Assembly: GCA_963664535.1 (NCBI GenBank) | Contig: OY761465.1 | Coordinates: 841,350 to 905,349, forward strand | Source: Candidatus Binatia bacterium | GTDB taxonomy: Bacteria; Desulfobacterota; Binatia; UBA9968; JAJDTQ01 | Length of the DNA stretch: 64,000 bases | Direction: 5' to 3' | In this document: one piece after another, positions 1 to 64,000 of the stretch | Layout: each line of letters begins with the position of its first letter | Position numbering within the stretch: the stretch's first letter is position 1 | Program-made: the position numbers and the translations under genes | Notes under the pieces: model-generated | What the model was told of the DNA's origin: nothing | Database searches by the model: none | What the model saw: the letters and a program-made list of their open reading frames with translations, nothing else

Positions 1-50
1 AGGGTCGCCACGAGATCGACCCCGGCCTCCTTCAGTCCTTCCACGATCAT
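1..50 (-). CDS. 5'-partial CDS running off the window start (hypothetical; only the first ~16 aa, MIVEGLKEAGVDLVAT..., are visible)
   Basis: ATG at 50-48 on the minus strand opens a frame that stays open to position 1; too short to classify. Confidence 0.25.
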   Translation of the reverse strand, partial: MIVEGLKEAGVDLVAT

Positions 51-307
51 TTCCGGTCCGGGATGGTCCGCCACGCGATGTTCCTCCGTTCCATTTGGAA
101 GTCTGAATATCACTTTTTGCACCAGTCGCGTCAACCGGTCGGACGGGGGTGGTCCCCGGCTTCGCGTCGTCTCCCGGTTCGGACCGCCTCAAACCCGCAC
201 GCGACCCGGTGCGAGTTGCGGGGACCCCGGCTATTGGCTACGTTTCATAAATAGGGAGCGCGTTTTCGCGCCGCGTCGAATGCCTTGAAGGGAGACCCGC
301 AAACATC

Positions 308-1189
308 GTGAAGATCGGCATCGGACTGCCGTTCAAGACCTCCAGGGACAGCTGGCCGGCCATCGAGGCGCTGGCGCGGAAGGCGGACGATGGCCCCTAC
401 TCCAGCTTCGCGGTCATCGACCGGCTCGCCTACGACAACTACGAGCCCCTGGTCATGCTGGCCGCGCTGGCTTCCGTCACCCAACGCATACGTCTCATGA
501 CCGCCGTGCTGGTGGGTCCGCTCAGAGGAGCCGGGGTGTTGGCCAAGCAGGCCGCCACCATCGACGCCATGTCCGGCGGCCGGCTGAGCCTCGGGATCGC
601 GGTGGGCAGCCGGGAGGACGACGCCCTGGTGGCGCCCTCCGGCTTCCACGACCGGGGCCGCCGCTTCGACCGCCAGCTCGACCTCATGCGCCGGATCTGG
701 CGCGGTGAAACCGTCAACGACGCTCAGCGGCCGGTGGGGCCGGAAACGGTGCAACCCGGCGGTCCCGAGCTTCTCATCGGCGGCACGGCGTCGCGCGCCC
801 TGGACCGGGTGGGGAAATTCGCCGACGGCTACGTCATGGGCGGCCGGGCGCTGGACCGGGAGTGGGCCGGCGGCATCCTCCAAAGCATCGACGAATCGTG
901 GCGGGCCCACGGCCGCGCCGGGCGTCCGCGCATCGTGGCGTCCATGCTGGCGGCGTTGGGTCCCGGAGCGGAGGAAGCCGTGCGCGGCGCGTTCGCGGAC
1001 TACTACGGCGGCGATCCCGCGCGCCTCGAGGCCCGCGTGACCCGGGCCAACCTGACCACTCCGGGAGCCATCCGCGAGGCCATCGCGTTCCACCGGGAGC
1101 TGGGCACCGACGAGTTGGTCCTCAAGCCCGCGACCCTTGGAGCCGATCAGATCGACCGGCTGACCGACGCCGTCGTCAAGGAGCTGTGA
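308..1189 (+). CDS. LLM-class (luciferase-like) flavin/F420-dependent oxidoreductase
   Basis: 293-aa ORF with a GTG start preceded by GGGAG; motifs DRLAYDNYEPLVMLAALA and LSLGIAVGSREDD are typical of luciferase-like monooxygenases; paralogous to the ORF at 59960-60871. Confidence 0.8.
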   Translation: MKIGIGLPFKTSRDSWPAIEALARKADDGPYSSFAVIDRLAYDNYEPLVMLAALASVTQRIRLMTAVLVGPLRGAGVLAKQAATIDAMSGGRLSLGIAVGSREDDALVAPSGFHDRGRRFDRQLDLMRRIWRGETVNDAQRPVGPETVQPGGPELLIGGTASRALDRVGKFADGYVMGGRALDREWAGGILQSIDESWRAHGRAGRPRIVASMLAALGPGAEEAVRGAFADYYGGDPARLEARVTRANLTTPGAIREAIAFHRELGTDELVLKPATLGADQIDRLTDAVVKEL

Positions 1190-2097
1190 TGCCGTCAAGC
1201 CGTCTCGTCCCGGAAGGACCGGAGGTGTACCTGGACCACGTGGGGCTCTTCGTCCCGGACTTCGACGCCTCCCCCCGAAGGCTCCGGGAGCTGGGTTTCT
1301 CGCTGACGCCCTTCGTGGCGCACATGGCCAGCACCGAGCCCGGCGTCGCGCCCACCCCCAGCGGCACCGGCAACCAGTGCGCCATCTTCCGCCAGGGCTA
1401 CCTCGAGATGCTCGGACCCACGGTGGACACGCCCTTGTCGCGGCAGCTCCGGGCGCAGCTCGACCGCTACCCGGGATGGCACCTCATCGCGTTCGCGGCC
1501 AACCGGCCCGAGGAAAACCACGAGCGAATCGGCCGGGACGGCTTCAAGCCGCTGCCGCTGGTGCGCTTGGCCCGGCCGGTGCCCACCGACGCCGGAGAGG
1601 AAACCTGCCGCTTCTCGGTCATCCGGGTGCCGCCGGAGGTGATGCCCGAGGGCCGCATCCAGATCGTCACCCACCACACGCCGGAGCTGGTGTGGCAGCC
1701 CCGCTACCAGCATCAGCCCAACGGCATCGCCGCGCTCACCGGCGTGCTGGTGTGCGTGGACGATCCGCGGGAGGCTGCCGAGCGCTTCTGCCGCTTCGTC
1801 GGCGTGGAGCCGGTGGAGAAGAACGACACCTGGGAGATGGGGCTCCATGAAGGACGGGTCGTCTTCATCCAGGCTGGACGCTTTCGCGAGATGTACCCCG
1901 AACGGGAGATGCCCTGCACCCCGTATATCGCCGAGGTCTCCATGCGCGTAGACGATCTCGCGGCCACCGGCCGTCACCTCGACGAAGCCGGCATCCACTA
2001 CGAAATCCCGGACAGCGACGCTCTGCGCGTGCCGGGCGCGGAGGCCCTGGGGGCGGCCTTTCTGTTCCACCAGTCGCCGGAGGGAGGCATCCTGTGA
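1189..2097 (+). CDS. VOC-family (glyoxalase/bleomycin-resistance/dioxygenase fold) protein with two VOC-like halves
   Basis: ATG at 1189 overlaps the upstream TGA (TGATG); [21 protein letters not shown] resembles a glyoxalase-fold N-terminus; the upstream part of the long 862-2097 ORF is a shadow of the LLM gene. Confidence 0.5.
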
Positions 2098-3464
2098 GCA
2101 CGGACAAGAGCTACGACTTCGATCTGTTCACCATTGGCGCGGGCTCCGGGGGCGTGCGCGCCAGCCGCATGTCGGCGGCCTACGGCGCCCGGGTGGCCGT
2201 CGCGGAAGAACGCTACCTGGGCGGCACCTGCGTCAACGTCGGCTGCATCCCCAAGAAGCTGCTGGTCTACGGCTCCCACTTCGGCGACGACTTCGAGGAC
2301 GCCGCCGGCTTCGGCTGGACCGTGGGCGAGCGCACCTTCGACTGGCCGTCGCTGATCCGGAACAAGGACCAGGAGATCGCGCGACTCAACTCGATCTACC
2401 GCGAGCTCCTTCAGAGCCACGGTGTCGAGCTGTTCGAGTCCCGGGCGCGGGTGCTGGATCCGCATACGGTGGAGGTCGGGGGCAAGAAGGTCACCGCCGC
2501 CAACATCCTGGTGGCCACGGGAGGCTGGCCCACGGTGCCCAACGTGCCGGGCAAGGAGCACGCCATCACCTCCAACGAGGCGTTCCGCCTCGCGGAGATG
2601 CCCAAGCGCGTCGTCATCGTCGGCGGCGGTTACATCGCGGTGGAGTTCGCCGGCATCTTCAACGGCCTCGGCGCCGAGGTCACCCAGCTCTATCGCGGCC
2701 CGCTGTTCATGCGCGGCTTCGACATCGACGTCCGGAACATCCTTGCCGACGAGATGCGCAAGAAGGGCATCGACCTCCGGTTCGACGCGGACATCGCCGG
2801 CATCGAACGGAACGGCGGGACCCTGACCGCCACCCTGAAGGACGGCCAGACGCTGGAGGCCGACGCGGTGATGTTCGCCACCGGCCGGCTGCCCAACACC
2901 CGCGGCCTGGGCATCGAGGAACTCGGCGTCGAGCTGGCCCGCAACGGCGCGGTGGTGGTGGACGAGCGCTACCGGACCAACATCCCGTCCATCTGGGCCC
3001 TGGGCGACGTCACCGACCGGGTCAAGCTCACCCCGGTGGCCATCGCCGAGGCCATGCTCTTGGCCCGGAACCTCTTCAAGGGCGACGTCGGGCCGATGGA
3101 CTACGTGAACATTCCTTCCGCGGTCTTCAGCCAGCCGCCGGTGGGTACGGTGGGATACACCGAGGAAGCGGCCCGGGAGCACCGCGGGGAAGTGGACGTC
3201 TACCGGGCAGTGTTCAGGCCGCTCAAGCACACCCTGTCCGGACGGGACGAGAAGACCATGATGAAGCTCATCGTCGAGCGCGCCGGCGACCGGGTGGTGG
3301 GCTGCCACATGGTAGGCGCCGAGGCCGGCGAGATCATCCAGGGACTGGCCGTGGCCCTGAGTTGCAACGCCACCAAGGCCGACTTCGACCGGACCATCGG
3401 GATACATCCCACCGCCGCGGAAGAGTTCGTGACCATGCGCGAGCCGGTGACCGCCGGGAGCTGA
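2094..3464 (+). CDS. gor: glutathione-disulfide reductase
   Basis: FAD motif GAGSGG; redox-active disulfide [13 protein letters not shown]; NAD(P) motif [13 protein letters not shown]; C-terminal HPTAAEE dimerisation/His motif; ATGA overlap with the upstream gene. Confidence 0.9.
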
Positions 3465-3487
3465 ACCAGAAACCCGCCCCTACACGG

Positions 3488-3820
3488 ATGCGCAGACTTG
3501 GTTCGATTCTGGCGGTTTGCCTCGCGCTGGCGCTGCTGAGCGCCTGTGGGGAGGTTGAAGAGGTGAAGGGACCGGACCCGGCCCGAGGGAGGCGGCTTTA
3601 CCTCGCGACCTGTATCGTTTGCCACAACACGGATCCGAGCAAGCCGGGCTCCCAGGGGCCGCCCATCAAGGGGGCTTCACTGGAGTTGCTGGAGGCCAAG
3701 GTCCTGCGCAAGACTTATCCGCCGGACTACAAGCCCCAACGGACGACCAAGGCCATGCCCACCTACCCCCAGTTGAGAAAAAGAATCCCCGATATCGCTG
3801 CCTATCTGGCGAAGCCGTAG
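3488..3820 (+). CDS. small lipoprotein cytochrome c (class I, single CxxCH)
   Basis: signal peptide plus lipobox LLSAC; haem-binding CIVCH. Confidence 0.7.
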   Translation: MRRLGSILAVCLALALLSACGEVEEVKGPDPARGRRLYLATCIVCHNTDPSKPGSQGPPIKGASLELLEAKVLRKTYPPDYKPQRTTKAMPTYPQLRKRIPDIAAYLAKP

Positions 3821-3825
3821 GCGGC

Positions 3826-4560
3826 CTACGCCAACTCCAGAAGAATCCAGAAGACCACGGTGAGGATGAAGCCGCTCCAGAGCACTTTCGGAATGGACGT
3901 CAACAGTTTCTTGGTGCCTCCTCCGGCATCACCCACCAATGCGTTCAACTCGACGATGGCGACGATCACGAGGCTGACGATCCAGAACACCGCCAAACCG
4001 CCGCCGCCGGACTCGCCGTGGGGATAGTGGCTCGCCGCGCCCATGAGGAACAGCATGGGAATGGAGAGCAGCGTATTGGTACGGGAGGCGAACCCGGCCC
4101 ACTGGCCCTTGCTCGCCGCGTCCGGAAGCGGCTCTCCGCCCTCGGCCACCTTGTTGGCGGAGGCGATGACCACCTGCTGATTGGGCCAGATCACCAGCCA
4201 CACGTTGAGGAACATGATGGTCCCCATGGTGCCGCCGATGGTGATGGCCATGCCGTAGCCGATGATGAAGAAGTCTCCGCCGAATTGCCCCAGCTTGATG
4301 AGCCACATGAGAATGCCGGCCAGGAAGGTGAACATGGCGCCCCAGCGGAACCACCAGAGGGCCCGGGGCACGAGCTTCTGTATGGCGCCGGTGCGGGTCC
4401 CTGCTTCGGTCTCGGCGAAGAACGGCGTCTGAACGAAGTTGAAGTAGTACAACAAGCCTATCCAGGTGACACCGGCCAACAAATGCACCCAACGCAGTAA
4501 GAATTCAACGAGCTCCATCAAGCACCTCCTGTTTGCTGCCTCTCGTAACGTGAAACTCAC
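3826..4560 (-). CDS. polytopic membrane protein, PuuD-N-terminal/CopD-like (Urate_ox_N-like) family
   Basis: six or more predicted TM helices; HLLAGVTWIGLLYYFNFVQ resembles the membrane domain of cytochrome-c urate hydroxylase-type proteins; convergent with the cytochrome c gene. Confidence 0.45.
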   Translation of the reverse strand: MSFTLREAANRRCLMELVEFLLRWVHLLAGVTWIGLLYYFNFVQTPFFAETEAGTRTGAIQKLVPRALWWFRWGAMFTFLAGILMWLIKLGQFGGDFFIIGYGMAITIGGTMGTIMFLNVWLVIWPNQQVVIASANKVAEGGEPLPDAASKGQWAGFASRTNTLLSIPMLFLMGAASHYPHGESGGGGLAVFWIVSLVIVAIVELNALVGDAGGGTKKLLTSIPKVLWSGFILTVVFWILLELA

Positions 4561-4615
4561 GCATTATATTCCGTAACGGGCCGCGTGGTCAATGAAGAGT
4601 GCCGGAGCCGTCCAT

Positions 4616-6817
4616 TCACTCCTCCACCGCAAACGGGCCGTATCGCTCGTAGAGCTCGCGGAGCCTGGCCTTGTAGTAGTCCACGTTCTCATCGGGGCTG
4701 GCCGGGTCCCATTCCGAGACGTGCCGGCAGTTCTCGTTCACCCTGACGTTGGCCCCTTCCCCGGCGACGTAGCAGGAGACCTGGTCTCCGGGCAGATGCT
4801 TCCGGTGCGACCGGAGCGCCACCTCGTAGGCGCCCCGGGGATGCTGCTTCCCGCCCTTGACCTTCACCTGGTAGTCGTCGAGTGATTCCCGCAGGGTCTC
4901 GGTCCGCTTCAGCAGGGACAAGTCGAGGCGATGACCCGTAATGTCCTCGCGATACCGCTCGTAGAGGGCGGGCACCTCGCCCTTGCGCCCCTCCAGCAGA
5001 AGCCGGAGCATCTCCTCCAACCACCGGCGCCGGTAGCGCTCGAGCCCCCGGAAGCTCAAATCGGAGCCGGCGAGGAAAAGTTCGTCGTGCTCGTCCAGCA
5101 GCGCGTGATTCTCCGGTCCGTGGCAGAAGACGGCCCGATAGCGCGCCAGGGGCAGATCCACCTTCCAGGGCAACGACGCTGAGGCCTCCGATATCAGCGC
5201 TTCCGCCGACCCGGCCGGGGGGACAAAGTAGATGCCGCCGGCATCCAGCGTGACCACCCGGGCACGGCGTTCCTCCAGCCCCACGGCCAGGGCGCGGACC
5301 AGCTCTCCACCGGCTCGGGTCACATGGTTTGCGGCGGCAAAGTCGTTGAAGTGGCCCGGGGGCCACGCCAGATAGTCGTGGAACGACTCCAGCACCCCCT
5401 TGAGAGCGGACCGCGCCGTGGCGACGAAACGGGAAGGGTCCCCCGGCGGCGCGGCATCGGCCACCGGCCCGGCCCGCTCCCGCAGCTCCCGGAACCCGCG
5501 CAGCAAGGCCGGGAAGACCCCGAGTTCGTCGGTTCCAGGACGGCAGTCGCCGGCGGCCATCACCGCCGGGTACAGGGCCGTGACGTCGCAACGGATGGCC
5601 GGCCGCGAGACCCCCGGGACCTTCAGGCCCGTGTACTTCGCCTCCACGGGCTCCGGGGCCATCGGGACGGGAATGGCGTACCGCCGGGCGAGATACTCCC
5701 TGAGCAGCAGGCCTTCGACCTTGGCCGGACCGTCCACTAGCGCAGTCTCCTGGTAACGGCATGGGAAGACCCGCGCCTGGAGGTAGCAGCCCGGCGACAG
5801 CAGCGCCGATATGGCCCGGGTCTCGCGCACGTCGTCGAGGGCGTAGCGGAAGAGGGTGTCGGGATCGTGATCGAAGTACCAGCTCGCCTGTTCGCCCGGA
5901 ATATAGGTCCGGTCCGGAGCCGCCACGCCGAAATGGCGCGCCACGTCCTTGAGGCCGTTCCGCTTGAGCTCGGGATTCGTTTGGCTGTAGCGCTGGGCGA
6001 GAAACCACGTATCGATGACGTGGCGCCCGTGGATGGCGTAGTCGCGGTACGGAATCACCCGGTCGCCGGCGTCGAACCGCGCCCGGCCGTGCCGGAGCCC
6101 GCTGCCGTCCCTGCCCACCGTCAGGTCCACGCCGTACCGGCGCGCGCGCTCTTCGATGTAAGGCAGGTCGAAGCGGAAGATGTTGTGACCCTCGATCACG
6201 TCCGGGTCGCGGTCACGGATCTCCCGGACCATTTCCGCCAGCATCCCGGCCTCGTCGTGTTCCCGGCCGGATATGAGACGTTCCCAGCCGCTGCTGTCCG
6301 ACATGGCCACGGCGGTGATGCGGTCGCCTTCCCGAAGCGGATTGGGGAACTCGAACCCGTCCGTGCGATACACTTCCAGGTCGATCTGCATGCGGACGAG
6401 GCGGTCGAAGCCCATGCCCAGGAAATGGGTCGTCCCGGACCAAAGGAGGTACTGCTGCACGGGATCGCGGAGGTACAGACAGGGTGAGCCGGGAGCGCCC
6501 AGGCTTCTGCCGCTCTTGCGCTGCAGCCAGGACCTCGCCGACTCCAGGCTCTCGACGTCGGGGAATCGGGCCAACCAGCGGAACGCGCCCGTCCCCGACA
6601 GAGGCTCGACGCGGCACGGGCCCTTCCATCCCGCGATCTTGTCCTCGGATGTCAGCCAGAGGAACGGCTCGAACGGGACAGTCGTGGAAGCCACACCGGA
6701 CGAGGTCCTGGAGAATATCCGGATGTGGCGGTTGCCGTCGAGCTCCACGCCGACCACGTCCTGCGTCGCATCGCGGCCGTACAGCAGGGTATCGTATGGG
6801 GGGGTCGAATCGCACAT
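4616..6817 (-). CDS. family B DNA polymerase (Pol II-like) with a 3'-5' exonuclease domain
   Basis: Exo I MQIDLE, Exo II NIFRFDLPY, Exo III HVIDTW; Pol motif A DVTALYPAV; a region resembling motif C reads TLDAGGIYF; start is uncertain (Met at 6817 or the ORF start at 6967). Confidence 0.7.
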   Translation of the reverse strand: MCDSTPPYDTLLYGRDATQDVVGVELDGNRHIRIFSRTSSGVASTTVPFEPFLWLTSEDKIAGWKGPCRVEPLSGTGAFRWLARFPDVESLESARSWLQRKSGRSLGAPGSPCLYLRDPVQQYLLWSGTTHFLGMGFDRLVRMQIDLEVYRTDGFEFPNPLREGDRITAVAMSDSSGWERLISGREHDEAGMLAEMVREIRDRDPDVIEGHNIFRFDLPYIEERARRYGVDLTVGRDGSGLRHGRARFDAGDRVIPYRDYAIHGRHVIDTWFLAQRYSQTNPELKRNGLKDVARHFGVAAPDRTYIPGEQASWYFDHDPDTLFRYALDDVRETRAISALLSPGCYLQARVFPCRYQETALVDGPAKVEGLLLREYLARRYAIPVPMAPEPVEAKYTGLKVPGVSRPAIRCDVTALYPAVMAAGDCRPGTDELGVFPALLRGFRELRERAGPVADAAPPGDPSRFVATARSALKGVLESFHDYLAWPPGHFNDFAAANHVTRAGGELVRALAVGLEERRARVVTLDAGGIYFVPPAGSAEALISEASASLPWKVDLPLARYRAVFCHGPENHALLDEHDELFLAGSDLSFRGLERYRRRWLEEMLRLLLEGRKGEVPALYERYREDITGHRLDLSLLKRTETLRESLDDYQVKVKGGKQHPRGAYEVALRSHRKHLPGDQVSCYVAGEGANVRVNENCRHVSEWDPASPDENVDYYKARLRELYERYGPFAVEE

Positions 6818-6991
6818 CACGGGTCTACCGGCGAGGGATCGAGCGACGAATCCCGGACCCCGTGGACTTTCTACCAGATCCGTCCGGTTACGGGAATGCG
6901 GGCTCGACCCGCTCCCGAAGTCCGGGCACGCCGGCGCCGGGTTTGCAGCCCCGGCTGGTGCTGCCATGAACAGATGTGCTAGAGAACAACC

Positions 6992-7777
6992 ATGGCTTCC
7001 GACGCCGTCTCCTACATTCGCCGGCCCCGTCTGCGGAGACCTTTCCTGATCCTGTCGTTCTCGGGCTGGAGCGACGCCGGGTCGTCGGCTACCTCAGCGG
7101 TCCGGTACCTGATCGAACAGCTCCTGGCCTCGGAGCTGGCCAAGATCGACCCCGAAGACTACTACGACTTCTCGGTTCACAGGCCCCAGGTCCGCCTGGT
7201 GGACGGACAGCGCGAGATCGAATGGCCGTCGTATGACTTCCATTACTACAAGACCGGCAACGAGCTGGACCGGGACTTCATCTTCGCCTCCGGCGCGGAG
7301 CCGCACCTGCACTGGAAAGCGTTCACCCGGACGGTGCTGGACCTCGCCCGGGAGTGGAAGGTCGCCCGCATCATCACCCTGGGAGCCCTTCTGGACGAGG
7401 TCCTCTACACCAAGCCGGTGCCCCTGAACGGATTCTCGTCGGACCCCGAGTTGATGAAGGAGCTGGACTTCACGCCGTCCCGGTACCAGGGGCCCACGGG
7501 CATCGTCGGGATCCTCGCGGACACTTTCCGCAAGGAAAGCGTGCCGCACGTGAGCCTGTGGGCGGCGCTGCCGCACTACCTGGCGCCGTCTCCCAACCCC
7601 CGGGGGACCCTGGCGCTGGTCCTCCGGCTGACCCAATGGCTCGGGATCCGCATCGACACGGGCCCGCTGGAGCGGGCCGCGGGCGAGTTCCAGAACAAGG
7701 TGAACGACGTGGTCAACAGCGACCCGAACCTCTCGGCTCTGGTCCGGGAGCTTCAGAAGCACGAGTTCGAGCAATAG
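6992..7777 (+). CDS. PAC2-family (proteasome-assembly-chaperone-like) protein
   Basis: 261 aa; N-terminal FLILSFSGWSDAGSSATSAVRYLIEQL matches the PAC2/ATP-grasp-like superfamily pattern. Confidence 0.5.
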   Translation: MASDAVSYIRRPRLRRPFLILSFSGWSDAGSSATSAVRYLIEQLLASELAKIDPEDYYDFSVHRPQVRLVDGQREIEWPSYDFHYYKTGNELDRDFIFASGAEPHLHWKAFTRTVLDLAREWKVARIITLGALLDEVLYTKPVPLNGFSSDPELMKELDFTPSRYQGPTGIVGILADTFRKESVPHVSLWAALPHYLAPSPNPRGTLALVLRLTQWLGIRIDTGPLERAAGEFQNKVNDVVNSDPNLSALVRELQKHEFEQ

Positions 7778-7791
7778 AGGAGGAAAGACCC

Positions 7792-8238
7792 ATGCGCAAA
7801 TCATCTTGGCTGTTGGTCCTGTTGGCGGGGATATTCTTGATGACGGGTGCGGGTGCGGCTTGGGCACAGCAGTTCGACAAGGTCATCGCGGAACGCCAGG
7901 AACTGATGAAGGGCATCGGCGGGGCGAGCAAGGCCCTGCGTTCCGCCGCCGACGCGGCGGCGGTGGCTGCCAGCGCCGACAAGCTGGTGGCGGCCTTTGC
8001 CAAGATCAACGCCGACACCTTTCCCAAGGGAAGCGCCGACGGCTCGCGGTCCAAGCCGGAGATTTGGGAGCAGTGGGACGATTTCACGAAGGCGGCCAAG
8101 AACGCCGTGACCCTGGCCCAGGCCATCGCCACCAAGGCCCGGGCCGGCGAGAACACCGCCGAACTCGTCAAGGCCTTCGGCAGGAACGCCTGCGGAAGCT
8201 GTCACCGGCCGTTCCGGAAACCCAAGAAGCGGAGTTGA
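7792..8238 (+). CDS. class II cytochrome c (cytochrome c-prime/c556-like), secreted
   Basis: RBS GAGGAGG; signal peptide; four-helix-bundle-like composition; C-terminal CGSCH haem motif. Confidence 0.7.
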   Translation: MRKSSWLLVLLAGIFLMTGAGAAWAQQFDKVIAERQELMKGIGGASKALRSAADAAAVAASADKLVAAFAKINADTFPKGSADGSRSKPEIWEQWDDFTKAAKNAVTLAQAIATKARAGENTAELVKAFGRNACGSCHRPFRKPKKRS

Positions 8239-8255
8239 GCCCACCCGCCGCCCGC

Positions 8256-8531
8256 ATGATTACGCAACACGTCGGGGAAGCGGCCCTGCCGGACATCGAG
8301 GCATGGGCCAACGCCATCATCCGCTCGGAGGACGACACCGTGAAAGCGGTGGAGTCCTATCACGACGCGGACTCCAACACCTACGTCATCCGCCTGACCC
8401 GGGACGCCCGGGTGCTGCTCTTCCGGCTCTCGGAAGCGCAAGTGCACACCCCGGAACGCGAACCCGAGTGCGAGAAGACCCTCCGGAACAGAGTGAAGGA
8501 AGTACGCCGGTTGCTGGGACGGATGGCATGA
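8256..8531 (+). CDS. hypothetical protein (91 aa)
   Basis: ATG at 8256 in the frame of ORF 7806-8531; protein-like composition; no recognisable family. Confidence 0.35.
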   Translation: MITQHVGEAALPDIEAWANAIIRSEDDTVKAVESYHDADSNTYVIRLTRDARVLLFRLSEAQVHTPEREPECEKTLRNRVKEVRRLLGRMA

Positions 8532-8550
8532 GCCGCCCGGATTTCGCGCG

Positions 8551-9519
8551 CTACAGTCCGGCCGCCATCTCTTTCGCGAAGTAGGTGAGAATCAGGTCGG
8601 CGCCGGCCCGCTTGATGGACAGCAGGACCTCCGGGACCACGGTGCTCTCGTCGATCCAGCCGTTCTGGGCCGCGGCCTTGATCATGGCGTATTCGCCGCT
8701 CACATTGTAGGCGGCGGTGGGATGATTGAAGCGCTGTTTCACACGCGAGATGACGTCCAGGTACGACAGCGCCGGCTTCACCATCACGATGTCGGCGCCC
8801 TCGGCGATATCCGCCTCCACCTCCCGCAGCGCCTCGTCGCTGTTGCCCGGGTCCATCTGATAGGAACGCCGGTCGCCGAACTGCGGGGTCGATTCCGCGG
8901 CCTCGCGGAAAGGCCCGTAGAAACCCGACGCATACTTGGCGGCGTAGGCCATGATGACCACGTTCTCCAGACCATCTCCGTCCAGCGCGGCGCGAACCGC
9001 CCCCACCCGGCCGTCCATCATGTCGGAAGGAGCGACGACATCGGCCCCGGCGCGGGCGTGGGACAGGGCTTCCTTCGCCAGCAGCTCCAGGGAGGCGTCG
9101 TTGGCCACCTCTCCGTCCTCGATGATGCCGCAGTGGCCGTGGTCGGTGTACTCGCACAGGCAGACGTCGGTGATCACCAACAGGTCCGGGACCCTGTCCT
9201 TGATGGCCCGGACCGCTTCCTGTACCACGCCGTTCTCGGCGTAGGCTTCCGAGCCCACGGCGTCCTTGGTCTCGGGGATTCCGAAGAGGATCACGCCGGG
9301 AATGCCCAGATGCCATACGGTCTCGGCCTCGCCGGCGGCCCGGTCCGCCGAAAGCTGGGCGACGCCGGGCATGGAAGTCACCGGTTGCACCCGGTCGCGC
9401 CCCGGGCACACGAACAACGGGTAGATGAAGTCCCGCGGACTCAGAGCGGTCTCGCGCACCAAGTCGCGCAAAAGGCCGGTCCGCCGAAGTCTTCGCGGTC
9501 GGGTGACGGGAAATGCCAT
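8551..9519 (-). CDS. hemB: porphobilinogen synthase (delta-aminolevulinate dehydratase)
   Basis: full-length 322 aa with active-site lysines in [12 protein letters not shown] and SGEYAM; typical HemB N-terminus RPRRLR. Confidence 0.92.
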
Positions 9520-9617
9520 GGGTTGCCTCCCTCAGGTGCGGTCTGTCGCAGCGCGGACGGGATTGAAACTTGCTTGTCTAGTGTCGTGTCCCACGTAAAT
9601 GTTGACAAAGATGCGAA

Positions 9618-9986
9618 TTAACCGGACAGGACACTAGCTTTGTCGGGACCACACAGAAACCATCCGTCATGCCGCCCCAGCGCGTGCGCCCAGAGCGCCT
9701 CCTCACCCCCGTCCAACGCGATGCCCTGTATCTGAACCAACAGTTTGGCGCGTTCGCCGTCGCCAACAGGATGCACGGCCGACAGCGAAACCCGTAGCTC
9801 GCTGGCGACAATGGACTGCTCCGTCCGACGCCGCTGAAAGCCCGTCTGCGTCTCCATCACGCAAAGTTCAACGGTTTCCACCCGATAGCCACCGACCAGC
9901 GCCTGCCACGAGCCCGTCCGATGCGACTCGATGATCGCGTTCGTGTCCACGAGCAGCGCCGTCTCGTGGTCGACCCTTCTGCTCAC
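9618..9986 (-). CDS. DUF4411-type PIN-like protein (putative toxin/nuclease partner of the ImmA-HTH protein)
   Basis: GTG start overlaps the upstream TGA (GTGA); N-terminal LLVDTNAIIESHRTGSWQAL fits the DUF4411/PIN-like pattern. Confidence 0.55.
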   Translation of the reverse strand: MSRRVDHETALLVDTNAIIESHRTGSWQALVGGYRVETVELCVMETQTGFQRRRTEQSIVASELRVSLSAVHPVGDGERAKLLVQIQGIALDGGEEALWAHALGRHDGWFLCGPDKASVLSG

Positions 9987-11086
9987 AGACCAATCGCCTG
10001 ATCGACGCCATGGGCGGCAAACAGTTCCTCCAAATCCTCGATCGCGAGCCCGACCAGAGCCGCCGCACGCCGAACCGAAACATGACCCTGGTCAATGGCC
10101 TTCGCCATCACCTCCACGAACGGCCGCGAGAACAAAGGCGGAGGCTCCGAGGAGTCCTCGCGGCCATTGTTCCGCAAGGCGGCGTCCGGAATTGCTCGCG
10201 CCTGTCTCTTGGTCAGCTCCCGGAGGGCGACCAAACGCCACCTGAGGGCCGACGAGGTCACACCCAATTCATCTGCCGTCGCGTTCAGTCGAGCGATCAA
10301 GTCACCCATGTCCAAGCGCCCCCAATCTCCAAAGGAGTCAAGCGCCGCCTTCGGCATCAGCACGGCGGCCGCGAAGTTGTTGGCCAGTTGTTCCACCCGA
10401 TTGCCGCCGAAATCGCTGGCTTCTTCCGTGTGCTCGGGCGGCATCGCTTCCCAGGTGAGGATGTGAAACAGCTCATGCGCAAGGTCGAAGTTGCGGCGCC
10501 CTGCCACTTCCCCTCGTGCGACCAGCACCGCGTCGAACTCAGGCAGGTGGCACGCCGCTCCGGAAATACCTCGGCAAGCGTCCACCATAAGCACGAGTAT
10601 CCCGAACTTGTCTTGCATCGCCGCCGCAAGACGTTGCGCCGGCACAACCCCGAGCTTGAACTCGGCAACAAACCGCTCGCCAGCATCCACCGCTTCCTCG
10701 AACCTCGACAGCTTGGTTAGCCCAAGGGCCTGTCGCATCAACGGCGCCCGTCGACCGACCTGCGCAGCCAGAACGCGGTACGCACCAATCCAGCGGCCAG
10801 CCGTCCGCTCATACTCGCCGAGTTCCGACCGTGTGACTCCCCTCTGTCGCCAGGAAAACAGCGCCTCCCCGTCCAACCGAAAGGGATCGGTGAAATAGTC
10901 GAGCGGCACACGCAGTTTCTCCACGGCGAGTAAGAGTTCTGCCGCAGTCACACGGCGTACGCCGGTCTCTATTGCCGACACGGTTTGCCGATCCTTGAAC
11001 CCGAACAAGCGCGCCATTTCATCCTGAGACAGAGCGCGCTCCTGTCTCAACGCCTTGAGCCGCGTACCGATGATCTGACGTGCCAC
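9983..11086 (-). CDS. fusion of an XRE-family HTH domain and an ImmA/IrrE (COG2856) Zn-metallopeptidase
   Basis: N-terminal HTH LKALRQERALSQDEMARLFGFKDRQTVSAIETG; HEXXH motif HELFHIL about 150 aa downstream. Confidence 0.8.
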   Translation of the reverse strand: MARQIIGTRLKALRQERALSQDEMARLFGFKDRQTVSAIETGVRRVTAAELLLAVEKLRVPLDYFTDPFRLDGEALFSWRQRGVTRSELGEYERTAGRWIGAYRVLAAQVGRRAPLMRQALGLTKLSRFEEAVDAGERFVAEFKLGVVPAQRLAAAMQDKFGILVLMVDACRGISGAACHLPEFDAVLVARGEVAGRRNFDLAHELFHILTWEAMPPEHTEEASDFGGNRVEQLANNFAAAVLMPKAALDSFGDWGRLDMGDLIARLNATADELGVTSSALRWRLVALRELTKRQARAIPDAALRNNGREDSSEPPPLFSRPFVEVMAKAIDQGHVSVRRAAALVGLAIEDLEELFAAHGVDQAIGL

Positions 11087-11204
11087 CGGGCCTCCTTTCT
11101 TCTAAGCTTGCCTTTTGGTAATTGCAAGAAATATACGCGAACGACGATTCGCGCGCAAGCCTTGGCCCAAGTTTAATTGGGTAACTGCCTCGGTTCAGGA
11201 TGAA

Positions 11205-11229
11205 AGGGGAGCGCCGAAGCGACTCCCCT
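11205..11229. terminator. GC-rich hairpin (AGGGGAG-N11-CTCCCCT) downstream of hemD; candidate terminator of the hemX-A-C-D transcript
   Basis: perfect 7-bp stem seen in the sequence; no clear U-tract. Confidence 0.25.
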
Positions 11230-11359
11230 TCGACGACGGCAGTACTGCACTCTACTTGGGCAAACTCTCCGGCGTGACCCGTCCGACACAGCCGCGACTA
11301 TCGGAACGCATGTTTAAGTAGCCGTGCGGTCCACTGGCAGGCGGGTTCGAAACCCGCCC

Positions 11360-12178
11360 CTACACATTCCTTCCGTGTTCATCCACGCCGGCCGTGCATT
11401 CTACCAGAGCCTGGATCAGGCCCGCCACGGTGTATTCCCGGGCCTCGACGTCCACCGTCAGGCCACGCTCGCGGGCGGCATTCGCGGTGATGGGGCCGAT
11501 GCAGGCCACCCGGGCCGCCGCCGGGACTCCCTCCCCGGCCTGTTCGAGCAGATCCATGAAAGCGCTCACCGTGCTTGGACTGGTGAACGTGACCCACTCC
11601 ACCTGCCCGAGGAGCCGCGCCAGCCGCCGGCCGCCATGCCGCACCGGTTCGTTCCGGTAGGCTTCCACCACCGTCACCGTCGCGCCCCACCGCCGCAGCG
11701 TCTCGGGAAGCACGTCCCGGGCTCCGGCTACCCGGGCGAGCAGGAAGCGGCGGCCCCGGACGCGCTCCGGGCCGAGGGCGGCGAGGATCCCTTCCGCGCG
11801 GAATTCTTCGGGCACCAGGGTCACCGAAAGGCCGTTGTCTTCCAGCAGGCGGGCGGTCTGCGGACCGATGGCCGCCACCCGAAGCCCCTCCAGCCTGTCG
11901 ACACATCCCAGCGCCTCGCAACGTTCCAGGAAGTGCCGGACGCCGTTGGCGCTGGTGAACACCAGCCAATCCTGTTCCGGGAGCCCGCGGACGGCCTCGT
12001 CCAGGGCGCCGGCGTCCCGAAGCGGCAGGATCTCCACCGTGGGAAAGACCACCGCCCGGGCGCCGAGGGCTTCGACGCCGCGGACGAAGGCGCCGGCCTG
12101 CTCGCGCGGACGGGTGATCAGGATCCGCTGTTCGGAGAGCGGAACGCCGCCGGAGTGCGCCACCGCCGTATCGCTCAT
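11360..12178 (-). CDS. hemD: uroporphyrinogen-III synthase
   Basis: ATG at 12178 preceded by GGGAGG and overlapping the hemC stop; ILITRPREQAGAF and duplicated HemD half-domains. Confidence 0.8.
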   Translation of the reverse strand: MSDTAVAHSGGVPLSEQRILITRPREQAGAFVRGVEALGARAVVFPTVEILPLRDAGALDEAVRGLPEQDWLVFTSANGVRHFLERCEALGCVDRLEGLRVAAIGPQTARLLEDNGLSVTLVPEEFRAEGILAALGPERVRGRRFLLARVAGARDVLPETLRRWGATVTVVEAYRNEPVRHGGRRLARLLGQVEWVTFTSPSTVSAFMDLLEQAGEGVPAAARVACIGPITANAARERGLTVDVEAREYTVAGLIQALVECTAGVDEHGRNV

Positions 12179-13086
12179 CCTCGTGCCTCCCTCAGCACCG
12201 CGCCGGCTCCCTCGTCCAGCAGCCTCTCGGCGAGTCGGGTGCCCAGCGCCGCCGCGTCCGCGCACGGACCCGAAATGTCACCGCGGAAGATCCGCCGGCC
12301 GGACGCCTCCGCCACCATCCCGGCAAGCGTGACCCCTTCCCGGTCCGCCACCGCCCGGGCCCCCGCCGGCACCTGACAGCCCCCTTCGAGGCGCCGCAGG
12401 AAGGCCCGCTCGGCCTCCACTTCCGACGCCGAAGGCTCGTGGTTCAGGAAACGCAACCGCTCCACCTCGTGGCGCCGGGTCTCCAGCCCCAGGGCTCCCT
12501 GGGCAACGGCGCTCAACATTGTGTCGGGAGGCAGCAACTCGGTGGCCTCGTCCTCCCGGCCCAGCCGCTTCAACCCCGCCAACGCCAGCACCAGGGCCTC
12601 CACCTCGCCGCGCTCGAGCTTGGCCATCCGCGTGTCCACGTTCCCCCGTATGGGCACCACATCGAGGTCCGGGCGGTGGTGCAGCACCTGGGCCTGCCTC
12701 CTGAGGCTGCCGGTGCCGACCCGGCCTCCGGCCGGGAGCCCGGCGAGGCTCCGGGCGACGCGACTGATCAACGCATCCCTGGGATCCTCGCGTTCCGGCA
12801 CGGCGGCGATGGCCAATCCTTCCGGGATCTCGGTGGGCAAATCCTTCATGGAGTGCACCGCCACGTCGATGCCGCCGTCCAGGAGCGCCTCCTCGATCTC
12901 CTTGATGAACACGCCCTTGTCCCCGATCTGCTCGATGGGCACGTTCCGGAAGCGGTCGCCGCTGGTGGTGATGGACACCACCTCCACCACGGCCTCCGGG
13001 TGACGTTCCCGGATACGGGCCCGGACCCATTCCGCCTGGGCGAGGGCCAGCCGGCTGCGCCGGGTGCCGATGCGGATCCTGTCCAT
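12175..13086 (-). CDS. hemC: hydroxymethylbilane synthase (porphobilinogen deaminase)
   Basis: starts at MDRIRIGTRRSRLALAQ, the canonical HemC N-terminus; cofactor-binding region EGGCQVP. Confidence 0.9.
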   Translation of the reverse strand: MDRIRIGTRRSRLALAQAEWVRARIRERHPEAVVEVVSITTSGDRFRNVPIEQIGDKGVFIKEIEEALLDGGIDVAVHSMKDLPTEIPEGLAIAAVPEREDPRDALISRVARSLAGLPAGGRVGTGSLRRQAQVLHHRPDLDVVPIRGNVDTRMAKLERGEVEALVLALAGLKRLGREDEATELLPPDTMLSAVAQGALGLETRRHEVERLRFLNHEPSASEVEAERAFLRRLEGGCQVPAGARAVADREGVTLAGMVAEASGRRIFRGDISGPCADAAALGTRLAERLLDEGAGAVLREARG

Positions 13087-13088
13087 GC

Positions 13089-14393
13089 TCACGGGTCGTC
13101 GCGCTCCGGCCCCGGCTCCTTGTCCAGATCGAACAGCACCCTTACAGTTTCGTGGTAGGCGGCATCCTCGTCGGGACGCTCCTTGAGCCGCGTGACGGGG
13201 ACGTGGAGGATCTTGTTGATCATGGCCGCGGTCAGGTCTTCGATGGCCTTGCGCTCCCGCTCGGAAACATCCTTGAGGTTCGACTCCAGGGATTTCCTGA
13301 GCTCCCCCTGCCGGATCTGCTCGAGCTTTCGCTTCAGCGCGACGATGGTGGGGACCTGATCCAGGGAGGCGAACCACCGATAGAACGTCTCCACCTCCTG
13401 GTCCACGATCAGCTCTCCCTTGTCCGCCTCGCTCTCCCTCCCCTTGAGGTTCTCCCGGGCCACGTCGGTGAGATCGTCGATGTGGTAGAGGTACACGTTG
13501 TCCAGGCCGTTGATGAGGGGGTCGAAGTTCCTGGGCACGCCGAGGTCGATGAGGAACATGCTGTCCTGCTTCCTCTCCCGCAGCACCTCGGCCGCGGTCT
13601 CACGCGTGATGAGCGCCTCCTCCGACTCCACCGAGCCGATCACCACGTCGGCCAGCTTGAGGTAGCGGGCATAGTCCTCGAAACGGATGGGGCTCGCCTC
13701 GAAGCGGTCCGCCAGCTCCACCGCCTTCTCGAAGGTGCGGTTGGTGATCATCAGGCCGCGGACGCCGTTTTCCACCAGATGCCGCACCAACGACTCGCCC
13801 ATGACCCCGGAACCGATGACCATCACCGTCTTTTCCTCGAGCCTGTCGAAGATCCGCTTGGCCAGGTCCACGGCCACGGACCCCACGGAAACGGGCCGGC
13901 TGGCGATGCCGGTTCCCTGCCGCACCCGTTTCGCCACGGAGAAGGAGCGGTGGAAGAGACGGTGCAGGATGCTGCCGACGGTGCCGGCCTCCTGCGCGAT
14001 GGAGTAGTACTCCTTGAGTTGCCCGAGAATCTGGGGCTCCCCCACCACCATGGAGTCCAGGCTCGAGGCCACCCGGAAAATGTGCCGCACCGCGCTCTTG
14101 CGGGCGTGTTGGTAGAGGTGGTCCTCGGCGGGGCCGATGCGGACGCCCGGCTGGTTCCTGAGAAAGTCCCCGATCTCGGCGAGGCCGGCGCCGCCGTCCC
14201 GGGCCACGGCCACCACCTCCACCCGGTTGCAGGTGGACAGGATCACGCCCTCGTCCACCGAAGGCAGGGCCACGAGATCGTGGAGCGAGCCGTTGAGGTG
14301 GTTGGAGGAGAAGGCGAGCTGCTCGCGGACCTCCACGGGCGCCGTCGTGTGGTTCAGGCCGACCACGAGGATCTGTCGTCCGGCCTCACTCAA
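13089..14393 (-). CDS. hemA: glutamyl-tRNA reductase
   Basis: catalytic motif LSTCNRVE; NADP-binding VIGSGVMGE; 434 aa. Confidence 0.92.
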   Translation of the reverse strand: MSEAGRQILVVGLNHTTAPVEVREQLAFSSNHLNGSLHDLVALPSVDEGVILSTCNRVEVVAVARDGGAGLAEIGDFLRNQPGVRIGPAEDHLYQHARKSAVRHIFRVASSLDSMVVGEPQILGQLKEYYSIAQEAGTVGSILHRLFHRSFSVAKRVRQGTGIASRPVSVGSVAVDLAKRIFDRLEEKTVMVIGSGVMGESLVRHLVENGVRGLMITNRTFEKAVELADRFEASPIRFEDYARYLKLADVVIGSVESEEALITRETAAEVLRERKQDSMFLIDLGVPRNFDPLINGLDNVYLYHIDDLTDVARENLKGRESEADKGELIVDQEVETFYRWFASLDQVPTIVALKRKLEQIRQGELRKSLESNLKDVSERERKAIEDLTAAMINKILHVPVTRLKERPDEDAAYHETVRVLFDLDKEPGPERDDP

Positions 14394-15207
14394 AGCGGCC
14401 TCCGTGACGGCTGAGGAAAAAGACGTCTCCCCAGAGGAAGTAGCCCAGGACGATCATGAAGCCCGCGATGGTCCACAGGGCCGCCTTCCTGCCGCGCCAA
14501 CCCGCGGTCAGGCGGCCATGGAGAAGGATGCCGTAGAGCAGCCAGGTCAGGCCGGAGGTGATCTGCCGCGGGTCCCAGGACCAGTAGGTGCCCCACTGGG
14601 CGTGCGCCCACACGCTGCCCGTGAGGATACCCAGAGTCATGAACGGGAAACCCCAGACCAGGAATACCTTGTTGAGGCGGTCCAGCGTCTCGAGGGCCGG
14701 CAGCGCTTGGCTCAGGCCGGTCATCCGCTTGTTCTTGAGCTGCCGCCGGAGCAGCAGATAGACCACGCTCACGGCGAACGCCAGCGCGAACACCGCGTTC
14801 CCCAGCAGCGCCAGGGTCACGTGCAGGGGCAACCAGTAGGTCAGCAGCGCCGGCGACGTCTCCAGACCGGGGTCCCCCAGCGCAATCGACCGCAGCGACA
14901 TGAGAAAAGCCAGCGGGGCAACGAAACAGCCCAGGATGGGCAGCCGGTACTTGAGCTGCACGGTGAGGTACACGCCCACCATCAGCCAGCCGTAGAAGGA
15001 CTGGGTGGCGGCGGTCTGGGCCAGCGCGGGGAAGCCGGCCTCGTGGAAGAGGAACGCGAACTTTATCGCATGGCCGACGAAGCCTGCCAGCAACAGGCCC
15101 TGGCCCAACCGGGAAAGGGTCTCCCGCGGGGAGAACAGATAGAGGATGAACGCGCCTGCCGCCAGAAGATAGAATCCGGCCGTGGCCTGGAGAAGGCTCT
15201 GGTACAT
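14386..15207 (-). CDS. hemX: CcsA/HemX-like cytochrome c assembly family membrane protein
   Basis: WWD-domain motif WGTYWSWDPRQ; 8 TM helices; lies directly upstream of hemA, as in hemAXCDBL-type operons. Confidence 0.75.
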   Translation of the reverse strand: MYQSLLQATAGFYLLAAGAFILYLFSPRETLSRLGQGLLLAGFVGHAIKFAFLFHEAGFPALAQTAATQSFYGWLMVGVYLTVQLKYRLPILGCFVAPLAFLMSLRSIALGDPGLETSPALLTYWLPLHVTLALLGNAVFALAFAVSVVYLLLRRQLKNKRMTGLSQALPALETLDRLNKVFLVWGFPFMTLGILTGSVWAHAQWGTYWSWDPRQITSGLTWLLYGILLHGRLTAGWRGRKAALWTIAGFMIVLGYFLWGDVFFLSRHGGRFE

Positions 15208-15302
15208 AACCTCCGGCCATTATATCGCATCGGGGATGCAAGCCCTAGTGTCGCGCCGGCGGGATATCGGGGGCTGGCGGGTTTCACACCCGCCCTGTCC
15301 GG

Positions 15303-16913
15303 TCAGGACCGGGTCGCGGGGATTCTGAGGCGCTGTCCGGCCCGGATCCGGTGCCGGTTGCGGATGGAGTTGGCGCGTTGGAGAGCCGCCAGCGACACCC
15401 TGTAACGGTCGGCGATGATGGAAAGGGTCTCGCCACGGCGTACCCGGTGGTAGATGCGCGGTTGGTCCACCACTTTCGCCGACACCCGGCTCGTGTACGA
15501 CCCGCCGGGAATCTCGAGCCGCTGTCCCACGCGCAAGCGCCGGACGCTCGCCAAGCGGTTCGTGGACTGGATCGCGCGCGCCGATGTGTTGTAAATCCGG
15601 GCAATTTCCCAAAGCGTGTCGCCGCGCCCCACCACGTGGTACGCGCCGTCCCCGGTGGCTTTCACCACCTTGACGGGACGTCGACCCGCCGGCGGGACGG
15701 CCGACGACTTGCCCGGAATCTCCAGCCGCTGCCCCACGCGCAGACGGTGGGCGCTCCTCAGGCCGTTGACGGACTGGATGGCATGTGTCGAGGTGCCGTA
15801 GACCTTGGCCAGCTCGGAGAGCGTGTCGCCTCGGCTCACCACGTGGTACGGGAACGACGCCATGGGGCCAATGCCCGACAACGCGCTACGGAACCTGTGC
15901 CCCTCCCGTTTCGGCGCCTTGAGCCGATAGCCCTTGGGCAGCCACGAAGCATGGCGGCTGAGAGCCGGATTCCACTTGAGCAGTTCCGCTCGGGAGACCC
16001 CGCTGTGGCGCAGCAGCGAGCGCACCGCCACGCTCCTGTGGAGGCTGATCTCGTCGAAATGCACCAGTTGATCGAACTCGACATGCGGCAGATGCCGCTC
16101 GACGTCGCGCATGACGTGCACGGCGGCGAGGAACTCCGCATAGAAATTCTTGGACGCGAACTTGAAGGTGCGGCTCCGATAGCGGCGGATGATGGTGACG
16201 ATGTCCCGGGTGCCCACCTGGCGCACCGCCCGCTGCATGCCGGCGCGGCCGTGGTTGTAGGCGGTCACGGCCAGCGGCCAGGTCCGGAGCTTCCGGTAGT
16301 TGTCCTGCAGCAGACGGGCCGCCGCACGGGTCGCTTCCATTGGATCCCTGCGTTCGTCCAGCGACCGCGTCACGCGCATGTAAATGCGTCCGGTGGCGGG
16401 CATGAACTGCCACATGCCCACGGCGCCGCGGAACGAGCGCGCGTCGTTCCGGAACGAGGACTCCACCAGCGGCAGATAGACCAGCTCCACCGGAAGGCCC
16501 CGGGCGGCGAAGATCTTGCGCATGTGTTCCATGTAGCGGCCGGACCGCCGCACGCCCGCGGCGAAACGCTCGCTGATCCCCCGCTGCACCTTGATCCGGT
16601 GCCACGGGATGCCGCGCCGGTTGAGCCGAGCGCGCACCGAACGCACCACCTGCCGCGTGCTGGCGCCCTTCCCGACCTTCACCACCTGATGGATCTTCGA
16701 CATGTTCCCGGGATCGAAGAACACCAGCTCGTTCGAGTCGTAATCGAGGAAGATGGCCTTCCAGAACTCGACGGCGGGCGCGAGGCCTGAAGGTATGGCG
16801 AACGGGTCCTTTTCGGTGGAAACGGGACCCCGCGCCGACGCGGGCGGGAGGTATGACAAACCGCTGAAAAGGAAAAACAGAAGACTCGCGAGGACGACGA
16901 AGCAGCGTGTCAT
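15303..16913 (-). CDS. membrane-bound lytic murein transglycosylase (MltD-like) with three C-terminal LysM repeats
   Basis: signal peptide; SLT catalytic motif ESSF; three LysM repeats (YHVVSRGDTLSELAKVYGTS / YHVVGRGDTLWEIARIYNTS / YHRVRRGETLSIIADRYRVS). Confidence 0.85.
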   Translation of the reverse strand: MTRCFVVLASLLFFLFSGLSYLPPASARGPVSTEKDPFAIPSGLAPAVEFWKAIFLDYDSNELVFFDPGNMSKIHQVVKVGKGASTRQVVRSVRARLNRRGIPWHRIKVQRGISERFAAGVRRSGRYMEHMRKIFAARGLPVELVYLPLVESSFRNDARSFRGAVGMWQFMPATGRIYMRVTRSLDERRDPMEATRAAARLLQDNYRKLRTWPLAVTAYNHGRAGMQRAVRQVGTRDIVTIIRRYRSRTFKFASKNFYAEFLAAVHVMRDVERHLPHVEFDQLVHFDEISLHRSVAVRSLLRHSGVSRAELLKWNPALSRHASWLPKGYRLKAPKREGHRFRSALSGIGPMASFPYHVVSRGDTLSELAKVYGTSTHAIQSVNGLRSAHRLRVGQRLEIPGKSSAVPPAGRRPVKVVKATGDGAYHVVGRGDTLWEIARIYNTSARAIQSTNRLASVRRLRVGQRLEIPGGSYTSRVSAKVVDQPRIYHRVRRGETLSIIADRYRVSLAALQRANSIRNRHRIRAGQRLRIPATRS

Positions 16914-17008
16914 GCAGAATCCCTTTAAAAGCATCGGCTTAGGGTACCCGGTGTGAACCTGTTTGTCAACTTTGGCTGCATCAAGGCCTGAAAGACGCCC
17001 GGGGAGGT

Positions 17009-18103
17009 TCACTCACCGTAAAATCTCCGGGCATTTTCCTCGAGAAGTCCGGCCTTCGCGGACTCCGGCACGTCGCTCCGCTGCCGGAGCAACGCAACGG
17101 TTCCCTCGGTGCGGTCCCCGTGGGGATAGTCGGACGAGTAAAGCAGCTTGTCCGCGCCGATTTCCTCGATGACCTTGCCCAGCCCAGGCTCGTTTCCTTC
17201 ACAGCCGAAGAAGATCCGGCCCGAGTCGAGCAGCTCTCCCGGCGTCCGCGAGATCACCTCCGCGGCCCGGTAGGTGGGGCTCTCGTAGTGCTCGTCCATG
17301 CGTTCCACGTACGACGCAACCCAGTTGCAACCCCCTTCCAGAAAGGCGAAGCGTATGCGCGGGTAACGGTCCATCAGGCCGGTGCACAGCACGCTCGTAA
17401 GACCGGCCATGATCGGGAACAACCCCGCCAGCACCCGGGTGGGGAAGAACTCGGTGAACAGGTCGCTCACCCCGGGAAACTCGTAGCTGAAGTGCACCGC
17501 GACGGGCAATGCCACGGCGTCGGCCGCGGCCAAGAAGACCTCGTGCTCGGGATGCGCCAGCGCACGCGCGCCCACGGTGCCGTTGACCATGACGGCGGAA
17601 AGGCCGGCCTCCCGGATGCGGGCGACTTCCCGGGCCGCTCCCTCGGGATCGGCGAGACACACGAGGCCCACGCCCTTCAACCGGTCCGGCGCCTCGCGGC
17701 AAACCTCGGCCAGCCAGGTGTTGTACGCGCGGCACACCTCGTTGCCCAACACGCCGTCGGCCCATGAATTGATGTGCAGGAGATAGCTCGGGTAGAGGTA
17801 CTGGACGTCGATGTTCTCCTTGTCCAGGTCCTCGAGTCGCTCGGCCACGCTGGAGAGCACCTGGCTCCCCACCGAGGCCCGGCGGCTCTTTCCGACCTTG
17901 CCGCCGGGGGGCGCCGCGGTCCCGGGATTGCGCGCTCCCGGTTGGCCCGGACGGCGGTAGCGGGTCGAGCCGTCGGCGACCCAGAAGCTGTGGCCCTCGT
18001 CGTCTGTGATGAGTCTCGGACGATACCTGCGAAAGGCCGGCGCCATGTACTTCTCGAACACGGCCTCGGTTTCGAACAGGTGACCGTCGGCGTCAATCAC
18101 CAT
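17009..18103 (-). CDS. amidohydrolase_2 family metal-dependent hydrolase
   Basis: N-terminal VIDADGH and C-terminal SDYPH metal ligands of the amidohydrolase-2 (ACMSD-like) family; paralogous to ORF 37267-38355. Confidence 0.75.
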   Translation of the reverse strand: MVIDADGHLFETEAVFEKYMAPAFRRYRPRLITDDEGHSFWVADGSTRYRRPGQPGARNPGTAAPPGGKVGKSRRASVGSQVLSSVAERLEDLDKENIDVQYLYPSYLLHINSWADGVLGNEVCRAYNTWLAEVCREAPDRLKGVGLVCLADPEGAAREVARIREAGLSAVMVNGTVGARALAHPEHEVFLAAADAVALPVAVHFSYEFPGVSDLFTEFFPTRVLAGLFPIMAGLTSVLCTGLMDRYPRIRFAFLEGGCNWVASYVERMDEHYESPTYRAAEVISRTPGELLDSGRIFFGCEGNEPGLGKVIEEIGADKLLYSSDYPHGDRTEGTVALLRQRSDVPESAKAGLLEENARRFYGE

Positions 18104-18194
18104 GGTCGGTTTCCGGATTCAAGGGGTGGGCGGTGGAGGGCCGCAGGGCGGGGATTTCGCCAAGGGAACCCCCGCCCTGCCTGACCTGTCCGGT

Positions 18195-18830
18195 CTATTC
18201 GAACTCGTAGGGTATTTGCGTCGGCCCGTATCCCTGCCAGTACTTGCAGGTCTCGGGGTCGTAGCGGCCCTGGAGGAAGCCGCCGGGCTTCTCGGCGCGC
18301 ACGATGATCGCCACGGTGCGATCCTCCCCGCTCTGCTCCGCGTGAATCTGCCACGGGCGCACCAAGTCGATCTTGCCGGGCTCCACCTGAGCGTTCTCGG
18401 TCTTGCGGACCTCGGCGTAGTCCGGCTTGGAGCCGTCGTCCAGCCGTTCGTAGCGCTCGATGGTCTCGCGGCCGTCCAGCACCCCGTACAGCGTCCAGTT
18501 GTGGGTGTGGTCGTGAATGCTGGTGCGGGTCCCCGGCGCCTTCACCAGCCCGTTGATGACGAATCCGTGGTCCGGATCCTCGTAGAGGAGGAGGTTCTGC
18601 GCCCGCTGGCCGCCCTCGGCCGCGGACAGCCCGCCCTGATCGCAGTCGGGCCACTGCTCGGACTGTGCCTTTACGCCGGGATCCGACAGCAACTCGCTCA
18701 GCAGCGATCCCATCTCCTGCCAGCGTTTGTCCACGTCCGGCTCGTCCGCGTGCAATTGCCGGATAGCCGCGATGAATCGCTTGGCGGCCGACGGCTCGTT
18801 TTCCTGGTTGGGCATGGGACGTGCGCTCAT
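18195..18830 (-). CDS. cysteine-dioxygenase-like cupin (CDO type I family)
   Basis: start at MSARPMP preceded by GGGAGGAG; metal-binding motif SIHDHTHNWTLYGVL. Confidence 0.65.
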   Translation of the reverse strand: MSARPMPNQENEPSAAKRFIAAIRQLHADEPDVDKRWQEMGSLLSELLSDPGVKAQSEQWPDCDQGGLSAAEGGQRAQNLLLYEDPDHGFVINGLVKAPGTRTSIHDHTHNWTLYGVLDGRETIERYERLDDGSKPDYAEVRKTENAQVEPGKIDLVRPWQIHAEQSGEDRTVAIIVRAEKPGGFLQGRYDPETCKYWQGYGPTQIPYEFE

Positions 18831-18960
18831 GGTGTCTCCTCCCTTTAGCTGTGACCGGTGGCCCAATCAGTCGAAAGTATCCGAGGAACAGATGTCGTGT
18901 CAACCTACACAGCGCGCTGATTTGGCTGGAAGTAGCCCTATTTGTGAGCTGGCGAGACGG

Positions 18961-19191
18961 TCAAGCCACCGCAACGAGCCGAATTACGTCTTCAAATTCG
19001 CGCACCGAACCGCCGCTTCGCCGTTCGTAACGGTCGACCTTAAAGTTCTGTGCAAGTATATCCGCGATTGCAAGCGCACAGTTGTCGTCGTCCACAAGCG
19101 GAAGCGCTTTGATTTCTCCAAGAGAAATCTCACCGCGATTAAGCAGCAGAGCAGCTGCAAGGCGTGCGGGGACCGCCGAATAGTTGAGCAT
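18961..19191 (-). CDS. small hypothetical protein (76 aa); second gene of the low-GC protease cassette
   Basis: ATG at 19191 preceded by GAGGAGG and separated by 1 nt from the upstream stop; ~50% GC against ~68% in flanks; no family recognised. Confidence 0.45.
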   Translation of the reverse strand: MLNYSAVPARLAAALLLNRGEISLGEIKALPLVDDDNCALAIADILAQNFKVDRYERRSGGSVREFEDVIRLVAVA

Positions 19192-19192
19192 T

Positions 19193-20140
19193 TCACGCCT
19201 CCTCACTATGCCGAGCATCTCTATTTTCGGGGTCGTTTCCGACTACCCCCGGCGGCATCGTTTTCAATAGCTCAGGGGGCAATCCTTTCAATTGCTCCCT
19301 CATCTTCGCTTGCTCCTGCTTTCGAATCAAGTCGTCTCTCTCCCTATTGAGTCCATGAATTTTCCACACTATATCTAAGGCTTCTTCCTCGATTTCATGT
19401 GCCTCCAACCCCAACTCTTGGACCTCACCGATTGTGATGCACCAACTATGATCAGCATACCCGGTCGTCAATAGTTCTCCAATACTCTTTGCACGCTCCC
19501 CTTCTCCTTTCAGCATCCTCGAAGACAGGAGCTTTTCAACGTACTCTCTCCCTACATCGAGCGACTTCTTGAAACTCCCGAGAGTCAGTGGAAACTGCAA
19601 CCTTTGCATGAGGCCCTCGGCCAGCTGAGAATTCCCGTTGGCAAACTCTTCCCGAATAAGTTGCAGGGTTGACTCTATGTGGAGAGGAGAGAACCGTTCT
19701 ACTCGCTGTTCTAAGGGGTTCATCTCTGTGATCTGTGGGTCCAACGGCCCTAGTTCTGCCACAGGTGTCATTAGGATCTCGTCACCAGCACAAATCAAGA
19801 GCGTCGCTGCACTTTTCGCCCATCGTGGGATGATGAAAGTGAGCTTCTCATTTCCGTAACGGCGAAACAGGAGAGCAAGGTTATACGCCGCATCAATATC
19901 TCCTCCACCAGAATCGATGACCACATCCAAAGACTTCCCACTATACTTTCCTGCCCTTAAGTCATCATAAACCCTATCAACCAGGGTATTCCGTATATTG
20001 GCCTCTCCGAGTAACAACGGAAAACACTCTGCGCCACGAATCGCGGCAAGCTCTTTGCAAACGCCATCGATTTCCTTGTCAATGGAAGAAATTGTTCTTC
20101 TTGATCTTGCGCGCGCCATCCTATCCTTCTTCCTAACCAC
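19193..20140 (-). CDS. ClpP/crotonase-fold serine protease of the S49/SDH (serine dehydrogenase proteinase) family
   Basis: IDSGGGDIDAAYNLALLF and WAKSAATLLICAGDEILMTP align to the ClpP/SppA core (nucleophilic Ser in AKSAAT); helical C-terminal extension; low GC. Confidence 0.6.
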   Translation of the reverse strand: MVRKKDRMARARSRRTISSIDKEIDGVCKELAAIRGAECFPLLLGEANIRNTLVDRVYDDLRAGKYSGKSLDVVIDSGGGDIDAAYNLALLFRRYGNEKLTFIIPRWAKSAATLLICAGDEILMTPVAELGPLDPQITEMNPLEQRVERFSPLHIESTLQLIREEFANGNSQLAEGLMQRLQFPLTLGSFKKSLDVGREYVEKLLSSRMLKGEGERAKSIGELLTTGYADHSWCITIGEVQELGLEAHEIEEEALDIVWKIHGLNRERDDLIRKQEQAKMREQLKGLPPELLKTMPPGVVGNDPENRDARHSEEA

Positions 20141-20239
20141 GAAGTTGTTCTCGAAAAAGACGATTACGCGGTTTCTTTCTCGAAATCAACTCTCCCATGT
20201 CCGTGGCGGGCGTCCGCTGTATGTGTGACCGCGACTCCT

Positions 20240-21160
20240 TTAGTCAACGCCCTTGACCAGCTGCACCCGGCTGGTGTCGCGCAGCTTGTCGAACCGCTCT
20301 CGCTCCACCTCGAAGTAGTGGGGTTGCGCGGAACTCTTGAGGATATAGTAATCGCCCTCTTTCGGGGATACCACCGTGTGGGTGATGGTGGATCCCGTCT
20401 TCGTCTCGATGCTGTACTCGAGGATGGGCCTTCCGCCGTCGAAACGCGTCTTCCCGTCCACTGAGAGAACCTCCTTGAAGCCTACCCTCGCCACGCGCTC
20501 CACGAGATCCTTCACCGGCCCCGCGTCGGTTTCTTCGTCCTCCCGCAGCCCCTCCACCTCGAACCCGCCGTCGCCGGCCTTCAACGCGTAGGACCCCAGG
20601 TCGATGCGGACGATGTCCTCCGCCGCCGTCTTGAGCAGCTCGGTATCGTACCACTGTCCCGCCTCCGCCGGAGCGTCGAAAGCGTTGAAGTCGATGGCGT
20701 AGGTGTGGTCGTCGCCGTCGAGACGGGCATGGACCCTGCGGAACCCGGGCGATGAGCCGAGGAAGACGTCGCCCAGCACCTCCGTCCCCTGGAGGAACCG
20801 CACCCGCCGTTCGAAACGGACCGGCGTCACCTTGAACTGCCTGGCCGCCACCAGGGTCTTGCCCACGGGCCAGGAGCGTTTGGCGTCGAGGAGCTTGTCC
20901 GCGAACTTCTCGAACCTGGCCGGCGACACCGGGAAGTCGCCCTTGTCGGCCAGCACCCAGCCGCCGTCCTTGCGGGCGAGGCGCAGCGTCGGCTTGTCCT
21001 GCCGCTCGATGGTCACCGTGTCCATGCTGCCGCGGTCCACGGTCAGAAGCGGCTTGTCCGCCTCCAAGGCGCCGGTGTCGTCGCTCGGGAGGTTGACCCA
21101 CACCACCAGACCGGCCTGGAGGACCAGCAACGACAGCAAGAGCTTGATCGATCGGCTCAC
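20240..21160 (-). CDS. DUF4340 domain protein (periplasmic accessory component of GldG-type ABC-2 systems)
   Basis: signal/anchor sequence; sits directly downstream of the GldF/GldG-like gene in the usual order. Confidence 0.6.
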   Translation of the reverse strand: MSRSIKLLLSLLVLQAGLVVWVNLPSDDTGALEADKPLLTVDRGSMDTVTIERQDKPTLRLARKDGGWVLADKGDFPVSPARFEKFADKLLDAKRSWPVGKTLVAARQFKVTPVRFERRVRFLQGTEVLGDVFLGSSPGFRRVHARLDGDDHTYAIDFNAFDAPAEAGQWYDTELLKTAAEDIVRIDLGSYALKAGDGGFEVEGLREDEETDAGPVKDLVERVARVGFKEVLSVDGKTRFDGGRPILEYSIETKTGSTITHTVVSPKEGDYYILKSSAQPHYFEVERERFDKLRDTSRVQLVKGVD

Positions 21161-21181
21161 GCGGAAACCCCTTCAACCCGG

Positions 21182-24082
21182 CTAGGCCGCCAGCGTTCTC
21201 TCGTATTGGTCGCGCAGCCGGCGCAGATGATACCGGTAGCCCCCGTAGATCAACGCCAGGCCCATCAGCACGATGCCGTAGTTCAGGTACTCCCAGAAGG
21301 CCTTCCGCTCGCGGGTCATGGGCACGAGGGTCCGGGCGAAGTGGGCGCGACTCCGGATGGACAGGAGGGCGCGGTCCTCCAAGGCCCAGTCCACCGCGTT
21401 CTCCAGGAACTGCAGCGAGTTCACGAACCGGTCGTTGTTTGCCGCGCGTGACAATTGAAGCATCTGGTCGGTGAATGCCTCATTGGAACCGACCAGGATG
21501 ATGCGGGCCGACTCCGGCGACTTTTCGATCATGCCGGTCACCACCGGCTCCTCCTCGCCGTCCTTCTTTTCCGCGGCCTCGCCGCCCCCGGGCGGCGACG
21601 GTTTCTCTTCACCGCCGTCTTCCCCGGCCAGCAACGGCGAGTCCTTGCCCGCGTAGTAGGAACGGAAACTGCCTTCCACCACCGCGGCCAGCACCCGCCC
21701 CTTGGGTTGGCCCTCTTTCTCGAACCCCAGCTTCGGGTGGACCTTGTAATCCGGATGGACCTTCAGGGAGCTCGACACCCAGGACGACCCGGAACTGGAA
21801 AGCAGCGGCGTCGCGGTGATGCCGCCGTCCTGTTCGTCGGGAAGCGTGAGCGGCGAGGCCCAGCTCAGGGTCAACTGGGGCAGCCGGGAGGTGATGGGAT
21901 TGTCCTGGTTCAGGCTCTCGTCCCGGACGTCGACGAAGTAGGGGTACGGCACGAGCTGCAGCTCACGGGCGGTGAAGGCGCCCACCTGGCGGTTCACGAA
22001 CACCGGAAATGGCTCGTTCCGCGGATCGAGCACCAGGGTCTTCTGCACCGTCACGCCGTAGTGCTCCAGCAGCGGTTCGAGGCCGGAGGTGTAACGGCTG
22101 GCGGCCAGACCGGCCGGGGTGCGGGCCACGGTATAGGGCGAGGTCAACACCGCCACCGAGCCGCCCTTCATGAGAAACTGGTCCACGGCGAACCGCTGCT
22201 TCGGCGTCAGCTCCTTGGGCGCCGCGAGCAGCAGCAGGTCCACGTTCTCCGGCACCAGCCCGGACTTGAGGTCCACCTCGGCGAGGCGGTAGTTCTGCCT
22301 GAGCTTCTGCAGCACCAGCCGGAACTGCCGGGGCGGCGGCTGGAAGCGCGCTCCCGGCTGCCGGGGCTCCGGCGGCGGGGTGTGGAAGCCGACGGTCTTG
22401 ATGAACCCGGGGGCAAACCTGCGGAGCGCCGACTCCACGCTCCGCTTGGCGGACTCCTGGTTCAGCTTACCGGGCAGGGGCACCTGCACCGTGCTGTCGT
22501 TGTTCTTCATGACCATGTAGAAGTAGAAGCGTTTCGGATCGAAGAGTCCCGCCGCCATGGGGCGGAAGCCGTACTGTTGGGCCAGTTGCTCGGCCACGCC
22601 CTCGGCCTCGGGATCGATGATCTCGTACTTGAATTTTCCCTCCGACTCCTTGCGGAGTTCCCTCAGCGACGTCAGCAACTGCCGCTTGAAGGGCGCGATG
22701 GACTTCGGCAGCTTCTCCACCGACGAGATGTATCCCCGGAATTCCACCGGCTGATCGATGCCGGCGAACAGCGCGCCGATGTCCTGAAAGCCGTACAGCA
22801 CCTTCTTGATGGCCCGGGCCAGATCGTACTCGAGGTTCCGCAGGCGCACGTTGGTTCCCGTCCGCCCGCCCCTGATCTCGATCAGATCCTGGAACCGCAG
22901 CACTTCGTGCTTGTCGCCGTACTGGAGCAGCAGGTCGAAGTACGAGTTGACCAGCGAGGTCTGGTAGCGGTCCTCTGTCCGGAAGGGAATCGGCCGGATG
23001 CCGTAGCGCTGATTGGCTTCCTCCTCGAGATCGGGCTCCTCCCGTGGGTCCACGAACTCCGCGCGCACGCGGCCGCCGCCGAGGGACTCGATCTCGCGAA
23101 TGGTATCGCGGATCCGGGGCATCAACGGAGCCAGCACCGGGTGGGTGCGGGCGCTGAAGTAGCCCCGGATGAGCAGCGGCTCCTGCAACTGGGCGACGAG
23201 GTCCCGGGTCGCCTGGGAAATGGAGTAGTCCTTTCCCGCCGTGAGGTCCGCGCGCACGGCCAGTCCGCGGTGGAGCCAGAAGTTGGCCAGGACGAAATTG
23301 AGCACCACCAGCGCGGTCACGGCCCGCCAGGCGCGGTGGCGCGTCTTCTGGCCCTCCCGAGACCACCGCAGCCGCTCCAGGGAGAAGACGTTCAGGGCGA
23401 GAAATACGCCGACGATGCTGACGTAGTAGTAGATGTCCCGAAGGTCCAGCACGCCCCGGGTGATGGACTCGAAGCGGACGCCCGTGGCCGCCAGACCCAG
23501 GTATTCGGCCCACTGGACGCCGGCCAGGAAACCGAACGTCAGGGACCCCAACAGGTAGAACACGAAGCCGATGACGGTGGTGAGGATGAGGCTGGCGATC
23601 TGGCTCTCGTTCCGCGCGCTGATGTAGAGGCCGATGGAGCAGTAGGCCGCCGCCAGCAGCAGCGACGCCGTGTAGGCGCCCAGCACCGGGCCCCAGTCGA
23701 GGGGGCCCATGAACGAGACGGTGACCGGGACGCCCAGGGTCAGCGCCAGGGCGATGGCCACCAGCCCCAGACAGGCCAGGAACTTGCCCAGCACCAGATG
23801 GAGCGTCTTCACCGGCATGGTGAAGAGGAACTCCAGGGTCTCCATGCGCCGTTCTTCGCTCCACATCCTCATGGTCAGGGCCGCGCTGAGAAAGATGAGC
23901 AGGATCGGCATCCACTCGAACAACGGCCTTGCGTCGACGATGTTGCGCGCGAAGAACTGCTCGACCCAGAAGAAGATGAACAGGCACACGGCCGAGAACG
24001 TCCCCAGGAAGATGAACGCCACCGGCGAGGAAAAATAGGTGGAGAACTCCTTCTTGGCGATGCTCCAGATGCTACCGGCCAT
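21182..24082 (-). CDS. ABC-2 permease (GldF-like) fused to a GldG-like periplasmic domain, 966 aa
   Basis: N-terminal six-TM ABC-2 permease, then a large extracytoplasmic GldG-type domain with a C-terminal TM anchor. Confidence 0.75.
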   Translation of the reverse strand: MAGSIWSIAKKEFSTYFSSPVAFIFLGTFSAVCLFIFFWVEQFFARNIVDARPLFEWMPILLIFLSAALTMRMWSEERRMETLEFLFTMPVKTLHLVLGKFLACLGLVAIALALTLGVPVTVSFMGPLDWGPVLGAYTASLLLAAAYCSIGLYISARNESQIASLILTTVIGFVFYLLGSLTFGFLAGVQWAEYLGLAATGVRFESITRGVLDLRDIYYYVSIVGVFLALNVFSLERLRWSREGQKTRHRAWRAVTALVVLNFVLANFWLHRGLAVRADLTAGKDYSISQATRDLVAQLQEPLLIRGYFSARTHPVLAPLMPRIRDTIREIESLGGGRVRAEFVDPREEPDLEEEANQRYGIRPIPFRTEDRYQTSLVNSYFDLLLQYGDKHEVLRFQDLIEIRGGRTGTNVRLRNLEYDLARAIKKVLYGFQDIGALFAGIDQPVEFRGYISSVEKLPKSIAPFKRQLLTSLRELRKESEGKFKYEIIDPEAEGVAEQLAQQYGFRPMAAGLFDPKRFYFYMVMKNNDSTVQVPLPGKLNQESAKRSVESALRRFAPGFIKTVGFHTPPPEPRQPGARFQPPPRQFRLVLQKLRQNYRLAEVDLKSGLVPENVDLLLLAAPKELTPKQRFAVDQFLMKGGSVAVLTSPYTVARTPAGLAASRYTSGLEPLLEHYGVTVQKTLVLDPRNEPFPVFVNRQVGAFTARELQLVPYPYFVDVRDESLNQDNPITSRLPQLTLSWASPLTLPDEQDGGITATPLLSSSGSSWVSSSLKVHPDYKVHPKLGFEKEGQPKGRVLAAVVEGSFRSYYAGKDSPLLAGEDGGEEKPSPPGGGEAAEKKDGEEEPVVTGMIEKSPESARIILVGSNEAFTDQMLQLSRAANNDRFVNSLQFLENAVDWALEDRALLSIRSRAHFARTLVPMTRERKAFWEYLNYGIVLMGLALIYGGYRYHLRRLRDQYERTLAA

Positions 24083-25004
24083 GGCCGCCTCTCTCCCCCA
24101 CCTCGCGGAACACGGTCTCCAGGGTACGGGCCTCCTCGCTCATGCGAAAGAGATCCCAGCCGCGTTCGACCGCCTCCCTGGCCACGCCGGGGGCCACCTC
24201 GTCGACGGGGACCTCAAGCTCGAGGGCGTAGCTCTCCCCGCGGAGCCCCTCCGCCGGCGACACCATCCCCACTCCCGGAAGCTCCCCGAGCCGTTCCGCC
24301 GCGTCGTCGGATGGTTTGCCGAGCCCCACCACCAGCCGGTGGGACTGCTGCAGCTCGCTCAGCCGGGCATCCACCGCGATGCGTCCCTGCACCATGATGA
24401 TCACCCGTTCGCATATCGCCTCCACCTCCTGAAGGACGTGCGTGGAGACGATGATGGTGGCGTTCTCGCTCAAATCCCGGACCAGCGACCGCATCTGGAA
24501 GATCTGCGTGGGGTCCAGACCGTTGGTGGGCTCGTCGAGGATCAGGATCTCCGGCTCGTGCACGATGGCCTGGGCCACTCCCAGCCGCTGCTTGTAGCCC
24601 TTCGAAAGCGTGCCCACCGGATCCAGGGACCGGTCCGTCAGCCATGTCCGCTCCAGCGCCCGCCTGAGCACGGACGGACGGCCGGCGCGCGGGACGCCGC
24701 GCAGATCGGCCACGTACTCCAGGTAGCGCACCACCGACATGTCCGGATAAAGCGGAGCGTTCTCGGACAGATAGCCTATCTTCCGCTGGATGCTCAGTCG
24801 CGCTTCGTAGAGCGGCAGGCCGTCGATGACCACCGACCCCGCGGTGGGCTCGATGTAGCCGGTGAGCATGCGCATGATGGTGGTCTTGCCGGCGCCGTTA
24901 TGCCCCAGCAGGCCGACGACCTCCCCCTTCCCGATGGAAAAGGAGACATCGTCCACCGCCACCAGATCACCATACTTTCGGGTGAGACCCTCGACCTCGA
25001 TCAC
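24072..25004 (-). CDS. ABC transporter ATP-binding protein (GldA-like)
   Basis: Walker A GHNGAGKTT; signature LSKGYKQRL; Walker B ILILDEP; 11-nt overlap with the permease gene. Confidence 0.9.
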   Translation of the reverse strand: MIEVEGLTRKYGDLVAVDDVSFSIGKGEVVGLLGHNGAGKTTIMRMLTGYIEPTAGSVVIDGLPLYEARLSIQRKIGYLSENAPLYPDMSVVRYLEYVADLRGVPRAGRPSVLRRALERTWLTDRSLDPVGTLSKGYKQRLGVAQAIVHEPEILILDEPTNGLDPTQIFQMRSLVRDLSENATIIVSTHVLQEVEAICERVIIMVQGRIAVDARLSELQQSHRLVVGLGKPSDDAAERLGELPGVGMVSPAEGLRGESYALELEVPVDEVAPGVAREAVERGWDLFRMSEEARTLETVFREVGERGGHGR

Positions 25005-25112
25005 GCTGCATCCTCCCGGCCCCGGTGTCGTTCGTGGGTTTCGGAGCGAGATTGAAAATTTTTAACAGATAGTGTGGCGGGGTGCGAATCGGGGCACGAC
25101 AGGTCTCGATTG

Positions 25113-25271
25113 ATGAAGGACGGCAAGCCGGTGACGATCACCAAGCGGGGGCGGCCCGTGGCGGTGCTGTCTCCCCTGCAGGCTCCACGTATTTCTGGTG
25201 TGGTACAGCACCGTCACAATCCCTGCTCCGATGGCGTCCGGTCTCGGGTTTTCGCCGCGGAAACTGTCTGA
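25113..25271 (+). pseudogene. remnant of a Phd/YefM-family antitoxin (C-terminal fragment only)
   Basis: KPVTITKRGRPVAVLSP matches the conserved Phd/YefM core; the N-terminal half is absent. Confidence 0.3.
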
Positions 25272-25277
25272 ACGTGT

Positions 25278-27155
25278 TCATCGCGGTGGTTCACGTGTGA
25301 ACGGACGATAATCCACCAACGCGGACTGACCGATAATGTCAATAATGGTCACAGACAGCTCCGAGCCCGCGGCGTCCGTGAGCTTGATGGACTTGCCCAG
25401 CCGAAAATGCACTGGCTGCTGTCGACCGTCCTCTATGGCGATATTGTCCGCATACAGATAAGTCCGATCGAAGGCATCGCGTATGGGATTGAGGCGTCCG
25501 CGCAGGCCGGGGAGATGTCCGATGGCCTGAGGGAATATGGCGGCACCTCCGGCAGAAAGGCGATTGAGCTCGATCAAAAGACCTCCGCGGCTGGGCAACC
25601 ACTCTCTTTTCAGCCCTCCACCATACCCAGGTGCCGCAGCATAAACGGTCATCGGAAGATGCGTTGTGTATAGATCGAGAGATGCTTCGCCAGCCTCGTC
25701 GGTCGTTGCGCGTTGCCAGGTCTTGTTCGGAAAGAGCGCCAATACATCGACTCCCGACAGAGCTTCTCCTTTGGAATGCACCGTTACTGTCGAGGCGGCG
25801 GGACTCAATTCGAGTTTCGCAGCAGGAATGCTCAGTGCGACGTTGGACTGGTCAACGACCTTGTATTGTGGCAGGTTGCCAGTGGCTGCTTGGGTTTCCG
25901 TCTTGATTATGGATACGCCGTCCCCTCGGCGTTCCATCAAGTATCGACGATGGCTCGACCCTGGGACATCTCCGACGGGAATTCGTCCAAACACGGAGGC
26001 GATCACTTCGTTGCGCGTTGCCTGGCTTGTGTCCATGCCTTCAATGGTCATCCCATTGGGAAGCTGACCGGGCGAGTCAATCTCAAGACGCCCCATGAAC
26101 ATTGACAATCGGATACGGCGGGAAGACATGGAGTAATCACGGTGCGCAACGGCGTTTACCACCGCTTCGAACACGGCTGCAACGCTGTATTGTGCCACAT
26201 CCTCCCGCTCCGGTAACTTGCGCGCCGCGACCCGCATGTTGCGTACGACGAACTTCACCGCGTCAGCGATCTGCAAAGGTAGTGGACCGACAATTTCCTG
26301 TGCGTCCAGTTGACCGGAGGCGCGATCCTTTCCGCGATAGTGCGTGGCTAAAATCGTGGCTTGTGGCAACCACCTATGTGGCGACTGGCTACAAAGCAGC
26401 ACCCCTGCAACTGTCGCGCGATCCACACCCGCTTCATCCTCGCCCAGGAGCCTGAGATTCATCAATGCCCTGCGAGGATCATCCGCTCCAGCCACGCTGA
26501 GCAGCGGCTCCCACAGCCGCTCGCTGAGCGTCTCGAAGCCCGTATTGGGCACGATTTGTTTATCGAACCACAGATAACGGCTTTGTGCGCGGTTCTGCGT
26601 CAGCCTTAGACGCTCTTCGCTGTCCATTTGTCGCTTGGTCGCCCCAACGCGGATGAACGCGCGCCCATCCCGTTCGTGAACGGTGTTGCCCCGCGGCACT
26701 TCGACGAGAACAAACGCTTCTCCGTCAAGTTCCCGGTGATGAACGTCGATTCGCAGCGCAGGCTTCACCGCATCTGTGCTTACTTCAACCAGCAGGCGAT
26801 CAACTGAGGCCATCTGTTCCGGTGACATGCCCTGAATGCGCCCATCGTCCGAAACGCCGCAAAGAAGTGTGCCTCCGCTTGCATTCGCGAAGGCCGCCAT
26901 TTCATCCGCTAGATCATCCCGTCGGGGACTAGTGAGCTGATTCCCATTGAACTCCATCTGCTTGAATTCCCAGGCGCTGTCCTCGCTCAGACGCAGCCGC
27001 TGCCGTATTTCGGCGTCGCTTACGGCCATCATTCGCTCCCGAGATTCCTTGGTGGCCCGTACCGAGTAGGGCTCACCGACATCGTAAACGACCTTTCTTG
27101 CGCAATTGTCATCGGTGTCCGTGTCCAATGACGCCGAACTCGCTGTCCGTCTCAT
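25278..27155 (-). CDS. Schlafen/AlbA_2 domain plus HATPase_c_4 ATPase protein (RecG-C-terminal-like putative DNA-binding/defence-associated protein) with a ~230-aa uncharacterised C-terminal extension
   Basis: N-terminal SEDSAWEFKQMEF... (AlbA_2 core); central VAAVFEAVVNAVAHRDY...GRLEIDSPGQLP (HATPase_c_4); ~56% GC. Confidence 0.65.
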   Translation of the reverse strand: MRRTASSASLDTDTDDNCARKVVYDVGEPYSVRATKESRERMMAVSDAEIRQRLRLSEDSAWEFKQMEFNGNQLTSPRRDDLADEMAAFANASGGTLLCGVSDDGRIQGMSPEQMASVDRLLVEVSTDAVKPALRIDVHHRELDGEAFVLVEVPRGNTVHERDGRAFIRVGATKRQMDSEERLRLTQNRAQSRYLWFDKQIVPNTGFETLSERLWEPLLSVAGADDPRRALMNLRLLGEDEAGVDRATVAGVLLCSQSPHRWLPQATILATHYRGKDRASGQLDAQEIVGPLPLQIADAVKFVVRNMRVAARKLPEREDVAQYSVAAVFEAVVNAVAHRDYSMSSRRIRLSMFMGRLEIDSPGQLPNGMTIEGMDTSQATRNEVIASVFGRIPVGDVPGSSHRRYLMERRGDGVSIIKTETQAATGNLPQYKVVDQSNVALSIPAAKLELSPAASTVTVHSKGEALSGVDVLALFPNKTWQRATTDEAGEASLDLYTTHLPMTVYAAAPGYGGGLKREWLPSRGGLLIELNRLSAGGAAIFPQAIGHLPGLRGRLNPIRDAFDRTYLYADNIAIEDGRQQPVHFRLGKSIKLTDAAGSELSVTIIDIIGQSALVDYRPFTREPPR

Positions 27156-27161
27156 CGGTTC

Positions 27162-27438
27162 TCAGGCAGTTCTCGGGGATGCGACCTCCGCATAGGCTCG
27201 GGCCGCGGCGCTGTCGAACGGCAGAATCCGACGCGCAAATCCAAGGTCGAGCCAACATCTCAAGCGTTTCAGGATAAGTCGGGAGACTCGCGCATCGGGC
27301 CGCGCGGAGGAAGTTCGAGTTCGACGCCGCCGAGGGGCGCGAAGCATTCGCGGGTGAACTTCGCCAAATCCCGGGGACCCGCCCGCCCGCCGTTCACCTC
27401 GTCGTCGAGATTGCGAATCGTGATACTCGCCATGGTCA
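27162..27438 (-). pseudogene. decayed vapB/fitA-vapC-like toxin-antitoxin remnant
   Basis: MTMASITIRNLDDEV is a StbC/FitA-type RHH antitoxin N-terminus that then loses frame; a downstream 61-aa ORF carries a VapC-like ILPFDSAAARAYAEV segment and abuts the Schlafen gene. Confidence 0.35.
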
Positions 27439-27553
27439 TCCTCCCGCGGTTGTCAATTTACGCGGGGATTGCGATGCAATCAAGATGCTGTGCATGTGCC
27501 CGGCTTTCCTGATGGTGTAAGGGCCTTGATTCGACACCCATGCGTTTCTTGCA

Positions 27554-27575
27554 TACCAGACAAAAGTCTGGTATA
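27554..27575. promoter_or_regulatory. perfect palindrome ATACCAGAC-AAAA-GTCTGGTAT, 10 nt upstream of the lexA start; candidate LexA operator
   Basis: 9-bp inverted arms seen directly in the sequence, over the lexA promoter region. Confidence 0.55.
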
Positions 27576-27584
27576 CGCATCCTC

Positions 27585-28187
27585 ATGACACCCTTTACTC
27601 CACCGGGAGAGACCCGGGACAAGGTTTACCGGTTCGTGCGCAGGCGGATCCTGGAGGAGCTTCCTCCCACGGTGCGGGAGGTCCAGGAGGCGTTCCGGTT
27701 CAGGGCGGTGCAGACGGCCCGGCAGCATCTGGAGCGCCTGGTGGACGAGGGGCGGCTGGTCAAGGCGCACGGGAAATCCAGGGGCTATCGCCTGCCCCGG
27801 GAGCCCGGGACGCTGTTCGTGCCGCTGCTGGGGCGGGTGCAGGCCGGCGGGCTGCGGGCGGCCATCGAGGAATGCGAGGGCTACATCCCGGTCCAGTCAC
27901 GGGACTCGGAGGAAGTGTTCGGGCTCCGGGTCCAGGGGGAAAGCATGACCGGCGCGGGTATCCTTCCGGGCGACATCGTCGTCGTGAGGCAGCAGGCGGA
28001 AGCCTCCTCGGGGGACATCGTCGTGGCCCTGGTGGGCGACGAGGCCACCATCAAGAGGCTTCGCCTGCGCCGGAGCCGGATCGAGCTGCATCCGGAGAAC
28101 CCGGCTTTCGCGCCAATCGTCCCCAGGGCCGATGAGTGCACCGTCCTGGGCAAGGTGGTGGAGGTGAGACGTTATCTGGAAGGGTAA
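27585..28187 (+). CDS. lexA: LexA repressor
   Basis: N-terminal winged-helix region; S24 peptidase motifs GESM (Ser) and KRL (Lys); cleavage-site region VQAGG. Confidence 0.85.
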   Translation: MTPFTPPGETRDKVYRFVRRRILEELPPTVREVQEAFRFRAVQTARQHLERLVDEGRLVKAHGKSRGYRLPREPGTLFVPLLGRVQAGGLRAAIEECEGYIPVQSRDSEEVFGLRVQGESMTGAGILPGDIVVVRQQAEASSGDIVVALVGDEATIKRLRLRRSRIELHPENPAFAPIVPRADECTVLGKVVEVRRYLEG

Positions 28188-28274
28188 ACCCGAAGGGTCG
28201 CATGGGCGCGGCATCCGGGACAATGCGTTCCCGGCGCCCGATCCTTTGCCTTTTGCGGGACACGGAGAGCTTTC

Positions 28275-28922
28275 ATGGACGTTTCCACCGAAAAGACTCA
28301 CGACGCCATACCGGCTTCGGGCACCGCCCCCGCTGCGCCGCGGCGCCGGCCTGTCCGCGAGACCCCGAGGGCCTGGAACCTGTCCTCCCTGGCCGGACGG
28401 CTCACCGAAATGTCGGACTCGGGCGCGGCCCCTTCCCTCACCGCCGCGGCCGCGCTGATCCTCCAGGCCCAGCAGCGGGGAGAGCCCGCGGCGTGGATCG
28501 GCTTCGGCAACTCGATCTTCTTCCCGCCGGATTTCGCCGAGTGGGGCATCGATCTCGAGGCCCTGCCGGTGATCCGGGTCCCCGACGCCCTCGCCGCGTC
28601 CCGCGCGGCCGACCAGTTGCTGCGCTCCGGCGCGTTCGGCCTGGTGGTGCTGGACCTGAAGGCCGAGGCGCGGATGCACATGGCGATCCAGAGCCGCCTG
28701 GCGGCGCTGGCCCGGAAGCACCACGCGGCGCTCCTCTGCCTCACCCGCAAGAAGCGGGGCACGCCCTCGCTAGGGCCCCTGGTGTCGCTTCACGGCGAGG
28801 GCACTATCACGAGGACTGCCTTCAGCCGCTTCGACTGGGAAATCCGCATGGTCAAGGACAAGCGGGGGGCTCCGGGATGGAGCCACATGGAGTCGTGCCG
28901 TGGAACGGATGGCCTGTGTTGA
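28275..28922 (+). CDS. imuA: ImuA (RecA-fold SOS mutagenesis protein)
   Basis: LAGRLTEMSDSGAAPSLTAAAALILQAQQRGEPAAWIG is typical of ImuA; it heads the imuA-imuB-dnaE2 cassette. Confidence 0.7.
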   Translation: MDVSTEKTHDAIPASGTAPAAPRRRPVRETPRAWNLSSLAGRLTEMSDSGAAPSLTAAAALILQAQQRGEPAAWIGFGNSIFFPPDFAEWGIDLEALPVIRVPDALAASRAADQLLRSGAFGLVVLDLKAEARMHMAIQSRLAALARKHHAALLCLTRKKRGTPSLGPLVSLHGEGTITRTAFSRFDWEIRMVKDKRGAPGWSHMESCRGTDGLC

Positions 28923-30425
28923 CGTTGCGGCCTTTCCCCTGCAACTGCTGCTCCGGGACCATCCGGACTGGAAAGACCATCCCGCCGCGGTGGTGGACCG
29001 GGACAAGGCCCAGGGGACCATCCTCTGGGTAAACCATCGGGCGCGGGCCATGTGCATCCTCCCGGGCATGAGCTATGGCGCGGGGCTTGCGCTCTCGCGC
29101 CATCTCCGGGCGGACGTCATTTCCCGCTCGGCCATCGACAAGGCCGTGGCCGGCCTGGTTCCGCGCCTGCGGCGCTTCGCCGCCGAGGTGGAGCCCTCCC
29201 GGGACGAGCCCGGTGTGTTCTGGCTCGGGGCCTCGGGGCTTTCCCTGCTCCATCCCCGCCTGGAGGAATGGGCCGGACTCATCCACGGCGACCTCGACGG
29301 CGCCGGCCTTCGCAACACCGTGGCCGTGGGGTTCTCGCGTTTCGGCAGCTATGCCGCGGCCAAGGCCGGCGACCGGGTCGTGGTCTTCCGCACGCCCGAG
29401 GAAGAGCACAAACATGTCCGCGACGTCCGGATCGAACGTCTCGACCTCGCCCCCAAGGTCCGCGACCTCCTGGCCCGGCTCGGCATCCACACCCTGGGCG
29501 GCTTCCTGGACCTGCCCGCGTCCCAGGTGCGCTCGCGGCTGGGACGGGAAGCCCACCGTCTCCACCGGCTGGCCGCGGGCGACCTGTGGAGCCCGCTCCA
29601 TCCGGAGACGCCGTCCGAGCCCATCGCCGCGGGGGTCTTCCTGGACTACCCGGAGAGCGACCGGCGGCGGCTGGCGGTGCTCATGGAGGAGCTGCTGGAG
29701 CCTTTGCTTGAAGCGCTGGAGCAGCGCCACCAGGTGATGACCGCCCTCCTCCAGCTCCGCCTGGACGACAAGTCGGAGAAGGCCGAGACCCTGCGGCCGG
29801 CCCGGCCCATCCTGGACCGGGCACAGATCCTGGACCTCTTGCGGCTGCGCCTGGAAGCCACGGCGCTGCCGGCCGGGGTGACGGAAATCCTCATGGAGAT
29901 CCGGGGAGCTTCGCCGGATATCCGGCAGGGAGAGCTTTTCCACGGCGCCTCCGCGCGCGACCGCGACGCGGCCAACCGCGCGCTGGCGCGGTTGCGCGCC
30001 CGGTTCGGCGACGGCGCGCTGCTGCGGGCGCGGCTCCGTTCCGGGCATCTTCCGGAGGCGCGCTTCACCTGGGAGCCCATGGAAGACGTGCCGGCGCCGA
30101 GGCCGCGACCGGTCCGGCTGCGCCCGCTGGTGCGGCGTTTCTTCCCCAAGCCCGTCCGGCTCAGGGACCCCGCGCCGCCCGCTGCCATGGCCGAGCCCGT
30201 GGTCAGAGATGCCCGGGCCGGCGACGCCCGCGTTGACGGCGCCCGAACCGGCGGCGGCTTTCTCGGCCGGGAGAGTGCCGGCCCCTACATCATCTCCGGA
30301 GGATGGTGGGGATCGGGCGCCGGGGTGCACCGCGAGTACCACTTCATCCGCGCCGGCGAGGGCCCGTGGCTGTGGGTCTACTACGATTCCAAACGCCACG
30401 GCTGGTTCGTGCATGGAAAAGTGGA

Positions 30426-30429
<4 letters not shown>
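28909..30429 (+). CDS. imuB: ImuB (Y-family polymerase-like mutagenesis protein)
   Basis: UmuC-like N-terminus [14 protein letters not shown]; overlaps the imuA 3' end; lies between imuA and dnaE2. Confidence 0.75.
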
Positions 30430-33554
<3,125 letters not shown>

Positions 33555-33655
33555 GACGCGGCACTCCACCAGCAAGACGCTGTTGACAAACAGAGAGGAA
33601 CACGGTTTCTCAAAACCATCATTCCCAGCAGAAAAGCGACACGGGAGTATCTCGA

Positions 33656-33937
33656 ATGAAGCACCCTCTCAAGTTGGACGAGGAAGAAATGAAGATCCTA
33701 CGGGATTTCGAACGCGGGGAATTGAGAAGCATCACCCGTTTCAAGGAAAAAAAGCGCAAACTGGAAGAAGCTGCAGCCGCTTTCCTTCAGAAGGACAAGC
33801 GCATCAACATCCGGATCTCGTCCCGCGATCTGGAGGCCCTCAAAAAGAAGGCCAGCAAGGAAGGGATGCCCTACCAGACCCTCATCTCCAGCACGCTCCA
33901 CAAATTCGTGGCAGGGAAATTGAGAAGCGTGGAGTGA
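33656..33937 (+). CDS. BrnA-like (COG3514/RHH) antitoxin, orphan
   Basis: RINIRISSRDLEALKKKASKEGMPYQTLISSTLHKFVAG matches the BrnA C-terminal RHH region; ~50% GC; no BrnT gene in the 100-bp upstream spacer. Confidence 0.55.
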   Translation: MKHPLKLDEEEMKILRDFERGELRSITRFKEKKRKLEEAAAAFLQKDKRINIRISSRDLEALKKKASKEGMPYQTLISSTLHKFVAGKLRSVE

Positions 33938-33945
33938 CGCGTGGG

Positions 33946-34434
33946 CTAACTCCTGGGGAAGTCGAACAGCACCTCGTCGCCCCGGGCATATCCGACGACG
34001 GACCAAGTGTCGACTTCGAACCTGAGATGCAGCACGCCGCAGGTGGGCAGGTTGGGAATCGGCCGCGGCCCCAGGTGATTGGCCAGCTCGGTCAGCCCCG
34101 GGTTGTGGCCGAACAACATCAGTGTCGCCACAGACTCGTCCGCATTGCGAATCACATCGAGCAACTCGTCGACGCCGGCACCGTAAAGCCGGTCCTTTAC
34201 CATGATGTCCTTGGGCGGGTAGCCGAGCGTCTTGGCGATGATCCGCGCCGTCGTCAGAGCCCGCACGGCCGGGCTCGACACGATCAGGTCCGGCCTGTCC
34301 TTGCGCCGTGCCAGCCGTGCCCCCATCTCGGGCGCGTCCCGTTCACCCCGTTTGTTGAGAGGCCTATCACGATCGTTGAGGCCGGAGTCCTTCCAGCTCG
34401 ACTTGGCGTGCCGTACGATGATCAACTCTTTCAC
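33946..34434 (-). CDS. SixA-type phosphohistidine phosphatase (histidine phosphatase superfamily, branch 1)
   Basis: N-terminal catalytic RHAKS motif (IIVRHAKSSW); ~160 aa. Confidence 0.7.
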   Translation of the reverse strand: MKELIIVRHAKSSWKDSGLNDRDRPLNKRGERDAPEMGARLARRKDRPDLIVSSPAVRALTTARIIAKTLGYPPKDIMVKDRLYGAGVDELLDVIRNADESVATLMLFGHNPGLTELANHLGPRPIPNLPTCGVLHLRFEVDTWSVVGYARGDEVLFDFPRS

Positions 34435-34458
34435 TAGCGACTCGCTTGCGGCGGCACG

Positions 34459-35322
34459 TCACGCCACCGAACGGCGACCCGGTTCCGGCTTCGCCGGCTG
34501 GCTGAAGGGCCGGTCGTGCTGCAGGCTCGGCACGCGCTGGCGGGCGCCGGCGACGCTCTCCATGTCCACGGTGACGACGATTGTCCCCTCCTCGTCACCG
34601 CCCTCCCCAAGGACCTCGCCCCAGGGTGAGACGATGAGCGAGTGGCCGTAGACGGCGCCGCCGCCGGGCACGGGGCCGACGGAACAGGGGGCCACCACGA
34701 CGGCGCCGTTCTCGATGGCGCGGGCGCGGTTCAGCACGTGCCAGTGGGCCTGTCCGGTGACCTTGGTGAAGGCCGCGGGCACCGCCAGGATCTCGGCGCC
34801 GGCCTGTGCCAGCGAGCGGTAGAGGTGCGGAAAGCGCAGGTCGTAGCAGGTGGTCATGCCGAGGCGGCCCCAGGGGGTGTCCGCCACCACGGCCTGCTTT
34901 CCGGGACTGACCACCGCGGACTCGCGGTAACGCTCGGTATCGGACAGGTCGACGTCGAACAGGTGGATCTTGTCGTAGCGGGCGCGGATGTCGCCTTGGT
35001 CGTCCACCAGGAAGCCGCGGTTGATGAGGCGGCCGTCGGTTCCGTCCACCGCCACGGAGCCGATGAGCAACCACGCGCCGGCATCGCGGGTGAAGGCGCG
35101 CAGCGCTTCGAGCACGGGGTGCCTCGCTTCCGGCGCGGCCGGGGGCTTGAGCACGCCGTTCTCGGTGGCGAGGCCGCCGCAGAACTCGGGCAGGCACACC
35201 AGCTCGGCCCCCGCCGCCACCGCGTCGCCGGCCAGGCGGCGGGCCGCCTCGATGGCCTCGTCGAAGGTCGCCAGGGCCGGCGTCTGGACACAGCCGATAC
35301 GCACTTCGCGTTTGGTGGTCAT
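34459..35322 (-). CDS. carbon-nitrogen hydrolase (nitrilase/omega-amidase family)
   Basis: catalytic triad context: E in LVCLPEF, K in RYDKIHLF, C in [10 protein letters not shown]. Confidence 0.8.
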
Positions 35323-35376
35323 GGGTTGCTCTCCCCGTAATGTGATTCTCTCCAAGTCTAACGCTTTGGCAGAAAA

Positions 35377-35880
35377 TTACGAAGCACGCGTGAGCCGGTG
35401 GATCAGCTCGCGGTGCCGTGGGTAGCGGTTGAGCAGCTCTTCCCTTGCGGGCATCTCGAAATCGGCGAAGTCGAAACTGGGGACGCAGGTGCAGCCCACG
35501 AGGGTGTAGCCCGCGCCGCCGTCCAGGGAGGCGCCGAACAGCGAGCCGCCGGGCACCAGCGCCTGAAGGCACTCGCCCGCCTCCGGGTCCGGGCCCATGC
35601 GGATGGGCGAATAACGGCCGGCGGCGTCAATGATGTGCACGGTGAGAGTCGAGCCCGCGTAGAAGTGCCACAGCTCGTCCTGCTTGATGCGGTGGAGGGC
35701 GGAGAACTCTTCGTCCCGTAGCAGGAAATAGATGGAGGTGCCGAGGTTGCGAGGACCGTCATAGCCTGGCAGCGCCCCGTCCGGCACCGCGATCGGGGAC
35801 CGATAGATCTCCTTGAAGTAGCCGCCTTCGGGATGGGGTTCGAGGCCGAGATGGTCAATCCAGTAGATGGCGTCAATCAC
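35377..35880 (-). CDS. cupin-domain protein (DUF985-like)
   Basis: GTG start at 35880; conserved cupin core ...LHRIKQDELWHFYAGSTL...GCTCVPSFDF...; only the 3' third of the long 344-aa ORF is real. Confidence 0.45.
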   Translation of the reverse strand: MIDAIYWIDHLGLEPHPEGGYFKEIYRSPIAVPDGALPGYDGPRNLGTSIYFLLRDEEFSALHRIKQDELWHFYAGSTLTVHIIDAAGRYSPIRMGPDPEAGECLQALVPGGSLFGASLDGGAGYTLVGCTCVPSFDFADFEMPAREELLNRYPRHRELIHRLTRAS

Positions 35881-37105
35881 GGGACGGCCTCCCGGGGGCG
35901 CCTCCCCGACTCCTCCCCGCCTGGATTCCCGCTTTCGCGGGAATGACGGGTCTGGGGTCGCGCAGCGTCCGGCGCCAGAGCGCGAGGTCTCCGCCGCCGT
36001 CGAAATGATACCGTTGCAGAGCTTCGAGGTCCAGGGTGACGCCGAGGCCGGGGCCATCGGGCGGGCGCATGAAGCCGTTTTTGGGCTCCAGGGGCTCCTG
36101 GAGCAGGCCGCTGCGGAGCGGGTTCTCGTTGTAGTCGAACTCCATGACCGAGCTGTTCTCCAGCGCGGCGGCCAGATGCAGGCTGGCGGCCAGGGCGATG
36201 CCGTCGCCGTAGGTGTGGAGCGAGACCGGGAGACCCTGTTCGGCGGCCAAGGCCGCGATGGTGCGCACCTCGCTGATGCCGCCGGCCCGGGCGACGTCGG
36301 GCTGGAGGACGTCGACGGCGTCGCGGGCCATGAACGACTCGAAGGCGAAACGGGTGTGAAGGTTCTCGCCCAGGGCCACGGGGACGCCGGTGCGGGCCTT
36401 GAGTTGCGCATGGCCGGCCACGTCCTCCATGAACAGGGGTTCCTCCAGCCAGCCGATGCCGAGCTTCTCGAACGCCGCGGCGACGGTCAGGGCCACGTCC
36501 AGCTCGTAGCCCTGGTTGGCGTCGGTCATGAGCGGGAAATCGGGTCCCAGGGCGGACCGCACGGCGCTGACGATCTCGATGTCCTGGTCCAGGTCGAAGC
36601 CCACCTTGATCTTGATGCCGTGGAAGCCCCGCTCCGCCAGCTTCTCGGCCTTCTCCACCGCGGCCCGGGTTTCCTCGGGATAGAGGGCCGTGGCGTAGAC
36701 CTCCACCGGGTCCCGGCGCTTGCCGCCCAGCAGCTCGTACACCGGCACGCCCTTCACCTTGCCGGCGATGTCCCACAAGGCGGTGTCCACGCCGCTGAGG
36801 GCCACCACCCCGACGCCCCTGGAGCCGAAGGCGCGGACCCCTGCGCGGAAATAGGCAGTGTCCCAGACCTCCTCGATGGCGAGCGGGTCCATGCCGACGA
36901 GCAGCGGTTTGAGCACATGGGCGACGATGGATTCCAGCACCAGCCCGTTGCCCGAGCACGAGCCCACGCCGGTGACTCCCTCATCGGTATGGACCTCCAC
37001 CAGGAGCCCATAGCGATGGGTTCGTACCCCCGTGCGGCTTTCCACCCGGCCGTGAACACCCATCGGCGCGCACAGCCGGATGGTTCGGATGTCCGTAATC
37101 TTCAT
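35873..37105 (-). CDS. enolase-superfamily enzyme (mandelate racemase/muconate lactonising enzyme family)
   Basis: metal ligands in the KVGFDLDQD, EEP and the D-rich region; the last ~25 codons are encoded by a REP element copy (tail ...VIPAKAGIQAGRS...). Confidence 0.8.
   Translation of the reverse strand: MKITDIRTIRLCAPMGVHGRVESRTGVRTHRYGLLVEVHTDEGVTGVGSCSGNGLVLESIVAHVLKPLLVGMDPLAIEEVWDTAYFRAGVRAFGSRGVGVVALSGVDTALWDIAGKVKGVPVYELLGGKRRDPVEVYATALYPEETRAAVEKAEKLAERGFHGIKIKVGFDLDQDIEIVSAVRSALGPDFPLMTDANQGYELDVALTVAAAFEKLGIGWLEEPLFMEDVAGHAQLKARTGVPVALGENLHTRFAFESFMARDAVDVLQPDVARAGGISEVRTIAALAAEQGLPVSLHTYGDGIALAASLHLAAALENSSVMEFDYNENPLRSGLLQEPLEPKNGFMRPPDGPGLGVTLDLEALQRYHFDGGGDLALWRRTLRDPRPVIPAKAGIQAGRSRGGAPGRPSRD
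35905..35950. repeat. REP/MITE-like element copy (CCTGGATTCCCGCTTTCGCGGGAATGAC)
   Basis: matches the copies at 60926-60953 and 60996-61023 exactly over 28 bp. Confidence 0.7.
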
Positions 37106-37266
37106 TCGAGTTCCCATGCCTTTCCGCGAACGCCCATGGCCACCCCTTTCCCGTCAGCGTGCCGGGACCCGGCCAGCCTTGACACCCAGGCGCGGCGTCT
37201 CATAGATTCGTTGATGAATCCGCGGGTCTTTCTTACTCTGACCGGACACCGCCGAAGGAGCCCCCA

Positions 37267-38355
37267 TTGAGCAGGCCAACCGTTATCGATGCCGACGGGC
37301 ACGTGCAAGAGAAGTATATTCGCTGGGAGGACTACCTGGAAGAGCCCTACCGCTCTCAGGCCCCGCGAGTGGTCAAGGACAACCGCGGCGTCGACTTTCT
37401 GATGGTGGAGGGCAAGCTCTGGCCCAAGCCATCCGGCCCCGGCGTGGGCAACGTGGGTGCGGGCTACAGCCGCCGGCCCCAGCCCACCACCGGCATGGCG
37501 GACCCGGTCCAGCGGCTCAAGGACATGGACCTGGAGGGCATCGACACCGCCGTGCTGTTCGGCACCAACGTGTTCCTGAGCCTGGCCTACTACGAGGACG
37601 CCGACAACGCCTGTGCCCTAGCCCGGGCCTACAACAACTGGCTCGCGGAGTATTGCAGCCAGGACCGTGACCGACTCAAGGGGGTGGCGCTGGTGCCGAT
37701 CCAGGAGCCGCGGGAAGCGGTCAGGGAGCTCAGGCGTTGCGTCAAGGAGCTGGGGTTCGTGGCCGCGGGTACGCCGGCCCACTCCACTGCCGGAGGCAAC
37801 CTGGACAACCCCGAGTTGCGGCCGTTCTTCGCCGCGGCCCAGGAACTGGACGTGCCGGTGTGCGTCCACGTGGGCGCGGGGCGGCCGGCGGCGGGCACCG
37901 AGCGCTCCACCAACGCGTTCTTCAACCACGTGCTGACCCACCCGTTCGAGCAGATGATCGGCTGCCTGTGCATTGTCGCGGGCGGCATCCTCGAGGAGTT
38001 TCCGGGGCTCCGGGTGGCTTTCCTCGAAGCCGGCGCGGGCTGGGTGCCCTACTGGATCGAGCGCATGGACGAACACTACGAGTACATGCAGCCGGCGGTG
38101 CCCTGGCTCAAGAAGACCCCCGGCGAGTACATGCGCGGCGAGCAGGTCTTCTACTCGTTCGAGCCGGACGAGCAGACGCTGCCGTTCGTTCTCGACTTCG
38201 TGGGACACGACCGGCTGGTGTTCGCGTCCGACTACAATCACGGCGACTGCAAGTTCCCGCACACGGTGAGCTCCATGCTGGAGCGCAAGGACCTGCCGGA
38301 AGGAGCCCTGAACCGCATCATGAACGAGAACGCGCGGCGTCTCTATCGCCTCTAA
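37267..38355 (+). CDS. amidohydrolase_2 family metal-dependent hydrolase (paralog of 17009-18103)
   Basis: VIDADGH ... SDYNHGD metal-ligand motifs. Confidence 0.75.
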   Translation: MSRPTVIDADGHVQEKYIRWEDYLEEPYRSQAPRVVKDNRGVDFLMVEGKLWPKPSGPGVGNVGAGYSRRPQPTTGMADPVQRLKDMDLEGIDTAVLFGTNVFLSLAYYEDADNACALARAYNNWLAEYCSQDRDRLKGVALVPIQEPREAVRELRRCVKELGFVAAGTPAHSTAGGNLDNPELRPFFAAAQELDVPVCVHVGAGRPAAGTERSTNAFFNHVLTHPFEQMIGCLCIVAGGILEEFPGLRVAFLEAGAGWVPYWIERMDEHYEYMQPAVPWLKKTPGEYMRGEQVFYSFEPDEQTLPFVLDFVGHDRLVFASDYNHGDCKFPHTVSSMLERKDLPEGALNRIMNENARRLYRL

Positions 38356-38392
38356 TCCGGCCACGGGGCCGGCCTCAACCCTCGGAGTCACC

Positions 38393-39418
38393 ATGCAAGG
38401 CAACAAGATCTGTATCCCGGCCCCGCACAAGCTTTCGGTGGGGCGGGACGTGCTGGAGGAGGCGGGCTGCGAGCTCGTGCTGGGGAAGGATCAGGACGAG
38501 CATCCCAAGCACCGCTATACGGAAGACGAGTTGGTGGCTCTGATAGGCGACAGCGACGCCGTCTGGGCGGCCCAACGGGACTTCATCAGCGGCGGGGTGC
38601 TGGCCCGCTGCCCGAAGCTGCGAGGGGTGATCAAGGCCGCCATCGGCTACGAGACCATCGACGTGGAGGCGGCCACCGAGCTGGGCATCCTGGTGTGCAA
38701 CAGCCCGGCGCGGGAGAACTTCACGGGGGTGGCCGAGGCCACCGTCGGGCTCATGTCCATGCTGTTCAAGCGATTGGTGCACAACCAGCAGCTCCTGCGT
38801 GAGGGCGGCTGGAAGCGCAACGAGCACCGGGGCAACCTGATGGTCGGCCGCACCGTCGGCATCGTCGGCCTCGGACGGGTAGGCAAGGAGGTCGCCAAGC
38901 GCCTGGGTCCGTGGGAAATGCGGCTCATCGCCTGCGATCCCTACATCACCCAGGAGTCGGTGCAGCACCTGGGGGTGGAGCTGGTGTCGCTGGACACCGT
39001 GCTCCGGGAATCCGACCTCGTCACCCTGCACACGCCGCTCACCGAGGAGACGCGCCGGCTCATCACCCTGGCCGAAATCAAGAAGATGAAGCCCACCGCC
39101 TACCTGGTGAACACCTGCCGCGGGGGCGTCGTCAAGCAGGATGACCTGGCGCGGGCGTTGAACGATGGAGTCATCGCCGGCGCCGCCGTGGACGTGTTCG
39201 AAGAGGAACCGCTGCCCATGTCGGATCCCATCCGGCAGGTGGACCCCGAGCGGCTGATCATAACCCCGCACATCATCGGCACGAACCCGCAGTCGCAGGT
39301 ATCAGGTGAGCGCATGGCCGCCCAGAGCTTACTCACGGTGCTGGCCGGCCAAGTGCCCGAGACCGTGGTGAACCCGGCGTGTGTGGATTCCTGGCGCGAA
39401 CGGTTCGGCGCCCGTTGA
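38393..39418 (+). CDS. D-isomer-specific 2-hydroxyacid dehydrogenase (NAD-binding)
   Basis: Rossmann motif GIVGLGRVG; catalytic R/E/H context HTPLTEETRRLI...NTCRGGVV. Confidence 0.8.
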   Translation: MQGNKICIPAPHKLSVGRDVLEEAGCELVLGKDQDEHPKHRYTEDELVALIGDSDAVWAAQRDFISGGVLARCPKLRGVIKAAIGYETIDVEAATELGILVCNSPARENFTGVAEATVGLMSMLFKRLVHNQQLLREGGWKRNEHRGNLMVGRTVGIVGLGRVGKEVAKRLGPWEMRLIACDPYITQESVQHLGVELVSLDTVLRESDLVTLHTPLTEETRRLITLAEIKKMKPTAYLVNTCRGGVVKQDDLARALNDGVIAGAAVDVFEEEPLPMSDPIRQVDPERLIITPHIIGTNPQSQVSGERMAAQSLLTVLAGQVPETVVNPACVDSWRERFGAR

Positions 39419-39436
39419 ACAGATTGGAGGAAACCC

Positions 39437-40255
39437 GTGGCTGAAAGGGAATGCATCATCGAGGAAATAGACGAGGAAACAGGCGTCGCCTGGATCACCC
39501 TCAACCGGCCCGAGAGGAAGAACGCCTTGAGCCGCAAGCTGCTGGCGGAGCTGGCGGACAGCCTCAAGACCCTGTCGGTCAACGACAACATCCGCTGCAT
39601 CGTCACTACGGGAGCGGGCAACGCGTATAGCTCGGGGCTGGACCTGTACGACCTGCGGGCGTCGTGGCAGGGCAAGCGCCGGCTCTATGAAGGCGGCTCG
39701 GCGCGGGAGATCGTCACGCTGCTGCGCCAGGCGCCGCAGGTCACCGTGGCCGCGGTCAACGGCTGGGCGCTGGGCGGCGGGCTGGTGCTGGTGAACGGTC
39801 ATGACCTGGCCATCTCCGCGGACACGGCGCAGTTCGGCATGCCGGAGATCATCCGCGGGAGCTACGGCGCCACCGCTACCCCGACGCTCTTCCGCAGCGG
39901 CATCCCTTTCAAGAAGGCCTTCTACATCCAGCTCACCGGCGAGAACCTGGACGGCGCCGAGGCCGAGCGCCTGGGACTGGTGTCCAAGACGGTGCCGGAG
40001 CAGGAGTTGATCCCGTTCGTGCGGGAGTTCGCCGCCACCGTCGCCACGCGCCACCCGGCGACCCTGGAACACGCCAAGATCGCCGCCTACACGGCCATGG
40101 ACCTGGACAACAGCCGCGGGCTCCTGGTGGACGAGATCATCTCCCACCGCATGCGGGTGTACACGAACCCGCTGAACGACGTGGAGGGTTACCTGCAGTC
40201 CCAGAAGGGCGGCGGCAGCGTGGCCTACGAGAAACCGGACGCGAAGAAGTCGTAG
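39437..40255 (+). CDS. enoyl-CoA hydratase/isomerase (crotonase) family protein
   Basis: oxyanion-hole and CoA-binding regions VTTGAGNAYSSGLDL and AAVNGWALGGG. Confidence 0.8.
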   Translation: MAERECIIEEIDEETGVAWITLNRPERKNALSRKLLAELADSLKTLSVNDNIRCIVTTGAGNAYSSGLDLYDLRASWQGKRRLYEGGSAREIVTLLRQAPQVTVAAVNGWALGGGLVLVNGHDLAISADTAQFGMPEIIRGSYGATATPTLFRSGIPFKKAFYIQLTGENLDGAEAERLGLVSKTVPEQELIPFVREFAATVATRHPATLEHAKIAAYTAMDLDNSRGLLVDEIISHRMRVYTNPLNDVEGYLQSQKGGGSVAYEKPDAKKS

Positions 40256-40270
40256 CGGCGGGAACAGGAC

Positions 40271-42709
40271 ATGGCCAAGGACAAGCCAGGAAAGGGCGGC
40301 GCCCCTCGGCTGCTGGAGGGCTACCGGGCGCTGGACCTCACGGACCGAAAGGGTCAGTTGTGCGGGCGCTTCCTCGCCGACCTCGGGGTGGAGGTGCTCA
40401 AGATCGAGGCGCCCGGCGGCGACCCGGTGCGGCGGCTGCCCCCTTTCGTGGGCGAGACCAGCCTGACCTTCGCGCACCTCAACGCCAACAAGCGCACCCT
40501 GGAGCTGGATCTGCAAACCGCCGAGGGGCGCGACCGGGTGCGGGGGTTGACGGCCGAGGCCGACATCCTCATCGAAAGCGGCGCCCCGGGATGGCTGGCG
40601 GAACTCGAGCTTGACTACGACCGGCTCAGGGAGATCAATCCCGCGCTGATCATGGCGTCCATCACCGGCTTCGGCCAGTGGGGCCCCCACAGCGGCTTCG
40701 CCTGCAATGACCTCGTGGTGTTCGCCATGTGCGGTCTGATGTCCATCTCCGGCGATCCGGAAAAGCCCCCGTGCGTGCCGCCCGAGACCCAGGCCTACTA
40801 CTTCGGCAGCCTCGTGGCAGCTCTGGGCATCGTGGCGGCGCTCCATCGACGCGAACGCACCGGCGCCGGCGACTGGATCGACGTGTCCATGCAGGAGGCG
40901 TTGGCCACCCAGGAGCACATGGTCCGGCTCTACGCCAACGAGCAGGAAATCCACACCCGCGCCGGGAGCCAGCACCAGCACGTGGCGCCGGCCAGGATCT
41001 TTCCGTGCCGGGACGGCTACGTCTACATGTATGTCAGCCGGCAGCACTGGCAGAGATTCCTCGACATCTGGCCCGGCCATCCCGAGGAGTTCGACGCGCC
41101 CGAATACCTTAACAACCTCTTCCGGCGATCCCACGCCGACGTCATCAATCCGGCGGTGAGCGAGTTCACCCGGCAGCAGTCGGTGGACGAGTTGACCCAC
41201 CGTCTCCAGTCCAACCGCATCCCGTGCCTGCCCGTGAACCCGCCGCTGGGCTTCCTGCGGGACCCGCACGTGGAAGGACGGCACTTCGTTCAGGAGGTGG
41301 CTTACCCGGACGGCACCTCGCTGACCCAGCCGGCCCTTCCCTGCCTGTTCAGCGGGTCGCGGCCCGAGGTCTTGTCTCCGCGACCGGTTGGACAAGATGG
41401 GTCGGAGGTCTGGTCGTCGGCGAGAAGTCGTGATCGGGCAGCGAACGACGGGGAGCCTTCCTCGGCCGCCGCTCCCGGAGAGGCGGGCGCGGAAGGCCAG
41501 GGCCTGCCGCTACAGGACATGCGCGTGCTGAGCTTCGACCACGTGCTGGCGGGCCCCTTCGGCATGATGCTGCTGGCGGACCTGGGCGCGGAGGTGCTCA
41601 AGGTGGAATCCGCCAAGGGCGGGCTCGATCCCTTCCGTTTCTTCGGCACCGGAGACGATCCCAACGCGTCGGCGCGTTTCCTGGAGTTCAACCGCAACAA
41701 GCGCTCGATCACCGTGAACCTCAAGCATCCCGAAGGACCCGGCCTGATCCGGGAGTTGGCCCAACACTGCGACCTCGTACTGGACAACTTCGCGGCGCGG
41801 GTCATGCCGGGTCTGGAGCTCGACTACGATCACCTGGTGGAGCTCAAGCCCGACATCGTCACCTTGCGGATGCCGGGGCTCGGCGCCACCGGGCCCAAGA
41901 AGGACTCTCTGACCCTGGGGACCATCATCACGGGATTCACCGGGTTCACCTGGCTGTGGAACGAATCCGCGGAGGTGAATCCTCCCGTGGGGTCCGGCAC
42001 CGTGCTGCCGGACTACGTGTCCGGGGTCGTGGCGGCAATCCTGTCCGTTGCGGTGACGCTCTACCGCCGGCGCACCGGCCGGGGGATGGCCATGGATCTG
42101 GCCCAGGCGGAGGCGGCCGCATTCCTCATCGGCACCGCCATGATCCAGGCCGCCAACACCGACACCGAGCCGGTTGCGGTCGGTAACCGGTCCCCCTACC
42201 ACGCTCCCTACGGGATCTACCCCTGCGAGGGCGACGACCGCTGGTGCGTCGTCGCCGCCGAGGACGATGCGCAGTGGGGCAGGCTGGCCGCGGCCATCGG
42301 ACGGCCGGAGCTGCCCGGCGACCCGCGTTTCCGGAGCGTCCAGGACCGTATCCGCAACCGCGCCGAGCTGGACGCCGTCATCGAGGACTGGACCCGCACA
42401 CGCGACTGCCACGAGGTCATGCGGCTGCTGCAGGCGGAAGGGATTCCTTGCGGGGCGGTGCAGAACGGCGCCGACCTGGTGAAGAACGATCCGCACCTGC
42501 AGGCCCGCGACTTTCTCGGGACCCATGACAACTCCCGCTTTGGGCGCCTCACCCTACCCTGCCTTCCCATCCGCTTCACCCGGAGCGACATGGCCCAGGA
42601 CTGGGTCTTCCCCGACCTCGGCCGGGACACCGACCGGACACTGCGGGACGTGCTGGGATACGATGACGCACGTATCCGGCAGCTCCGCGAGGACGGAGCG
42701 CTGGAGTAG
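40271..42709 (+). CDS. tandem fusion of two family III CoA-transferase (CaiB/BaiF) modules, 812 aa
   Basis: two complete repeats, each with the motif ALDLTDRKGQLCGRFLADLGAEVLKIE / VLSFDHVLAGPFGMMLLADLGAEVLKVE and a catalytic-Asp region. Confidence 0.75.
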   Translation: MAKDKPGKGGAPRLLEGYRALDLTDRKGQLCGRFLADLGVEVLKIEAPGGDPVRRLPPFVGETSLTFAHLNANKRTLELDLQTAEGRDRVRGLTAEADILIESGAPGWLAELELDYDRLREINPALIMASITGFGQWGPHSGFACNDLVVFAMCGLMSISGDPEKPPCVPPETQAYYFGSLVAALGIVAALHRRERTGAGDWIDVSMQEALATQEHMVRLYANEQEIHTRAGSQHQHVAPARIFPCRDGYVYMYVSRQHWQRFLDIWPGHPEEFDAPEYLNNLFRRSHADVINPAVSEFTRQQSVDELTHRLQSNRIPCLPVNPPLGFLRDPHVEGRHFVQEVAYPDGTSLTQPALPCLFSGSRPEVLSPRPVGQDGSEVWSSARSRDRAANDGEPSSAAAPGEAGAEGQGLPLQDMRVLSFDHVLAGPFGMMLLADLGAEVLKVESAKGGLDPFRFFGTGDDPNASARFLEFNRNKRSITVNLKHPEGPGLIRELAQHCDLVLDNFAARVMPGLELDYDHLVELKPDIVTLRMPGLGATGPKKDSLTLGTIITGFTGFTWLWNESAEVNPPVGSGTVLPDYVSGVVAAILSVAVTLYRRRTGRGMAMDLAQAEAAAFLIGTAMIQAANTDTEPVAVGNRSPYHAPYGIYPCEGDDRWCVVAAEDDAQWGRLAAAIGRPELPGDPRFRSVQDRIRNRAELDAVIEDWTRTRDCHEVMRLLQAEGIPCGAVQNGADLVKNDPHLQARDFLGTHDNSRFGRLTLPCLPIRFTRSDMAQDWVFPDLGRDTDRTLRDVLGYDDARIRQLREDGALE

Positions 42710-42735
42710 CCCGCGATGACGGGTTGGAAATTCTG

Positions 42736-44457
42736 TCACACCTGCAGGCTGTATCGCCGTGTCAGGCGGTGGAACAGGACGGCCAGGACCACGGTGCCGG
42801 CGGTGACGCCGAGGCTGAAGGCGGCCAGGGTGCTGACGTTGCCGTTCTCCCAGAGCTCCCAGATGATCACGGCGATGACCTGCGAGCCGGGGCTGTAGAG
42901 GAGCAGGGCCACGGACAGCTCCCGGATGGTGATGAGGAAGATGTAGATCCAGCCGGCGAAGAGCGCGGGCAGCATCAGCGGCACCACGATCTTCCACGCC
43001 ACCTGGCCCCAGGTGGCGCCGCTGGTGGTGGCGCTCTCCTCCAACTCGCGGTGGATGCCCAGGAGCCCGGCGTGGCTGAAGCGGATGGCGTAGGGCAGAT
43101 ACCGGGGGACGAACGCCAGGACCATGATCCAGATGGTACCGTACACGGGCAGCGGCACGGTCAAGTACATTTTGAGAATGGCCACGCCCATGACGATGCC
43201 GGGGAATACCAGCGGCAGCATGGCCAACTGATCCAGGCCCCAACGCCAGCGGATGTTGGTGCGGGCCACCAGCCACACCGTCACGAAGGCCAGGAACATG
43301 GCCCCGGTGGCCGAGGTGAAGCTGATGGTGAGGCTGTTGAGCACGGAGCGGAGAATGGTGTCGTCGCTGAAGGCGGTGACGTAGTTTTCCAGGGTGAGGT
43401 TTCCGAGGGCCTCCATGGAAGGCGCCTGGAGGTAGGGCACCAGCGAAGACCACAGCATGGCGCCGATGGGCAGCACCTGCAGGAAGGGCAGCACCAGCAG
43501 CACCGTCCCGCCCAGCCAGCGCCAGCGGCCCAGGTCCTTGCGCCGGGGGTTGAAGCCCTTGCCGGTGACCGTGGTGAAGCGGTGGGCATGCTGGGTCACC
43601 CGGTAGTAGGGCACCATGGCCAGCGCCACCAGCGCGATGAGCAGCACGGAGTAGGCGCTGGCGTTGCCGTACTCGGGCAGATAGCCGTCGGTCAGTTGCA
43701 GATAGATCTCGGTGGTGAACACCTCGACCCCGGCCGGGATGCCGATCAGCGCCGGGATCTCGAACGCCTCCAGGGTGCGGATGAAGGTGAGAATCAACAC
43801 CGACAGCACGCTGGGCGTGGCCATGGGCAGGGTCACCCGCTTGAACACCTGCCAGTCCGTGCTTCCCGCCACCACCGCCGCCTCCTCCAGGGCCGGGTCC
43901 ATGGACCGGAACGGCGTCGCCATGAGCAGGAACACGATGGGCAGCCAGAGGAAACCCTCGGTGAGGATCATCCCCTCCATGGAGAAGACGTCGAACACCG
44001 GCCCCATGCCGGTAACCGAACTCACGGCGACGTTGAGGAACCCCGCCTTGGGTCCCAGCAGCAGGATCCAGCCGATGACCTTGACGATGCCCGGGATCGC
44101 GAACGAGACAAAGGCCGACACGTAGGCCACCGCCCGGAACGGGGCGTTGGTCCGCTCCGCCAGCCACGCCATCAGCGTGCCCAGGAGCAGCGACCACAAC
44201 GCGCTTCCCGAGGAGAAGATGAAGGAGTTCCACGAGAGCAGCGCGAAGTCCGAGAACGACTCGAAGATATCGAGGAAGTGGGTGACGGTGAAGGCGCCGA
44301 CATCGGCGCCGCGCTCCACCGTGAGGCTGAAGTAGCCGATGAAGAACAGCGGCGGCACCACCAGGTAGAGCAGCACCGCTGCCAGCGGCACGAATAGCCA
44401 CAGCGGATATCCCCGGCTCCGGTTTCTCAGCCCGGTAAGGGTGGCTACGAGTCGCAA
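42736..44457 (-). CDS. ABC transporter permease, Fe(III)/thiamine-type, with duplicated transmembrane domains
   Basis: two MetI-like permease domains, each with an EAA-type loop (EEAAVVAGST / ELEESATTSGAT). Confidence 0.75.
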   Translation of the reverse strand: MRLVATLTGLRNRSRGYPLWLFVPLAAVLLYLVVPPLFFIGYFSLTVERGADVGAFTVTHFLDIFESFSDFALLSWNSFIFSSGSALWSLLLGTLMAWLAERTNAPFRAVAYVSAFVSFAIPGIVKVIGWILLLGPKAGFLNVAVSSVTGMGPVFDVFSMEGMILTEGFLWLPIVFLLMATPFRSMDPALEEAAVVAGSTDWQVFKRVTLPMATPSVLSVLILTFIRTLEAFEIPALIGIPAGVEVFTTEIYLQLTDGYLPEYGNASAYSVLLIALVALAMVPYYRVTQHAHRFTTVTGKGFNPRRKDLGRWRWLGGTVLLVLPFLQVLPIGAMLWSSLVPYLQAPSMEALGNLTLENYVTAFSDDTILRSVLNSLTISFTSATGAMFLAFVTVWLVARTNIRWRWGLDQLAMLPLVFPGIVMGVAILKMYLTVPLPVYGTIWIMVLAFVPRYLPYAIRFSHAGLLGIHRELEESATTSGATWGQVAWKIVVPLMLPALFAGWIYIFLITIRELSVALLLYSPGSQVIAVIIWELWENGNVSTLAAFSLGVTAGTVVLAVLFHRLTRRYSLQV

Positions 44458-44589
44458 GGCTGTTCTCGATAGACGGGCCGGAAAAGCGCCTCGCGCTCGC
44501 CCGGCCCGTCATGCGTAAAGGGTCACGGCTCTCCGAAAGACCGTCGGTTTTCGCGAACCGGTGAAATCAAATGCACCCGCCCGCGGCCG

Positions 44590-45636
44590 CTACTTGCGGC
44601 CGATGGTGGTGAGCGTCTTGTTCCACCGCTTTTCCGTGTCGAGGTACTGTTCGCGGGTCATGCCCGCTTCCGGGTACCACCGCTTGAAGCCGGGGTCCTT
44701 CCAGGCGCTGCCGTTGTGGTGCTCCTGGAGGATCTTCTGTCCCTCGGGGCCCAGGACGAAGTCGGCCATCAGCAGCGCCGCGTGCGGGTGTGGCGCATTC
44801 CTGGAGATGGCGAAACCCCCTGCATTGGCCACCACGACTTCCAGCGGCAGCCACTCGATGGGCGCGCCCTTGGCAATGGCGGTGACGGCGTGGTTGCGGA
44901 AGGTGCTGAACGAGACCCCCACCTCGCCGGAGACCACCATGTCCAGCAGCGCGCGTCCGGAAACCGCGTGAAGGCTGATCCCCTGGGACTTGAGCGAGTC
45001 GGCGAACTCCTTCCCCTTGATGTGGATCAGGGCGCCGATGGCCCGTTTGCCGCTGGAGGTAGTGGCGAGACCGATCTTTCCCTTGAGGGCGGGATTCGAA
45101 AGGTCGCCGAACCCCCTGGGGACGGCGCCGGCCGGAATCGCTTTCTTGTTGTAGGTGAGCGACATGTAGGATTCCCGGTCCGTGGCCCAGTAGACCACCC
45201 CCTTGCCGGCGGAGTGCCTGGCCACGTCCGGATAGGTGCTCAGCCGCGGAGAGGTGTAGGGCGCCAGCAGCTTGGCGTCGCGCACGATCATCAGGGTCGG
45301 CGGCGTGGTCTCGAGCACGTCGAAGATGTGCCGGCCCGATTCCGCCTCGCCGAAGACACGCGGCAGGAGCCGCTTGCTGCTGCCCCGAAATGCTTCCACC
45401 TGGATCCCGTACTTCTCCCCGAAGGCCTTGGCCAACGCCTTGTAGTTGGTCCCGGCCATGGACGTGTACCAGACCAGCTTGCCTTCCTTCTTGGCCTCCG
45501 CCAGGAGCTTCTGCTCGCGGTCCTTCCCCTGATACTTGGTGGCCAGCTCCGTCACATTGGCGGCGTCAAGCGCCGGCGCCCACCAGAGCAGCGCGGCAGC
45601 CATCAAACCCAAAAGAGCGCGTGAACCGAATTTCAT
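44590..45636 (-). CDS. ABC transporter periplasmic substrate-binding protein (Fe3+/FbpA-like family 1)
   Basis: signal peptide; SBP-1 fold signatures; adjacent to the permease. Confidence 0.7.
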   Translation of the reverse strand: MKFGSRALLGLMAAALLWWAPALDAANVTELATKYQGKDREQKLLAEAKKEGKLVWYTSMAGTNYKALAKAFGEKYGIQVEAFRGSSKRLLPRVFGEAESGRHIFDVLETTPPTLMIVRDAKLLAPYTSPRLSTYPDVARHSAGKGVVYWATDRESYMSLTYNKKAIPAGAVPRGFGDLSNPALKGKIGLATTSSGKRAIGALIHIKGKEFADSLKSQGISLHAVSGRALLDMVVSGEVGVSFSTFRNHAVTAIAKGAPIEWLPLEVVVANAGGFAISRNAPHPHAALLMADFVLGPEGQKILQEHHNGSAWKDPGFKRWYPEAGMTREQYLDTEKRWNKTLTTIGRK

Positions 45637-45700
45637 GGTATTCCCTCCTCTCGGTCCGGGGCGACCGCCGGTCGCCCCTACAATCCAGCCGGGGTGGACC

Positions 45701-46471
45701 CTACGGTTCGTAGGACAAGTTGGAACGCACCAGGTTGCTGATGCGACGGTGCATGGGGTTCTTGAGTTCCTCGCCGATATGGGCCATGGCCCCCAGGGTG
45801 CGGCCGATGAGGGCGAAGGACTTGGCCATCTGCCACTGGAGCCCCATGTCCGAGGCGATGGCGGCGATGGCGCCGGTGACGTTGATGGGCAGGCCCCGGT
45901 TGTGGCGCGCCTCCGCGGCCTTCTTGATCTCTTCCAGGAACTCGCAGTAGCGCCCGCGCACGCCGGTCTCGGCGGCGATCTCGTACAGCCGGTCGGCGCG
46001 GGGGTCGCCTTCGGAGTGGGTGGCGTGGCCGATGCCGGCGACCCGCTGCTTGCGGTTGGAGTGGTCTGCCACCACGCCCTGGGCCGCCGCGGCGAGGTCG
46101 GCGTCGCCGCTGTCCAGCGGCAGCGCGTCCTGCAGCATCTTGGCGCAGTACTCCGACGAGCCCAAGTGCACGCTGCCGGCTCCCAGCAGCGCCGCGGCCA
46201 CGGCGCCCTGGATCGCTTCCGGCGCGGTGGACACCGTCAAGCGGGCCGCGACGATGTTGCCCACCATGCCGTGCTCCACCAGGACGTTGAGCAAGGCGTC
46301 GGTCATCCGCCCCTCGTTCTCCGAGGGAACCCGCCCCACCAGCATCAGGAAGGTCATCTGACCGAAGCTGAGCTTGCCCAGGATATCCTTGGTAAGGTCG
46401 ATGTTGCGGACCAGGACACGATGCAGCTCGGCCTTGCCCAAACCGGTTACGATCTTGGTGTCGTCGCTCAT
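45701..46471 (-). CDS. citrate synthase-like protein (short citryl-CoA lyase-type)
   Basis: citrate synthase catalytic His region GIGHATHSEGDPRA; only ~256 aa. Confidence 0.6.
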   Translation of the reverse strand: MSDDTKIVTGLGKAELHRVLVRNIDLTKDILGKLSFGQMTFLMLVGRVPSENEGRMTDALLNVLVEHGMVGNIVAARLTVSTAPEAIQGAVAAALLGAGSVHLGSSEYCAKMLQDALPLDSGDADLAAAAQGVVADHSNRKQRVAGIGHATHSEGDPRADRLYEIAAETGVRGRYCEFLEEIKKAAEARHNRGLPINVTGAIAAIASDMGLQWQMAKSFALIGRTLGAMAHIGEELKNPMHRRISNLVRSNLSYEP

Positions 46472-46508
46472 TGAGATCTCCCTGTGTTCCGGCGCCATGC
46501 CGGGCACG

Positions 46509-46527
46509 GGCGGGCTTGAAACCCGCC
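46509..46527. terminator. GC hairpin GGCGGG-CTTGAAA-CCCGCC downstream of the hydantoinase operon
   Basis: 6-bp stem seen in the sequence; belongs to a recurring GAAACCCGCCCCT motif. Confidence 0.25.
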
Positions 46528-46574
46528 CCTGCGAATCCCCCCGAACTGTCGGGTGAAATGCCGAACGTCGGGTG

Positions 46575-48800
46575 TCACACGTCGATGCGCGTATCCCACA
46601 GGATCGGATCGCCGCCCATGGCGGGGCAGAACAGATCCACCTGCAACTGCACCCGGCAGCCCGGACAACTGTACTCGTGGTACTCGCCGATGTAGGGCTC
46701 GCCGGACGGCAGAGCGTCTTCCATGTAGTCGTTCAGGTCGACGATTCGCCGCAGCGCATAGTTCTTGTAGTTTTCCTCGGGGCCGCAGTAGAGGTGCCCG
46801 CAGTGGACGCAGCGGATGGCGTGCTGTCCGTCCCGGCGGGCGATCTCCAGGCTCGCGTGAAAGCGCAGCACCGAGTCATACTCCGCCGCCTGACCGGGAT
46901 CCAGGGCCGAGGTCTTCCCGGACGGCGGCGCCCCGAGCTGCTTGCGCTCGGCCCGGGCCCGCTCCCGCAGGCTCTGGGTCGCCGCCGTGTCCACGGAGCG
47001 GCCGTCGTCGGACAGCACCACGCCGTACACCTCCTCGCCGATCTTGGCGGTGAGCCAGCCGCGGCCGAAATCCCGCAACACCAGCGCGGGGTCGCGTTCC
47101 AGCGGGTCGCCGAAACCGCCGCCGCCGGCCACGTAGTCGATCAGGAGGCTTCCCTCCGGCAACGCCACGCGCTCCGGCACCCCGTCGGGATGCACCACCC
47201 GGCCCCAGGTCCCGTCCCGCATGCCGGCGCCGTCCGGGTACTCGCCGTCCTTGACCCGGTCCAGCAGCTCCATGCCGGCGTCCACCATGTAGCGCAGCAC
47301 GCTCTTGCCGGTGGGATAGCCGCCGCACAGGCCGTAGCCGCCCTGGGCCACGCCGCCGTAGGGCTTGTAGTCGACGCTGCAGTCCTGGGAACCGTAGATC
47401 CAGTAGAGGCGGTAGCTGCCGAGACCGCCGCGGTATTTGCCGAAGCCGCTGCCGTCGGGGTTATGTCCCCGGGTGAAGTAGAGGAACGGATACTGCATCT
47501 CGATGCGCTCGATGTCGCTGATGCCGGCGGAGGGGATGTTCATATGGCCGCCGGTGTTGACGCCGTCCCGCAACGGGGCGCCGCCCATGCCGGCGCCGTG
47601 GATGTCGTACAGTCCTTGCGCCACCCGGATGCCGTCGCGGGTATGGCCGCCGTAGAAGTAGCCGGGGCCGCCGGCGTAGGCCAGGTTGCCGGTGGTGGAG
47701 GCGTTGACGTCGTCCGCCCGGCCGGCGGCGTAGAGCATCTTGGAGACGCATTCGCAGATGGTGGAGACCAGCACGTTGCCCACCCGGGGCGCGGCGCCGC
47801 AGGCCGCCGGGAAGGTGCAGTTCAGGATGGAGCCCTCCGGCACCTTGAGGGTCACCGGCCTCATCTTGCCGTCGCTCCAGGGCACGTCCCAGAACAGCGC
47901 GTTGGTGAGCGCCAGAGTAATGTGCGCCGCGGTGCTGGGGAACGTGGAGTTGTGGTCCGTGTCGGTCTGGGGGCTGGTCCCTTCCAGGTCGAACTCCAGC
48001 TCGTCGCCCTTCTTGGTCATGGTGCAGTAGAGCTGCTGGGCCACGGCCTTGCGCGACTTGCGGTCCAGGGTGGTGACGTACTCGCGGGAGACCCAGGTCC
48101 CGTCCGGCAGGGAGCGCAGCTTGGCCCGGGCCTTGGCCTCGGAGTCCTCGATCATGCGCCGGCCGGCGGCCTCGACGAAGTCGGCGCCGAACTTCTCCAC
48201 CAGCCCCAGGTAGCGGTCGGCGCAGACGTTGTTGCCGGCGATCATGGCCTTCATGTCGAGCCCCACGTACTGCGGGTCCCGGCACATGCCGGTGAGGGTG
48301 CGGAACACGTCCTCGCGGAACTCGCCCTTCTCCACGATCTTGAGGCCGCTGATGCAGATTCCCTCGTGGAAGACTTCGAGCGCGCCGCCCCGCAGCACGC
48401 CGCCGGTGTCGGCGGTGTGGGTGCTGGTGGCGGTCCAGGCGATCAACTCGCCGCCGTGGAAGATGGGCTTGATGACCATCATGTCGTAGGTGTGGGAGCC
48501 GGCCACGTAGGGATCGTTGAAAAAGAACTGGTCGCCGTCGTAGAACCCCGGCGACTCCTGGAAGTACTCCATCATGTTCTTGATGGCCTGGGAGGTGGCG
48601 GCCGCGAACCGCAGGTGGCCGGAGCACGCCAGCACCATGACGCCCTTGGCGTCGTAGAACGAGCTCATGCACTCCCCGCCCTGGGCGACGATGGGGGAAG
48701 CGGTGACGCGCTGCAGCGTCATGCGACCTTCTTCCCCGATGGCCCAGAGCCGGTGGAAGTACATCTCGTAACGAATGGGATCAACCGCTGTCGGTTCCAT
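46575..48800 (-). CDS. hydantoinase B/oxoprolinase family protein (acetone-carboxylase alpha-like) with a C-terminal Cys4 zinc-ribbon-like tail
   Basis: HyuB core; C-terminus CVHCGH...CPGC. Confidence 0.8.
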   Translation of the reverse strand: MEPTAVDPIRYEMYFHRLWAIGEEGRMTLQRVTASPIVAQGGECMSSFYDAKGVMVLACSGHLRFAAATSQAIKNMMEYFQESPGFYDGDQFFFNDPYVAGSHTYDMMVIKPIFHGGELIAWTATSTHTADTGGVLRGGALEVFHEGICISGLKIVEKGEFREDVFRTLTGMCRDPQYVGLDMKAMIAGNNVCADRYLGLVEKFGADFVEAAGRRMIEDSEAKARAKLRSLPDGTWVSREYVTTLDRKSRKAVAQQLYCTMTKKGDELEFDLEGTSPQTDTDHNSTFPSTAAHITLALTNALFWDVPWSDGKMRPVTLKVPEGSILNCTFPAACGAAPRVGNVLVSTICECVSKMLYAAGRADDVNASTTGNLAYAGGPGYFYGGHTRDGIRVAQGLYDIHGAGMGGAPLRDGVNTGGHMNIPSAGISDIERIEMQYPFLYFTRGHNPDGSGFGKYRGGLGSYRLYWIYGSQDCSVDYKPYGGVAQGGYGLCGGYPTGKSVLRYMVDAGMELLDRVKDGEYPDGAGMRDGTWGRVVHPDGVPERVALPEGSLLIDYVAGGGGFGDPLERDPALVLRDFGRGWLTAKIGEEVYGVVLSDDGRSVDTAATQSLRERARAERKQLGAPPSGKTSALDPGQAAEYDSVLRFHASLEIARRDGQHAIRCVHCGHLYCGPEENYKNYALRRIVDLNDYMEDALPSGEPYIGEYHEYSCPGCRVQLQVDLFCPAMGGDPILWDTRIDV

Positions 48801-48840
48801 CAGTGACTCCTGCGGGTAGGGTTCTTGTATCCCGGTTTCC

Positions 48841-50949
48841 TTAGATTTCCATCACCAGGTTGAGGTACCGATCCACGGTCACCCGCGCGCCCGGCGGCAC
48901 CGGGATGGTGGTGAAGGGCAACTCCAGGATGGCCGGGCCGGCCACCTCGTTGCCCGCCTTGAGCAGCGCGTTGTCGTACACCGGAGTCTCGATGAAGCCG
49001 CGCTCCGGCCGGGTGAAGTAGACGTTCCGCTTGCCCTTGACGGCCTGGGAGCCGTCGCCCTTCTCGACGGGCTGCGGCTTCAGCTCCGGCTTGGTCACCA
49101 GACCCACGGCGTCCACCCGGATGGCGCTGATCTCGATGCCGGCCTTGGTGTAGCCCGCGCCCACGCCGTAGAGTTCCTCGTACTTCGTCTCGAACATCTG
49201 CTGCAACTCCTGCAGCCGCTCGTCGGTCATGCGGTCCCAGGGCAGCGGGATCTCCACGCCGGCGGTCTGCCGCCGGTAGCGCATGGTGAAGAACCGGCGG
49301 TACTCCACCTGGTCGGCCTTGAAGCCCTCGCCGGTCATGGCTTCGCCGAGCTCCTTCTCGATGGTGTCGAGCCGCTCGTTGGGCCCCTCGGGCTGGGCCG
49401 GGAAAATGTACTGGCAGGTGATCACCCGCGTGTGGATGACGTCCGCCGAGGCCACGCCGAAAGCGGAGAACACCGGCGAGGTGGGGAAAATATAGATCTG
49501 GTTGATGCCGAGTTCGGCGGAGAAGCCGCCGGCGTGAACCGGCCCGGCGCCGCCGAAGGCGTAGATGACGAACTCCTCCGGCAGGTGGCCCGTGCGCACC
49601 ACCTGCTGGCGGATGAGGTCGGACATCTTGCTGTTGACGATGTCGTAGACACCGGCCGCGGCTTCGACGTTGCTCAGTCCCAACGGCTTGGCGATCTTCT
49701 CCTCCACGGCCTTCTCGGCCTTCTCCTTGTTGAGCGACTTGCGTCCGCCCAGGAAGTACTCGGGGTCGATGATGCCCAACACCAGGTCACAGTCGGTGAC
49801 CGTGACCTCTTCGCCGCCGGAGTCGTAACAGACGGGACCGGGGCTCGCGCCCGCGCTCTGGGGGCCCACCAGCAGCCGCCCGGTCTCCTCGTCCACCCGG
49901 GCGATGGTGCCGCCGCCGGCGCCGATGGACTGGATGTCGATGATGGGCTGCAGCATGCGGAACCGCTCGACGATAGGCTCCGCCGCGTAGCGCCAGTAGC
50001 CTTCGGTGATGAGGCCCACGTCGAAGCTGGTGCCGCCCATGTCCGCGGTAATGACGTTGGGGTGGCCCAGCAGGCCGGCCACGTAGGCCGACGCGATGGC
50101 GCCGCCGGCGGGGCCGGACTGGAGGTTCGACACCGGCGTGGCGTGCGCTCGGTGAGCCACGCCGCCGTTCCCCTGCATGATCAGGAAGGGCCCTTCCAGG
50201 CCGCCCTCTTCCAGCTTGGTCTGGAGGCCGCCGAGGTAGCGGTCCACGGTTGGGCCGAGGAAGCTGTTGATGATGGCCGTGTTGGCGCGCGCGTACTCGC
50301 CGGCCACCTGGGCCAGCTCGCTGCCGAAGGACCAGAACACCTTGTTGGACGGGTCGGCCTCCCGCGCCAGGGCGCGCACGTCGTCTTCATGCTTGGAGTT
50401 GGCCCAGGCGTGGAGCAGGCTCACCGCGATGGCCTCGCAGCCCTCCTCGTCCACGAGCTTGCGGATGGCGTCCATCACGTCCTGCCGTGACAGCGGCACC
50501 ACCACCTCGCCGCGGTAGTCGATGCGTTCGCGCACGCCCAGCACCCGCTCGCGCGGCACCAGGGGATCGGGCTTGGTAACCCAGGTAGCATGGCGGATCT
50601 CCTCCTCGGAGAGGCCGTCCACCCGGCCGATGGCGCGCATGATCTCGGTGGTGTCCTCGAAGCCGCGGGTGGTGATGAAGCCCACCTTCACGCCGGTGCG
50701 GGTGATCAGCGCGTTGGTGGCCACGGTGCTGCCGTGCTTGAACAGCACGGCCTGCTTGAGCAGATCCGCGCGGTCCACGTCCAGCACCCGCGACGCCTCG
50801 GTGAGGGCATCCATGACGCCCCGAGAAAACTCGTCCGGCGTCGTCGACGCCTTGGCGGTCCAAACCTCCCCGCTGGGAGACATGACGACCACGTCCGTAA
50901 AGGTTCCACCCGTGTCGATGCCGATGATGTAGTCTTTCGCTTCGGCCAT
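48841..50949 (-). CDS. hydantoinase A/oxoprolinase family protein (acetone-carboxylase beta-like)
   Basis: N-terminal IGIDTGGTFTDVV ATPase motif; second ADMGGTSFDV. Confidence 0.85.
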   Translation of the reverse strand: MAEAKDYIIGIDTGGTFTDVVVMSPSGEVWTAKASTTPDEFSRGVMDALTEASRVLDVDRADLLKQAVLFKHGSTVATNALITRTGVKVGFITTRGFEDTTEIMRAIGRVDGLSEEEIRHATWVTKPDPLVPRERVLGVRERIDYRGEVVVPLSRQDVMDAIRKLVDEEGCEAIAVSLLHAWANSKHEDDVRALAREADPSNKVFWSFGSELAQVAGEYARANTAIINSFLGPTVDRYLGGLQTKLEEGGLEGPFLIMQGNGGVAHRAHATPVSNLQSGPAGGAIASAYVAGLLGHPNVITADMGGTSFDVGLITEGYWRYAAEPIVERFRMLQPIIDIQSIGAGGGTIARVDEETGRLLVGPQSAGASPGPVCYDSGGEEVTVTDCDLVLGIIDPEYFLGGRKSLNKEKAEKAVEEKIAKPLGLSNVEAAAGVYDIVNSKMSDLIRQQVVRTGHLPEEFVIYAFGGAGPVHAGGFSAELGINQIYIFPTSPVFSAFGVASADVIHTRVITCQYIFPAQPEGPNERLDTIEKELGEAMTGEGFKADQVEYRRFFTMRYRRQTAGVEIPLPWDRMTDERLQELQQMFETKYEELYGVGAGYTKAGIEISAIRVDAVGLVTKPELKPQPVEKGDGSQAVKGKRNVYFTRPERGFIETPVYDNALLKAGNEVAGPAILELPFTTIPVPPGARVTVDRYLNLVMEI

Positions 50950-51367
50950 GCCTGTTCTTCCTCCCGATTGCGAAACTTGCTCAATTGCCTTCCCGGCCGG
51001 CGGCTGGGGATCCTCCCCCCGTAGGTCGGGTTAGCCGAAGGCGTAACCCGACAGGACATGGCAGTCCTGCGCCGGATTACACTCCGCTGATGCGACCTGC
51101 CTGGGACGGGAACCGTAGGGTGAAATGATCCCGGAACTTTGCCGCAGCCGGGTTGACGGCACTGAGGATATTAGCTAGCGCGTCTGGTCCGTGGATTCAA
51201 GGGATTGGGCAACAGCCGCCATGAGAGAAAACCTGGGAGCCTGGGACGGCATCGGGCTGAGCCAGATCCCGGACGTCGGCCAAGGACTTGCCATGACGAC
51301 CCTCGTTGCGCCCGAGGCTCGCTTAATTTCTCCTGGCCCTCATGATACTCTGTCTTCGGAGGTTCCC

Positions 51368-51568
51368 ATGACTACCATCACCATTACCCTTCCTGAAGAG
51401 CGTCTCGCCAAATTGCAAGAGATCGCTACCCGCTTTCATGTGAATACGGAAGATCTGGTACGGGTCGGCATCGAAGAACTCCTCACTCGCCCGGAAACCG
51501 ACGTCTTCCGCAGTGCAGTTACCGATACCTTGAAGAAGAATGCTGAGTTGTACAGACGTTTAGCCTAG
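51368..51568 (+). CDS. RHH (CopG/Arc-like) antitoxin of a Phd-Doc-type pair
   Basis: RBS GGAGG; 66 aa; 1-nt overlap with the doc start. Confidence 0.55.
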   Translation: MTTITITLPEERLAKLQEIATRFHVNTEDLVRVGIEELLTRPETDVFRSAVTDTLKKNAELYRRLA

Positions 51569-51972
51569 TGCATTCTCTAACGCTCAACGACGTACTGGAA
51601 TTGCACCGCCAAGTTGGAGCCCAGTCTGGCGGCGCAGTGGGAGTGCTTAGCTTGCCGGCTTTGGAATCCGCTCTTGCACAACCATGGATGACGTTCGCCG
51701 GAGCGGACCTGTATCCGACTCTGGTAGAGAAGGCTGCTGTGCTCGGCTACTCCTTGATCAGCAATCATCCATTCATCGACGGCAACAAACGTACCGGGCA
51801 TGCGGCGATGGAAGTGTTCCTGATGTTGAATGGTTGCGAGATCCACTCATCGGTAGACGAGCAAGAGCGAATCATTCTTGAGGTGGCGTCCGGGGCGATC
51901 GACCGAAAACAGTTTTCCGACTGGCTTCGTGCCCATGTCATGGAAAGAGAAGCGCGGAAGCGGAACCGCTAG
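51568..51972 (+). CDS. doc: Doc (death-on-curing) toxin, Fic family
   Basis: Fic motif HPFIDGNKRTGH; GTG start overlapping the antitoxin stop. Confidence 0.8.
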   Translation: MHSLTLNDVLELHRQVGAQSGGAVGVLSLPALESALAQPWMTFAGADLYPTLVEKAAVLGYSLISNHPFIDGNKRTGHAAMEVFLMLNGCEIHSSVDEQERIILEVASGAIDRKQFSDWLRAHVMEREARKRNR

Positions 51973-52031
51973 AGAGCTTTGACCTCCTACGTGCGGCGGG
52001 ACCCCAATGTTGAGATGTACAGCTTCATGGG

Positions 52032-52427
52032 CTATGGCCACACTCGTCGAACGTACGGACGAAAATCGTATCCGGTCCCCCCGCTTTTTACGTCTTGCAA
52101 GTATCGCTCCGTGGCACAAGATATTTCAAAATCAATCAGCCCTTCGTCCTGCCTCAATCTAAAGGTTCTTTCAGGATTCCGGATCGAGTTTGCTTCAATC
52201 GTCAACCAAACCAAGCCGGCGTTCCCCGCACACAGCAAGTTCAACTCCTGCTCGAATTTTTTCGGAGGAACGTTGAACCACCATACCTCCTTAGCTGAGT
52301 TAATGTTCGAAAAATGTGTATTGGTCCTGTCTAGAGCGTCATGCTGTAGGTACGAGTTCACTCGCTTTATGGCCGAATCTTTTCCATTGAATTGGCTTCC
52401 TTCGCCGTGCGGGGCTTCCTGCGGCAA
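52032..52427 (-). CDS. hypothetical protein (131 aa), low-GC orphan
   Basis: ~48% GC; coherent protein-like composition; no family recognised. Confidence 0.4.
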   Translation of the reverse strand: MPQEAPHGEGSQFNGKDSAIKRVNSYLQHDALDRTNTHFSNINSAKEVWWFNVPPKKFEQELNLLCAGNAGLVWLTIEANSIRNPERTFRLRQDEGLIDFEISCATERYLQDVKSGGTGYDFRPYVRRVWP

Positions 52428-52434
52428 CGCCCGT

Positions 52435-53175
52435 TCAGTTCATCACCAGCCCACCATTGACGTTGAGTGTATAACCGGTGATGTAGGTGTTTTGCGGGCT
52501 CACCAGAAAGTAGAACCCTTCGGCAATGTCCTCCGGCTGGCCGGTGCGCCCCAGGGGGATCAGCGGCTTCCACGCCTCGCGTGATTCCGGAGTGGCTCGT
52601 GCCAGCACCCGAGGCGTGTCCGTGGGGCCCGGGGCTACGGTATTGACCAGGACGCCGTAGGGCGCCAGCTCCTGGGCCAGGGATTTGGTGAACCCGATGA
52701 CGCCCGACTTGGCCGCCGAATAGGGCGTGCGCAGGGCGCAGCCGGTGAGTCCATAGTTGGACGCGGTGTTGACGATGCGGCCGCGCCGTTGCTCCATCAT
52801 CAGTGGCGCCACCTCCCGGCAGAAGAGGAAGGTCCCTTTCAGGTTGACGTCCAGGACCTCGCGCCACTCGGCCCAGGAAAGGTCCTCCACCGCTTTCGTG
52901 TGGATGGTGCCGCCGGCCAGGTTGGTGAGGATGTCGACGGAGCCGAACTCCTCGCGGACGCCCGCCACCACGTCCTTGATCGCCGCCGCCCGGGTCACGT
53001 CGACGGAATAGGCCCGGGCCTGCGCTCCCGCCGCCGCCAACTCGCTCACGACCCTGTCGGCGCCCTCCCGGTCGGCATCGGCGATGGCGACGGTGATGCC
53101 GGCGCGGGCGAAACGTAGAGCGACGCAACAGCCGATGCCGTTGCCGCCGCCGGAAATGATGGCTACGTCGCTCAA
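52435..53175 (-). CDS. SDR-family oxidoreductase
   Basis: TGGGNGIG cofactor motif; NNAG-like NLAG; catalytic YxxxK (YSAAK). Confidence 0.85.
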   Translation of the reverse strand: MSDVAIISGGGNGIGCCVALRFARAGITVAIADADREGADRVVSELAAAGAQARAYSVDVTRAAAIKDVVAGVREEFGSVDILTNLAGGTIHTKAVEDLSWAEWREVLDVNLKGTFLFCREVAPLMMEQRRGRIVNTASNYGLTGCALRTPYSAAKSGVIGFTKSLAQELAPYGVLVNTVAPGPTDTPRVLARATPESREAWKPLIPLGRTGQPEDIAEGFYFLVSPQNTYITGYTLNVNGGLVMN

Positions 53176-53268
53176 TTTGGGCTCCTTCCTTTGCCGTGGT
53201 GTGGACCGTGCACGGGTGACCGCGGGTCGCCCTTACGATCACCGCGAGCCGGTTTCCCGGACACGCTG

Positions 53269-54651
53269 CTAGAGGAAATCCTCCAACCGCACCGTACCCG
53301 CGCCCATGGGTTGCAGGCGCTCGAACTCGAACCGCCGCGCCGGGTCGCACTCCGGCGGCTTGGTGGCGTCGATCATCACCTTGCCGCCGAGGCGGTGCCA
53401 GCCGGGCGCGCCGGGGGCGCCCACCTCCGTGCACGAGGGGTCCATGGCGTGGATCTTGGCGCCGGGTATGGTGATGATGTCCTCGGCGGGGTTGACGCGC
53501 GTCGAGATGGCCCAGAGCACGTCGGCGTAGTTGAAGATGTCCACGTCCTCGTCCACCGCGATGGCCACCTTGGGATGCTGATACTCGCTGGACAGGGCGG
53601 CCATGAGCACGTTCCTGGCCTCGCCGTAGTAGCGCGCGTTCATCTGCACCACGAGGCCGAAGATGCCCGGCATCACCAGCACGTTCTTCACCTGGGCGCC
53701 GCCGCCGACGCTTCGCACCCGCCGGAGGATCTGCGCCGACATGGGCACCTTGTGGTAGACGCACCCTTCTACCTCGGCGCCGTTCTGGATGTTCTTGAAG
53801 ATGGCGTCGCCGCGCATGGTGATGGCGTTCACCTGGAACACGGGGTTCTGGCCCGCGCCCGCCAGGTAGTAGTCCTGAAACTCGCTGAAGGGACCTTCCT
53901 CCTCGCGCACGTGGGGCAGGATCTCGCCTTCCAGCACCACCTCGGCCTGGGCCGGCACCTCCATGTCGATGGTCTCGCACTTCACCATCTCCACCTCTTC
54001 CTGCAAGAGCCCCGAGGCGATGGTCAACTCGTCCCGGCCGTAGTCCGTGGTGGTGGCGGCGGCGAAATAGTACATGGGGTGGTGGCCGATCATGAAGGCC
54101 GCGGGCATGCCCTCGCCCCTGGATTCGTGCTTCTGGTAGTTGGCCCAGCCGTGGCGCGGGTAGAGCAGGATGCCTGTCTTTCGGGGTCCCTTCATCTGCA
54201 GGCGGTGGAAGCTCAGGTTGCGGTTGCCGGTGTCCGGATCCTTGGAAATCATCAGCCCCGCGGAGATGAAGGGGCCGCCGTCCCGGATGCCGCACTGGTG
54301 GATGGGCATCTTCGTGATGTCCACGTCGTCACCCTTGAGCACGCGCTCCTTGACCGGACCCGAAGACACCAGCCGGGTCGTGCCGGCCGTCTGCGTACGC
54401 CGGACGAACTCGGGCACCATCTCGTTGCGGTCAACGCCGAAGGCCAGCGGCGCCAGCCGCACGTCACCCGGCGCCTGCCCGAGGCAGCGCCAACCCGGAT
54501 AGCCGTCGAGGTTCTCGAACAGCAGCGCCCGTTCCCGGGACTGCCACAAAAGCGCTCCCATCTGCGTCCGCGGATCCACCGGCTTCGAGATGGCGTCGAG
54601 CACACCAGCGCCCCGCAACTGGTCGATCCAGGTGCGTATGTCCTTTTTCAT
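53269..54651 (-). CDS. UbiD-family (prFMN-dependent) decarboxylase
   Basis: 460 aa; UbiD-family conserved regions including the E-x-x-E metal/prFMN site context. Confidence 0.85.
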   Translation of the reverse strand: MKKDIRTWIDQLRGAGVLDAISKPVDPRTQMGALLWQSRERALLFENLDGYPGWRCLGQAPGDVRLAPLAFGVDRNEMVPEFVRRTQTAGTTRLVSSGPVKERVLKGDDVDITKMPIHQCGIRDGGPFISAGLMISKDPDTGNRNLSFHRLQMKGPRKTGILLYPRHGWANYQKHESRGEGMPAAFMIGHHPMYYFAAATTTDYGRDELTIASGLLQEEVEMVKCETIDMEVPAQAEVVLEGEILPHVREEEGPFSEFQDYYLAGAGQNPVFQVNAITMRGDAIFKNIQNGAEVEGCVYHKVPMSAQILRRVRSVGGGAQVKNVLVMPGIFGLVVQMNARYYGEARNVLMAALSSEYQHPKVAIAVDEDVDIFNYADVLWAISTRVNPAEDIITIPGAKIHAMDPSCTEVGAPGAPGWHRLGGKVMIDATKPPECDPARRFEFERLQPMGAGTVRLEDFL

Positions 54652-54721
54652 GAGATGTTTCGCCGTTGGGAATTCATGGCGGTCCGGCGCGCGAGCCGCG
54701 CCGGACCGCCATGGAGTTGGG

Positions 54722-55822
54722 CTATTTCTTGCGCGCCAGCAGCGCGGGGATGTACTCGTTCTTGAGCCAGTCCCACCCCGGCGAGGGCTGGAGCAGGGTC
54801 TTGGTGACCTTGTCCGCGTCGGGACCCTTGATGTAGTCCAGCTTGAGCCCGAAGATCTTCTCCCACTCCTTCACGTAAACGGGATCGGAGTACATCTTGT
54901 CGAAGGCGGCACGAATGGCGGCCACGCGGTCCGCGGGCGTGCCCGGAGGCACCACCAGCGTACGGTTCAGCGTCCGCAGAGTCGGACCGGTCAGCTTGTA
55001 CGCTTCCCATGCCGGGCCCGAGGGCGCCTCGCCCTTCACCTGCTTGTAGACTTCCTCGAAGGTCGGGATGTCGGTGCCGGGAGAGCGGATGACTTTCCCG
55101 TCGGGAGTCAACACGCCACCCTGCCAGATGGCGACGGCGACCCCTTCCTGAATGGAGGAATAGTACCGGCCCCCGCTGCCGAGCACGTGATGCAGCCCGG
55201 TGCCGCCCACGTAGGAGACCTCTCCCGACAGGAACGCAAGGGCCATCTGGGCGGTGCCGGGATAGCCAACCGCGAACTTGTAGCCCTCGATGCCCAGCAG
55301 GTCGAGCCCGATGGCGTCGTTCAGGAAGGACGATCCGGTGATGGAACGCCCGGAAACCGCGATCTTCTTGGGATCGATCTTGGTCAGATCGAGACCGGTC
55401 TTGACCTTGAGAAAATCCCGGACGATAGCCGCGGAGGCGCCGCTGGTGGAGTAGATCGCCGGCATCTTCGTCAGGTCGAAGTTGGGCTTCGGCTCCTTCA
55501 GGACCGAACTGCTCAGGTGAGTGGTGCCCATGATGGACCAGGTGAGGCCGTCCTTCTTGGCCTTATGGTGGACGTAGGCGCCGTGAATCAGGCCGGACGC
55601 GCCGGGCATGTTGATCTTGACCACCTTCTTGGGCATGCCGGGAAGGTACTTGCCGATGCGGCGGGCGATGAGCCGGCCTTCGGTATCGTGCCCGCCGCCG
55701 GGCGAATAGCCGGAAAGGATCTGGATTCTCTTGCCTTCGGTGAAGGCATGCGCCGAGCCCAAGGCGAGAACCCCCAACACCGCACAGCACACGAACAACA
55801 ACGAAACTCTGCGTAGGGTCAT
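54722..55822 (-). CDS. tctC: tripartite tricarboxylate transporter substrate-binding protein (TctC/Bug family)
   Basis: signal peptide; SGYSPGGGHDTEGRLIA... matches the TctC N-terminal binding motif. Confidence 0.75.
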   Translation of the reverse strand: MTLRRVSLLFVCCAVLGVLALGSAHAFTEGKRIQILSGYSPGGGHDTEGRLIARRIGKYLPGMPKKVVKINMPGASGLIHGAYVHHKAKKDGLTWSIMGTTHLSSSVLKEPKPNFDLTKMPAIYSTSGASAAIVRDFLKVKTGLDLTKIDPKKIAVSGRSITGSSFLNDAIGLDLLGIEGYKFAVGYPGTAQMALAFLSGEVSYVGGTGLHHVLGSGGRYYSSIQEGVAVAIWQGGVLTPDGKVIRSPGTDIPTFEEVYKQVKGEAPSGPAWEAYKLTGPTLRTLNRTLVVPPGTPADRVAAIRAAFDKMYSDPVYVKEWEKIFGLKLDYIKGPDADKVTKTLLQPSPGWDWLKNEYIPALLARKK

Positions 55823-55874
55823 GCGATTCCTCCCTTTCGAGAACGGATGGGACGCCTCTCCGTTCACCCGGACG

Positions 55875-56957
55875 CTACTTGGCGCCGACGAACTTGCGGA
55901 GATGGGTCTGCCACTCGGCGGGCGCCATGGTCTCGTCGCGGATCTTGGACGCATCCTTCGGCGTCACCAGCACCGGAGCGAGCTTCTGGCCGAAGACCCT
56001 CTCCCAGTCCTTGATGAAACCCGGGTCCTTGGACATCTTCCCCACCGCCTCGCGCAACTCCCCGACCTTGGCTCCGGCGATGCCCGGAGGCAGCACCAGG
56101 GTACGGGTCAGGTTCGAGATGCCGAGCCCGATGGCGCGCCACGCCTCCCAATCGGGACCCGAAGGCTCTTTCTTGTGGACCGCCTTGAACACCTCGTACA
56201 GCGTGGGGACGTCCCCCTTGACCGTGGCGGACCGCGCGATGGAACCATCGGCCTTGAGGATGCCGCTCTGGTACATCGGGAACACCAGGCCGCGTTTGTG
56301 CAGGTCCACGAACGCGCCGCCCCCCACCAAGTGGGCGTCGCTGGCCACGAAGTAACTCACCTCGCTCCGTTCCATGGCGGCCCTGATGGGAGACGTTCCC
56401 CCGTAGGCGCACACCGCCGTGTACTTTTCGACACCCAGGAGCCGCAGGGCCAACTGGCCGCGCAGGCACGAGGAGCCCTGCTTGGAGCGGCCGGCCACGA
56501 CGATCTTCGAACGGTCGACCTTGGTCAGCAGATCGTTGGCATTCTTCGCTCCGAGAAAATCCCGGGTCAGATGGACCTGGATGCCGGCGACGGACCAGAC
56601 GATCGGCATCTTGGAAAGGTCGTACTTGACCATCTCCGGCGGCGCCAGCACCGCCTGCAGCCCGTGGCTGCTGCCGAAGAGGCCGATGGTCTGCCCGTCC
56701 GGCTTGGCCCGGTTGTAGACGTAGGACGACATGATCATGCCGCCGGCTCCCGGCATGTTCTGGACGATGACTTTCGGGTTTCCGGGAAGGTATTTCCCGA
56801 GGTAGCGCCCCATGACGCGCGCCTCGATGTCGTGGCCTCCGCCGGGCGGATAACCGATCAGGATGGTTACGGTCTTGGCCGCCGCCGTCGTGGTCAACAC
56901 GGCGAAGAGCAGTAGAAAGAACACGGTGCACCAACTCGCCACTCTCGATCGCTTCAT
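55875..56957 (-). CDS. tctC: TctC/Bug family substrate-binding protein (tandem paralog)
   Basis: YPPGGGHDIEARVMG... ; RBS GAGGAGG. Confidence 0.75.
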   Translation of the reverse strand: MKRSRVASWCTVFFLLLFAVLTTTAAAKTVTILIGYPPGGGHDIEARVMGRYLGKYLPGNPKVIVQNMPGAGGMIMSSYVYNRAKPDGQTIGLFGSSHGLQAVLAPPEMVKYDLSKMPIVWSVAGIQVHLTRDFLGAKNANDLLTKVDRSKIVVAGRSKQGSSCLRGQLALRLLGVEKYTAVCAYGGTSPIRAAMERSEVSYFVASDAHLVGGGAFVDLHKRGLVFPMYQSGILKADGSIARSATVKGDVPTLYEVFKAVHKKEPSGPDWEAWRAIGLGISNLTRTLVLPPGIAGAKVGELREAVGKMSKDPGFIKDWERVFGQKLAPVLVTPKDASKIRDETMAPAEWQTHLRKFVGAK

Positions 56958-57170
56958 GATCCGTTTTACCTCCTCAACAGCGGCCACCGGCCGCCGGGAC
57001 CCGGCTGAACCAGCCGGGCAAAGCCGGGCCTTGAACGCAAACGGGCCGAGGACTCGAGTTCAAACCGAGATCCTCAGCCCGTCTGAAATTGACGGCCACT
57101 CCTTCCGGAGCCGACCTGCATCGAGAGTGTCCCTGGCACGAAACCAGGGACGCTCTTTCCGCATGCAAAC

Positions 57171-57566
57171 CTATTTCTTGGCCTTGGGAATCGACAGCTT
57201 GGCCTTGGCCAAGGTGTTGCCGTCCGCATCCACCAACATGACCTCGTGGTCGCCGGGCTTCAGCAGCCGCTTGATGGTCCGTCCCCGGATCCCCCACGTG
57301 GTGGCCACCATGCCCTTGTCGTCCGCCTTCTCGACGGCAGGCTTCGCCAGGAAGCTCACGTCCGACAGCACGCCGCCCATCATGGTGCGGATACCCACCT
57401 CTTGGCCAGCCTTGAGGCCCTCCGCGGAGATCTTGACCTGCAGCCGGCCCTTCTTCACGTCGCCCACGTCCACCATGAGCTTGGGGCCCATCGCCATGGC
57501 GACCGTCGACAGCAGAAACAACGCTCCCAAGGCCGCTGCCAAACCGACTAGACTTTTCCTTGCCAT
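57171..57566 (-). CDS. small secreted hypothetical protein
   Basis: signal peptide; Lys-rich; 131 aa. Confidence 0.4.
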   Translation of the reverse strand: MARKSLVGLAAALGALFLLSTVAMAMGPKLMVDVGDVKKGRLQVKISAEGLKAGQEVGIRTMMGGVLSDVSFLAKPAVEKADDKGMVATTWGIRGRTIKRLLKPGDHEVMLVDADGNTLAKAKLSIPKAKK

Positions 57567-57675
57567 ACGTTACCTCCCTTTGGTTTTTTGCTCCGCTGAT
57601 CCAGACGGCTCCTTTTATACGTAAGCCTTGCGGCAAATGTCAAGTGCCATCTTGACCCAAATTCCGGCCCCGCAA

Positions 57676-58212
57676 TCAAATGGGAACCAGACCCGACAAG
57701 TACCTCTCCACCAGCCCCAGAATGAACTCTTGAGGCCCGTTAATCAACCCCGGCGGCCACGGGATGTGCAGCACCATCTCGAAGACCCCGATCATGAACA
57801 CCGTCATCACCAGCATGTAGGTCACGGCGACCTTCCACGACTCGCCGGCCTGAATGCCCAGGTAGAGGAGCAGGAAGAGCGGAACGCTGAGGATGAACCC
57901 GATGATCCAGATGGACAGGTAGAGGCCGACGATCCATGCGAAGATGTTGATGGCGCGTCTGATCACCACCGCTACCGGAACGCTGCGATCCACCGGCAGG
58001 TCCATCATGCCCGCCACGTCCTCGTCTCCGTCCTTGCCGCGAAACAGGTCCAGGCCGAGTTGCAGGAAACACAGCAGCATCGTGGGAATGCCGATGGCCC
58101 ATGGAAACAGCCGCGCCTGGTATTGCCACTGCTTGGCGGTCATCACCAGGCCGACCATCAGCAGCAGGACGACGACGGTGAACAACGCCCCGGGGTTGGC
58201 CTTAAACTTCAT
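57676..58212 (-). CDS. tctB: TctB-family small membrane subunit
   Basis: four or five TM helices; position and overlap with tctA. Confidence 0.6.
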   Translation of the reverse strand: MKFKANPGALFTVVVLLLMVGLVMTAKQWQYQARLFPWAIGIPTMLLCFLQLGLDLFRGKDGDEDVAGMMDLPVDRSVPVAVVIRRAINIFAWIVGLYLSIWIIGFILSVPLFLLLYLGIQAGESWKVAVTYMLVMTVFMIGVFEMVLHIPWPPGLINGPQEFILGLVERYLSGLVPI

Positions 58213-59734
58213 CGGCTTCCCCGCCTTGTTCGCGCTCGATCTTCCCCTCGCGCATCTGCTGCAGCTCCTGCGCCTTGCGCGCGTTGCGAATGCCGTAGTA
58301 CAGGCTGGCGGCGATGAGCACCATCACGATCATCACGATGGGACGCAGCATCCACGTCGCGCCATAACGGCTGATGGAGATGAAGAGGTAGTTCTCGATG
58401 ATGCCGCTCAGCACCAGCCCCAGGATCAGCGGCGGCCGCGGCCAACTGAACCGCTTCATGAACCAGCCCAGCAGTGAGAAGAACAGCAGCGACCACAGGT
58501 CGCCCCAGTGCCGGGTGGCCTGGAACGACGCCAGGATCACGATGACCACCACCAGCGGGGTCAACAGATTGATCCGCACCATGGCGATCTTGGCCAGGGT
58601 ATTGGTCAGCAGCATGCACAGGATGGTGCCGAAGATGTTGGCGATGGCCAAGCTCCAGATCATCGTGTAGGTGACCGCCAGATCCTTGGTGAGCATGGCG
58701 GAGCCGGGGGTCAGCCCCTGGATGGTCATGGCCCCGAGCAGCAACGCCATGGAGGCGCTACCCGGCACGCCGAAGGCGATGGTGGGGATGAGCGCTCCCC
58801 CTTCCTTGGCGTTGTTGGCGGCCTCCGGCGCCAGCACGCCGCGCACGTCGCCCGTTCCGAAGGTCTCGTTGGCGCCCTTCTCGGTCTGTATGGCGTGGCC
58901 GTAGGCGAACCAGTCCACCACCGACGCGCCCAAACCGGGGATGGCGCCGACGAACACTCCCACCACGCCGCAGCGCAGCACCAGGAACCAGTTGCGGAAA
59001 GCATCCCGAATCCCGGACATGACGCCCTTGAGCCGCTCCTTGGGCACGTCGGCGATGCGCGTGCCCCGGATGGTCAGGTCGACGATCTCGGGGATGGCGA
59101 AGATGCCCAGGGCCACCGGGACCAGGGGCACGCCGTCCCAGAGGTACAGTTGTCCGAACACCCAGCGGAGCACGCCGGTCTGCGGGTCCATGCCCACCAT
59201 GCCCACGCACAGGCCCAGGGCGCCGGCGACGAGCCCCTTCACCGGCGCGGTGCCGCTCAGCACGGCGACCATGGAGATGCCCAGGAGCCCCAGCATGAAG
59301 AACTCGGGAGAGCCGAACGCGAGCACGATGGGGCGGAGCACCGGGATCGACAGCGCCAGAATCAACGACCCGAACACGCCGCCCAGGAGCGAAGCCATGT
59401 AGGCGCCGCCGAAGGCACGCCCGGCCTCGCCCTTCTTGGCCATTGGGTGACCGTCGAGAATGGTGGCCTGGGACGCAGAGGTGCCGGGGACGCCGAAGAG
59501 GACCGAGGGGATGGTGTCCGAGGTGCTCGTCACGGAGATGAGGCCGATCATGATGGCGAAGGCCTCGAAGGAGTCCATGTCGAAGGTGAAGGGCAGCAGG
59601 ATGGCAAGGCCGACGAGGCCCCCCAGACCCGGGATCGCCCCCAGGGCCAGCCCCATGAGCACCCCGATGAACAGATACCCCAACCGGGTCGGAACCAGGA
59701 GGTTCTCAAACGCCACGGTGGCGGCTTCCAGCAT
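58202..59734 (-). CDS. tctA: TctA-family tripartite tricarboxylate transporter permease
   Basis: 510 aa; duplicated TctA repeat with the GxPGxG motif (GAIPGLGG / GAIPGLGA). Confidence 0.85.
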   Translation of the reverse strand: MLEAATVAFENLLVPTRLGYLFIGVLMGLALGAIPGLGGLVGLAILLPFTFDMDSFEAFAIMIGLISVTSTSDTIPSVLFGVPGTSASQATILDGHPMAKKGEAGRAFGGAYMASLLGGVFGSLILALSIPVLRPIVLAFGSPEFFMLGLLGISMVAVLSGTAPVKGLVAGALGLCVGMVGMDPQTGVLRWVFGQLYLWDGVPLVPVALGIFAIPEIVDLTIRGTRIADVPKERLKGVMSGIRDAFRNWFLVLRCGVVGVFVGAIPGLGASVVDWFAYGHAIQTEKGANETFGTGDVRGVLAPEAANNAKEGGALIPTIAFGVPGSASMALLLGAMTIQGLTPGSAMLTKDLAVTYTMIWSLAIANIFGTILCMLLTNTLAKIAMVRINLLTPLVVVIVILASFQATRHWGDLWSLLFFSLLGWFMKRFSWPRPPLILGLVLSGIIENYLFISISRYGATWMLRPIVMIVMVLIAASLYYGIRNARKAQELQQMREGKIEREQGGEADEV

Positions 59735-59959
59735 ACGGACTCCCTTCTGTCCCTTGGAAAATCCACAGGGATATATCGAGGTCTGGAGAGGCTGTCAAGC
59801 CGCCGGGTATGGCTGCCGTCCTCTCATCGCCGCCCGTTCCCGTTGCGGGAATCGGGGAAACCGACTACTAGTGTCCTTGGTCGCGGGTTCGGAAACGGGC
59901 ACGCACGTGGAGGGGTTCGCGGCGGCAAACCCCCTGAACTCCAGGAAAGGATCGTCATC

Positions 59960-60871
59960 ATGGGAAATCTGGGCATCTGCTTCGTCAGCCCCGCCCCGCA
60001 GATCGAGCCGGGCTACGTTACCGCCATGGCGCGGAAATGCGATCAGGCGGGGCTGCATTCGTTCTGGACCATCGACCGCATCGCCTATGACAACCTCGAG
60101 GCCCTGACCGTGCTGGCGGCCGTTGCCGGCGCCACCGAGAACATCCGGCTGGGGACATCGGTGCTGCTGTCGGCGCTGCGGCATCCGGCGCTGCTGGCCA
60201 AGACCGTGGCCACCCTGGATTTCCTGTCCAACGGCAGGATGACTCTCGGCATCGGCTTCGGCAGCCGGGAAAGCGACTTCAGCTCCGTGGAGGTTCCCTG
60301 GGAGCACCGGGGGAGCCGGGCCGAGGAGTCTCTCGCGCTCATGAAGCGGCTCTGGACCGAGGAGGAGGTGGAGCACCACGGCCGGTTCTTCGACCTTCAC
60401 AGCACCCGCTTCGGCCCGGACACCGTCCAGTCGCCCCACCCTCCCATCTGGATGGGCGGCGGCGCCGAACCGGTTCTGAAGCGCGTCGGGCGGCACGCCG
60501 ACGGCTACATCTGCGGCAGCAACGCCGTGCACGACTTCGACGCGGTGTGGGAGAAGATCAGCGGCCACGCCCGGGCCGCCGGCCGGGACCCCGACAGCAT
60601 CGAGAAGGCCGGACTGACCTTCATCGCCATCGACGACGACAAGAGCAAGGCGGTGGAGGCGTGCGAGAACTACCTCGTCCGCTACTACGGCAAGGTGCGG
60701 ATGGACGTGGAGAAGTACATGCTGGTGGGGAGCGCCGACGCCTGCGCCGACGGCATCAACCGGATCTTCGCCGGCGGCCTCCAGACCCTGATCATCGGCC
60801 TGGCCATCTCCGACCTGGCGCAACTGGACACGTTCGTGGAGAAGGTGTTGCCGCAGGTGAAGAAGGGGTAG
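59960..60871 (+). CDS. LLM-class flavin/F420-dependent oxidoreductase (paralog of 308-1189)
   Basis: shares DRIAYDNLEALTVLAAVA and MTLGIGFGSRESDF-type motifs with the first LLM. Confidence 0.75.
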   Translation: MGNLGICFVSPAPQIEPGYVTAMARKCDQAGLHSFWTIDRIAYDNLEALTVLAAVAGATENIRLGTSVLLSALRHPALLAKTVATLDFLSNGRMTLGIGFGSRESDFSSVEVPWEHRGSRAEESLALMKRLWTEEEVEHHGRFFDLHSTRFGPDTVQSPHPPIWMGGGAEPVLKRVGRHADGYICGSNAVHDFDAVWEKISGHARAAGRDPDSIEKAGLTFIAIDDDKSKAVEACENYLVRYYGKVRMDVEKYMLVGSADACADGINRIFAGGLQTLIIGLAISDLAQLDTFVEKVLPQVKKG

Positions 60872-60906
60872 ACCGCCACCCGCAATCCGTTCGACGCTCA
60901 CTACCC

Positions 60907-61041
60907 GTGATTCCCGCCTTCCTCCGTCATTCCCGCGAAAGCGGGAATCCAGGGGCGGGGAAGGGCACAACGCCCGTGTTTCCCCGCGCCACCCCTCCTG
61001 GATTCCCGCTTTCGCGGGAATGACGGAGGAAGGCGGGAATG
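60907..61041. repeat. composite palindromic REP/MITE-like element: two 47-bp inverted arms (GTCATTCCCGCCTTCCTCCGTCATTCCCGCGAAAGCGGGAATCCAGG) around a ~41-bp spacer
   Basis: arms are reverse complements with one mismatch; sits in the convergent intergenic region between the LLM gene and leuD. Confidence 0.7.
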
Positions 61042-61095
61042 ACGGAGGGACGCGGGACTGACGGAGGGGTGGCGGACTGACGGAGGACCGGCGCA
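61041..61095. repeat. three tandem ~19-bp repeats (GAcTGACGGAGGnnnGGCG)
   Basis: seen directly, abutting the palindromic element. Confidence 0.5.
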
Positions 61096-61107
61096 CCGCG
61101 AACCGCG

Positions 61108-61728
61108 CTACAGTGGCGCCGGCCCCTCGAAATTCTTGGTATAGGGAAGTTTCTCGGCGGTCTGGGCCACCTCATCCATGTTGCCGAGCAACAGGGCCGT
61201 GGAGTCCCACGAGCCGGTGGTCAGGGCGTTGCGATGCCCTTCGCTGATGTCGATGTCGATGTCGCTGCCGTCCGGCAGGCGGACCTTGCGGGCCTCGAGA
61301 TCCACCGTCAGCTCCACCTGCGGATCGGACTCCACCAGGGTCATGAGCCGTCCGACATCCTCCGGCGAGACCATCACCGTGGGCATGCCCAGCAGCACGC
61401 TGCTGCCGGCGAAGATGGGGCCGAAGGATTCGCCGATGACGGCCCGGATGCCCCAGCGGTACAAGGCCTGCGGCGCATGCTCCCGTGACGACCCACAGCC
61501 GAAGTTGCGGTTGACCACCAGCAACTCGGCGCCCTGGAACCGGGCCTCGTTGAACGGGTGCTCCACCGTGTTGCCGTCGGCGTCGTACCGTTCGTCGATG
61601 AACGGGTATTCACCCATCCGGCTGAAGGTGATCTCCTTGAGGTAGCGGGCCGGCACGATCCGATCCGTATCGATATCGTGGCCCCGGACCACCACCGCCC
61701 TGCCGCCTACCTGCTTGATCTCGCTCAT
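61108..61728 (-). CDS. leuD: 3-isopropylmalate dehydratase small subunit
   Basis: 206 aa; LeuD aconitase-swivel domain; start MSEIKQV with GGGAG RBS. Confidence 0.9.
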   Translation of the reverse strand: MSEIKQVGGRAVVVRGHDIDTDRIVPARYLKEITFSRMGEYPFIDERYDADGNTVEHPFNEARFQGAELLVVNRNFGCGSSREHAPQALYRWGIRAVIGESFGPIFAGSSVLLGMPTVMVSPEDVGRLMTLVESDPQVELTVDLEARKVRLPDGSDIDIDISEGHRNALTTGSWDSTALLLGNMDEVAQTAEKLPYTKNFEGPAPL

Positions 61729-61739
61729 GGGACTCCCGA

Positions 61740-63137
61740 TCAGTTGTACTCGCGCACGTCCACGACCCTGCCGTTCAAGGCGGCCGCCGCCACCATGGCG
61801 GGGCTCATCAACAGCGTCCGCCCTCCCGGGCTGCCCTGGCGGCCGATGAAGTTGCGGTTCGACGACGAGGCGCACACCTCGCGGCCGTTGAGCTTGTCGG
61901 GATTCATGGCCAGACACATGGAGCAGCCTGCCTCCCGCCATTGAAAGCCGGCCTCGGTGAAGACCCGGTCGAGCCCCGCCGCCTCCGCCTGTTTCTTCAC
62001 TTCCACCGACCCGGGCACCACCAGCGCCCGCACGTCCGACGATACCTGTCTCCCCTTGGCGACGCGCGCCGCGGCCACCAGATCCGACAAGCGCGAGTTG
62101 GTGCAGGAACCGATGAACGCCACGTCGATGGGGGTCCCGAGAATCGGCGCGCCCGGTTCCCAACCCATGTGCTGGTAGGCCTTCTCCACGGTCTTGGGGT
62201 CCGTCAGGTCTTCGGGGCGCGGCAGGCTTTCCAGCACGCCCACCGCCTGCCCGGGATTGATGCCCCAGGTGACCGTCGGTTCGATGGCCGAGCCGTCGAT
62301 ATCCACCACGTCGTCATAGCGGGCGTCGGGATCCGACGCCATGGAGCGCCAGTACGCCATGGCCCGGTCGAAGGCTTCGCCCTTGGGCGCGAACGGCCGT
62401 CCCAGCAGGTAGTCGAAGGTGGTGCCGTCGGGGTTCACGTAACCCACCAGGGCGCCGCCCTCGATGCTCATGTTGCACACGGTCATGCGCTCGTCCATGT
62501 TCATGGCATCCAGCACCGCGCCGCCGTATTCGTAGGCGAAACCCTTGCCGCCGCCGACTCCGAGCGTCCGGATGATGGTCAGGATCACGTCCTTGGCGTG
62601 CACCCCGAGGGGGAGGCTGCCGTTGACGTCGATGCGGCGCACGTTGAGCCGGTCCATGGACAGGGTCTGGGTGGCCAGCACGTCACGGACCTGGCTGGTG
62701 CCGATGCCGAAGGCCAGGGTCCCGAAGGCGCCGTGGGTGCTGGTGTGGCTGTCGCCGCAGGCCAGGGTCATTCCCGGCTGGGTCAGACCGAGCTGGGGGC
62801 CGATGACGTGGACGATGCCCTGCCGGTCGCTTCCCAGGCCGTAGAACTCGATGTCGAAGTCGCGGACGTTCCGTTCCAGCGCCGCCATCATCGCCTCGGC
62901 CTGATCGTCGGCGAAGGGCCGGACCTGGGTATCCGTGGGTATGATGTGATCGGCGGTGGCGAAGGTCCGTTGCGGATAGGCGATGGAAAGCCCCCGCTCC
63001 CGCATCATGTCGAATGCCTGCGGGGTGGTGACCTCGTGGACCAGGTGCAATCCGATGAAGAGCTGGGTCTGTCCGGTGGGCAGCACCGTCACCGCATGGG
63101 CATCCCAGACCTTGTCATAAAGTGTACGTTCGGACAT
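61740..63137 (-). CDS. leuC: 3-isopropylmalate dehydratase large subunit
   Basis: Fe-S ligand cysteines ([27 protein letters not shown]); 465 aa. Confidence 0.92.
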
Positions 63138-63264
63138 GGATACGTTCTCTCCTTGGCGGGAAGTTATAGCCAGCGCCCTGAGCTAATTCAAGCAAGGGAC
63201 CGTTACCGCCATCCGCCGGCGTTTGTCGAAGGCCGGACCCGGCCGCATGGCACGCTGTTATTGC

Positions 63265-63990
63265 CTACGCCCGACCGGGCGCCAGGGTCCTCAGGACCCA
63301 CGCGGCGGCGAGCAGGGCCACGCCTGCCACCTTCAGCCACCAGATCATCGGCAAAAGGAAGCACACTGCCGCGGCCAGGAACAGCGTCCTGCGCCACGGT
63401 TCAACGGTCCCCGCCAGGTAGTCGACGCCCTGAACGGCGACGGCGAGCGCCGCGTAGCCGAGCAGGTAGCTGACCGCGGCCGCGGCGATTTCCGGCGCCG
63501 TGCCTTGCAGCAGCAATTCCGGAACATAGACGAAACTGAACGGGACCAGCATCAGGGTGGTGCCGAACTTCAAGGCCGCGAAACCGGTCTTCATCGGGTC
63601 CGCGCCCGCGATGGCCGCACCCGCGAAGGCAGAGACGCAGACCGGCGGCGTAATATTGGACAGGCACGCCGCGTAGAACACGACCAGATGGGCCGGCACC
63701 TCGGGCACGCCGAGTTGCACCAGGGCCGGGGCCGCGACCACGGCGAGGATGATGTAAGAGCCCGTGGTGCTGCTGCCCATGCCGATGATCACGGATATGA
63801 CCGTGACCAGGACCACCGTAAGAAGAAGGTTTCCGCCCGCGAACTCCACCAGGACGGCGGAAAATTTCAGTCCCAGACCGGCGAGGATAATGCCCCCGAT
63901 AATCACGCCCAGGCTGCCGATGGCCGCGCCCGCGGACGTATTGGAATGGGCGCCCGAGACCATGCCCCGGAAGATATCGCGGGGTTTCAT
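63265..63990 (-). CDS. TRAP-type transporter large permease (DctM-like), C-terminal part; the gene continues beyond the window end
   Basis: 6-7 TM helices with DctM-like composition; the Met at 63990 is probably internal. Confidence 0.55.
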   Translation of the reverse strand: MKPRDIFRGMVSGAHSNTSAGAAIGSLGVIIGGIILAGLGLKFSAVLVEFAGGNLLLTVVLVTVISVIIGMGSSTTGSYIILAVVAAPALVQLGVPEVPAHLVVFYAACLSNITPPVCVSAFAGAAIAGADPMKTGFAALKFGTTLMLVPFSFVYVPELLLQGTAPEIAAAAVSYLLGYAALAVAVQGVDYLAGTVEPWRRTLFLAAAVCFLLPMIWWLKVAGVALLAAAWVLRTLAPGRA

Positions 63991-64000
63991 GGCCGTATCC

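What the first reader, a model, noticed from the sequence alone, without database searches (positions are those of the whole stretch)
9618..11086. HTH-XRE/ImmA-IrrE metallopeptidase fusion translationally coupled to a DUF4411 PIN-like protein, inserted inside the heme operon
A 367-aa protein fuses an XRE helix-turn-helix to a COG2856 (ImmA/IrrE) HEXXH Zn-peptidase domain (HELFHIL). Its TGA overlaps the GTG start of a 122-aa protein whose N-terminus (LLVDTNAIIE...SWQAL) fits the DUF4411/PIN-like nuclease pattern. The pair sits between hemD and hemB on the same strand and splits what is otherwise a contiguous hemX-A-C-D-B cluster, so it looks like an insertion. Comparative-genomic work has predicted COG2856-Xre modules to be sensor/antitoxin-like partners of diverse toxins, but their mechanism is essentially uncharacterised.
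Basis: partly seen in the sequence, partly recalled or inferred. Interest (0 to 1): 0.6.

Follow-up and report, generated by a model that had tools for sequence, protein, structure and literature searches.

The report
Decayed regulator–PIN cassette inside heme operon
A 1.8-kb piece of foreign DNA inserted between two heme-synthesis genes carries an intact stress-type regulator/protease gene and a truncated, probably dead, PIN-nuclease gene: it is a leftover of a known kind of mobile defence-associated module, not a working new system.

Summary
The two ORFs exist as described: minus strand, 367 aa and 122 aa, with a GTGA stop/start overlap. The 367-aa protein is an XRE-HTH + Peptidase_M78 (HEXXH) fusion, and its modelled core resembles CapP and IrrE.

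The segment is a true insertion. Three relatives (hemD 94, 88 and 81% identical) have hemD abutting hemB. The 1772-bp insert (9570-11341) is flanked by a ~12-bp target duplication.

Two points need correcting:
- **The small protein is not DUF4411.** No Pfam hit was found for it or for 75 diverse relatives. Its family does have a PIN/VapC fold.
- **The window copy is truncated.** It has 122 aa, against about 174 aa in every homologue examined. Homology to a 94%-identical cassette stops at 9633.

The intact pair is widespread and always linked. It usually sits between drmMI and drmA of class 1 DISARM, or upstream of a DEAD-helicase/DUF1998 gene. The window has neither.

In the window lineage the regulator shows 16 synonymous and 1 non-synonymous codon changes. 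The PIN remnant shows 2 and 5.

HTH-M78 + PIN modules, and their DISARM association, are already in the literature. Verdict: a decayed remnant of a known kind; low interest.

The parts
9570..11341 (-). Inserted segment (1772 bp) between hemD and hemB
   Evidence: blastn of the window against the uninserted relative L087. Window 11342 and upward aligns to L087 up to 5964. Window 9569 and downward aligns to L087 from 5953. GC is 0.57-0.64, against 0.65-0.74 in the flanks.
11342..11353 (-). Left copy of the duplicated target (GTTTCGAACCCG)
   Evidence: The L087 spacer has a single GTTTCAAACCCG at 5953-5964. Both window junctions carry a copy.
9558..9569 (-). Right copy of the duplicated target (GTTTCAATCCCG)
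   Evidence: The native site lies in the loop of a small hairpin (GGGCGGGTTTCAAACCCGTCC) in the hemD-hemB spacer of L087 and L089.
9983..11086 (-). Intact gene for an XRE-HTH + Peptidase_M78 (ImmA/IrrE/CapP-like) protein, 367 aa, GTG start preceded by AAGGAGG
   Evidence: Pfam. PADLOC RmrA and capP hits. AF2 model pLDDT 89.5; top Foldseek hits are CapP 7t5t, IrrE 3dti and PprI 8sln. 95.9% identical to the protein of the intact cassettes. Window-lineage changes are 16 synonymous and 1 non-synonymous.
9618..9986 (-). Truncated PIN-like (VapC-fold) gene: 118 homologous codons, then 4 unrelated codons and TAA
   Evidence: 92% identical to P0001 (174 aa) over residues 1-118, then divergent. Nucleotide homology to L001-L006, L174 and L175 ends at 9633. 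The family fold is PIN.
11087..11160 (-). Cassette-derived upstream region with putative operator/promoter (CTTGCAA at 11128-11122, GGCAAGC at 11112-11106; palindrome GCGCGAA-N6-TTCGCG at 11154-11135)
   Evidence: Homology to the intact cassettes extends to 11160. The CTTGCAA/TTGCAAG 7-mer occurs in 44 of 56 distinct upstream regions of orthologues, against 0.02 expected per 130 nt. The consensus promoter scan found nothing.
11161..11341 (-). 181-bp left end of the insert, origin unknown; contains the hairpin GGGGAGTCGCTTCGGCGCTCCCC (about 11203-11225)
   Evidence: No match in any fetched locus or elsewhere in the window.
9570..9632 (-). 63-bp AT-rich right end of the insert, origin unknown; it supplies the new stop codon
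   Evidence: No match. The inverted repeat 9578-9591 / 9624-9637 (14 nt, 93% complementary) spans the breakpoint.
11360..12178 (-). hemD (context); its ATG overlaps the hemC stop
   Evidence: Pfam HEM4. Orthologues P0121, P0122 and P0132.
8551..9519 (-). hemB (context), now 1.84 kb downstream of hemD instead of about 60 nt
   Evidence: Pfam ALAD. Synteny in L087, L089 and L090.

Best explanation
The locus is a horizontally acquired 1.77-kb insertion in the hemD-hemB spacer. It carries a decayed copy of a mobile two-gene module: an autoregulated XRE-HTH/M78-peptidase protein (CapH-CapP-fusion or RmrA-like) translationally coupled to a VapC-fold PIN protein.

In its intact form this pair is a fixed unit. 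It sits inside class 1 DISARM loci (drmD-drmMI-[pair]-drmA-drmB). In the window's own clade it sits directly upstream of a 772-aa DEAD-helicase/DUF1998 protein.

Inferred mechanism of the intact module:
- The HTH domain represses a conserved GCAAGA/TCTTGC operator-promoter, and the protein keeps the PIN nuclease in check.
- A stress or infection cue activates the metallopeptidase, as ssDNA does for CapP and IrrE.
- This relieves repression of the downstream genes and/or frees the nuclease.

In the window only the regulator survives. The PIN gene has lost its C-terminal third and is most likely inactive, and the helicase is gone. What remains is a solo, selectively maintained HTH-M78 regulator plus a PIN pseudogene, transcribed in the same direction as hemB.

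Shown here: the insertion, the truncation, the folds, the gene linkage, operator conservation and the substitution pattern. Inferred: repression, the peptidase trigger, PIN toxicity and the loss of PIN function.
For: **Insertion**
- hemD is followed by hemB after 60-78 nt in L087, L089 and L090 (hemD 94, 88 and 81% identical), with the same synteny as the window.
- In many other phyla the tblastn matches to hemD and hemB lie within roughly 100-200 nt of each other.
- The junctions are precise and carry a ~12-bp duplication.

**Foreign origin**
- Window 9633-11160 is 94.2% identical to L001-L006, 93.8% to L175 and 83.5% to L174. In those loci the cassette sits in unrelated flanks.

**Truncation**
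- Nearly all of the 120 listed homologues are about 160-185 aa.
- The window lacks the nearly invariant residues L119 to W157.
- All 89 loci examined encode the full length.

**PIN fold**
-.
- Weak Pfam PIN hits in 7 of 75 diverse members.
- D14, E45 and E95 are invariant, and D115 nearly invariant, across 75 diverse members; D92 is nearly invariant among the 80 closer homologues.

**Obligate pairing**
- An M78 orthologue lies directly upstream in 86 of 89 loci. The other 3 have too little or no upstream sequence.

**Context**
- DrmA lies downstream in 49 of 78 loci that have room, and DrmMI upstream in 36 of 49.
- The PIN stop overlaps the drmA ATG (ATGA) in L134.
- The helicase/MZB gene follows in the window's clade.
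- No DISARM or helicase gene is present in the window.

**Regulator intact and constrained**
- The regulator shows 16 synonymous and 1 non-synonymous window-specific codon changes. The PIN remnant shows 2 and 5 (Fisher p=0.0027).
- The operator motif is conserved.
- The structure resembles CapP, IrrE and PprI.

**Literature**
-.
Against: - The truncated ORF is still open and translationally coupled. It keeps all four putative catalytic acidic residues (D14, E45, D92/E95, D115), so residual or altered activity is not excluded.
- Substitution counts for the remnant are tiny (7 codons). Lineage assignment assumes a star tree of three sequences, and some changes may predate the truncation.
- No toxicity, protease, DNA-binding or expression data exist for this family.
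- The vehicle and mechanism of insertion are unidentified. The end segments have no matches, and there are no terminal inverted repeats, integrase or transposase.
- The C-terminal domain of the regulator is all-helical, not the GAF domain of CapP and IrrE, so the trigger may differ.
Confidence: 0.72

Rival explanations
1. An intact, functional two-gene toxin-antitoxin/defence module. The 122-aa PIN protein is an active toxin, and the HTH-M78 protein is its antitoxin and sensor.
For: - The ORF is open, with a GTGA overlap.
- All four acidic residues are retained.
- Canonical VapC toxins are only about 130 aa (targets).
- Pairwise dN/dS of the remnant is 0.39, not 1.
Against: - The protein is shorter than every homologue in 89 loci.
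- Nucleotide homology breaks abruptly at 9633 and is replaced by unrelated AT-rich DNA.
- It loses beta-5 and three helices of the model and about 17 nearly invariant residues.
- Window-lineage changes are 2 synonymous and 5 non-synonymous, against 16 and 1 in the neighbouring gene.
Confidence: 0.12
2. A co-opted regulator. The retained HTH-M78 gene and its promoter now place hemB under stress-responsive control, or the protein acts as an orphan 'anti-addiction' antitoxin against incoming related cassettes. Either would explain its strong conservation.
For: - The gene is on the same strand as hemB and directly upstream of it. No consensus terminator lies between it and hemB.
- Window-lineage constraint (16 synonymous, 1 non-synonymous) is tighter than in the intact cassettes (32 and 18 pooled; p=0.027).
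- The operator/promoter region is retained.
- Related cassettes circulate in related genomes (L174).
Against: - There are no expression data.
- The constraint may simply predate the truncation.
- hemB has its own RBS, and the native 50-nt leader is retained.
- Numbers are small.
Confidence: 0.13
3. An assembly chimera or misjoin that places mobile DNA inside the hem operon.
For: The source is probably a metagenome-assembled genome. The cassette occurs in many contexts.
Against: - Both junctions are clean and carry a duplicated 12-nt target.
- Flanks on both sides are collinear with relatives over more than 10 kb.
- An identical 367-aa protein is recorded on a 4.31-Mb contig in NCBI/ENA.
Confidence: 0.03

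Closest known systems
HTH + DUF955/COG2856 (ImmA/IrrE) + PIN-like 'three-component' modules (Makarova 2009, PMC2701414; Matelska 2017, PMC5499597)
   Same: A fused HTH-M78 gene is followed by a co-transcribed PIN-like gene and sits on mobile or defence DNA. This is exactly the architecture described there for COG2405, DUF4411, PIN_14, PIN_20 and PIN_26.
   Different: The PIN family here is not DUF4411 by Pfam. Which Matelska cluster it belongs to could not be tested. The window copy is truncated.
DISARM-associated 'CapH-CapP fusion-like + vapC-like' genes (Lau et al. 2022, bioRxiv 10.1101/2022.04.27.489752)
   Same: A fused HTH/M78 regulator plus a VapC-like gene is linked to class 1 DISARM. 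The M78 core of the model matches CapP 7t5t best.
   Different: - In the loci seen here the pair lies between drmMI and drmA on the same strand, with PIN/drmA start-stop overlap. It is not upstream and divergent.
- The C-terminal domain is helical, not GAF.
- The window has no DISARM genes.
Rosmer (RmrA/RmrT) anti-phage toxin-antitoxin systems
   Same: RmrA is an HTH + ImmA-type protease antitoxin. PADLOC RmrA models match nearly the full length of the window protein (E down to 8e-17). Ernits 2023 notes the association of this antitoxin node with PIN-like toxins.
   Different: Scores are low (59 bits or less), so this is shared architecture rather than orthology. Characterised RmrT toxins are not PIN proteins; one of them depolarises the membrane.
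VapBC type II toxin-antitoxin systems
   Same: The toxin has a PIN fold with conserved acidic residues. The genes overlap and an HTH autoregulator lies upstream.
   Different: The partner is a 367-aa metallopeptidase fusion rather than a small labile antitoxin. The PIN protein carries a conserved ~50-residue C-terminal extension that VapC lacks.
ImmR/ImmA (ICEBs1) and DdrO/IrrE (Deinococcus)
   Same: An M78 peptidase cleaves an XRE repressor in response to DNA damage, which derepresses adjacent genes.
   Different: There the two functions are on separate proteins and no nuclease partner is involved. Cleavage in the present family is untested.

Membership tests
DUF4411 (PF14367) | Significant match to the Pfam DUF4411 model | tested here: not met
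   No hit at E<=10 for the window ORF or for 5 full-length homologues. No DUF4411 hit among 75 diverse family members at E<=1.
PIN-like superfamily (VapC group) | PIN fold (central parallel sheet flanked by helices) | tested here: met
   AF2 model of full-length P0001 has pLDDT 88.5 and pTM 0.86. The top 25 Foldseek PDB hits are almost all PIN/VapC proteins (1ye5, 1v96, 5h4g, 1v8o, 5wzf), at probability 0.95-1.0 and best E 1.5e-4.
PIN-like superfamily (VapC group) | Four conserved acidic active-site residues | tested here: met
   D14, E45 and E95 are invariant, and D115 nearly invariant, across 75 members at about 40% identity. D92 is nearly invariant among the 80 closer homologues. All are present in the window remnant.
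PIN-like superfamily (VapC group) | Sequence-profile match to a Pfam PIN model above threshold | tested here: inconclusive
   Only sub-threshold hits: PF01850 in 7 of 75 members (best E 0.001), plus PIN_3, PIN_4 and PIN_12 in 1-3 members. None for the window ORF.
PIN-like superfamily (VapC group) | Complete domain (full length relative to the family) | tested here: not met
   The window ORF ends at family residue 118 of about 174. It loses beta-5 and helices 116-172 of the model.
PIN-like superfamily (VapC group) | Nuclease activity or toxicity | not testable with these tools
   Needs expression and cleavage assays.
Peptidase_M78 / ImmA-IrrE-CapP (COG2856) | Pfam PF06114 above the gathering score, with an HEXXH motif | tested here: met
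   35.3 bits against a cut-off of 22. H204, E205 and H208 are invariant in 77 orthologues.
Peptidase_M78 / ImmA-IrrE-CapP (COG2856) | Fold similarity to solved CapP and IrrE | tested here: met
   Foldseek: 7t5t E 8.9e-4, 3dti 3.8e-3 and 8sln, each at probability 1.0, over about 165-180 columns.
CapP/IrrE subtype | C-terminal GAF-like sensor domain | tested here: not met
   Residues 260-360 of the model are entirely helical. Alignment to CapP and IrrE covers only about 170 columns, with TM 0.32 on the query.
Rosmer (RmrA/RmrT) | RmrA-type HTH + protease antitoxin | tested here: inconclusive
   15 PADLOC RmrA models hit (E 8e-17 to 3e-6, at most 59 bits), some over the full length. There is no curated cut-off, and the scores are far below those of an orthologue.
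Rosmer (RmrA/RmrT) | Adjacent RmrT toxin | tested here: not met
   The partner gave no PADLOC hit and has a PIN fold instead.
Class 1 DISARM | Presence of drmD, drmMI, drmA, drmB (and drmC) | tested here: not met
   tblastn of DrmA, DrmB, DrmMI, DrmD and the helicase/MZB protein against the 64-kb window gave no hits. They are present around orthologous pairs elsewhere.
Type II toxin-antitoxin module (generic) | Toxin neutralised by the adjacent antitoxin; autoregulated operon | not testable with these tools
   Only indirect support is available: overlapping genes, obligate linkage and a conserved operator-like motif.

The most novel reading that the evidence does not exclude
The HTH-M78 + PIN pair may be an integral and so far unstudied control or effector sub-module of helicase/DUF1998 defence machines. 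These are class 1 DISARM drmA/drmB and a compact 772-aa fused version. The pair would couple a stress-sensing protease switch and a nuclease to them.

In this genome the regulator may have outlived the system and been retained under strong purifying selection for a new host role. That role could be stress-responsive control of hemB, or immunity against re-invasion by related cassettes.
Probability: 0.15. Interest if true: 0.5.

Novelty: new member of a known kind. Interest (0 to 1): 0.25.

Why it matters
For the window itself it matters little. It is a datable example of a defence-island fragment landing inside a housekeeping operon and decaying, with the toxin gene lost and the regulator kept.

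The wider context is more useful. A PIN family of at least 771 clusters (50% identity) has no Pfam model. It is strictly linked to an HTH-M78 protein and is mostly wired into class 1 DISARM between drmMI and drmA. That suggests how some DISARM systems may be switched on, which can be tested directly with the intact loci, not with this remnant.

Tried and rejected
- **DUF4411 assignment.** Rejected.
- **Sequence searches against PDB.** The PIN profiles (A3, A4) and the M78 protein gave nothing meaningful, only a chance TRIM7 hit at E 0.09.
- **Exact-sequence look-ups.** Look-ups of the window's hemB and M78 proteins, and of P0241, found nothing. For the window's own M78 ORF the GTG start is translated as V, which may explain that miss.
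- **Genome-contig scan with hemB.** It found only distant relatives (71% or less), useful for operon architecture but not for strain comparison.
- **Helicase as a third core gene.** I first took the helicase/MZB gene to be a conserved third component. It is present only in the window's sub-clade, so the core is the pair.
- **The insert's 181-bp and 63-bp end segments.** No match was found in any fetched locus or elsewhere in the window. No terminal inverted repeats, integrase or transposase were found, so the vehicle is unidentified.
- **Consensus promoter/terminator scan.** It found no promoter, and its single terminator-like site (11154-11135) is the palindrome upstream of the M78 gene.
- **Pairwise dN/dS.** M78 gave 0.18 and the remnant 0.39, which was inconclusive on its own. 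The lineage-specific counts were more informative.
Full report
**The observation.** Both ORFs are on the minus strand at the stated coordinates. The first is 9983-11086 (367 aa, GTG start preceded by AAGGAGG). The second is 9618-9986 (122 aa). The stop of the first overlaps the start of the second as GTGA.

The 367-aa protein matches Pfam HTH_3 (1.5e-10, residues 10-65) and Peptidase_M78 (1.1e-8, 35.3 bits against a cut-off of 22, residues 195-262). It carries HELFH. The neighbours are hemB (8551-9519), hemD (11360-12178), hemC, hemA and a CcsA-like cytochrome-c assembly gene, all on the same strand. The 122-aa ORF has no hit in Pfam, NCBIfam or PADLOC, even at E<=10.

**It is a real insertion.** A search with hemD found closer relatives of this genome. 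In the three I looked up (hemD 94, 88 and 81% identical), hemD is followed by hemB after 60-78 nt. The surrounding synteny is the same as in the window: SLT/LysM, CcsA, hemA, hemC, hemD, hemB, a 91-aa gene and cytochrome c'; in L089 and L090 PAC2 and PolB-exo follow. A contiguous ccsA-hemA-hemC-hemD-hemB cluster is also common across many phyla.

blastn against the uninserted relative L087 places the junctions exactly. Window 11342 and upward matches L087 up to 5964. Window 9569 and downward matches L087 from 5953. The insert is therefore 9570-11341 (1772 bp), and 12 nt of the native spacer (GTTTCAAACCCG) are present on both sides in slightly diverged form. The target lies in the loop of a small hairpin in the native spacer. 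The insert's GC (0.57-0.64) is below that of the flanks. The duplication and the collinear flanks argue against an assembly chimera.

**What was inserted.** Window 9633-11160 is 94.2% identical at the DNA level to L001-L006, 93.8% to L175 and 83.5% to L174. In those loci the same HTH-M78 gene is followed by a 174-aa gene and a 772-aa DEAD/Helicase_C/MZB (DUF1998) helicase.

This ~4.2-kb three-gene cassette has the same left boundary, about 80 nt upstream of the M78 start, in every context. Its flanks are unrelated from one locus to the next: rve transposase fragments, an MFS gene, and a stretch carrying a DDE transposase and a short FAD_binding_5 ORF.

In the window, homology stops abruptly at 9633, which is codon 118 of the small gene. 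Four unrelated codons and a TAA follow, within 63 bp of AT-rich DNA of unknown origin. An inverted repeat (9578-9591 / 9624-9637) spans the breakpoint. The helicase is absent, and no DISARM gene is present in the 64-kb window.

**The small protein.** More than 1000 homologues exist in the 90% clusters. A profile search found 771 cluster representatives at 50% identity. Almost all are 160-185 aa. In 89 fetched loci the match always extends close to the C-terminus.

The region missing from the window contains many nearly invariant residues: L119, R120, C121, G122, R124, L125, G126, R128, R130, S133, L134, L137, L138, G142, R144, Y153 and W157.

An AlphaFold model of the full-length close homologue is confident (pLDDT 88.5, pTM 0.86). 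Its best PDB matches are PIN/VapC proteins: P. horikoshii VapC4 (1ye5, 1v96, 5h4g), PAE2754 and VapC20. They score probability 1.0, best E 1.5e-4 and target-normalised TM 0.6-0.7.

D14, E45 and E95 are invariant, and D115 nearly invariant, across 75 members at about 40% identity. D92 is nearly invariant among the 80 closer homologues. Those diverse members give only weak hits to Pfam PIN models (7 of 75 to PF01850, best E 0.001) and none to DUF4411.

So 'PIN-like' is right, 'DUF4411' is not, and the window copy lacks beta-5 and the last three helices of the fold.

**The large protein.** Its model is confident (pLDDT 89.5). The best structural match is CapP (7t5t, E 8.9e-4). It is followed by IrrE (3dti, 3dte), PprI bound to ssDNA (8sln) and an M. 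tuberculosis HTH-DUF955 regulator (6cyy). The N-terminal domain matches restriction-modification controller C-proteins. The C-terminal ~100 residues are all-helical, not a GAF domain. PADLOC RmrA (Rosmer antitoxin) and capP models hit weakly. The window protein is 95.9% identical to that of the intact cassettes. H204, E205 and H208 are invariant in 77 orthologues.

**Linkage and context of the intact pair.** An orthologous HTH-M78 gene (54-77% identical) lies directly upstream of the PIN gene in 86 of 89 loci. The other three have too little or no upstream sequence.

In 49 of 78 loci with room downstream, the next genes are DrmA and DrmB. In 36 of 49 with room upstream, DrmMI, and before it DrmD, precede the pair (PADLOC E down to 0 and 4e-261). 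In L134 the PIN stop overlaps the drmA start as ATGA.

In the window's own sub-clade the helicase/DUF1998 fusion takes the place of DrmA and DrmB. Other contexts also occur:
- L093: a GASH/DO-GTPase conflict system beside the conjugation genes TrwB and TrwC.
- L091: no recognised defence genes downstream of the pair, in an island near gidA and trmE.

Upstream of the M78 start there is a conserved arrangement, GCAAGA..TCTTGCAA-N9-tGCAAGATTATA-N12-GGAGG. The 7-mer CTTGCAA/TTGCAAG is present in 44 of 56 distinct upstream regions, against 0.02 expected. The window retains it (11128-11122, with a second half-site at 11112-11106). I read this as an autoregulatory operator overlapping a promoter. That is an inference, and the consensus promoter scan found nothing.

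**State of the window copy.** I compared the window, L002 and L175 codon by codon. Changes unique to the window lineage are 16 synonymous and 1 non-synonymous in the M78 gene. In the PIN remnant they are 2 synonymous and 5 non-synonymous (Fisher p=0.0027). So the regulator has been kept under strong purifying selection while the remnant looks relaxed. The numbers are small, and some changes may predate the truncation.

Decay of this cassette is common elsewhere:
- L174 has a frameshifted PIN gene.
- L175 and L092 have split helicases.

**Mechanism.** By analogy with CapH/CapP, DdrO/IrrE, ImmR/ImmA and Rosmer (established in the literature), the intact module most likely works as follows. The HTH-M78 protein represses its own promoter, and with it the co-oriented downstream genes. 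It also restrains the PIN nuclease. A damage or infection signal activates the peptidase, which leads to derepression and/or nuclease release. None of this is shown for this family.

In the window the most likely state is a solo regulator plus a PIN pseudogene. Read-through into hemB is possible but untested.

**Comparison with what is known.** Three papers already cover this ground:
- Matelska et al. 2017 describe PIN-like genes (COG2405, DUF4411, PIN_14, PIN_20, PIN_26) co-transcribed with HTH and DUF955/COG2856 domains, often fused.
- Lau et al. [quoted passage not shown] They list a vapC-like gene beside it in Nocardia wallacei.
- Ernits et al. 2023 note that the ImmA/HTH antitoxin node of Rosmer is also paired with PIN-like toxins.

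The kind is therefore known. Two things are modestly new: this PIN family has no Pfam model, and in many loci the pair is embedded between drmMI and drmA. The window instance is a degraded copy.

**Verdict.** I rate it a new (decayed) member of a known kind, interest about 0.25.

Noticed in passing
L087:6976-7903 (closest relative; corresponds to window 8523-8550): The closest relative has its own ~930-bp insertion just downstream of hemB. It carries a UPF0175 antitoxin-like gene (7e-20) and a DUF3368 PIN-like gene split into two ORFs (1e-14). So the flanks of this hem operon have independently received two PIN-type modules, and the PIN gene is disrupted in both.
   Followed up: partly
L106-L173 (for example L134:204-12908): In about 49 metagenome loci the HTH-M78 + PIN pair is embedded in class 1 DISARM as drmD-drmMI-[HTH-M78]-[PIN]-drmA-drmB. 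The PIN stop overlaps the drmA ATG. The published example has the pair upstream of drmD instead.
   Followed up: partly
L174:9101-9566; L175:9754-12185; L092:7656-9230: Other copies of the three-gene cassette are also decaying. The PIN gene is frameshifted in L174, and the helicase/MZB gene is split in L175 and split and truncated in L092.
   Followed up: partly
L093:1024-14359: One orthologous pair sits between the conjugation genes TrwB and TrwC and a GASH / DO-GTPase2 / DO-GTPase1 / GAP1-N1 / caspase-EAD1 conflict system.
   Followed up: no
window 9578-9591 and 9624-9637: A 14-nt inverted repeat (93% complementary, 32-nt AT-rich loop) straddles the point where homology to the intact PIN gene ends. 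It may be a relic of the deletion or recombination event.
   Followed up: no
window 11203-11225: A GC-rich hairpin (GGGGAGTCGCTTCGGCGCTCCCC) followed by TTTCAT lies in the unmatched 181-bp left end of the insert, just downstream of hemD. It could attenuate read-through from hemD, but it did not meet the terminator scan's criteria.
   Followed up: no
window 4616-6967 (minus strand): A 783-aa ORF lies at the position where relatives encode a 738-aa protein with a family-B DNA polymerase exonuclease domain (PF03104), next to a PAC2-family gene. This is unusual for a bacterial chromosome. It was not examined.
   Followed up: no
window 17082-18191 and 18918-20244: blastn shows gaps in collinearity with relative L089. 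They may be further strain-specific insertions or deletions. Not examined.
   Followed up: no

Follow-up and report, generated by a model that had tools for sequence, protein, structure and literature searches.

Results

An inserted two-gene cassette

Two genes on the minus strand, one for a serine protease and, after it, one for a 76-aa partner, make up a low-GC cassette that reaches from the stop codon of a DUF4340 gene to the −35 box of a cupin promoter (Table 1; positions are those of the window, i.e., the whole 64,000-nucleotide stretch of DNA that was analysed). GC content is 0.47–0.55 over positions 18800–20300 (∼0.51 for the insert against ∼0.66) as compared to 0.65–0.69 on either side, and the 19–20 kb block is the lowest-GC kilobase within the whole window. 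Profile searches bore out the flanks named in the preliminary description, a cupin (weak CDO_I match), DUF4340, and an ABC-2 gene. That description had placed the cassette at 18870–20239; the low GC stood, but the limits had to be redrawn from empty sites. Elsewhere in the window, low-GC islets carry a Doc toxin-antitoxin pair and a Schlafen-like gene.

One empty site was found in a relative (L083) whose flanks are 97–100% identical to the window at the nucleotide level, and four further relatives (L084–L087) have one as well; in L083 and L086, the DUF4340 stop codon is followed after ∼5 nt by TTGACA. Around the insert, a tract of ∼1.7 kb has diverged from L083. On the DUF4340 side, nucleotide identity falls from 95–100% to 70–82% in the 3′-end arm alone; in the cupin arm it is 68%, and downstream of that arm 97–100%. 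Because a near-identical relative carries the empty-site allele, we conclude that the cassette is a strain-variable insertion introduced by recombination, and the horizontal acquisition that had been proposed is strengthened by the empty sites in L083–L087.

No integrase, tRNA, or Rfam element was found at the cassette, and a search for flanking repeats or a target-site duplication returned only trivial matches: GTTGAC, a microhomology of 6–7 nt shared by the two junctions, and families of 10–18 nt that are due to chance. A promoter-like TTGACA-16-GATACT (18903..18876) lies within the cupin upstream region, where TTGACA...GGATAC is kept at filled and empty sites alike. No sigma-70-like site was found upstream of the protease gene, and no promoter belonging to the cassette itself could be recognised. 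One candidate operator, TTTCGAGAA, is present in two copies upstream in the window but was rejected, as it is not kept in L001; the sole 8-mer shared among cassette upstream regions, GAGTTGAT, occurs in 3 of 11 of them.

Table 1. Features of the cassette and its borders, in window coordinates
Feature	Position	Strand	Basis
Inserted low-GC cassette, 1,336 bp	18904..20239	.	Empty-site alignments, GC
SDH-type ClpP-fold serine protease CDS (stop codon 19193–19195)	19193..20140	-	ORF list, PF01972, AF2 model
Codon of predicted nucleophile Ser110 (AGT, in RWAKSAAT; numbered from GTG)	19811..19813	-	
Codon of predicted triad Asp134 (GAC, in GPLDPQI)	19739..19741	-	
Codon of predicted triad His231 (CAT, in YADHSW)	19448..19450	-	
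GAGGAGG ribosome-binding site of the partner, in the 3′ end of the protease CDS	19198..19204	-	Read from sequence
76-aa winged-helix (predicted) partner CDS (stop codon 18961–18963)	18961..19191	-	Conserved downstream homologue, AF2, dN/dS
DUF4340 gene 3′ end, one arm of the recombination tract, which came with the cassette	20244..20600	-	Identity to L083
Cupin 5′ untranslated and promoter region, other arm of the recombination tract	18830..18918	-	Identity to L083

The protease and its predicted active site

The protease ORF encodes 315 aa from GTG 20140, the start originally assumed, and 308 aa from ATG 20119; the latter, which has AAGGA ahead of it and is the start in a public gene call (P0001), is likely the true one. 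The sequence carries WAKSAATLLICAGDE and the GGG motif IDSGGGDID that had been pointed out. It passes the gathering threshold of PF01972 (SDH_protease; 60.4 bits against a cut-off of 31.3, E = 1.9e-16) through a partial match of residues 68–140 to profile positions 91–162 of 286. As it misses the equivalog cut-off of NF047768 (Clp_like_SDH; 65.4 versus 250 bits), it represents a divergent subfamily rather than an NF047768 equivalog. The AF2 model (pLDDT 78.7) has a long C-terminal helix, and its predicted fold contains the ClpP-like alpha/beta core of the ClpP/crotonase-fold peptidases (MEROPS clan SK). The likeness to ClpP and SppA seen at the outset was recovered by Foldseek against the PDB, in which these two were the best matches (E 3e-6 to 1e-5, probability 1.0, TM to target 0.5–0.6).

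In the alignment, the putative nucleophile Ser110 falls on the catalytic Ser of NfeD 1510-N, and this residue is Ser in all 55 close sequences covering the column and in 24 of 24 distant SDH proteases. Asp134 is equally constant (57/57 close, 24/24 distant) and, judging from motif spacing, would stand where ClpP has its His, and His231 shows the same constancy (55/55 close, 24/24 distant), unlike H154 and H262, the remaining His residues of the protease, which are not conserved. The predicted triad, in the order Ser-Asp-His, is invariant wherever its columns are covered among 82 sequences (58 close and 24 distant), and the catalytic core described as intact accordingly looks intact at the level of the alignment. 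The two ORFs have many homologues (652 hits, 168 cluster representatives), and dN/dS against L001 is low in both (protease 0.057, partner 0.053), so neither is a chance ORF. We found no solved structure among the sequence-detectable relatives of the protease and, in a literature search on PF01972/SDH proteases, no paper on function.

The partner and its linkage to the protease

Read directly from the sequence, the partner ATG lies 1 nt past the protease TGA and 6 nt beyond its GAGGAGG, as previously noted, and in most loci a purine-rich site of a similar kind is found ahead of the partner start. The ORF is also present in public gene calls (P0320). It had been left without a family, which still holds in that it has no match in Pfam, NCBIfam, PHROGs, or PADLOC; a fold, however, can now be predicted. 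The AF2 model (pLDDT 83.5, topology H-b-H-H-b-b) retrieved winged-helix proteins with Foldseek at a probability of ∼1.0 but an E-value of ∼1e-2, and its nearest structures are the DNA-binding winged-helix regulators MarR, ArsR, ROK, AspA, and Stf76. By prediction, the partner is a winged helix of acidic character: the median pI of its members is 5.35, and 31 of 42 carry a net acidic charge. In the third helix, the putative recognition helix, the residues are hydrophobic and acidic and no basic or polar surface is conserved; the wing bears some Arg and Lys residues. Given the acidic pI and this third helix, the partner is probably not a repressor.

A partner homologue follows the protease immediately and on the same strand in 48 of 55 assessable close relatives, the median gap from protease stop to partner start being 9 nt and the genes overlapping in 13 of 45, in agreement with the co-transcribed pair first described. 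The distance matrices of the two proteins are correlated (r = 0.72, Mantel p ≤ 5e-4), and one-polypeptide fusions (P0280, P0303, P0311, P0082) occur in at least three or four lineages. From the fusions and the co-divergence, we infer that the two proteins may bind each other. Across bacterial and archaeal phyla, the pair is passed on, kept under selection, and transferred as one. Clustering of all neighbours of 80 loci yielded no conserved third gene; sporadic finds were an upstream ORF of 70–88 aa (cluster 10, 4 loci) and, beside distant SDH genes, IS1-like transposases (cluster 11). In four relatives (L028, L048, L052, L054), the protease is intact and no partner ORF was detected. Together with the SDH proteases of E. 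coli prophages, which have no partner, these indicate that the protease is not an obligatory poison for which the partner is the antidote.

Distribution and neighbourhoods

Relatives at 45–80% identity are found in Binatia, Spirochaetia, Gammaproteobacteria, Chloroflexota, Poribacteria, Nitrospirales, Acidobacteriota, and Planctomycetota among bacteria, and in Hadarchaeota, Methanosarcina, and Heimdall-, Woese- and Altiarchaeota among archaea, with two copies in one genome (L022 and L053). The GC of the pair is below that of its flanks at 54 of 57 loci. Two of the sources (LXNJ and MKWU) are sponge metagenomes, and the host lineage as well as many carriers appear to be sponge-associated. On plasmids, the relatives are distant only, and include a lone SDH-like gene on a small Klebsiella ColE1-type plasmid.

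Restriction-modification methylases account for 5 of the nearest 148 flanking proteins, DDE transposases for 4, and PIN toxins for 2, and among the next 148 were 2 methylases, 2 PIN toxins, and 1 IS66 transposase (raw counts in both cases), which we regard as a modest enrichment. The remaining neighbours are housekeeping genes, with 130 Pfam families among 148 flanking proteins. Several loci tie the winged helix to antitoxins. In Arenicellales, where a three-gene form is seen (L011, L007), it is joined to a FitA/VapB antitoxin tail and a PIN toxin comes next; in L011 it takes the place of the N-terminal RHH of the VapB-like antitoxin before the PIN toxin, and in L007, L051, and P0180 it is fused to a FitA-like RHH. 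The presence of hemD 3–8 kb away in three lineages was set aside as compatible with chance after a multiple-testing estimate.

Phage and defence databases

A check of both proteins against known defence families, proposed with the preliminary description, came back empty: PADLOC-DB 2.0 gave 0 families for either the protease or the partner at E ≤ 1. A tblastn search of the 50,697 phage records of INPHARED gave no hit, 2.9 million viral contigs of IMG/VR contained no relative, and no phage genes (capsid, portal, or terminase) were found around any of more than 50 loci. The best PHROG for the protease is a family of unknown function (4.7e-32), and its matches to PHROG head maturation proteases are weak (2e-8, 6e-8) and confined to the catalytic core. 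In a viral structure library, SDH proteinases of giant viruses ranked far above head proteases; PF01972 as a whole ranges over bacteria, archaea, prophages, and giant viruses. The published Tai system involves no SDH proteases.

Discussion

Our preferred, though still tentative, explanation is that the cassette is a self-contained mobile two-gene module that serves in conflict, be it through abortive infection, exclusion, or a toxin-antitoxin type of action; the role in phage defence or as a toxin-antitoxin-like pair that was suggested at the outset is plausible. In such a module, the first gene would supply a cytoplasmic ClpP-fold SDH serine protease with an enlarged helical insert and a C-terminal helix, and the second, often translationally coupled to it, a small acidic winged helix. 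The winged helix would bind the protease and gate or direct it as an inhibitor, sensor, or adaptor rather than act as a classical DNA-binding repressor. The protease would then be a latent effector, released or targeted once an invader protein engages the partner or the partner is displaced or degraded, and the cassette may have been retained through protection of the host, or of itself, in phage-rich sponge microbiomes. In favour of this explanation are the mobility and unity of the pair, the invariant predicted triad, the acidic partner, the methylase, transposase, and PIN neighbours, the antitoxin fusions of Arenicellales, the Doc and Schlafen-like islets elsewhere in the window, and, as precedents, the prophage-borne SDH proteases, FS_HP_SDH_sah, and the protease toxin of ietAS. 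Housekeeping genes as the usual neighbours, the empty PADLOC result, the lone proteases, the non-homologous partner in the Klebsiella phage, and the missing promoter speak against it. A bolder form of this proposal, possible but to be viewed with some doubt, is that the cassette represents a new protease-based immune or addiction class that spreads as a minimal unit of two genes between bacteria and archaea, above all in sponge microbiomes. Here, the winged helix would be a sensor-inhibitor, an invader or loss of the cassette would free the protease to kill or arrest the cell, and in some lineages the trigger would destroy a VapBC antitoxin.

The same two proteins could form a regulatory switch like ImmA/ImmR, CapP/CapH, or LexA, in which a signal-activated SDH protease cleaves the winged helix, itself a DNA-binding regulator or antitoxin module, and so derepresses or releases the cassette itself, the fused antitoxin tail and PIN toxin, or genes in trans. 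That the closest structural neighbours of the partner are DNA-binding regulators, that its wing has some Arg and Lys, that it replaces the RHH in L011 and is fused to FitA-like RHH domains elsewhere, and that LexA/CI and ImmA/ImmR share the layout of a protease with a (winged) HTH would all fit. However, most partners are acidic and have a hydrophobic/acidic putative recognition helix, the Foldseek E-values are weak, no operator or upstream motif is common to the cassettes, and there is no conserved regulated neighbour, the flanks being unrelated at almost every locus; we therefore judge a switch unlikely, if worth keeping in mind. A purely physiological role is more doubtful still. Under this explanation, the protease and an adaptor, much as in ClpS/ClpAP, would degrade host-derived, foreign, or damaged proteins with no part in conflict or addiction and would be exchanged among sponge symbionts as a niche adaptation. 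Strong purifying selection on both genes with an intact predicted triad, the mainly housekeeping neighbourhoods, the viability of lone proteases, and the apparent sponge association are what it would lead one to expect. It sits poorly with an extremely patchy distribution that includes presence/absence polymorphism within one species-level lineage, a persistently low GC, a content of only two genes, recurring methylase, transposase, and PIN neighbours, and the occupation of prophage exclusion-gene slots by the wider SDH family. Patchiness, low GC, mobile-element and toxin neighbours, and prophage slots are signatures of conflict genes rather than of metabolic helpers.

That the cassette is instead a decayed remnant of phage head morphogenesis, i.e., a prohead protease with a scaffold C-terminus beside a leftover decoration or scaffold gene, is extremely improbable, and the earlier argument against it is upheld. 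The weak, core-only matches to head maturation proteases and the long C-terminal helix are the points in its favour, but the best PHROG match is to another family, giant-virus proteinases outrank head proteases in structure, and both genes are under strong purifying selection in archaeal as well as bacterial carriers. With no structural genes at more than 50 loci, no relatives in INPHARED or IMG/VR, and an insert of exactly two genes with clean empty sites, a remnant is effectively refuted.

The cassette offers a clean entry point to PF01972: no more than two genes are involved, and near-identical genomes provide both a filled and an empty allele. Its natural fusions point to a protein-protein complex, its predicted triad can be mutated, and a natural three-gene derivative linked to a PIN toxin exists. 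Should it prove to serve in defence or addiction, the short list of protease-based systems (ietAS, Lit, CHAT/caspase-like, Lon-like BrxL) would gain a ClpP-fold effector, and the SDH proteases in rex-like slots of prophages a testable model. In any case, the spread of so small a cassette between phyla and between domains, among uncultured microbes of which some are sponge-associated, is an instance of very wide transfer.

Comparison with known systems

The FS_HP_SDH_sah system is reportedly among the PICI-encoded immune systems of Fillol-Salom et al. 2022 (Cell 185:3248). It is the DefenseFinder name of a two-gene anti-phage system (PMC13532340), for which the Fillol-Salom 2022 reference is given in PMC11364771. 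Like our cassette, it combines a PF01972 protease (the family was formerly called SDH_sah) with a small hypothetical protein on mobile DNA; the cassette subfamily, however, lies in chromosomes of uncultured bacteria and archaea rather than in PICIs or prophages. A probable example is found in the Klebsiella phage ST13-OXA48phi12.4, in which an SDH-type “SppA” gene lies beside ImmA/Xre and its start is overlapped by the gene for a 71-aa hypothetical protein. That protease is 23% identical to the one in the window (E = 6e-11) over an alignment that takes in core, helical insert, and His motif. Its small partner, on the other hand, is encoded upstream and is not homologous to the winged helix (hhalign probability 0.1%, in a comparison with this one probable example), and the FS_HP_SDH_sah precedent thus covers the protease only.

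The NF047768 proteins of enterobacterial prophages (“SDH family Clp fold serine proteinase”) have the same invariant triad residues (Ser, Asp, His) as the window protease, together with its GGG, E, and Q motifs, and are likewise accessory and mobile, but they are only ∼23–30% identical to it, are prophage-borne, and in E. coli are single genes without a winged-helix partner. In 4 of 4 E. coli prophages inspected, the gene comes straight after cI and before N, which is the position of rexAB in lambda; it also directly follows the cI repressor of a Proteus prophage, and elsewhere lies by ImmA/Xre in a Klebsiella phage and by the integrase in a P2-like phage. A literature search found no functional study of these canonical prophage proteases.

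As in a type II toxin-antitoxin system, the genes of the cassette are adjacent, co-transcribed, mobile, and patchily distributed; a type II toxin, however, would not be expected without its antitoxin, and four of the proteases stand alone. A protease fused to or beside a (winged) HTH is the layout of LexA/CI and of ImmA/ImmR. ImmA/IrrE-Xre (COG2856), CapP/CapH, and LexA/CI all resemble the cassette in placing a protease by, or fused with, a small (winged) HTH in mobile or defence-associated DNA, and they offer a plausible parallel for a protease that would act on its partner; the likeness to ImmA/IrrE is one of layout. Their proteases, however, are Zn-metallopeptidases (HEXXH in COG2856) or S24 Ser-Lys enzymes rather than ClpP-fold SDH proteases, and their partners are basic, sequence-specific proteins with known operators, whereas ours is acidic and no operator was detected for it. 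The ietAS system, a serine-protease toxin with an AAA-ATPase antitoxin that stabilises plasmids and also acts against phages (PMC13069673), is likewise a two-gene mobile module; its serine protease is the harmful effector and is restrained by the partner, as would be the case in the conflict system proposed for the cassette. There is no sequence relationship, the ietS protease being subtilisin-like and its partner an ATPase, as opposed to a ClpP fold and a winged helix.

With ClpP, SppA, and NfeD 1510-N, which are self-compartmentalising peptidases of the ClpP/crotonase fold, the window protease shares the core fold and the positions of the nucleophile Ser and the glycine-rich oxyanion loop. 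It differs in its predicted Ser-Asp-His order (Ser-His-Asp in ClpP, a Ser-Lys dyad in SppA and NfeD), in a helical insert of ∼90 residues that replaces the handle region, and in having no partner AAA+ unfoldase gene. It had been suggested that the cassette was not a described system; this is true of the SDH-protease subfamily with a winged-helix partner, which is what is new here, but not of the protease family, as SDH proteases in conflict-type contexts, namely FS_HP_SDH_sah on the same Pfam family and the proteases in prophage exclusion slots, are already known.

Results

The lowest-GC kilobase of the entire 64-kb window holds two adjoining genes encoding a protease and a 76-aa protein, with GC falling to 0.47–0.55 across ∼18800–20300 as compared to 0.65–0.69 on either side. 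The small gene, preceded by GAGGAGG, starts one base past the protease TGA, and the cassette is flanked by genes for a cupin, DUF4340, and an ABC-2 permease, all as set out in the preliminary description of a two-gene low-GC island. That layout requires adjustment at its limits only: the ATG at 20119 is a likelier protease start than the GTG, since an AAGGA box supports it and the public annotation P0001 begins there (308 aa), and comparison with empty sites confines the insert proper to 18904–20239. A second low-GC islet of the window (GC 0.57–0.59) encodes an RHH protein (PF01402, weak match) followed directly by a Fic/Doc toxin (PF02661 at 8e-19, motif HPFIDGNKRTG); it looks like a Phd/Doc-type toxin-antitoxin pair and adjoins an orphan ORF without a family match. 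A third (GC ∼0.58), just upstream of an ABC transporter operon, encodes a protein with Schlafen AlbA_2 and HATPase_c_4 domains and looks like another acquired accessory gene.

Coordinates of the cassette and of other features discussed in the text
Feature	Location	Strand	Remarks
Protease ORF	window 19193..20140	minus	315 aa from GTG
Small-protein ORF	window 18961..19191	minus	76 aa from ATG
LKxLPPxLL motif	window ~19271-19297		protease residues ~282-291; near-invariant across subfamily (alignment A1)
Regions compared for dS	window 19193-20119 and 18961-19191; L001 8001-9187		
RHH-Doc islet	window 51191-51972	plus	
Orphan ORF	window 52032-52427	minus	131 aa
Schlafen AlbA_2 gene	window 25278-27155	minus	625 aa
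Winged-helix/antitoxin fusions	L007 8079-9802; L011 8983-9777; L051 8892-9772		Arenicellales MAGs
E. coli prophage SDH genes	L131 6889-7893; L132 6868-7872; L134 and L135 2389-3393		
Proteus prophage SDH gene	L130 5809-6777		same layout as E. coli

Against Pfam, the protease matched PF01972 (SDH_protease) at 1.9e-16, with weaker matches to NfeD1b_N and CLP_protease. In its AF2 model (pLDDT 78.7), the alpha/beta core resembles that of ClpP and SppA (Foldseek against PDB, E ∼3e-6) with a ∼90-residue helical insert in place of the ClpP handle; no solved structure was found among its sequence-detectable relatives. The core, earlier described as intact, is upheld by this fold and by S110 (RWAKSAAT), D134 (GPLDPQI), and H231 (YADHSW; numbering from the GTG), which were invariant where covered in 58 close and 24 distant sequences, the remaining histidines not being conserved. 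Because of the motif spacing, D134 probably occupies the position of the ClpP His and H231 that of the ClpP Asp, and it is for this Ser-Asp-His order that the SDH family is named. No signal peptide or membrane segment was seen on reading the sequence. The protein is apparently an active SDH-type protease of the ClpP fold. A conserved LKxLPPxLL motif, kept in fusion proteins and perhaps serving for docking, closes its long C-terminal helix. Among the viral structures of BFVD, the best matches to the model (m568e20496da1) were giant-virus SDH proteinases, with head-maturation proteases well below. Proteins bearing the annotation serine dehydrogenase proteinase are numerous in giant viruses (Marseillevirus, Hyperionvirus, Edafosvirus, Klosneuvirus, and others), whose genomes each encode several paralogues.

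The 76-aa partner had no match in Pfam, NCBIfam, PHROGs, or PADLOC. Its model (pLDDT 83.5) has the H-b-H-H-b-b topology of a winged helix, and its top PDB matches by Foldseek were all winged-helix proteins (TFE/TFIIE-alpha, ArsR, MarR, ROK, Stf76, and AspA; probability ∼1.0, E only ∼1e-2). The family departs from typical DNA-binding winged helices in being acidic (median pI 5.35; net negative charge in 31 of 42 members), its third helix is hydrophobic and acidic, and R10 is its sole strongly conserved basic residue; for these reasons we think that the partner more likely binds protein than DNA.

Scanning one genome per species yielded 80 loci. Close protease relatives (45–80% identity) occur in Binatia, Spirochaetia, Azotimanducaceae, Arenicellales, several Chloroflexota classes, Poribacteria, Nitrospirales, Acidobacteriota, Planctomycetota, Cloacimonadota, and Thermodesulfobacteriota, and among archaea in Hadarchaeota, Methanosarcina, and Heimdall-, Woese-, and Altiarchaeota; so wide a spread can only be the product of frequent horizontal transfer. 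The pairing of the two genes is conserved, as a small-protein profile matched the same-strand ORF immediately downstream of the protease in 48 of 55 assessable close loci, as compared to none of 24 loci with distant (∼30% identity) SDH proteases. One locus (L049) has a sub-threshold and another (L040) a truncated partner copy, and in four relatives an intact protease stands alone. Stop and start codons are a median of 9 nt apart, with overlap at 13 of 45 junctions, and in 54 of 57 loci the pair is lower in GC than the DNA around it, typically by ∼0.10. Between the window and L001, a relative with a filled site, dN/dS was 0.057 for the protease and 0.053 for the partner, indicating strong purifying selection on both. 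Pairwise distance matrices of the two proteins correlate (r = 0.72, Mantel p≤5e-4, n = 43), and the faster-evolving of the two is the partner. A profile of the small protein, run exhaustively against 1.84 billion cluster representatives, recovered no more than 168 family members, almost all of them 70–130 aa in length. Gene fusions are a classical sign of two proteins acting together physically, and in P0280, P0303, and P0311 (419–475 aa) an SDH protease carries the small domain at its C-terminus. P0082 provides a fourth case, and P0280 is encoded by an uninterrupted ORF in a soil assembly from short reads. We conclude firmly that the protease and its winged-helix partner evolve as a single unit and are in some cases fused. 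Two copies of the cassette were seen at distant positions in Caldilineaceae genome OZ251482.1 (L022 and L053) and two in MAG CAR2_bin_8 (L045 and L057); one copy in such genomes is often fragmented, which may reflect pseudogenisation or indel errors in long-read assemblies.

Empty sites were sought by scanning metagenome contigs with the adjacent cupin protein. On LXNJ01004689.1 (L083), the ABC-2, cupin, and amidohydrolase proteins are ∼98% identical to those of the window, and four more relatives (L084–L087) were found at 88–89%. In all five, protease and small gene are both missing, and the TTGACA of the cupin promoter lies within ∼5 nt of the DUF4340 stop codon. Nucleotide identity between the window and L083 is 95–100% on both sides of the insert, with two exceptions: the last ∼300 bp of DUF4340 (70–82%) and ∼90 bp ahead of the cupin RBS (68%). 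From these diverged arms amid near-identical flanks, we infer that the cassette arrived inside a ∼1.7-kb recombination tract, its diverged donor already having had it at the same site. The horizontal acquisition proposed for the island is thus borne out by five empty relatives and the tract, and the cassette is firmly a real, strain-variable, horizontally mobile two-gene unit. The same polymorphism recurs in a second lineage, where L001 is filled and L086 and L087 are empty. Between the window and L001, dS is 1.6–1.8 for the cassette and 0.47–0.58, or about one third, for the flanking cupin and DUF4340; either the cassette alleles predate the host split or the estimate is biased by very different GC3 content. 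The host is a marine sponge symbiont, given that LXNJ is a metagenome of Petrosia ficiformis and MKWU one of Aplysina aerophoba (PMC5099237).

Other than the partner, no conserved neighbor of the protease was found. The 148 nearest flanking proteins fall into 130 different Pfam families, most of them housekeeping; by raw count the commonest were N6_N4 DNA methylases (5; type II or III restriction-modification enzymes by PADLOC), DDE transposases (4), and PIN toxins (2), and the next 148 genes outward included 2 methylases, 2 PIN toxins, and 1 IS66 transposase. By these counts, association with mobilome and defense genes appears real but modest. A uroporphyrinogen-III synthase (HEM4) gene lies 3–8 kb downstream of the pair at L001, L004, L024, L036, and L042; by a rough multiple-testing estimate, chance can explain this nearness in three unrelated lineages. 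The winged helix of three Arenicellales genomes, like that of P0180, bears a FitA-like RHH and/or a VapB-type toxin-binding tail at its C-terminus, with a PIN toxin gene directly after the fusion. At L007, protease, winged helix, and RHH domain form one 454-aa ORF; at L051, the protease is broken into three fragments, with the antitoxin-like fusion and the PIN (VapC) gene intact. In the Arenicellales lineage, the partner is now part of an antitoxin.

Discussion

We tentatively lean toward the cassette being a conflict module, whether for abortive infection, for exclusion, or of a TA-like nature, whose partner would gate or direct a latent protease. We do so because of its mobility signature, because members of the family sit in prophage exclusion slots and a named SDH-based defense system exists, because the partner has been recruited into a VapB-PIN module, and because ietAS provides a precedent for a serine-protease toxin (PMC13069673). 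A strict toxin-antitoxin arrangement is weakened by the lone intact proteases, the partnerless SDH genes of E. coli prophages, and the mostly housekeeping neighborhoods. The winged-helix fold and antitoxin fusions of the partner would also suit a protease-regulator switch, but its acidic surface speaks against this, as does the failure to find an operator, and we consider a switch unlikely. A niche-adaptive protease with its adaptor seems to us rather improbable. Descent from a phage head is effectively refuted: in agreement with the absence of phage structural genes first noted, no cassette locus anywhere had phage context, and searches of 50,697 phage records and of 2.9 million viral contigs gave no close relatives (plasmids gave distant matches only).

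We found no paper on the function of PF01972. SDH_sah is its old Pfam name, and the system FS_HP_SDH_sah reportedly stems from the PICI study of Fillol-Salom et al. 2022. This system is included in DefenseFinder, and its gene name is quoted in PMC13532340. A canonical “SDH family Clp fold serine proteinase” is present in 28 of 5,426 complete E. coli genomes; at each of the four loci inspected, its gene immediately follows a prophage repressor of the cI/LexA family and precedes N, as does that of a Proteus prophage. Phage lambda has rexAB in this slot, and in a P2-like Burkholderia phage an SDH gene adjoins the integrase. The SDH proteases of E. coli lambdoid prophages are apparently single genes and differ from the window cassette in having no partner. 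In Klebsiella phage ST13-OXA48phi12.4, an SDH-type gene neighbors an ImmA/Xre pair, and its start is overlapped by a hypothetical gene of 71 aa. All of these prophage and phage positions are classical for lysogen-expressed exclusion genes. The Klebsiella protease can be aligned to that of the window over the core and as far as the His motif (23% identity, E 6e-11), whereas the 71-aa protein shows no relationship to the winged-helix partner (hhalign probability 0.1%). Of the system first taken as undescribed, the protease family is already known, as is the concept of a two-gene defense system built on an SDH protease. No description was found in the literature searched of the subfamily, its winged-helix partner (168 clusters, no annotation), the fusions, the derivative linked to VapBC, or the spread across domains. 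It is a good, experimentally tractable candidate, not a surprise in kind.

Follow-up and report, generated by a model that had tools for sequence, protein, structure and literature searches.

A Schlafen-GHKL gene with a C-terminal beta module as the only intact gene of a decayed defence islet beside lexA in a Candidatus Binatia genome

A variable segment of 2,436 bp in a Candidatus Binatia genome, situated between an ABC transporter operon and the SOS mutagenesis cassette lexA-imuA-imuB-dnaE2, carries a single intact gene, which codes for a 583-aa Schlafen-GHKL ("Schlatpase") protein and is all that is left intact of a fitA-vapC-type I restriction-modification (R-M)-second R-M-Schlafen islet. 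We hold, with moderate confidence, that the product is a single-protein abortive-infection effector of the prokaryotic Schlafen class that acts in phage defence, and by analogy with its characterized relatives it likely functions as a trigger-activated, ATP-dependent tRNase. Prokaryotic Schlafens have been established as tRNA-cleaving defence effectors, and the SLFN-GHKL supradomain described, in papers from 2025-2026, which makes outdated the remark in the first-pass annotation that such proteins are poorly understood. In those papers activation is known for just two types of sensor, the Ig-like domain and the Argonaute core; the locus described here suggests a third type of sensor module, which is widespread and not fully covered by any Pfam or PADLOC model. 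Coordinates (Table 1) refer to the window, i.e. the whole stretch of 64 kb of DNA that was analysed.

Table 1. Features of the variable segment and its junctions (window coordinates)
Feature	Coordinates	Strand	Basis
Strain-specific variable segment (decayed defence islet and relic of resident toxin-antitoxin genes)	25111..27546	.	core flanks end at ~25110 and resume at 27547
Resident Phd/YefM-type antitoxin relic, ~24 internal codons, without start and without toxin gene	25112..25186	+	DNA identity, TIGR01552
Spacer/scar between Phd relic and end of Schlafen gene	25187..25277	.	no match
Intact gene for Schlafen-GHKL protein with C-terminal beta module, 583 aa	25278..27029	-	Pfam, homologues, ribosome-binding site; stop codon 25278-25280
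Subdomain C2: small all-beta domain, motif PGLxGRLNPIxDxxxRTYLYAxNIAI..G..QPV	25299..25580	-	AF2, conservation
Subdomain C1: transthyretin-like/CarboxypepD_reg beta-sandwich, residues ~411-480	25590..25799	-	AF2, Foldseek
GHKL/Bergerat-type ATPase domain (PF13749), residues ~305-391	25857..26117	-	Pfam, conserved residues, fold
Schlafen (AlbA_2) nuclease domain, residues ~1-150; E16-x4-E21-x-K23, AAFAN 45-49, D61	26580..27029	-	PF04326, alignment, AF2/Foldseek
5' leader of Schlafen gene, including last 15 codons of upstream 68-aa ORF	27030..27157	-	92% identity to L001 9872-10000
Filler of ~20 bp at junction of 9.1-kb deletion	27158..27177	.	junction alignment
vapC (PIN toxin) pseudogene	27178..27258	-	88% identity to L001 672-748 and 477-481
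fitA-like antitoxin pseudogene, 56-aa ORF	27269..27439	-	comparison with 81-aa FitA of L001
fitA upstream region and left islet end	27440..27546	-	blastn: common to L001 (to 27492) and L002 (to 27546)
Candidate LexA operator in core flank, perfect 9-bp inverted repeat ATACCAGAC-AAAA-GTCTGGTAT	27553..27574	.	sequence

The minus-strand open reading frame at 25278-27155 does code for the 625 aa that were first reported, but the true start is at 27029 (MAVSD). This is indicated by the lengths of the homologues (nearly all of the top 120 have 576-600 aa), by a 583-aa database entry that is 100% identical, and by a GGGAG ribosome-binding site 6 nt upstream; the additional 42 aa at the N-terminus are a read-through of upstream DNA. 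More than 3,400 homologues were found, the top 120 with 71-100% identity, and the family is spread patchily over phyla at 75-90% identity. DNA homology between the family loci is restricted to the ORF, hence the gene can act as a single-gene cassette. Its GC content of 0.58 (first put at ~56%) against 0.66 for the window, its GC3 of 0.615 against 0.84-0.91 in the neighbouring genes, and a dN/dS of 0.14 relative to the copy in L001, a value that largely records the history from before the deletions described below, characterize it as foreign DNA under purifying selection.

Both domains proposed from the sequence at the outset were recovered by the domain search. PF04326 (SLFN_AlbA_2) matches over its full profile (1-118) with 72.5 bits (cut-off 25.3, E-value 5e-20) at residues 58-178, and PF13749 (HATPase_c_4) with 58.6 bits (cut-off 26, E-value 6e-16) at residues 347-433, both in the numbering of the 625-aa ORF; all other residue numbers, unless stated, refer to the 583-aa protein. 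The Ex4ExK motif is complete (E16-DSAW-E21-F-K23). Among 64 aligned sequences E16 and E21 never vary, and K23 and the third acidic residue, D61, are near-invariant. When the protein is aligned to SLFN13 (5yd0), E16, E21 and D61 fall on its catalytic positions, the partner of D61 being presumably D248 of rat SLFN13. The Schlafen box, with the Gly/hydrophobic core behind it (AAFANASGGTLLCGV, residues 45-59), begins with A where SAFAN has S, and its residues F47, N49, G52 and G53 are invariant in the same alignment. In the AlphaFold2 (AF2) model, pLDDT reaches 85-90 for residues 20-150, and Foldseek retrieves SLFN13 (5yd0), SLFN12, SLFN14 and SLFN11 with probabilities mostly of 0.9-1.0 and E-values of ~6e-4 to 2e-2; the domain is thus predicted to adopt the SLFN C-lobe fold.

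In the ATPase domain the N-box E288-x3-N292, within FEAVVNAVAHRDY, lies just upstream of the PF13749 match; N292 is invariant and E288 near-invariant among the 64 sequences, and the two are equivalent to E314 and N318 of RzAgo, the SLFN-pAgo of Runella zeae, which coordinate Mg-ATP. The motifs DSPG (318-321) and RRGDG (367-371) are likewise conserved in the alignment. The AF2 model, built on a shallow alignment, is poor in the middle and GHKL region (pLDDT < 50 at residues ~151-226 and 319-410), where the ATP lid and the G-boxes would fall. The best Foldseek match of the ~430 N-terminal residues is DIP2311 from Corynebacterium diphtheriae (3LMM, E-value 4e-10), which has the same order of domains (AlbA_2-HATPase_c_4-HTH, COG2865) at ~20% sequence identity. 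DIP2311 and other COG2865-type proteins end in a winged-helix/HTH domain; the window protein, in contrast, has no HTH domain and ends in a beta module. HTH domains account for > 90% of Schlatpase tails, with "Ig-like" ones among the rarer types (bioRxiv 10.64898/2026.05.29.728809). SLFN and GHKL in one polypeptide, SLFN first, constitute the published Schlatpase supradomain. Over residues 79-438 (625-aa ORF numbering) the protein is matched by the PADLOC pAgo model, in keeping with a Schlatpase head such as that borne by SLFN-pAgos.

RzAgo provides the closest guide to the mechanism. Its two Pfam domains and their order are those of the window protein, with Ex4(D/E)xK, the AFAN Schlafen box and the GHKL E-x3-N all conserved, it shares the setting in defence islands and the horizontal spread, and it has been reported to undergo ATP-driven tetramerisation and to cleave tRNA (bioRxiv 10.64898/2026.05.29.728809). 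On the other hand, the window protein lacks the Argonaute core, has a beta module of 170 aa in the sensor position, and is not implied to use any guide or target nucleic acid; its oligomerisation and tRNase activity are predictions. The second guide is pSlfn5 (RorSlfn5), also a single-gene system, in which an N-terminal Schlafen nuclease with the catalytic acids E15/D20 (E16/E21 here) and Ex4(E/D)xK tRNase activity is combined with a C-terminal Ig-like beta-sandwich, demonstrated in RorSlfn5 to be the phage sensor (Nat Microbiol 2026, PMC13056530). There the nuclease is fused straight to the Ig-like domain and no GHKL ATPase is mentioned (PMC13056530); moreover, divergence is concentrated in the sensor of pSlfn5, whereas the window-family module is as conserved as the nuclease domain (74-79% against 76%), comprises two subdomains and is common to many non-Schlafen effectors. 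The comparison with pSlfn5 is one of descriptions only. By homology with RzAgo and RorSlfn5, binding of ATP by the GHKL domain would lead to oligomerisation and thereby to the assembly of two-lobed Schlafen active sites; the enzyme would stay latent until a trigger bound to the C-terminal module, whereupon cleavage of tRNA would halt translation in the infected cell. It must be noted that only two of the seven pSlfn systems assayed gave protection, neither of them a HisKinase (GHKL) fusion (PMC13056530).

The C-terminal region, initially put at ~230 aa and regarded as unassignable, is an all-beta module of about 170-185 aa (residues about 400-577) that consists of two subdomains. C1 is modelled with pLDDT > 90, and Foldseek aligns it to 5AQ0 and 6YTC with target-normalised TM-scores of 0.74 and 0.57; PF13620 scores 22.8 bits on the window protein, which is below threshold, but 27 of 83 proteins that carry the module match it at E<=0.001. 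C2 is modelled equally well (pLDDT 91-97), yet it matches no PDB structure at E<=0.001 in Foldseek and no Pfam family, and its motif residues are near-invariant over heterogeneous fusions. The module occurs in at least 553 clusters at 50% identity and is joined to effector heads of at least ten kinds, its N-terminal partners including TIR, SEFIR, DUF4062, caspase, PIN, trypsin-like protease, Ser/Thr kinase, Fic-like and AAA_14/DUF4143 domains. In one TIR fusion the module shares up to 73% identity with that of Schlatpase fusions. The partner heads match the PADLOC models bSEFIR, ThsB/PDC-S66, SpbK and PD-T4-6 with E-values of 1e-15 to 1e-80, while none of the PADLOC defence models matches the module part of the fusions: the module replaces the usual C-terminal part of these systems, just as the window protein has a Schlatpase head in place of theirs.

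Between the two roles first suggested for this region, effector or sensor, the latter is probably correct. We infer it from the sharing of the module by many unrelated immune effector heads, from its standing in for the C-terminal halves of single-gene systems such as bSEFIR, and from its position, which in other Schlafen proteins is taken by an HTH, Ago or Ig-like sensor. Alternatively, the module could serve oligomerisation or localisation. Since the variability of the module does not exceed that of the nuclease domain, and module genes often lie inside type I R-M operons, its ligand is more likely to be something conserved (a phage component or a state of an R-M enzyme) than a fast-evolving phage protein.

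The association with type I R-M systems is seen at several loci. In L085 and L087 the Schlafen-GHKL gene is flanked by hsdS and hsdR, which is a true embedding in the operon; the embedding is partial in L088, where the gene is found amid hsdM fragments, and in L001, where it is downstream of hsdR-M-S. The SEFIR and TIR fusions of the module are located beside hsdM-hsdS-hsdR (L095) and beside an hsdR remnant (L089-L092). Hsd genes were found near 5 of 16 module loci, 3 of 37 generic Schlatpase loci and 1 of 77 control loci (Fisher p = 0.045 and 4.5e-4 against the generic and the control loci, respectively), in a small, non-random sample for which the Hsd queries were drawn from the module loci themselves. 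Other Schlatpase genes have been described beside or fused with type I S subunits, as in Poribacteria (bioRxiv 10.64898/2026.05.29.728809). On the other hand, two family members (L082 and L086) are solitary, between housekeeping genes, which neither supports nor refutes a role in defence, others (L083, L084, L093/L094) are linked to genes other than R-M, and the 64-kb window contains no hsd gene.

It is tempting to read this linkage after the example of PrrC, i.e. to consider the protein a latent tRNase whose module binds to, or keeps watch on, a type I R-M complex, and which is freed when an anti-restriction factor of the phage disables that complex. This would be a specific version of the trigger step proposed above rather than a wholly separate explanation, and the window gene would then be an orphan after loss of its partner. 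There is a precedent: prrC forms part of the EcoprrI (type IC) operon, and its product is kept sequestered by the restriction enzyme (PMC3458546, PMC3874168). Like PrrC, some family members, and TIR and SEFIR proteins that bear the module, are encoded inside type I R-M operons, the window protein is predicted to be an abortive-infection effector that cleaves tRNA and has an ATPase domain, and the limited variability of the module is what would be expected for a conserved host ligand. However, defence islands often contain type I R-M operons, which are known to pick up embedded genes of many kinds, so the linkage may be generic. The folds are unrelated as well: PrrC combines an ABC-type ATPase with a nuclease domain of its own, whereas Pfam reveals only SLFN_AlbA_2 and HATPase_c_4 in the window protein, hence the likeness is functional at most. 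Control of the window family by R-M is hypothetical; the R-M genes of the islet have been deleted, and the window copy is nonetheless intact and conserved. With the solitary and otherwise linked members also taken into account, we regard the guard role as possible, if unlikely.

A broader version, which we find doubtful, regards the module as a portable sensor that plugs interchangeable suicide effectors (Schlafen-GHKL tRNase, TIR, SEFIR, caspase, PIN, Ser/Thr kinase or trypsin-like protease) into type I R-M systems, the window copy being an orphan whose R-M partner was deleted. If true, it would generalise the PrrC principle of a latent effector that fires once restriction is disabled, and the clusters counted above would form a large family of R-M-guarding abortive-infection proteins. 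In any case, the module offers a direct test of whether a coupling of second-line abortive infection to restriction enzymes extends far beyond the single example of PrrC.

The history of the segment can be followed base by base. Its core flanks were defined by comparison with 11 syntenic Binatia relatives, in which the gap between lexA and the ABC operon varies from 134 bp to 2.5 kb, and the content between the flanks from as little as 27 bp (L004) to other toxin-antitoxin (TA) pairs or an IS3 element. The site is thus a variable hotspot rich in TA genes. The Schlafen gene is present there in none of the 11 relatives, and this absence together with the atypical composition identifies the segment as a horizontally transferred islet. 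No integrase or transposase is encoded within the segment, the only repeats are short and at chance level, there is no tRNA gene in the 64-kb window, and no full-length copy of the Schlafen gene was found on the plasmids, phages and IMG/VR contigs searched.

The intact islet is preserved in L001, in the order fitA-vapC-hsdR-hsdM-hsdS-HATPase_c_3-MTase-68-aa ORF-Schlafen. The fitA, vapC and Schlafen sequences of the window are collinear with it, in the same order and orientation and with 88-92% identity; relative to it, the window has lost 81 bp, 190 bp and about 9.1 kb in three internal deletions. The first deletion, between GGTGAA repeats, is in-frame and removed 27 residues of FitA, including the RHH helices; PF22513 matches only residues 4-15 of the remnant. 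The second, in vapC, is the one that shifts the frame (a frameshift had at first been ascribed to fitA): it fused the start codon to an internal fragment that lacks both the region of the N-terminal catalytic Asp and the C-terminus. The largest took hsdR, hsdM, hsdS, the HATPase_c_3 gene and the type II-like MTase gene, and stopped 129 bp upstream of the Schlafen start, sparing the leader with its ribosome-binding site and the end of the 68-aa ORF (tblastn match at 27156-27112). In L002, the closest relative, the same 5' end of fitA lies beside lexA and is followed by an IS3 element, without a Schlafen gene. This shared junction and the collinearity with L001 show that the islet arrived whole and then decayed. 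The locus represents a clean, base-resolved case of the decay of a defence islet, in which three microhomology-type deletions took two R-M systems and a TA pair and left one gene.

The Schlafen gene could, of course, be a functionless survivor, intact merely for lack of time and neither expressed nor used in this strain. All other genes of the islet are deleted or broken, the native upstream context and neighbours are gone, no sigma-70-like promoter was found upstream of the gene, and the dN/dS value speaks mostly of earlier times. Against this, a 1.75-kb ORF has kept all its catalytic residues, and the three deletions each stop short of it. Besides, as a result of the deletions the fitA promoter region now immediately precedes the gene, and as the repressor of this promoter has lost its DNA-binding helices, read-through expression could result. 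We therefore consider loss of function improbable and retain the effector as the preferred reading.

The model of the first-pass annotation, in which a lone Schlafen gene inserted into a hotspot and displaced or disrupted older resident TA loci on both sides, can hold for one side at most. The Phd-, FitA- and VapC-like peptides are real, being homologous at the DNA level to intact genes elsewhere, but all are pseudogene relics, and the segment contains no intact TA module. The Phd relic (TIGR01552, 27.2 bits, cut-off 20.8) is 88-90% identical to the intact Phd genes found at the same site, each followed by a gene for a 137-aa PIN toxin, in L008 (9740-9671) and L009 (9735-9665), and it is the remnant of such a resident pair. 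To this extent, as well as in the foreign origin of the gene, its potential as a single-gene cassette and the TA-rich hotspot, the model stands. The FitA/VapC side is largely refuted by the collinearity with L001, by junctions that are deletions inside the islet rather than an insertion into a TA locus, and by the fitA end without a Schlafen gene in L002; in none of the other relatives compared (11 syntenic) was a FitA/VapC pair found at the site. Taken as a whole, the model is very improbable.

A non-immune, housekeeping or regulatory nucleic-acid binder, comparable to the Schlatpase-HTH proteins (COG2865) annotated as transcriptional regulators or "RecG-like helicases", is the least probable reading of all: no known defence gene lies near ~30% of the pSlfn genes surveyed (PMC13056530), the two solitary family members lie amid housekeeping genes and databases label members "putative DNA binding domain-containing protein", but a beta module replaces the HTH, the catalytic residues of both nuclease and ATPase are invariant or near-invariant, the gene is foreign, patchily distributed and absent from all syntenic relatives, and its tail is common to TIR, caspase and PIN effectors.

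Two minor observations concern the ends of the segment. The spacer beyond the Schlafen gene, which matched nothing among the loci compared at that stage, holds a 13-nt inverted copy (25205-25217) of a sequence from the Phd relic (25158-25170). At the other end, the candidate LexA operator precedes the probable lexA start (27585), with the islet junction 7 bp away, and its region is kept in all syntenic relatives.

According to Pfam, the first-pass annotation was right in assigning AlbA_2 and HATPase_c_4 domains to the 625-aa open reading frame (SLFN_AlbA_2 at residues 58-178, 72.5 bits against a cut-off of 25.3; HATPase_c_4 at residues 347-433, 58.6 bits against a cut-off of 26), but the protein itself is shorter. 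A search of 5.8 billion proteins returned more than 3,400 relatives, and the best 120 of them are 71-100% identical (nearly all at least 74%) and in almost all cases 576-600 aa long. Because of these lengths, the 583 aa of the 100%-identical database entry and a GGGAG ribosome-binding site 6 nt before the internal ATG, the true gene is the 583-aa one that starts MAVSD, and the additional 42 codons come from reading through upstream DNA. Among the homologues, the few with a name carry the labels Gemmatimonadota, Acidobacteriia, Gammaproteobacteria, Nitrospira, Truepera and Paracoccaceae; therefore, a nearly identical gene occurs across phyla. A shared sponge-microbiome habitat could explain the cross-phylum identity of 75-90%, but the support is circumstantial and we do not claim it. 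The gene is under purifying selection, with a dN/dS of 0.14 relative to the copy on L001, the locus that carries the intact islet. In the same pair, dS is 0.465 in the C-terminal module, about three times higher than in the Schlafen (0.13) and GHKL (0.15) domains, which suggests a mosaic gene whose module was exchanged by recombination. One family member, P0001 (859 aa), contains an internal tandem duplication (residues ~14-406, then a second copy from about residue 128) that gives it two copies of the entire GHKL region and of a portion of the Schlafen domain; the duplication may be genuine or an artefact of assembly.

The catalytic and ATP-binding residues of the protein are intact. In an alignment of 64 family members, E16, E21, F47, N49, G52, G53 and N292 are invariant, and K23, D61 and E288 nearly so. 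By phmmer, E16, E21 and D61 align to positions of SLFN13 (5yd0) that we take to be the catalytic E205, E210 and D248 of rat SLFN13. E16-x4-E21-x-K23 is the Ex4(E/D)xK motif, which defines Schlafen nucleases (PMC13056530; bioRxiv 10.64898/2026.05.29.728809), AAFAN is the Schlafen box, and E288-x3-N292 corresponds to E314/N318 of RzAgo, which coordinate Mg-ATP (bioRxiv 10.64898/2026.05.29.728809). In the full-length AF2 model, confidence is high in the Schlafen domain and the C-terminal region and poor in the middle/GHKL region; the best Foldseek match of the model is 3LMM (DIP2311 of Corynebacterium diphtheriae), over approximately the N-terminal 430 residues, followed by SLFN12, 13, 14 and 11. 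The combination of SLFN with PF13749 is the "Schlatpase" supradomain, found in 58.6% of 103,533 prokaryotic SLFN proteins by a preprint that is the only paper we found to use this term (bioRxiv 10.64898/2026.05.29.728809). The class, that is, prokaryotic Schlafen defence effectors and the Schlatpase supradomain, is already known. RzAgo has the same supradomain, which explains the match of residues 79-438 to the pAgo model of PADLOC; this and the matches to the SIR2-PNTD models, all partial, were the only PADLOC hits of the product, and NCBIfam yielded no model for it.

Prokaryotic Schlafens protect against phages (Nat Microbiol 2026, PMC13056530), and the Ig-like C-terminal domain of RorSlfn5 senses a T5 tail assembly chaperone (PMC13056530). 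RzAgo is driven to tetramerise when its GHKL domain binds ATP; the two-lobed Schlafen sites assembled in this way cleave tRNA after the Argonaute sensor has met its target (bioRxiv 10.64898/2026.05.29.728809). By analogy with these two proteins, the product of the Schlafen gene would oligomerise in an ATP-dependent manner, stay latent until activated through its C-terminal module, and then cleave tRNA, leading to abortive infection; we lean towards this general mechanism. Searches of plasmid, phage and IMG/VR sequences returned only distant Schlatpases (25-39% identity) without the C-terminal module.

Modelled alone, the C-terminal module (residues 400-583) gives a confident all-beta structure (pLDDT 89.9, pTM 0.84). 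The first half, C1 (~411-480), is a transthyretin-like/CarboxypepD_reg sandwich with a target-normalised TM-score of 0.74 to 5AQ0; PF13620 stays below threshold in the window protein and reaches E<=0.001 in many relatives. For the second half, C2 (~484-577), neither PDB (E<=0.001) nor Pfam (up to E<=10) yielded a match, and BFVD gave only a generic sandwich similarity to phage baseplate/fibre decoration domains. The module has no match among PADLOC models, and no Pfam or PADLOC model covers it in full. Tails of the "Ig-like" kind appear in the preprint as a minor category (bioRxiv 10.64898/2026.05.29.728809); we found no description of this module, of its C2, of its sharing among a dozen effector heads or of its frequent embedding in type I R-M operons.

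In a search of 1.84 billion representative proteins the module alone matched 553 clusters, 394 of them below 1e-10, nearly always at the C-terminus of proteins of ~100-760 aa. Pfam analysis of 83 of these proteins, ten of which were examined individually, revealed as N-terminal partners HATPase_c_4 and SLFN, TIR_2 and TIR (16 proteins), SEFIR, DUF4062, caspase, protein kinase, trypsin-like protease, PIN_8, PIN_12, Fic-like_C, and AAA_14 with DUF4143. PADLOC recognises these heads with its models for known single-gene defence proteins (bSEFIR, ThsB/PDC-S66, SpbK, PD-T4-6). The swapping of effector heads is our main argument that the module acts as a sensor, or at least as a shared regulatory module, and the identity of up to 73% between the module of one TIR fusion and those of some Schlatpase fusions points to recent exchange. 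Across family members, the module and the nuclease domain are conserved to about the same degree: compared with the window protein, mean identity is 76% for the Schlafen domain, 84% for the middle region, 84% for GHKL, 79% for C1 and 74% for C2, and the dN/dS of the module is 0.107. In pSlfn5, by contrast, divergence is concentrated in the sensor (PMC13056530), and this difference suggests that the ligand of our module is conserved.

Several module genes lie within or next to type I R-M operons. In L085 the order is hsdM-hsdS-Schlafen gene-hsdR, with integrases upstream; in L087 hsdM and hsdS precede, at some remove, the series Schlafen gene-AAA_21-DUF4276-hsdR; in L088 the gene lies among hsdM fragments near a SIR2 gene; and in L001 it is downstream of hsdR-M-S and a second R-M pair. 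The SEFIR fusion in L095 is directly upstream of hsdM-hsdS-second SEFIR-AAA_21-hsdR, and the TIR fusions in L089-L092 stand beside an hsdR C-terminal remnant. Elsewhere the company is different: an SMC_N/AAA_21 ATPase (L083), DUF6978 and DUF1828/1829 genes (L084), transposases and other defence genes around the TIR_2 fusions (L093, L094), or housekeeping genes on both sides of a solitary gene (L082, L086). AAA_21/AAA_15-type ATPase genes recur beside module genes in or beside type I R-M operons (L087, where DUF4276 accompanies the ATPase, L083 and L095); these could be partners or additional defence genes embedded in R-M operons.

This arrangement recalls prrC, whose product is an anticodon nuclease kept latent through sequestration by the EcoprrI enzyme, in whose type IC operon the gene is embedded (PMC3458546, PMC3874168), and also the Schlatpase genes of Poribacteria that are adjacent to, or fused with, type I S subunits (bioRxiv 10.64898/2026.05.29.728809). 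A rough tblastn census, with a small sample, long contigs chosen and Hsd queries taken from the module loci themselves, placed Hsd genes close to 5 of the 16 loci that carry the module, compared with 3 of 37 for generic Schlatpases and 1 of 77 for controls (Fisher p 4.5e-4 and 0.045). The sample is small because a JGI metagenome scan gave mostly generic Schlatpases and only five module-bearing loci, and we treat the linkage as a lead only. We regard as rather unlikely a PrrC-like version of the mechanism, with the module as monitor of a type I R-M enzyme. In the window the Schlafen gene is an orphan, with no hsd gene detected by tblastn within the 64 kb.

The position of the gene was studied in genomes found by using the neighbouring ABC ATPase as an anchor, which also assigned the window to a Candidatus Binatia genome; the closest species representative is OZ244070.1 (L002), with an ABC ATPase 96% identical. 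The order dnaE2-imuB-imuA-lexA, gap, ABC ATPase-permease is kept in 11 related genomes, and the distance from the lexA start to the ABC start varies: 134 bp (L004), 188 (L013), 432 (L019), 617 (L003), 789 (L011), 892 (L007), 933 (L008), 1025 (L005), 1421 (L002), 2090 (L009), 2322 (L006) and 2536 bp (window). The cargo is Phd+PIN in L008 and L009, with HigB+HTH in addition in L009, an Unstab_antitox+ParE pair in L011 and ORFs of similar kind in L005 and L007, DUF433 in L006 and an IS3 element in L002. By exact mapping, the flanks shared with relatives stop at ~25110 and restart at 27547, which delimits the variable segment; in L004 the same two flanks are only 27 bp apart. The Schlafen gene, absent from this site in all 11 syntenic relatives, is of foreign origin, with a GC3 of 0.615 versus 0.84-0.91 in the flanking genes, and the first-pass view of an island in a hotspot is thereby borne out. 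The ORF listing shows no integrase or transposase in the variable segment, its repeats are short and at chance level, and the search for mobility signals returned no tRNA and no Rfam family.

It had further been proposed that the gene disrupted older toxin-antitoxin loci. On the Phd side this may hold, by whatever mechanism: the fragment shares 88-90% identity with the central part of the L008 and L009 Phd genes, and is thus a relic of the resident Phd-PIN pair. On the other side it does not. The L001 islet, encoding a 93% identical protein (P0003), runs intact from a FitA-like RHH antitoxin through a PIN toxin, HsdR, HsdM, HsdS, an 851-aa HATPase_c_3 protein, a type II-like methyltransferase and a 68-aa ORF to the Schlafen gene, and by blastn the window is collinear with it in four blocks of 88-92% identity; the FitA and VapC fragments therefore came in together with the Schlafen gene, as parts of one islet. 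The junctions define three deletions: 81 bp of fitA, in-frame, between GGTGAA repeats, removing the 27 residues that form the RHH helices; 190 bp of vapC, frameshifting, with loss of the N-terminal catalytic region; and ~9.1 kb, with ~20 bp of filler, which took out the two R-M systems and stops 129 bp before the start codon of the Schlafen gene. Searching with the L001 proteins (tblastn) confirmed the three relics and nothing else of the islet within the window. L002 retains the 5' end of fitA at the same lexA-side junction, followed by the IS3 element, so the common ancestor of both genomes already had the islet, which then decayed in a different way in either lineage. This reconstruction corrects the earlier evolutionary story; otherwise it describes ordinary genome decay. 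Neither the filler nor the stretch between the Phd relic and the Schlafen stop has a match in any fetched locus, and DNA homology among the family loci ends at the ORF ends, with no shared flanks that would define a cassette. Through the deletions, the fitA promoter region came to lie immediately upstream of the Schlafen gene. The repressor of this region lost its DNA-binding helices, and expression from here is possible; a sigma-70 promoter scan, which says little for this phylum, found nothing.

Coordinates of features in the window and in comparison loci
Feature	Sequence	Coordinates	Remarks
Listed ORF	window	25278-27155, minus strand	625 aa
Schlafen gene	window	25278-27029, minus strand	583 aa
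Segment compared for dS	window / L001	25299-27029 / 10001-11734	
Variable segment	window	25111-27546	
Phd relic	window	25112-25186	
Phd relic to Schlafen stop	window	25187-25287	~90-100 bp
Block 1	window / L001	27492-27393 / 163-261	88%
Block 2	window / L001	27403-27254 / 332-481	89%
Block 3	window / L001	27254-27178 / 672-748	88%
Block 4	window / L001	27157-25288 / 9872-11742	92%
Filler	window	27158-27177	20 bp
Candidate LexA operator	window	27553-27574	ATACCAGAC-AAAA-GTCTGGTAT
Probable lexA start	window	27585	
Second low-GC islet	window	18867-20239	
Decayed Phd gene	L003	9671-9814	47-aa ORF
P0001 gene	L084	10001-12580	
AAA_21/AAA_15-type ATPase	L087	9847-11627	
AAA_21/AAA_15-type ATPase	L083	8351-9940	
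AAA_21/AAA_15-type ATPase	L095	6927-8022	

L003 has its own decayed Phd gene at the same site, with the N-terminal part joined straight to the C-terminal PSDWSATK motif; resident toxin-antitoxin genes at the hotspot thus undergo repeated decay through internal deletions. In L012, lexA-imuA-imuB-dnaE2 is not found within 10 kb before the ABC operon, and the synteny there is broken by a larger insertion or a rearrangement. Beyond the ABC operon, on its opposite side, a second low-GC islet that is likewise strain-specific encodes a 315-aa ClpP-like SDH-type serine protease (PF01972; GC 0.50, GC3 0.53) and an 85-aa ORF, inserted between a DUF4340 gene and a conserved 223-aa gene; in 13 of 13 Binatia relatives the protease is missing and the distance between these two genes is mostly 55-100 bp, with a maximum of ~270 bp. 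Finally, the probable lexA start is closely preceded by a perfect inverted repeat of 9 bp, which is kept in relatives and is a candidate LexA operator of this lineage. The islet junction (27546/27547) lies only 7 bp from it, and therefore the sequence upstream of the operator differs between strains.
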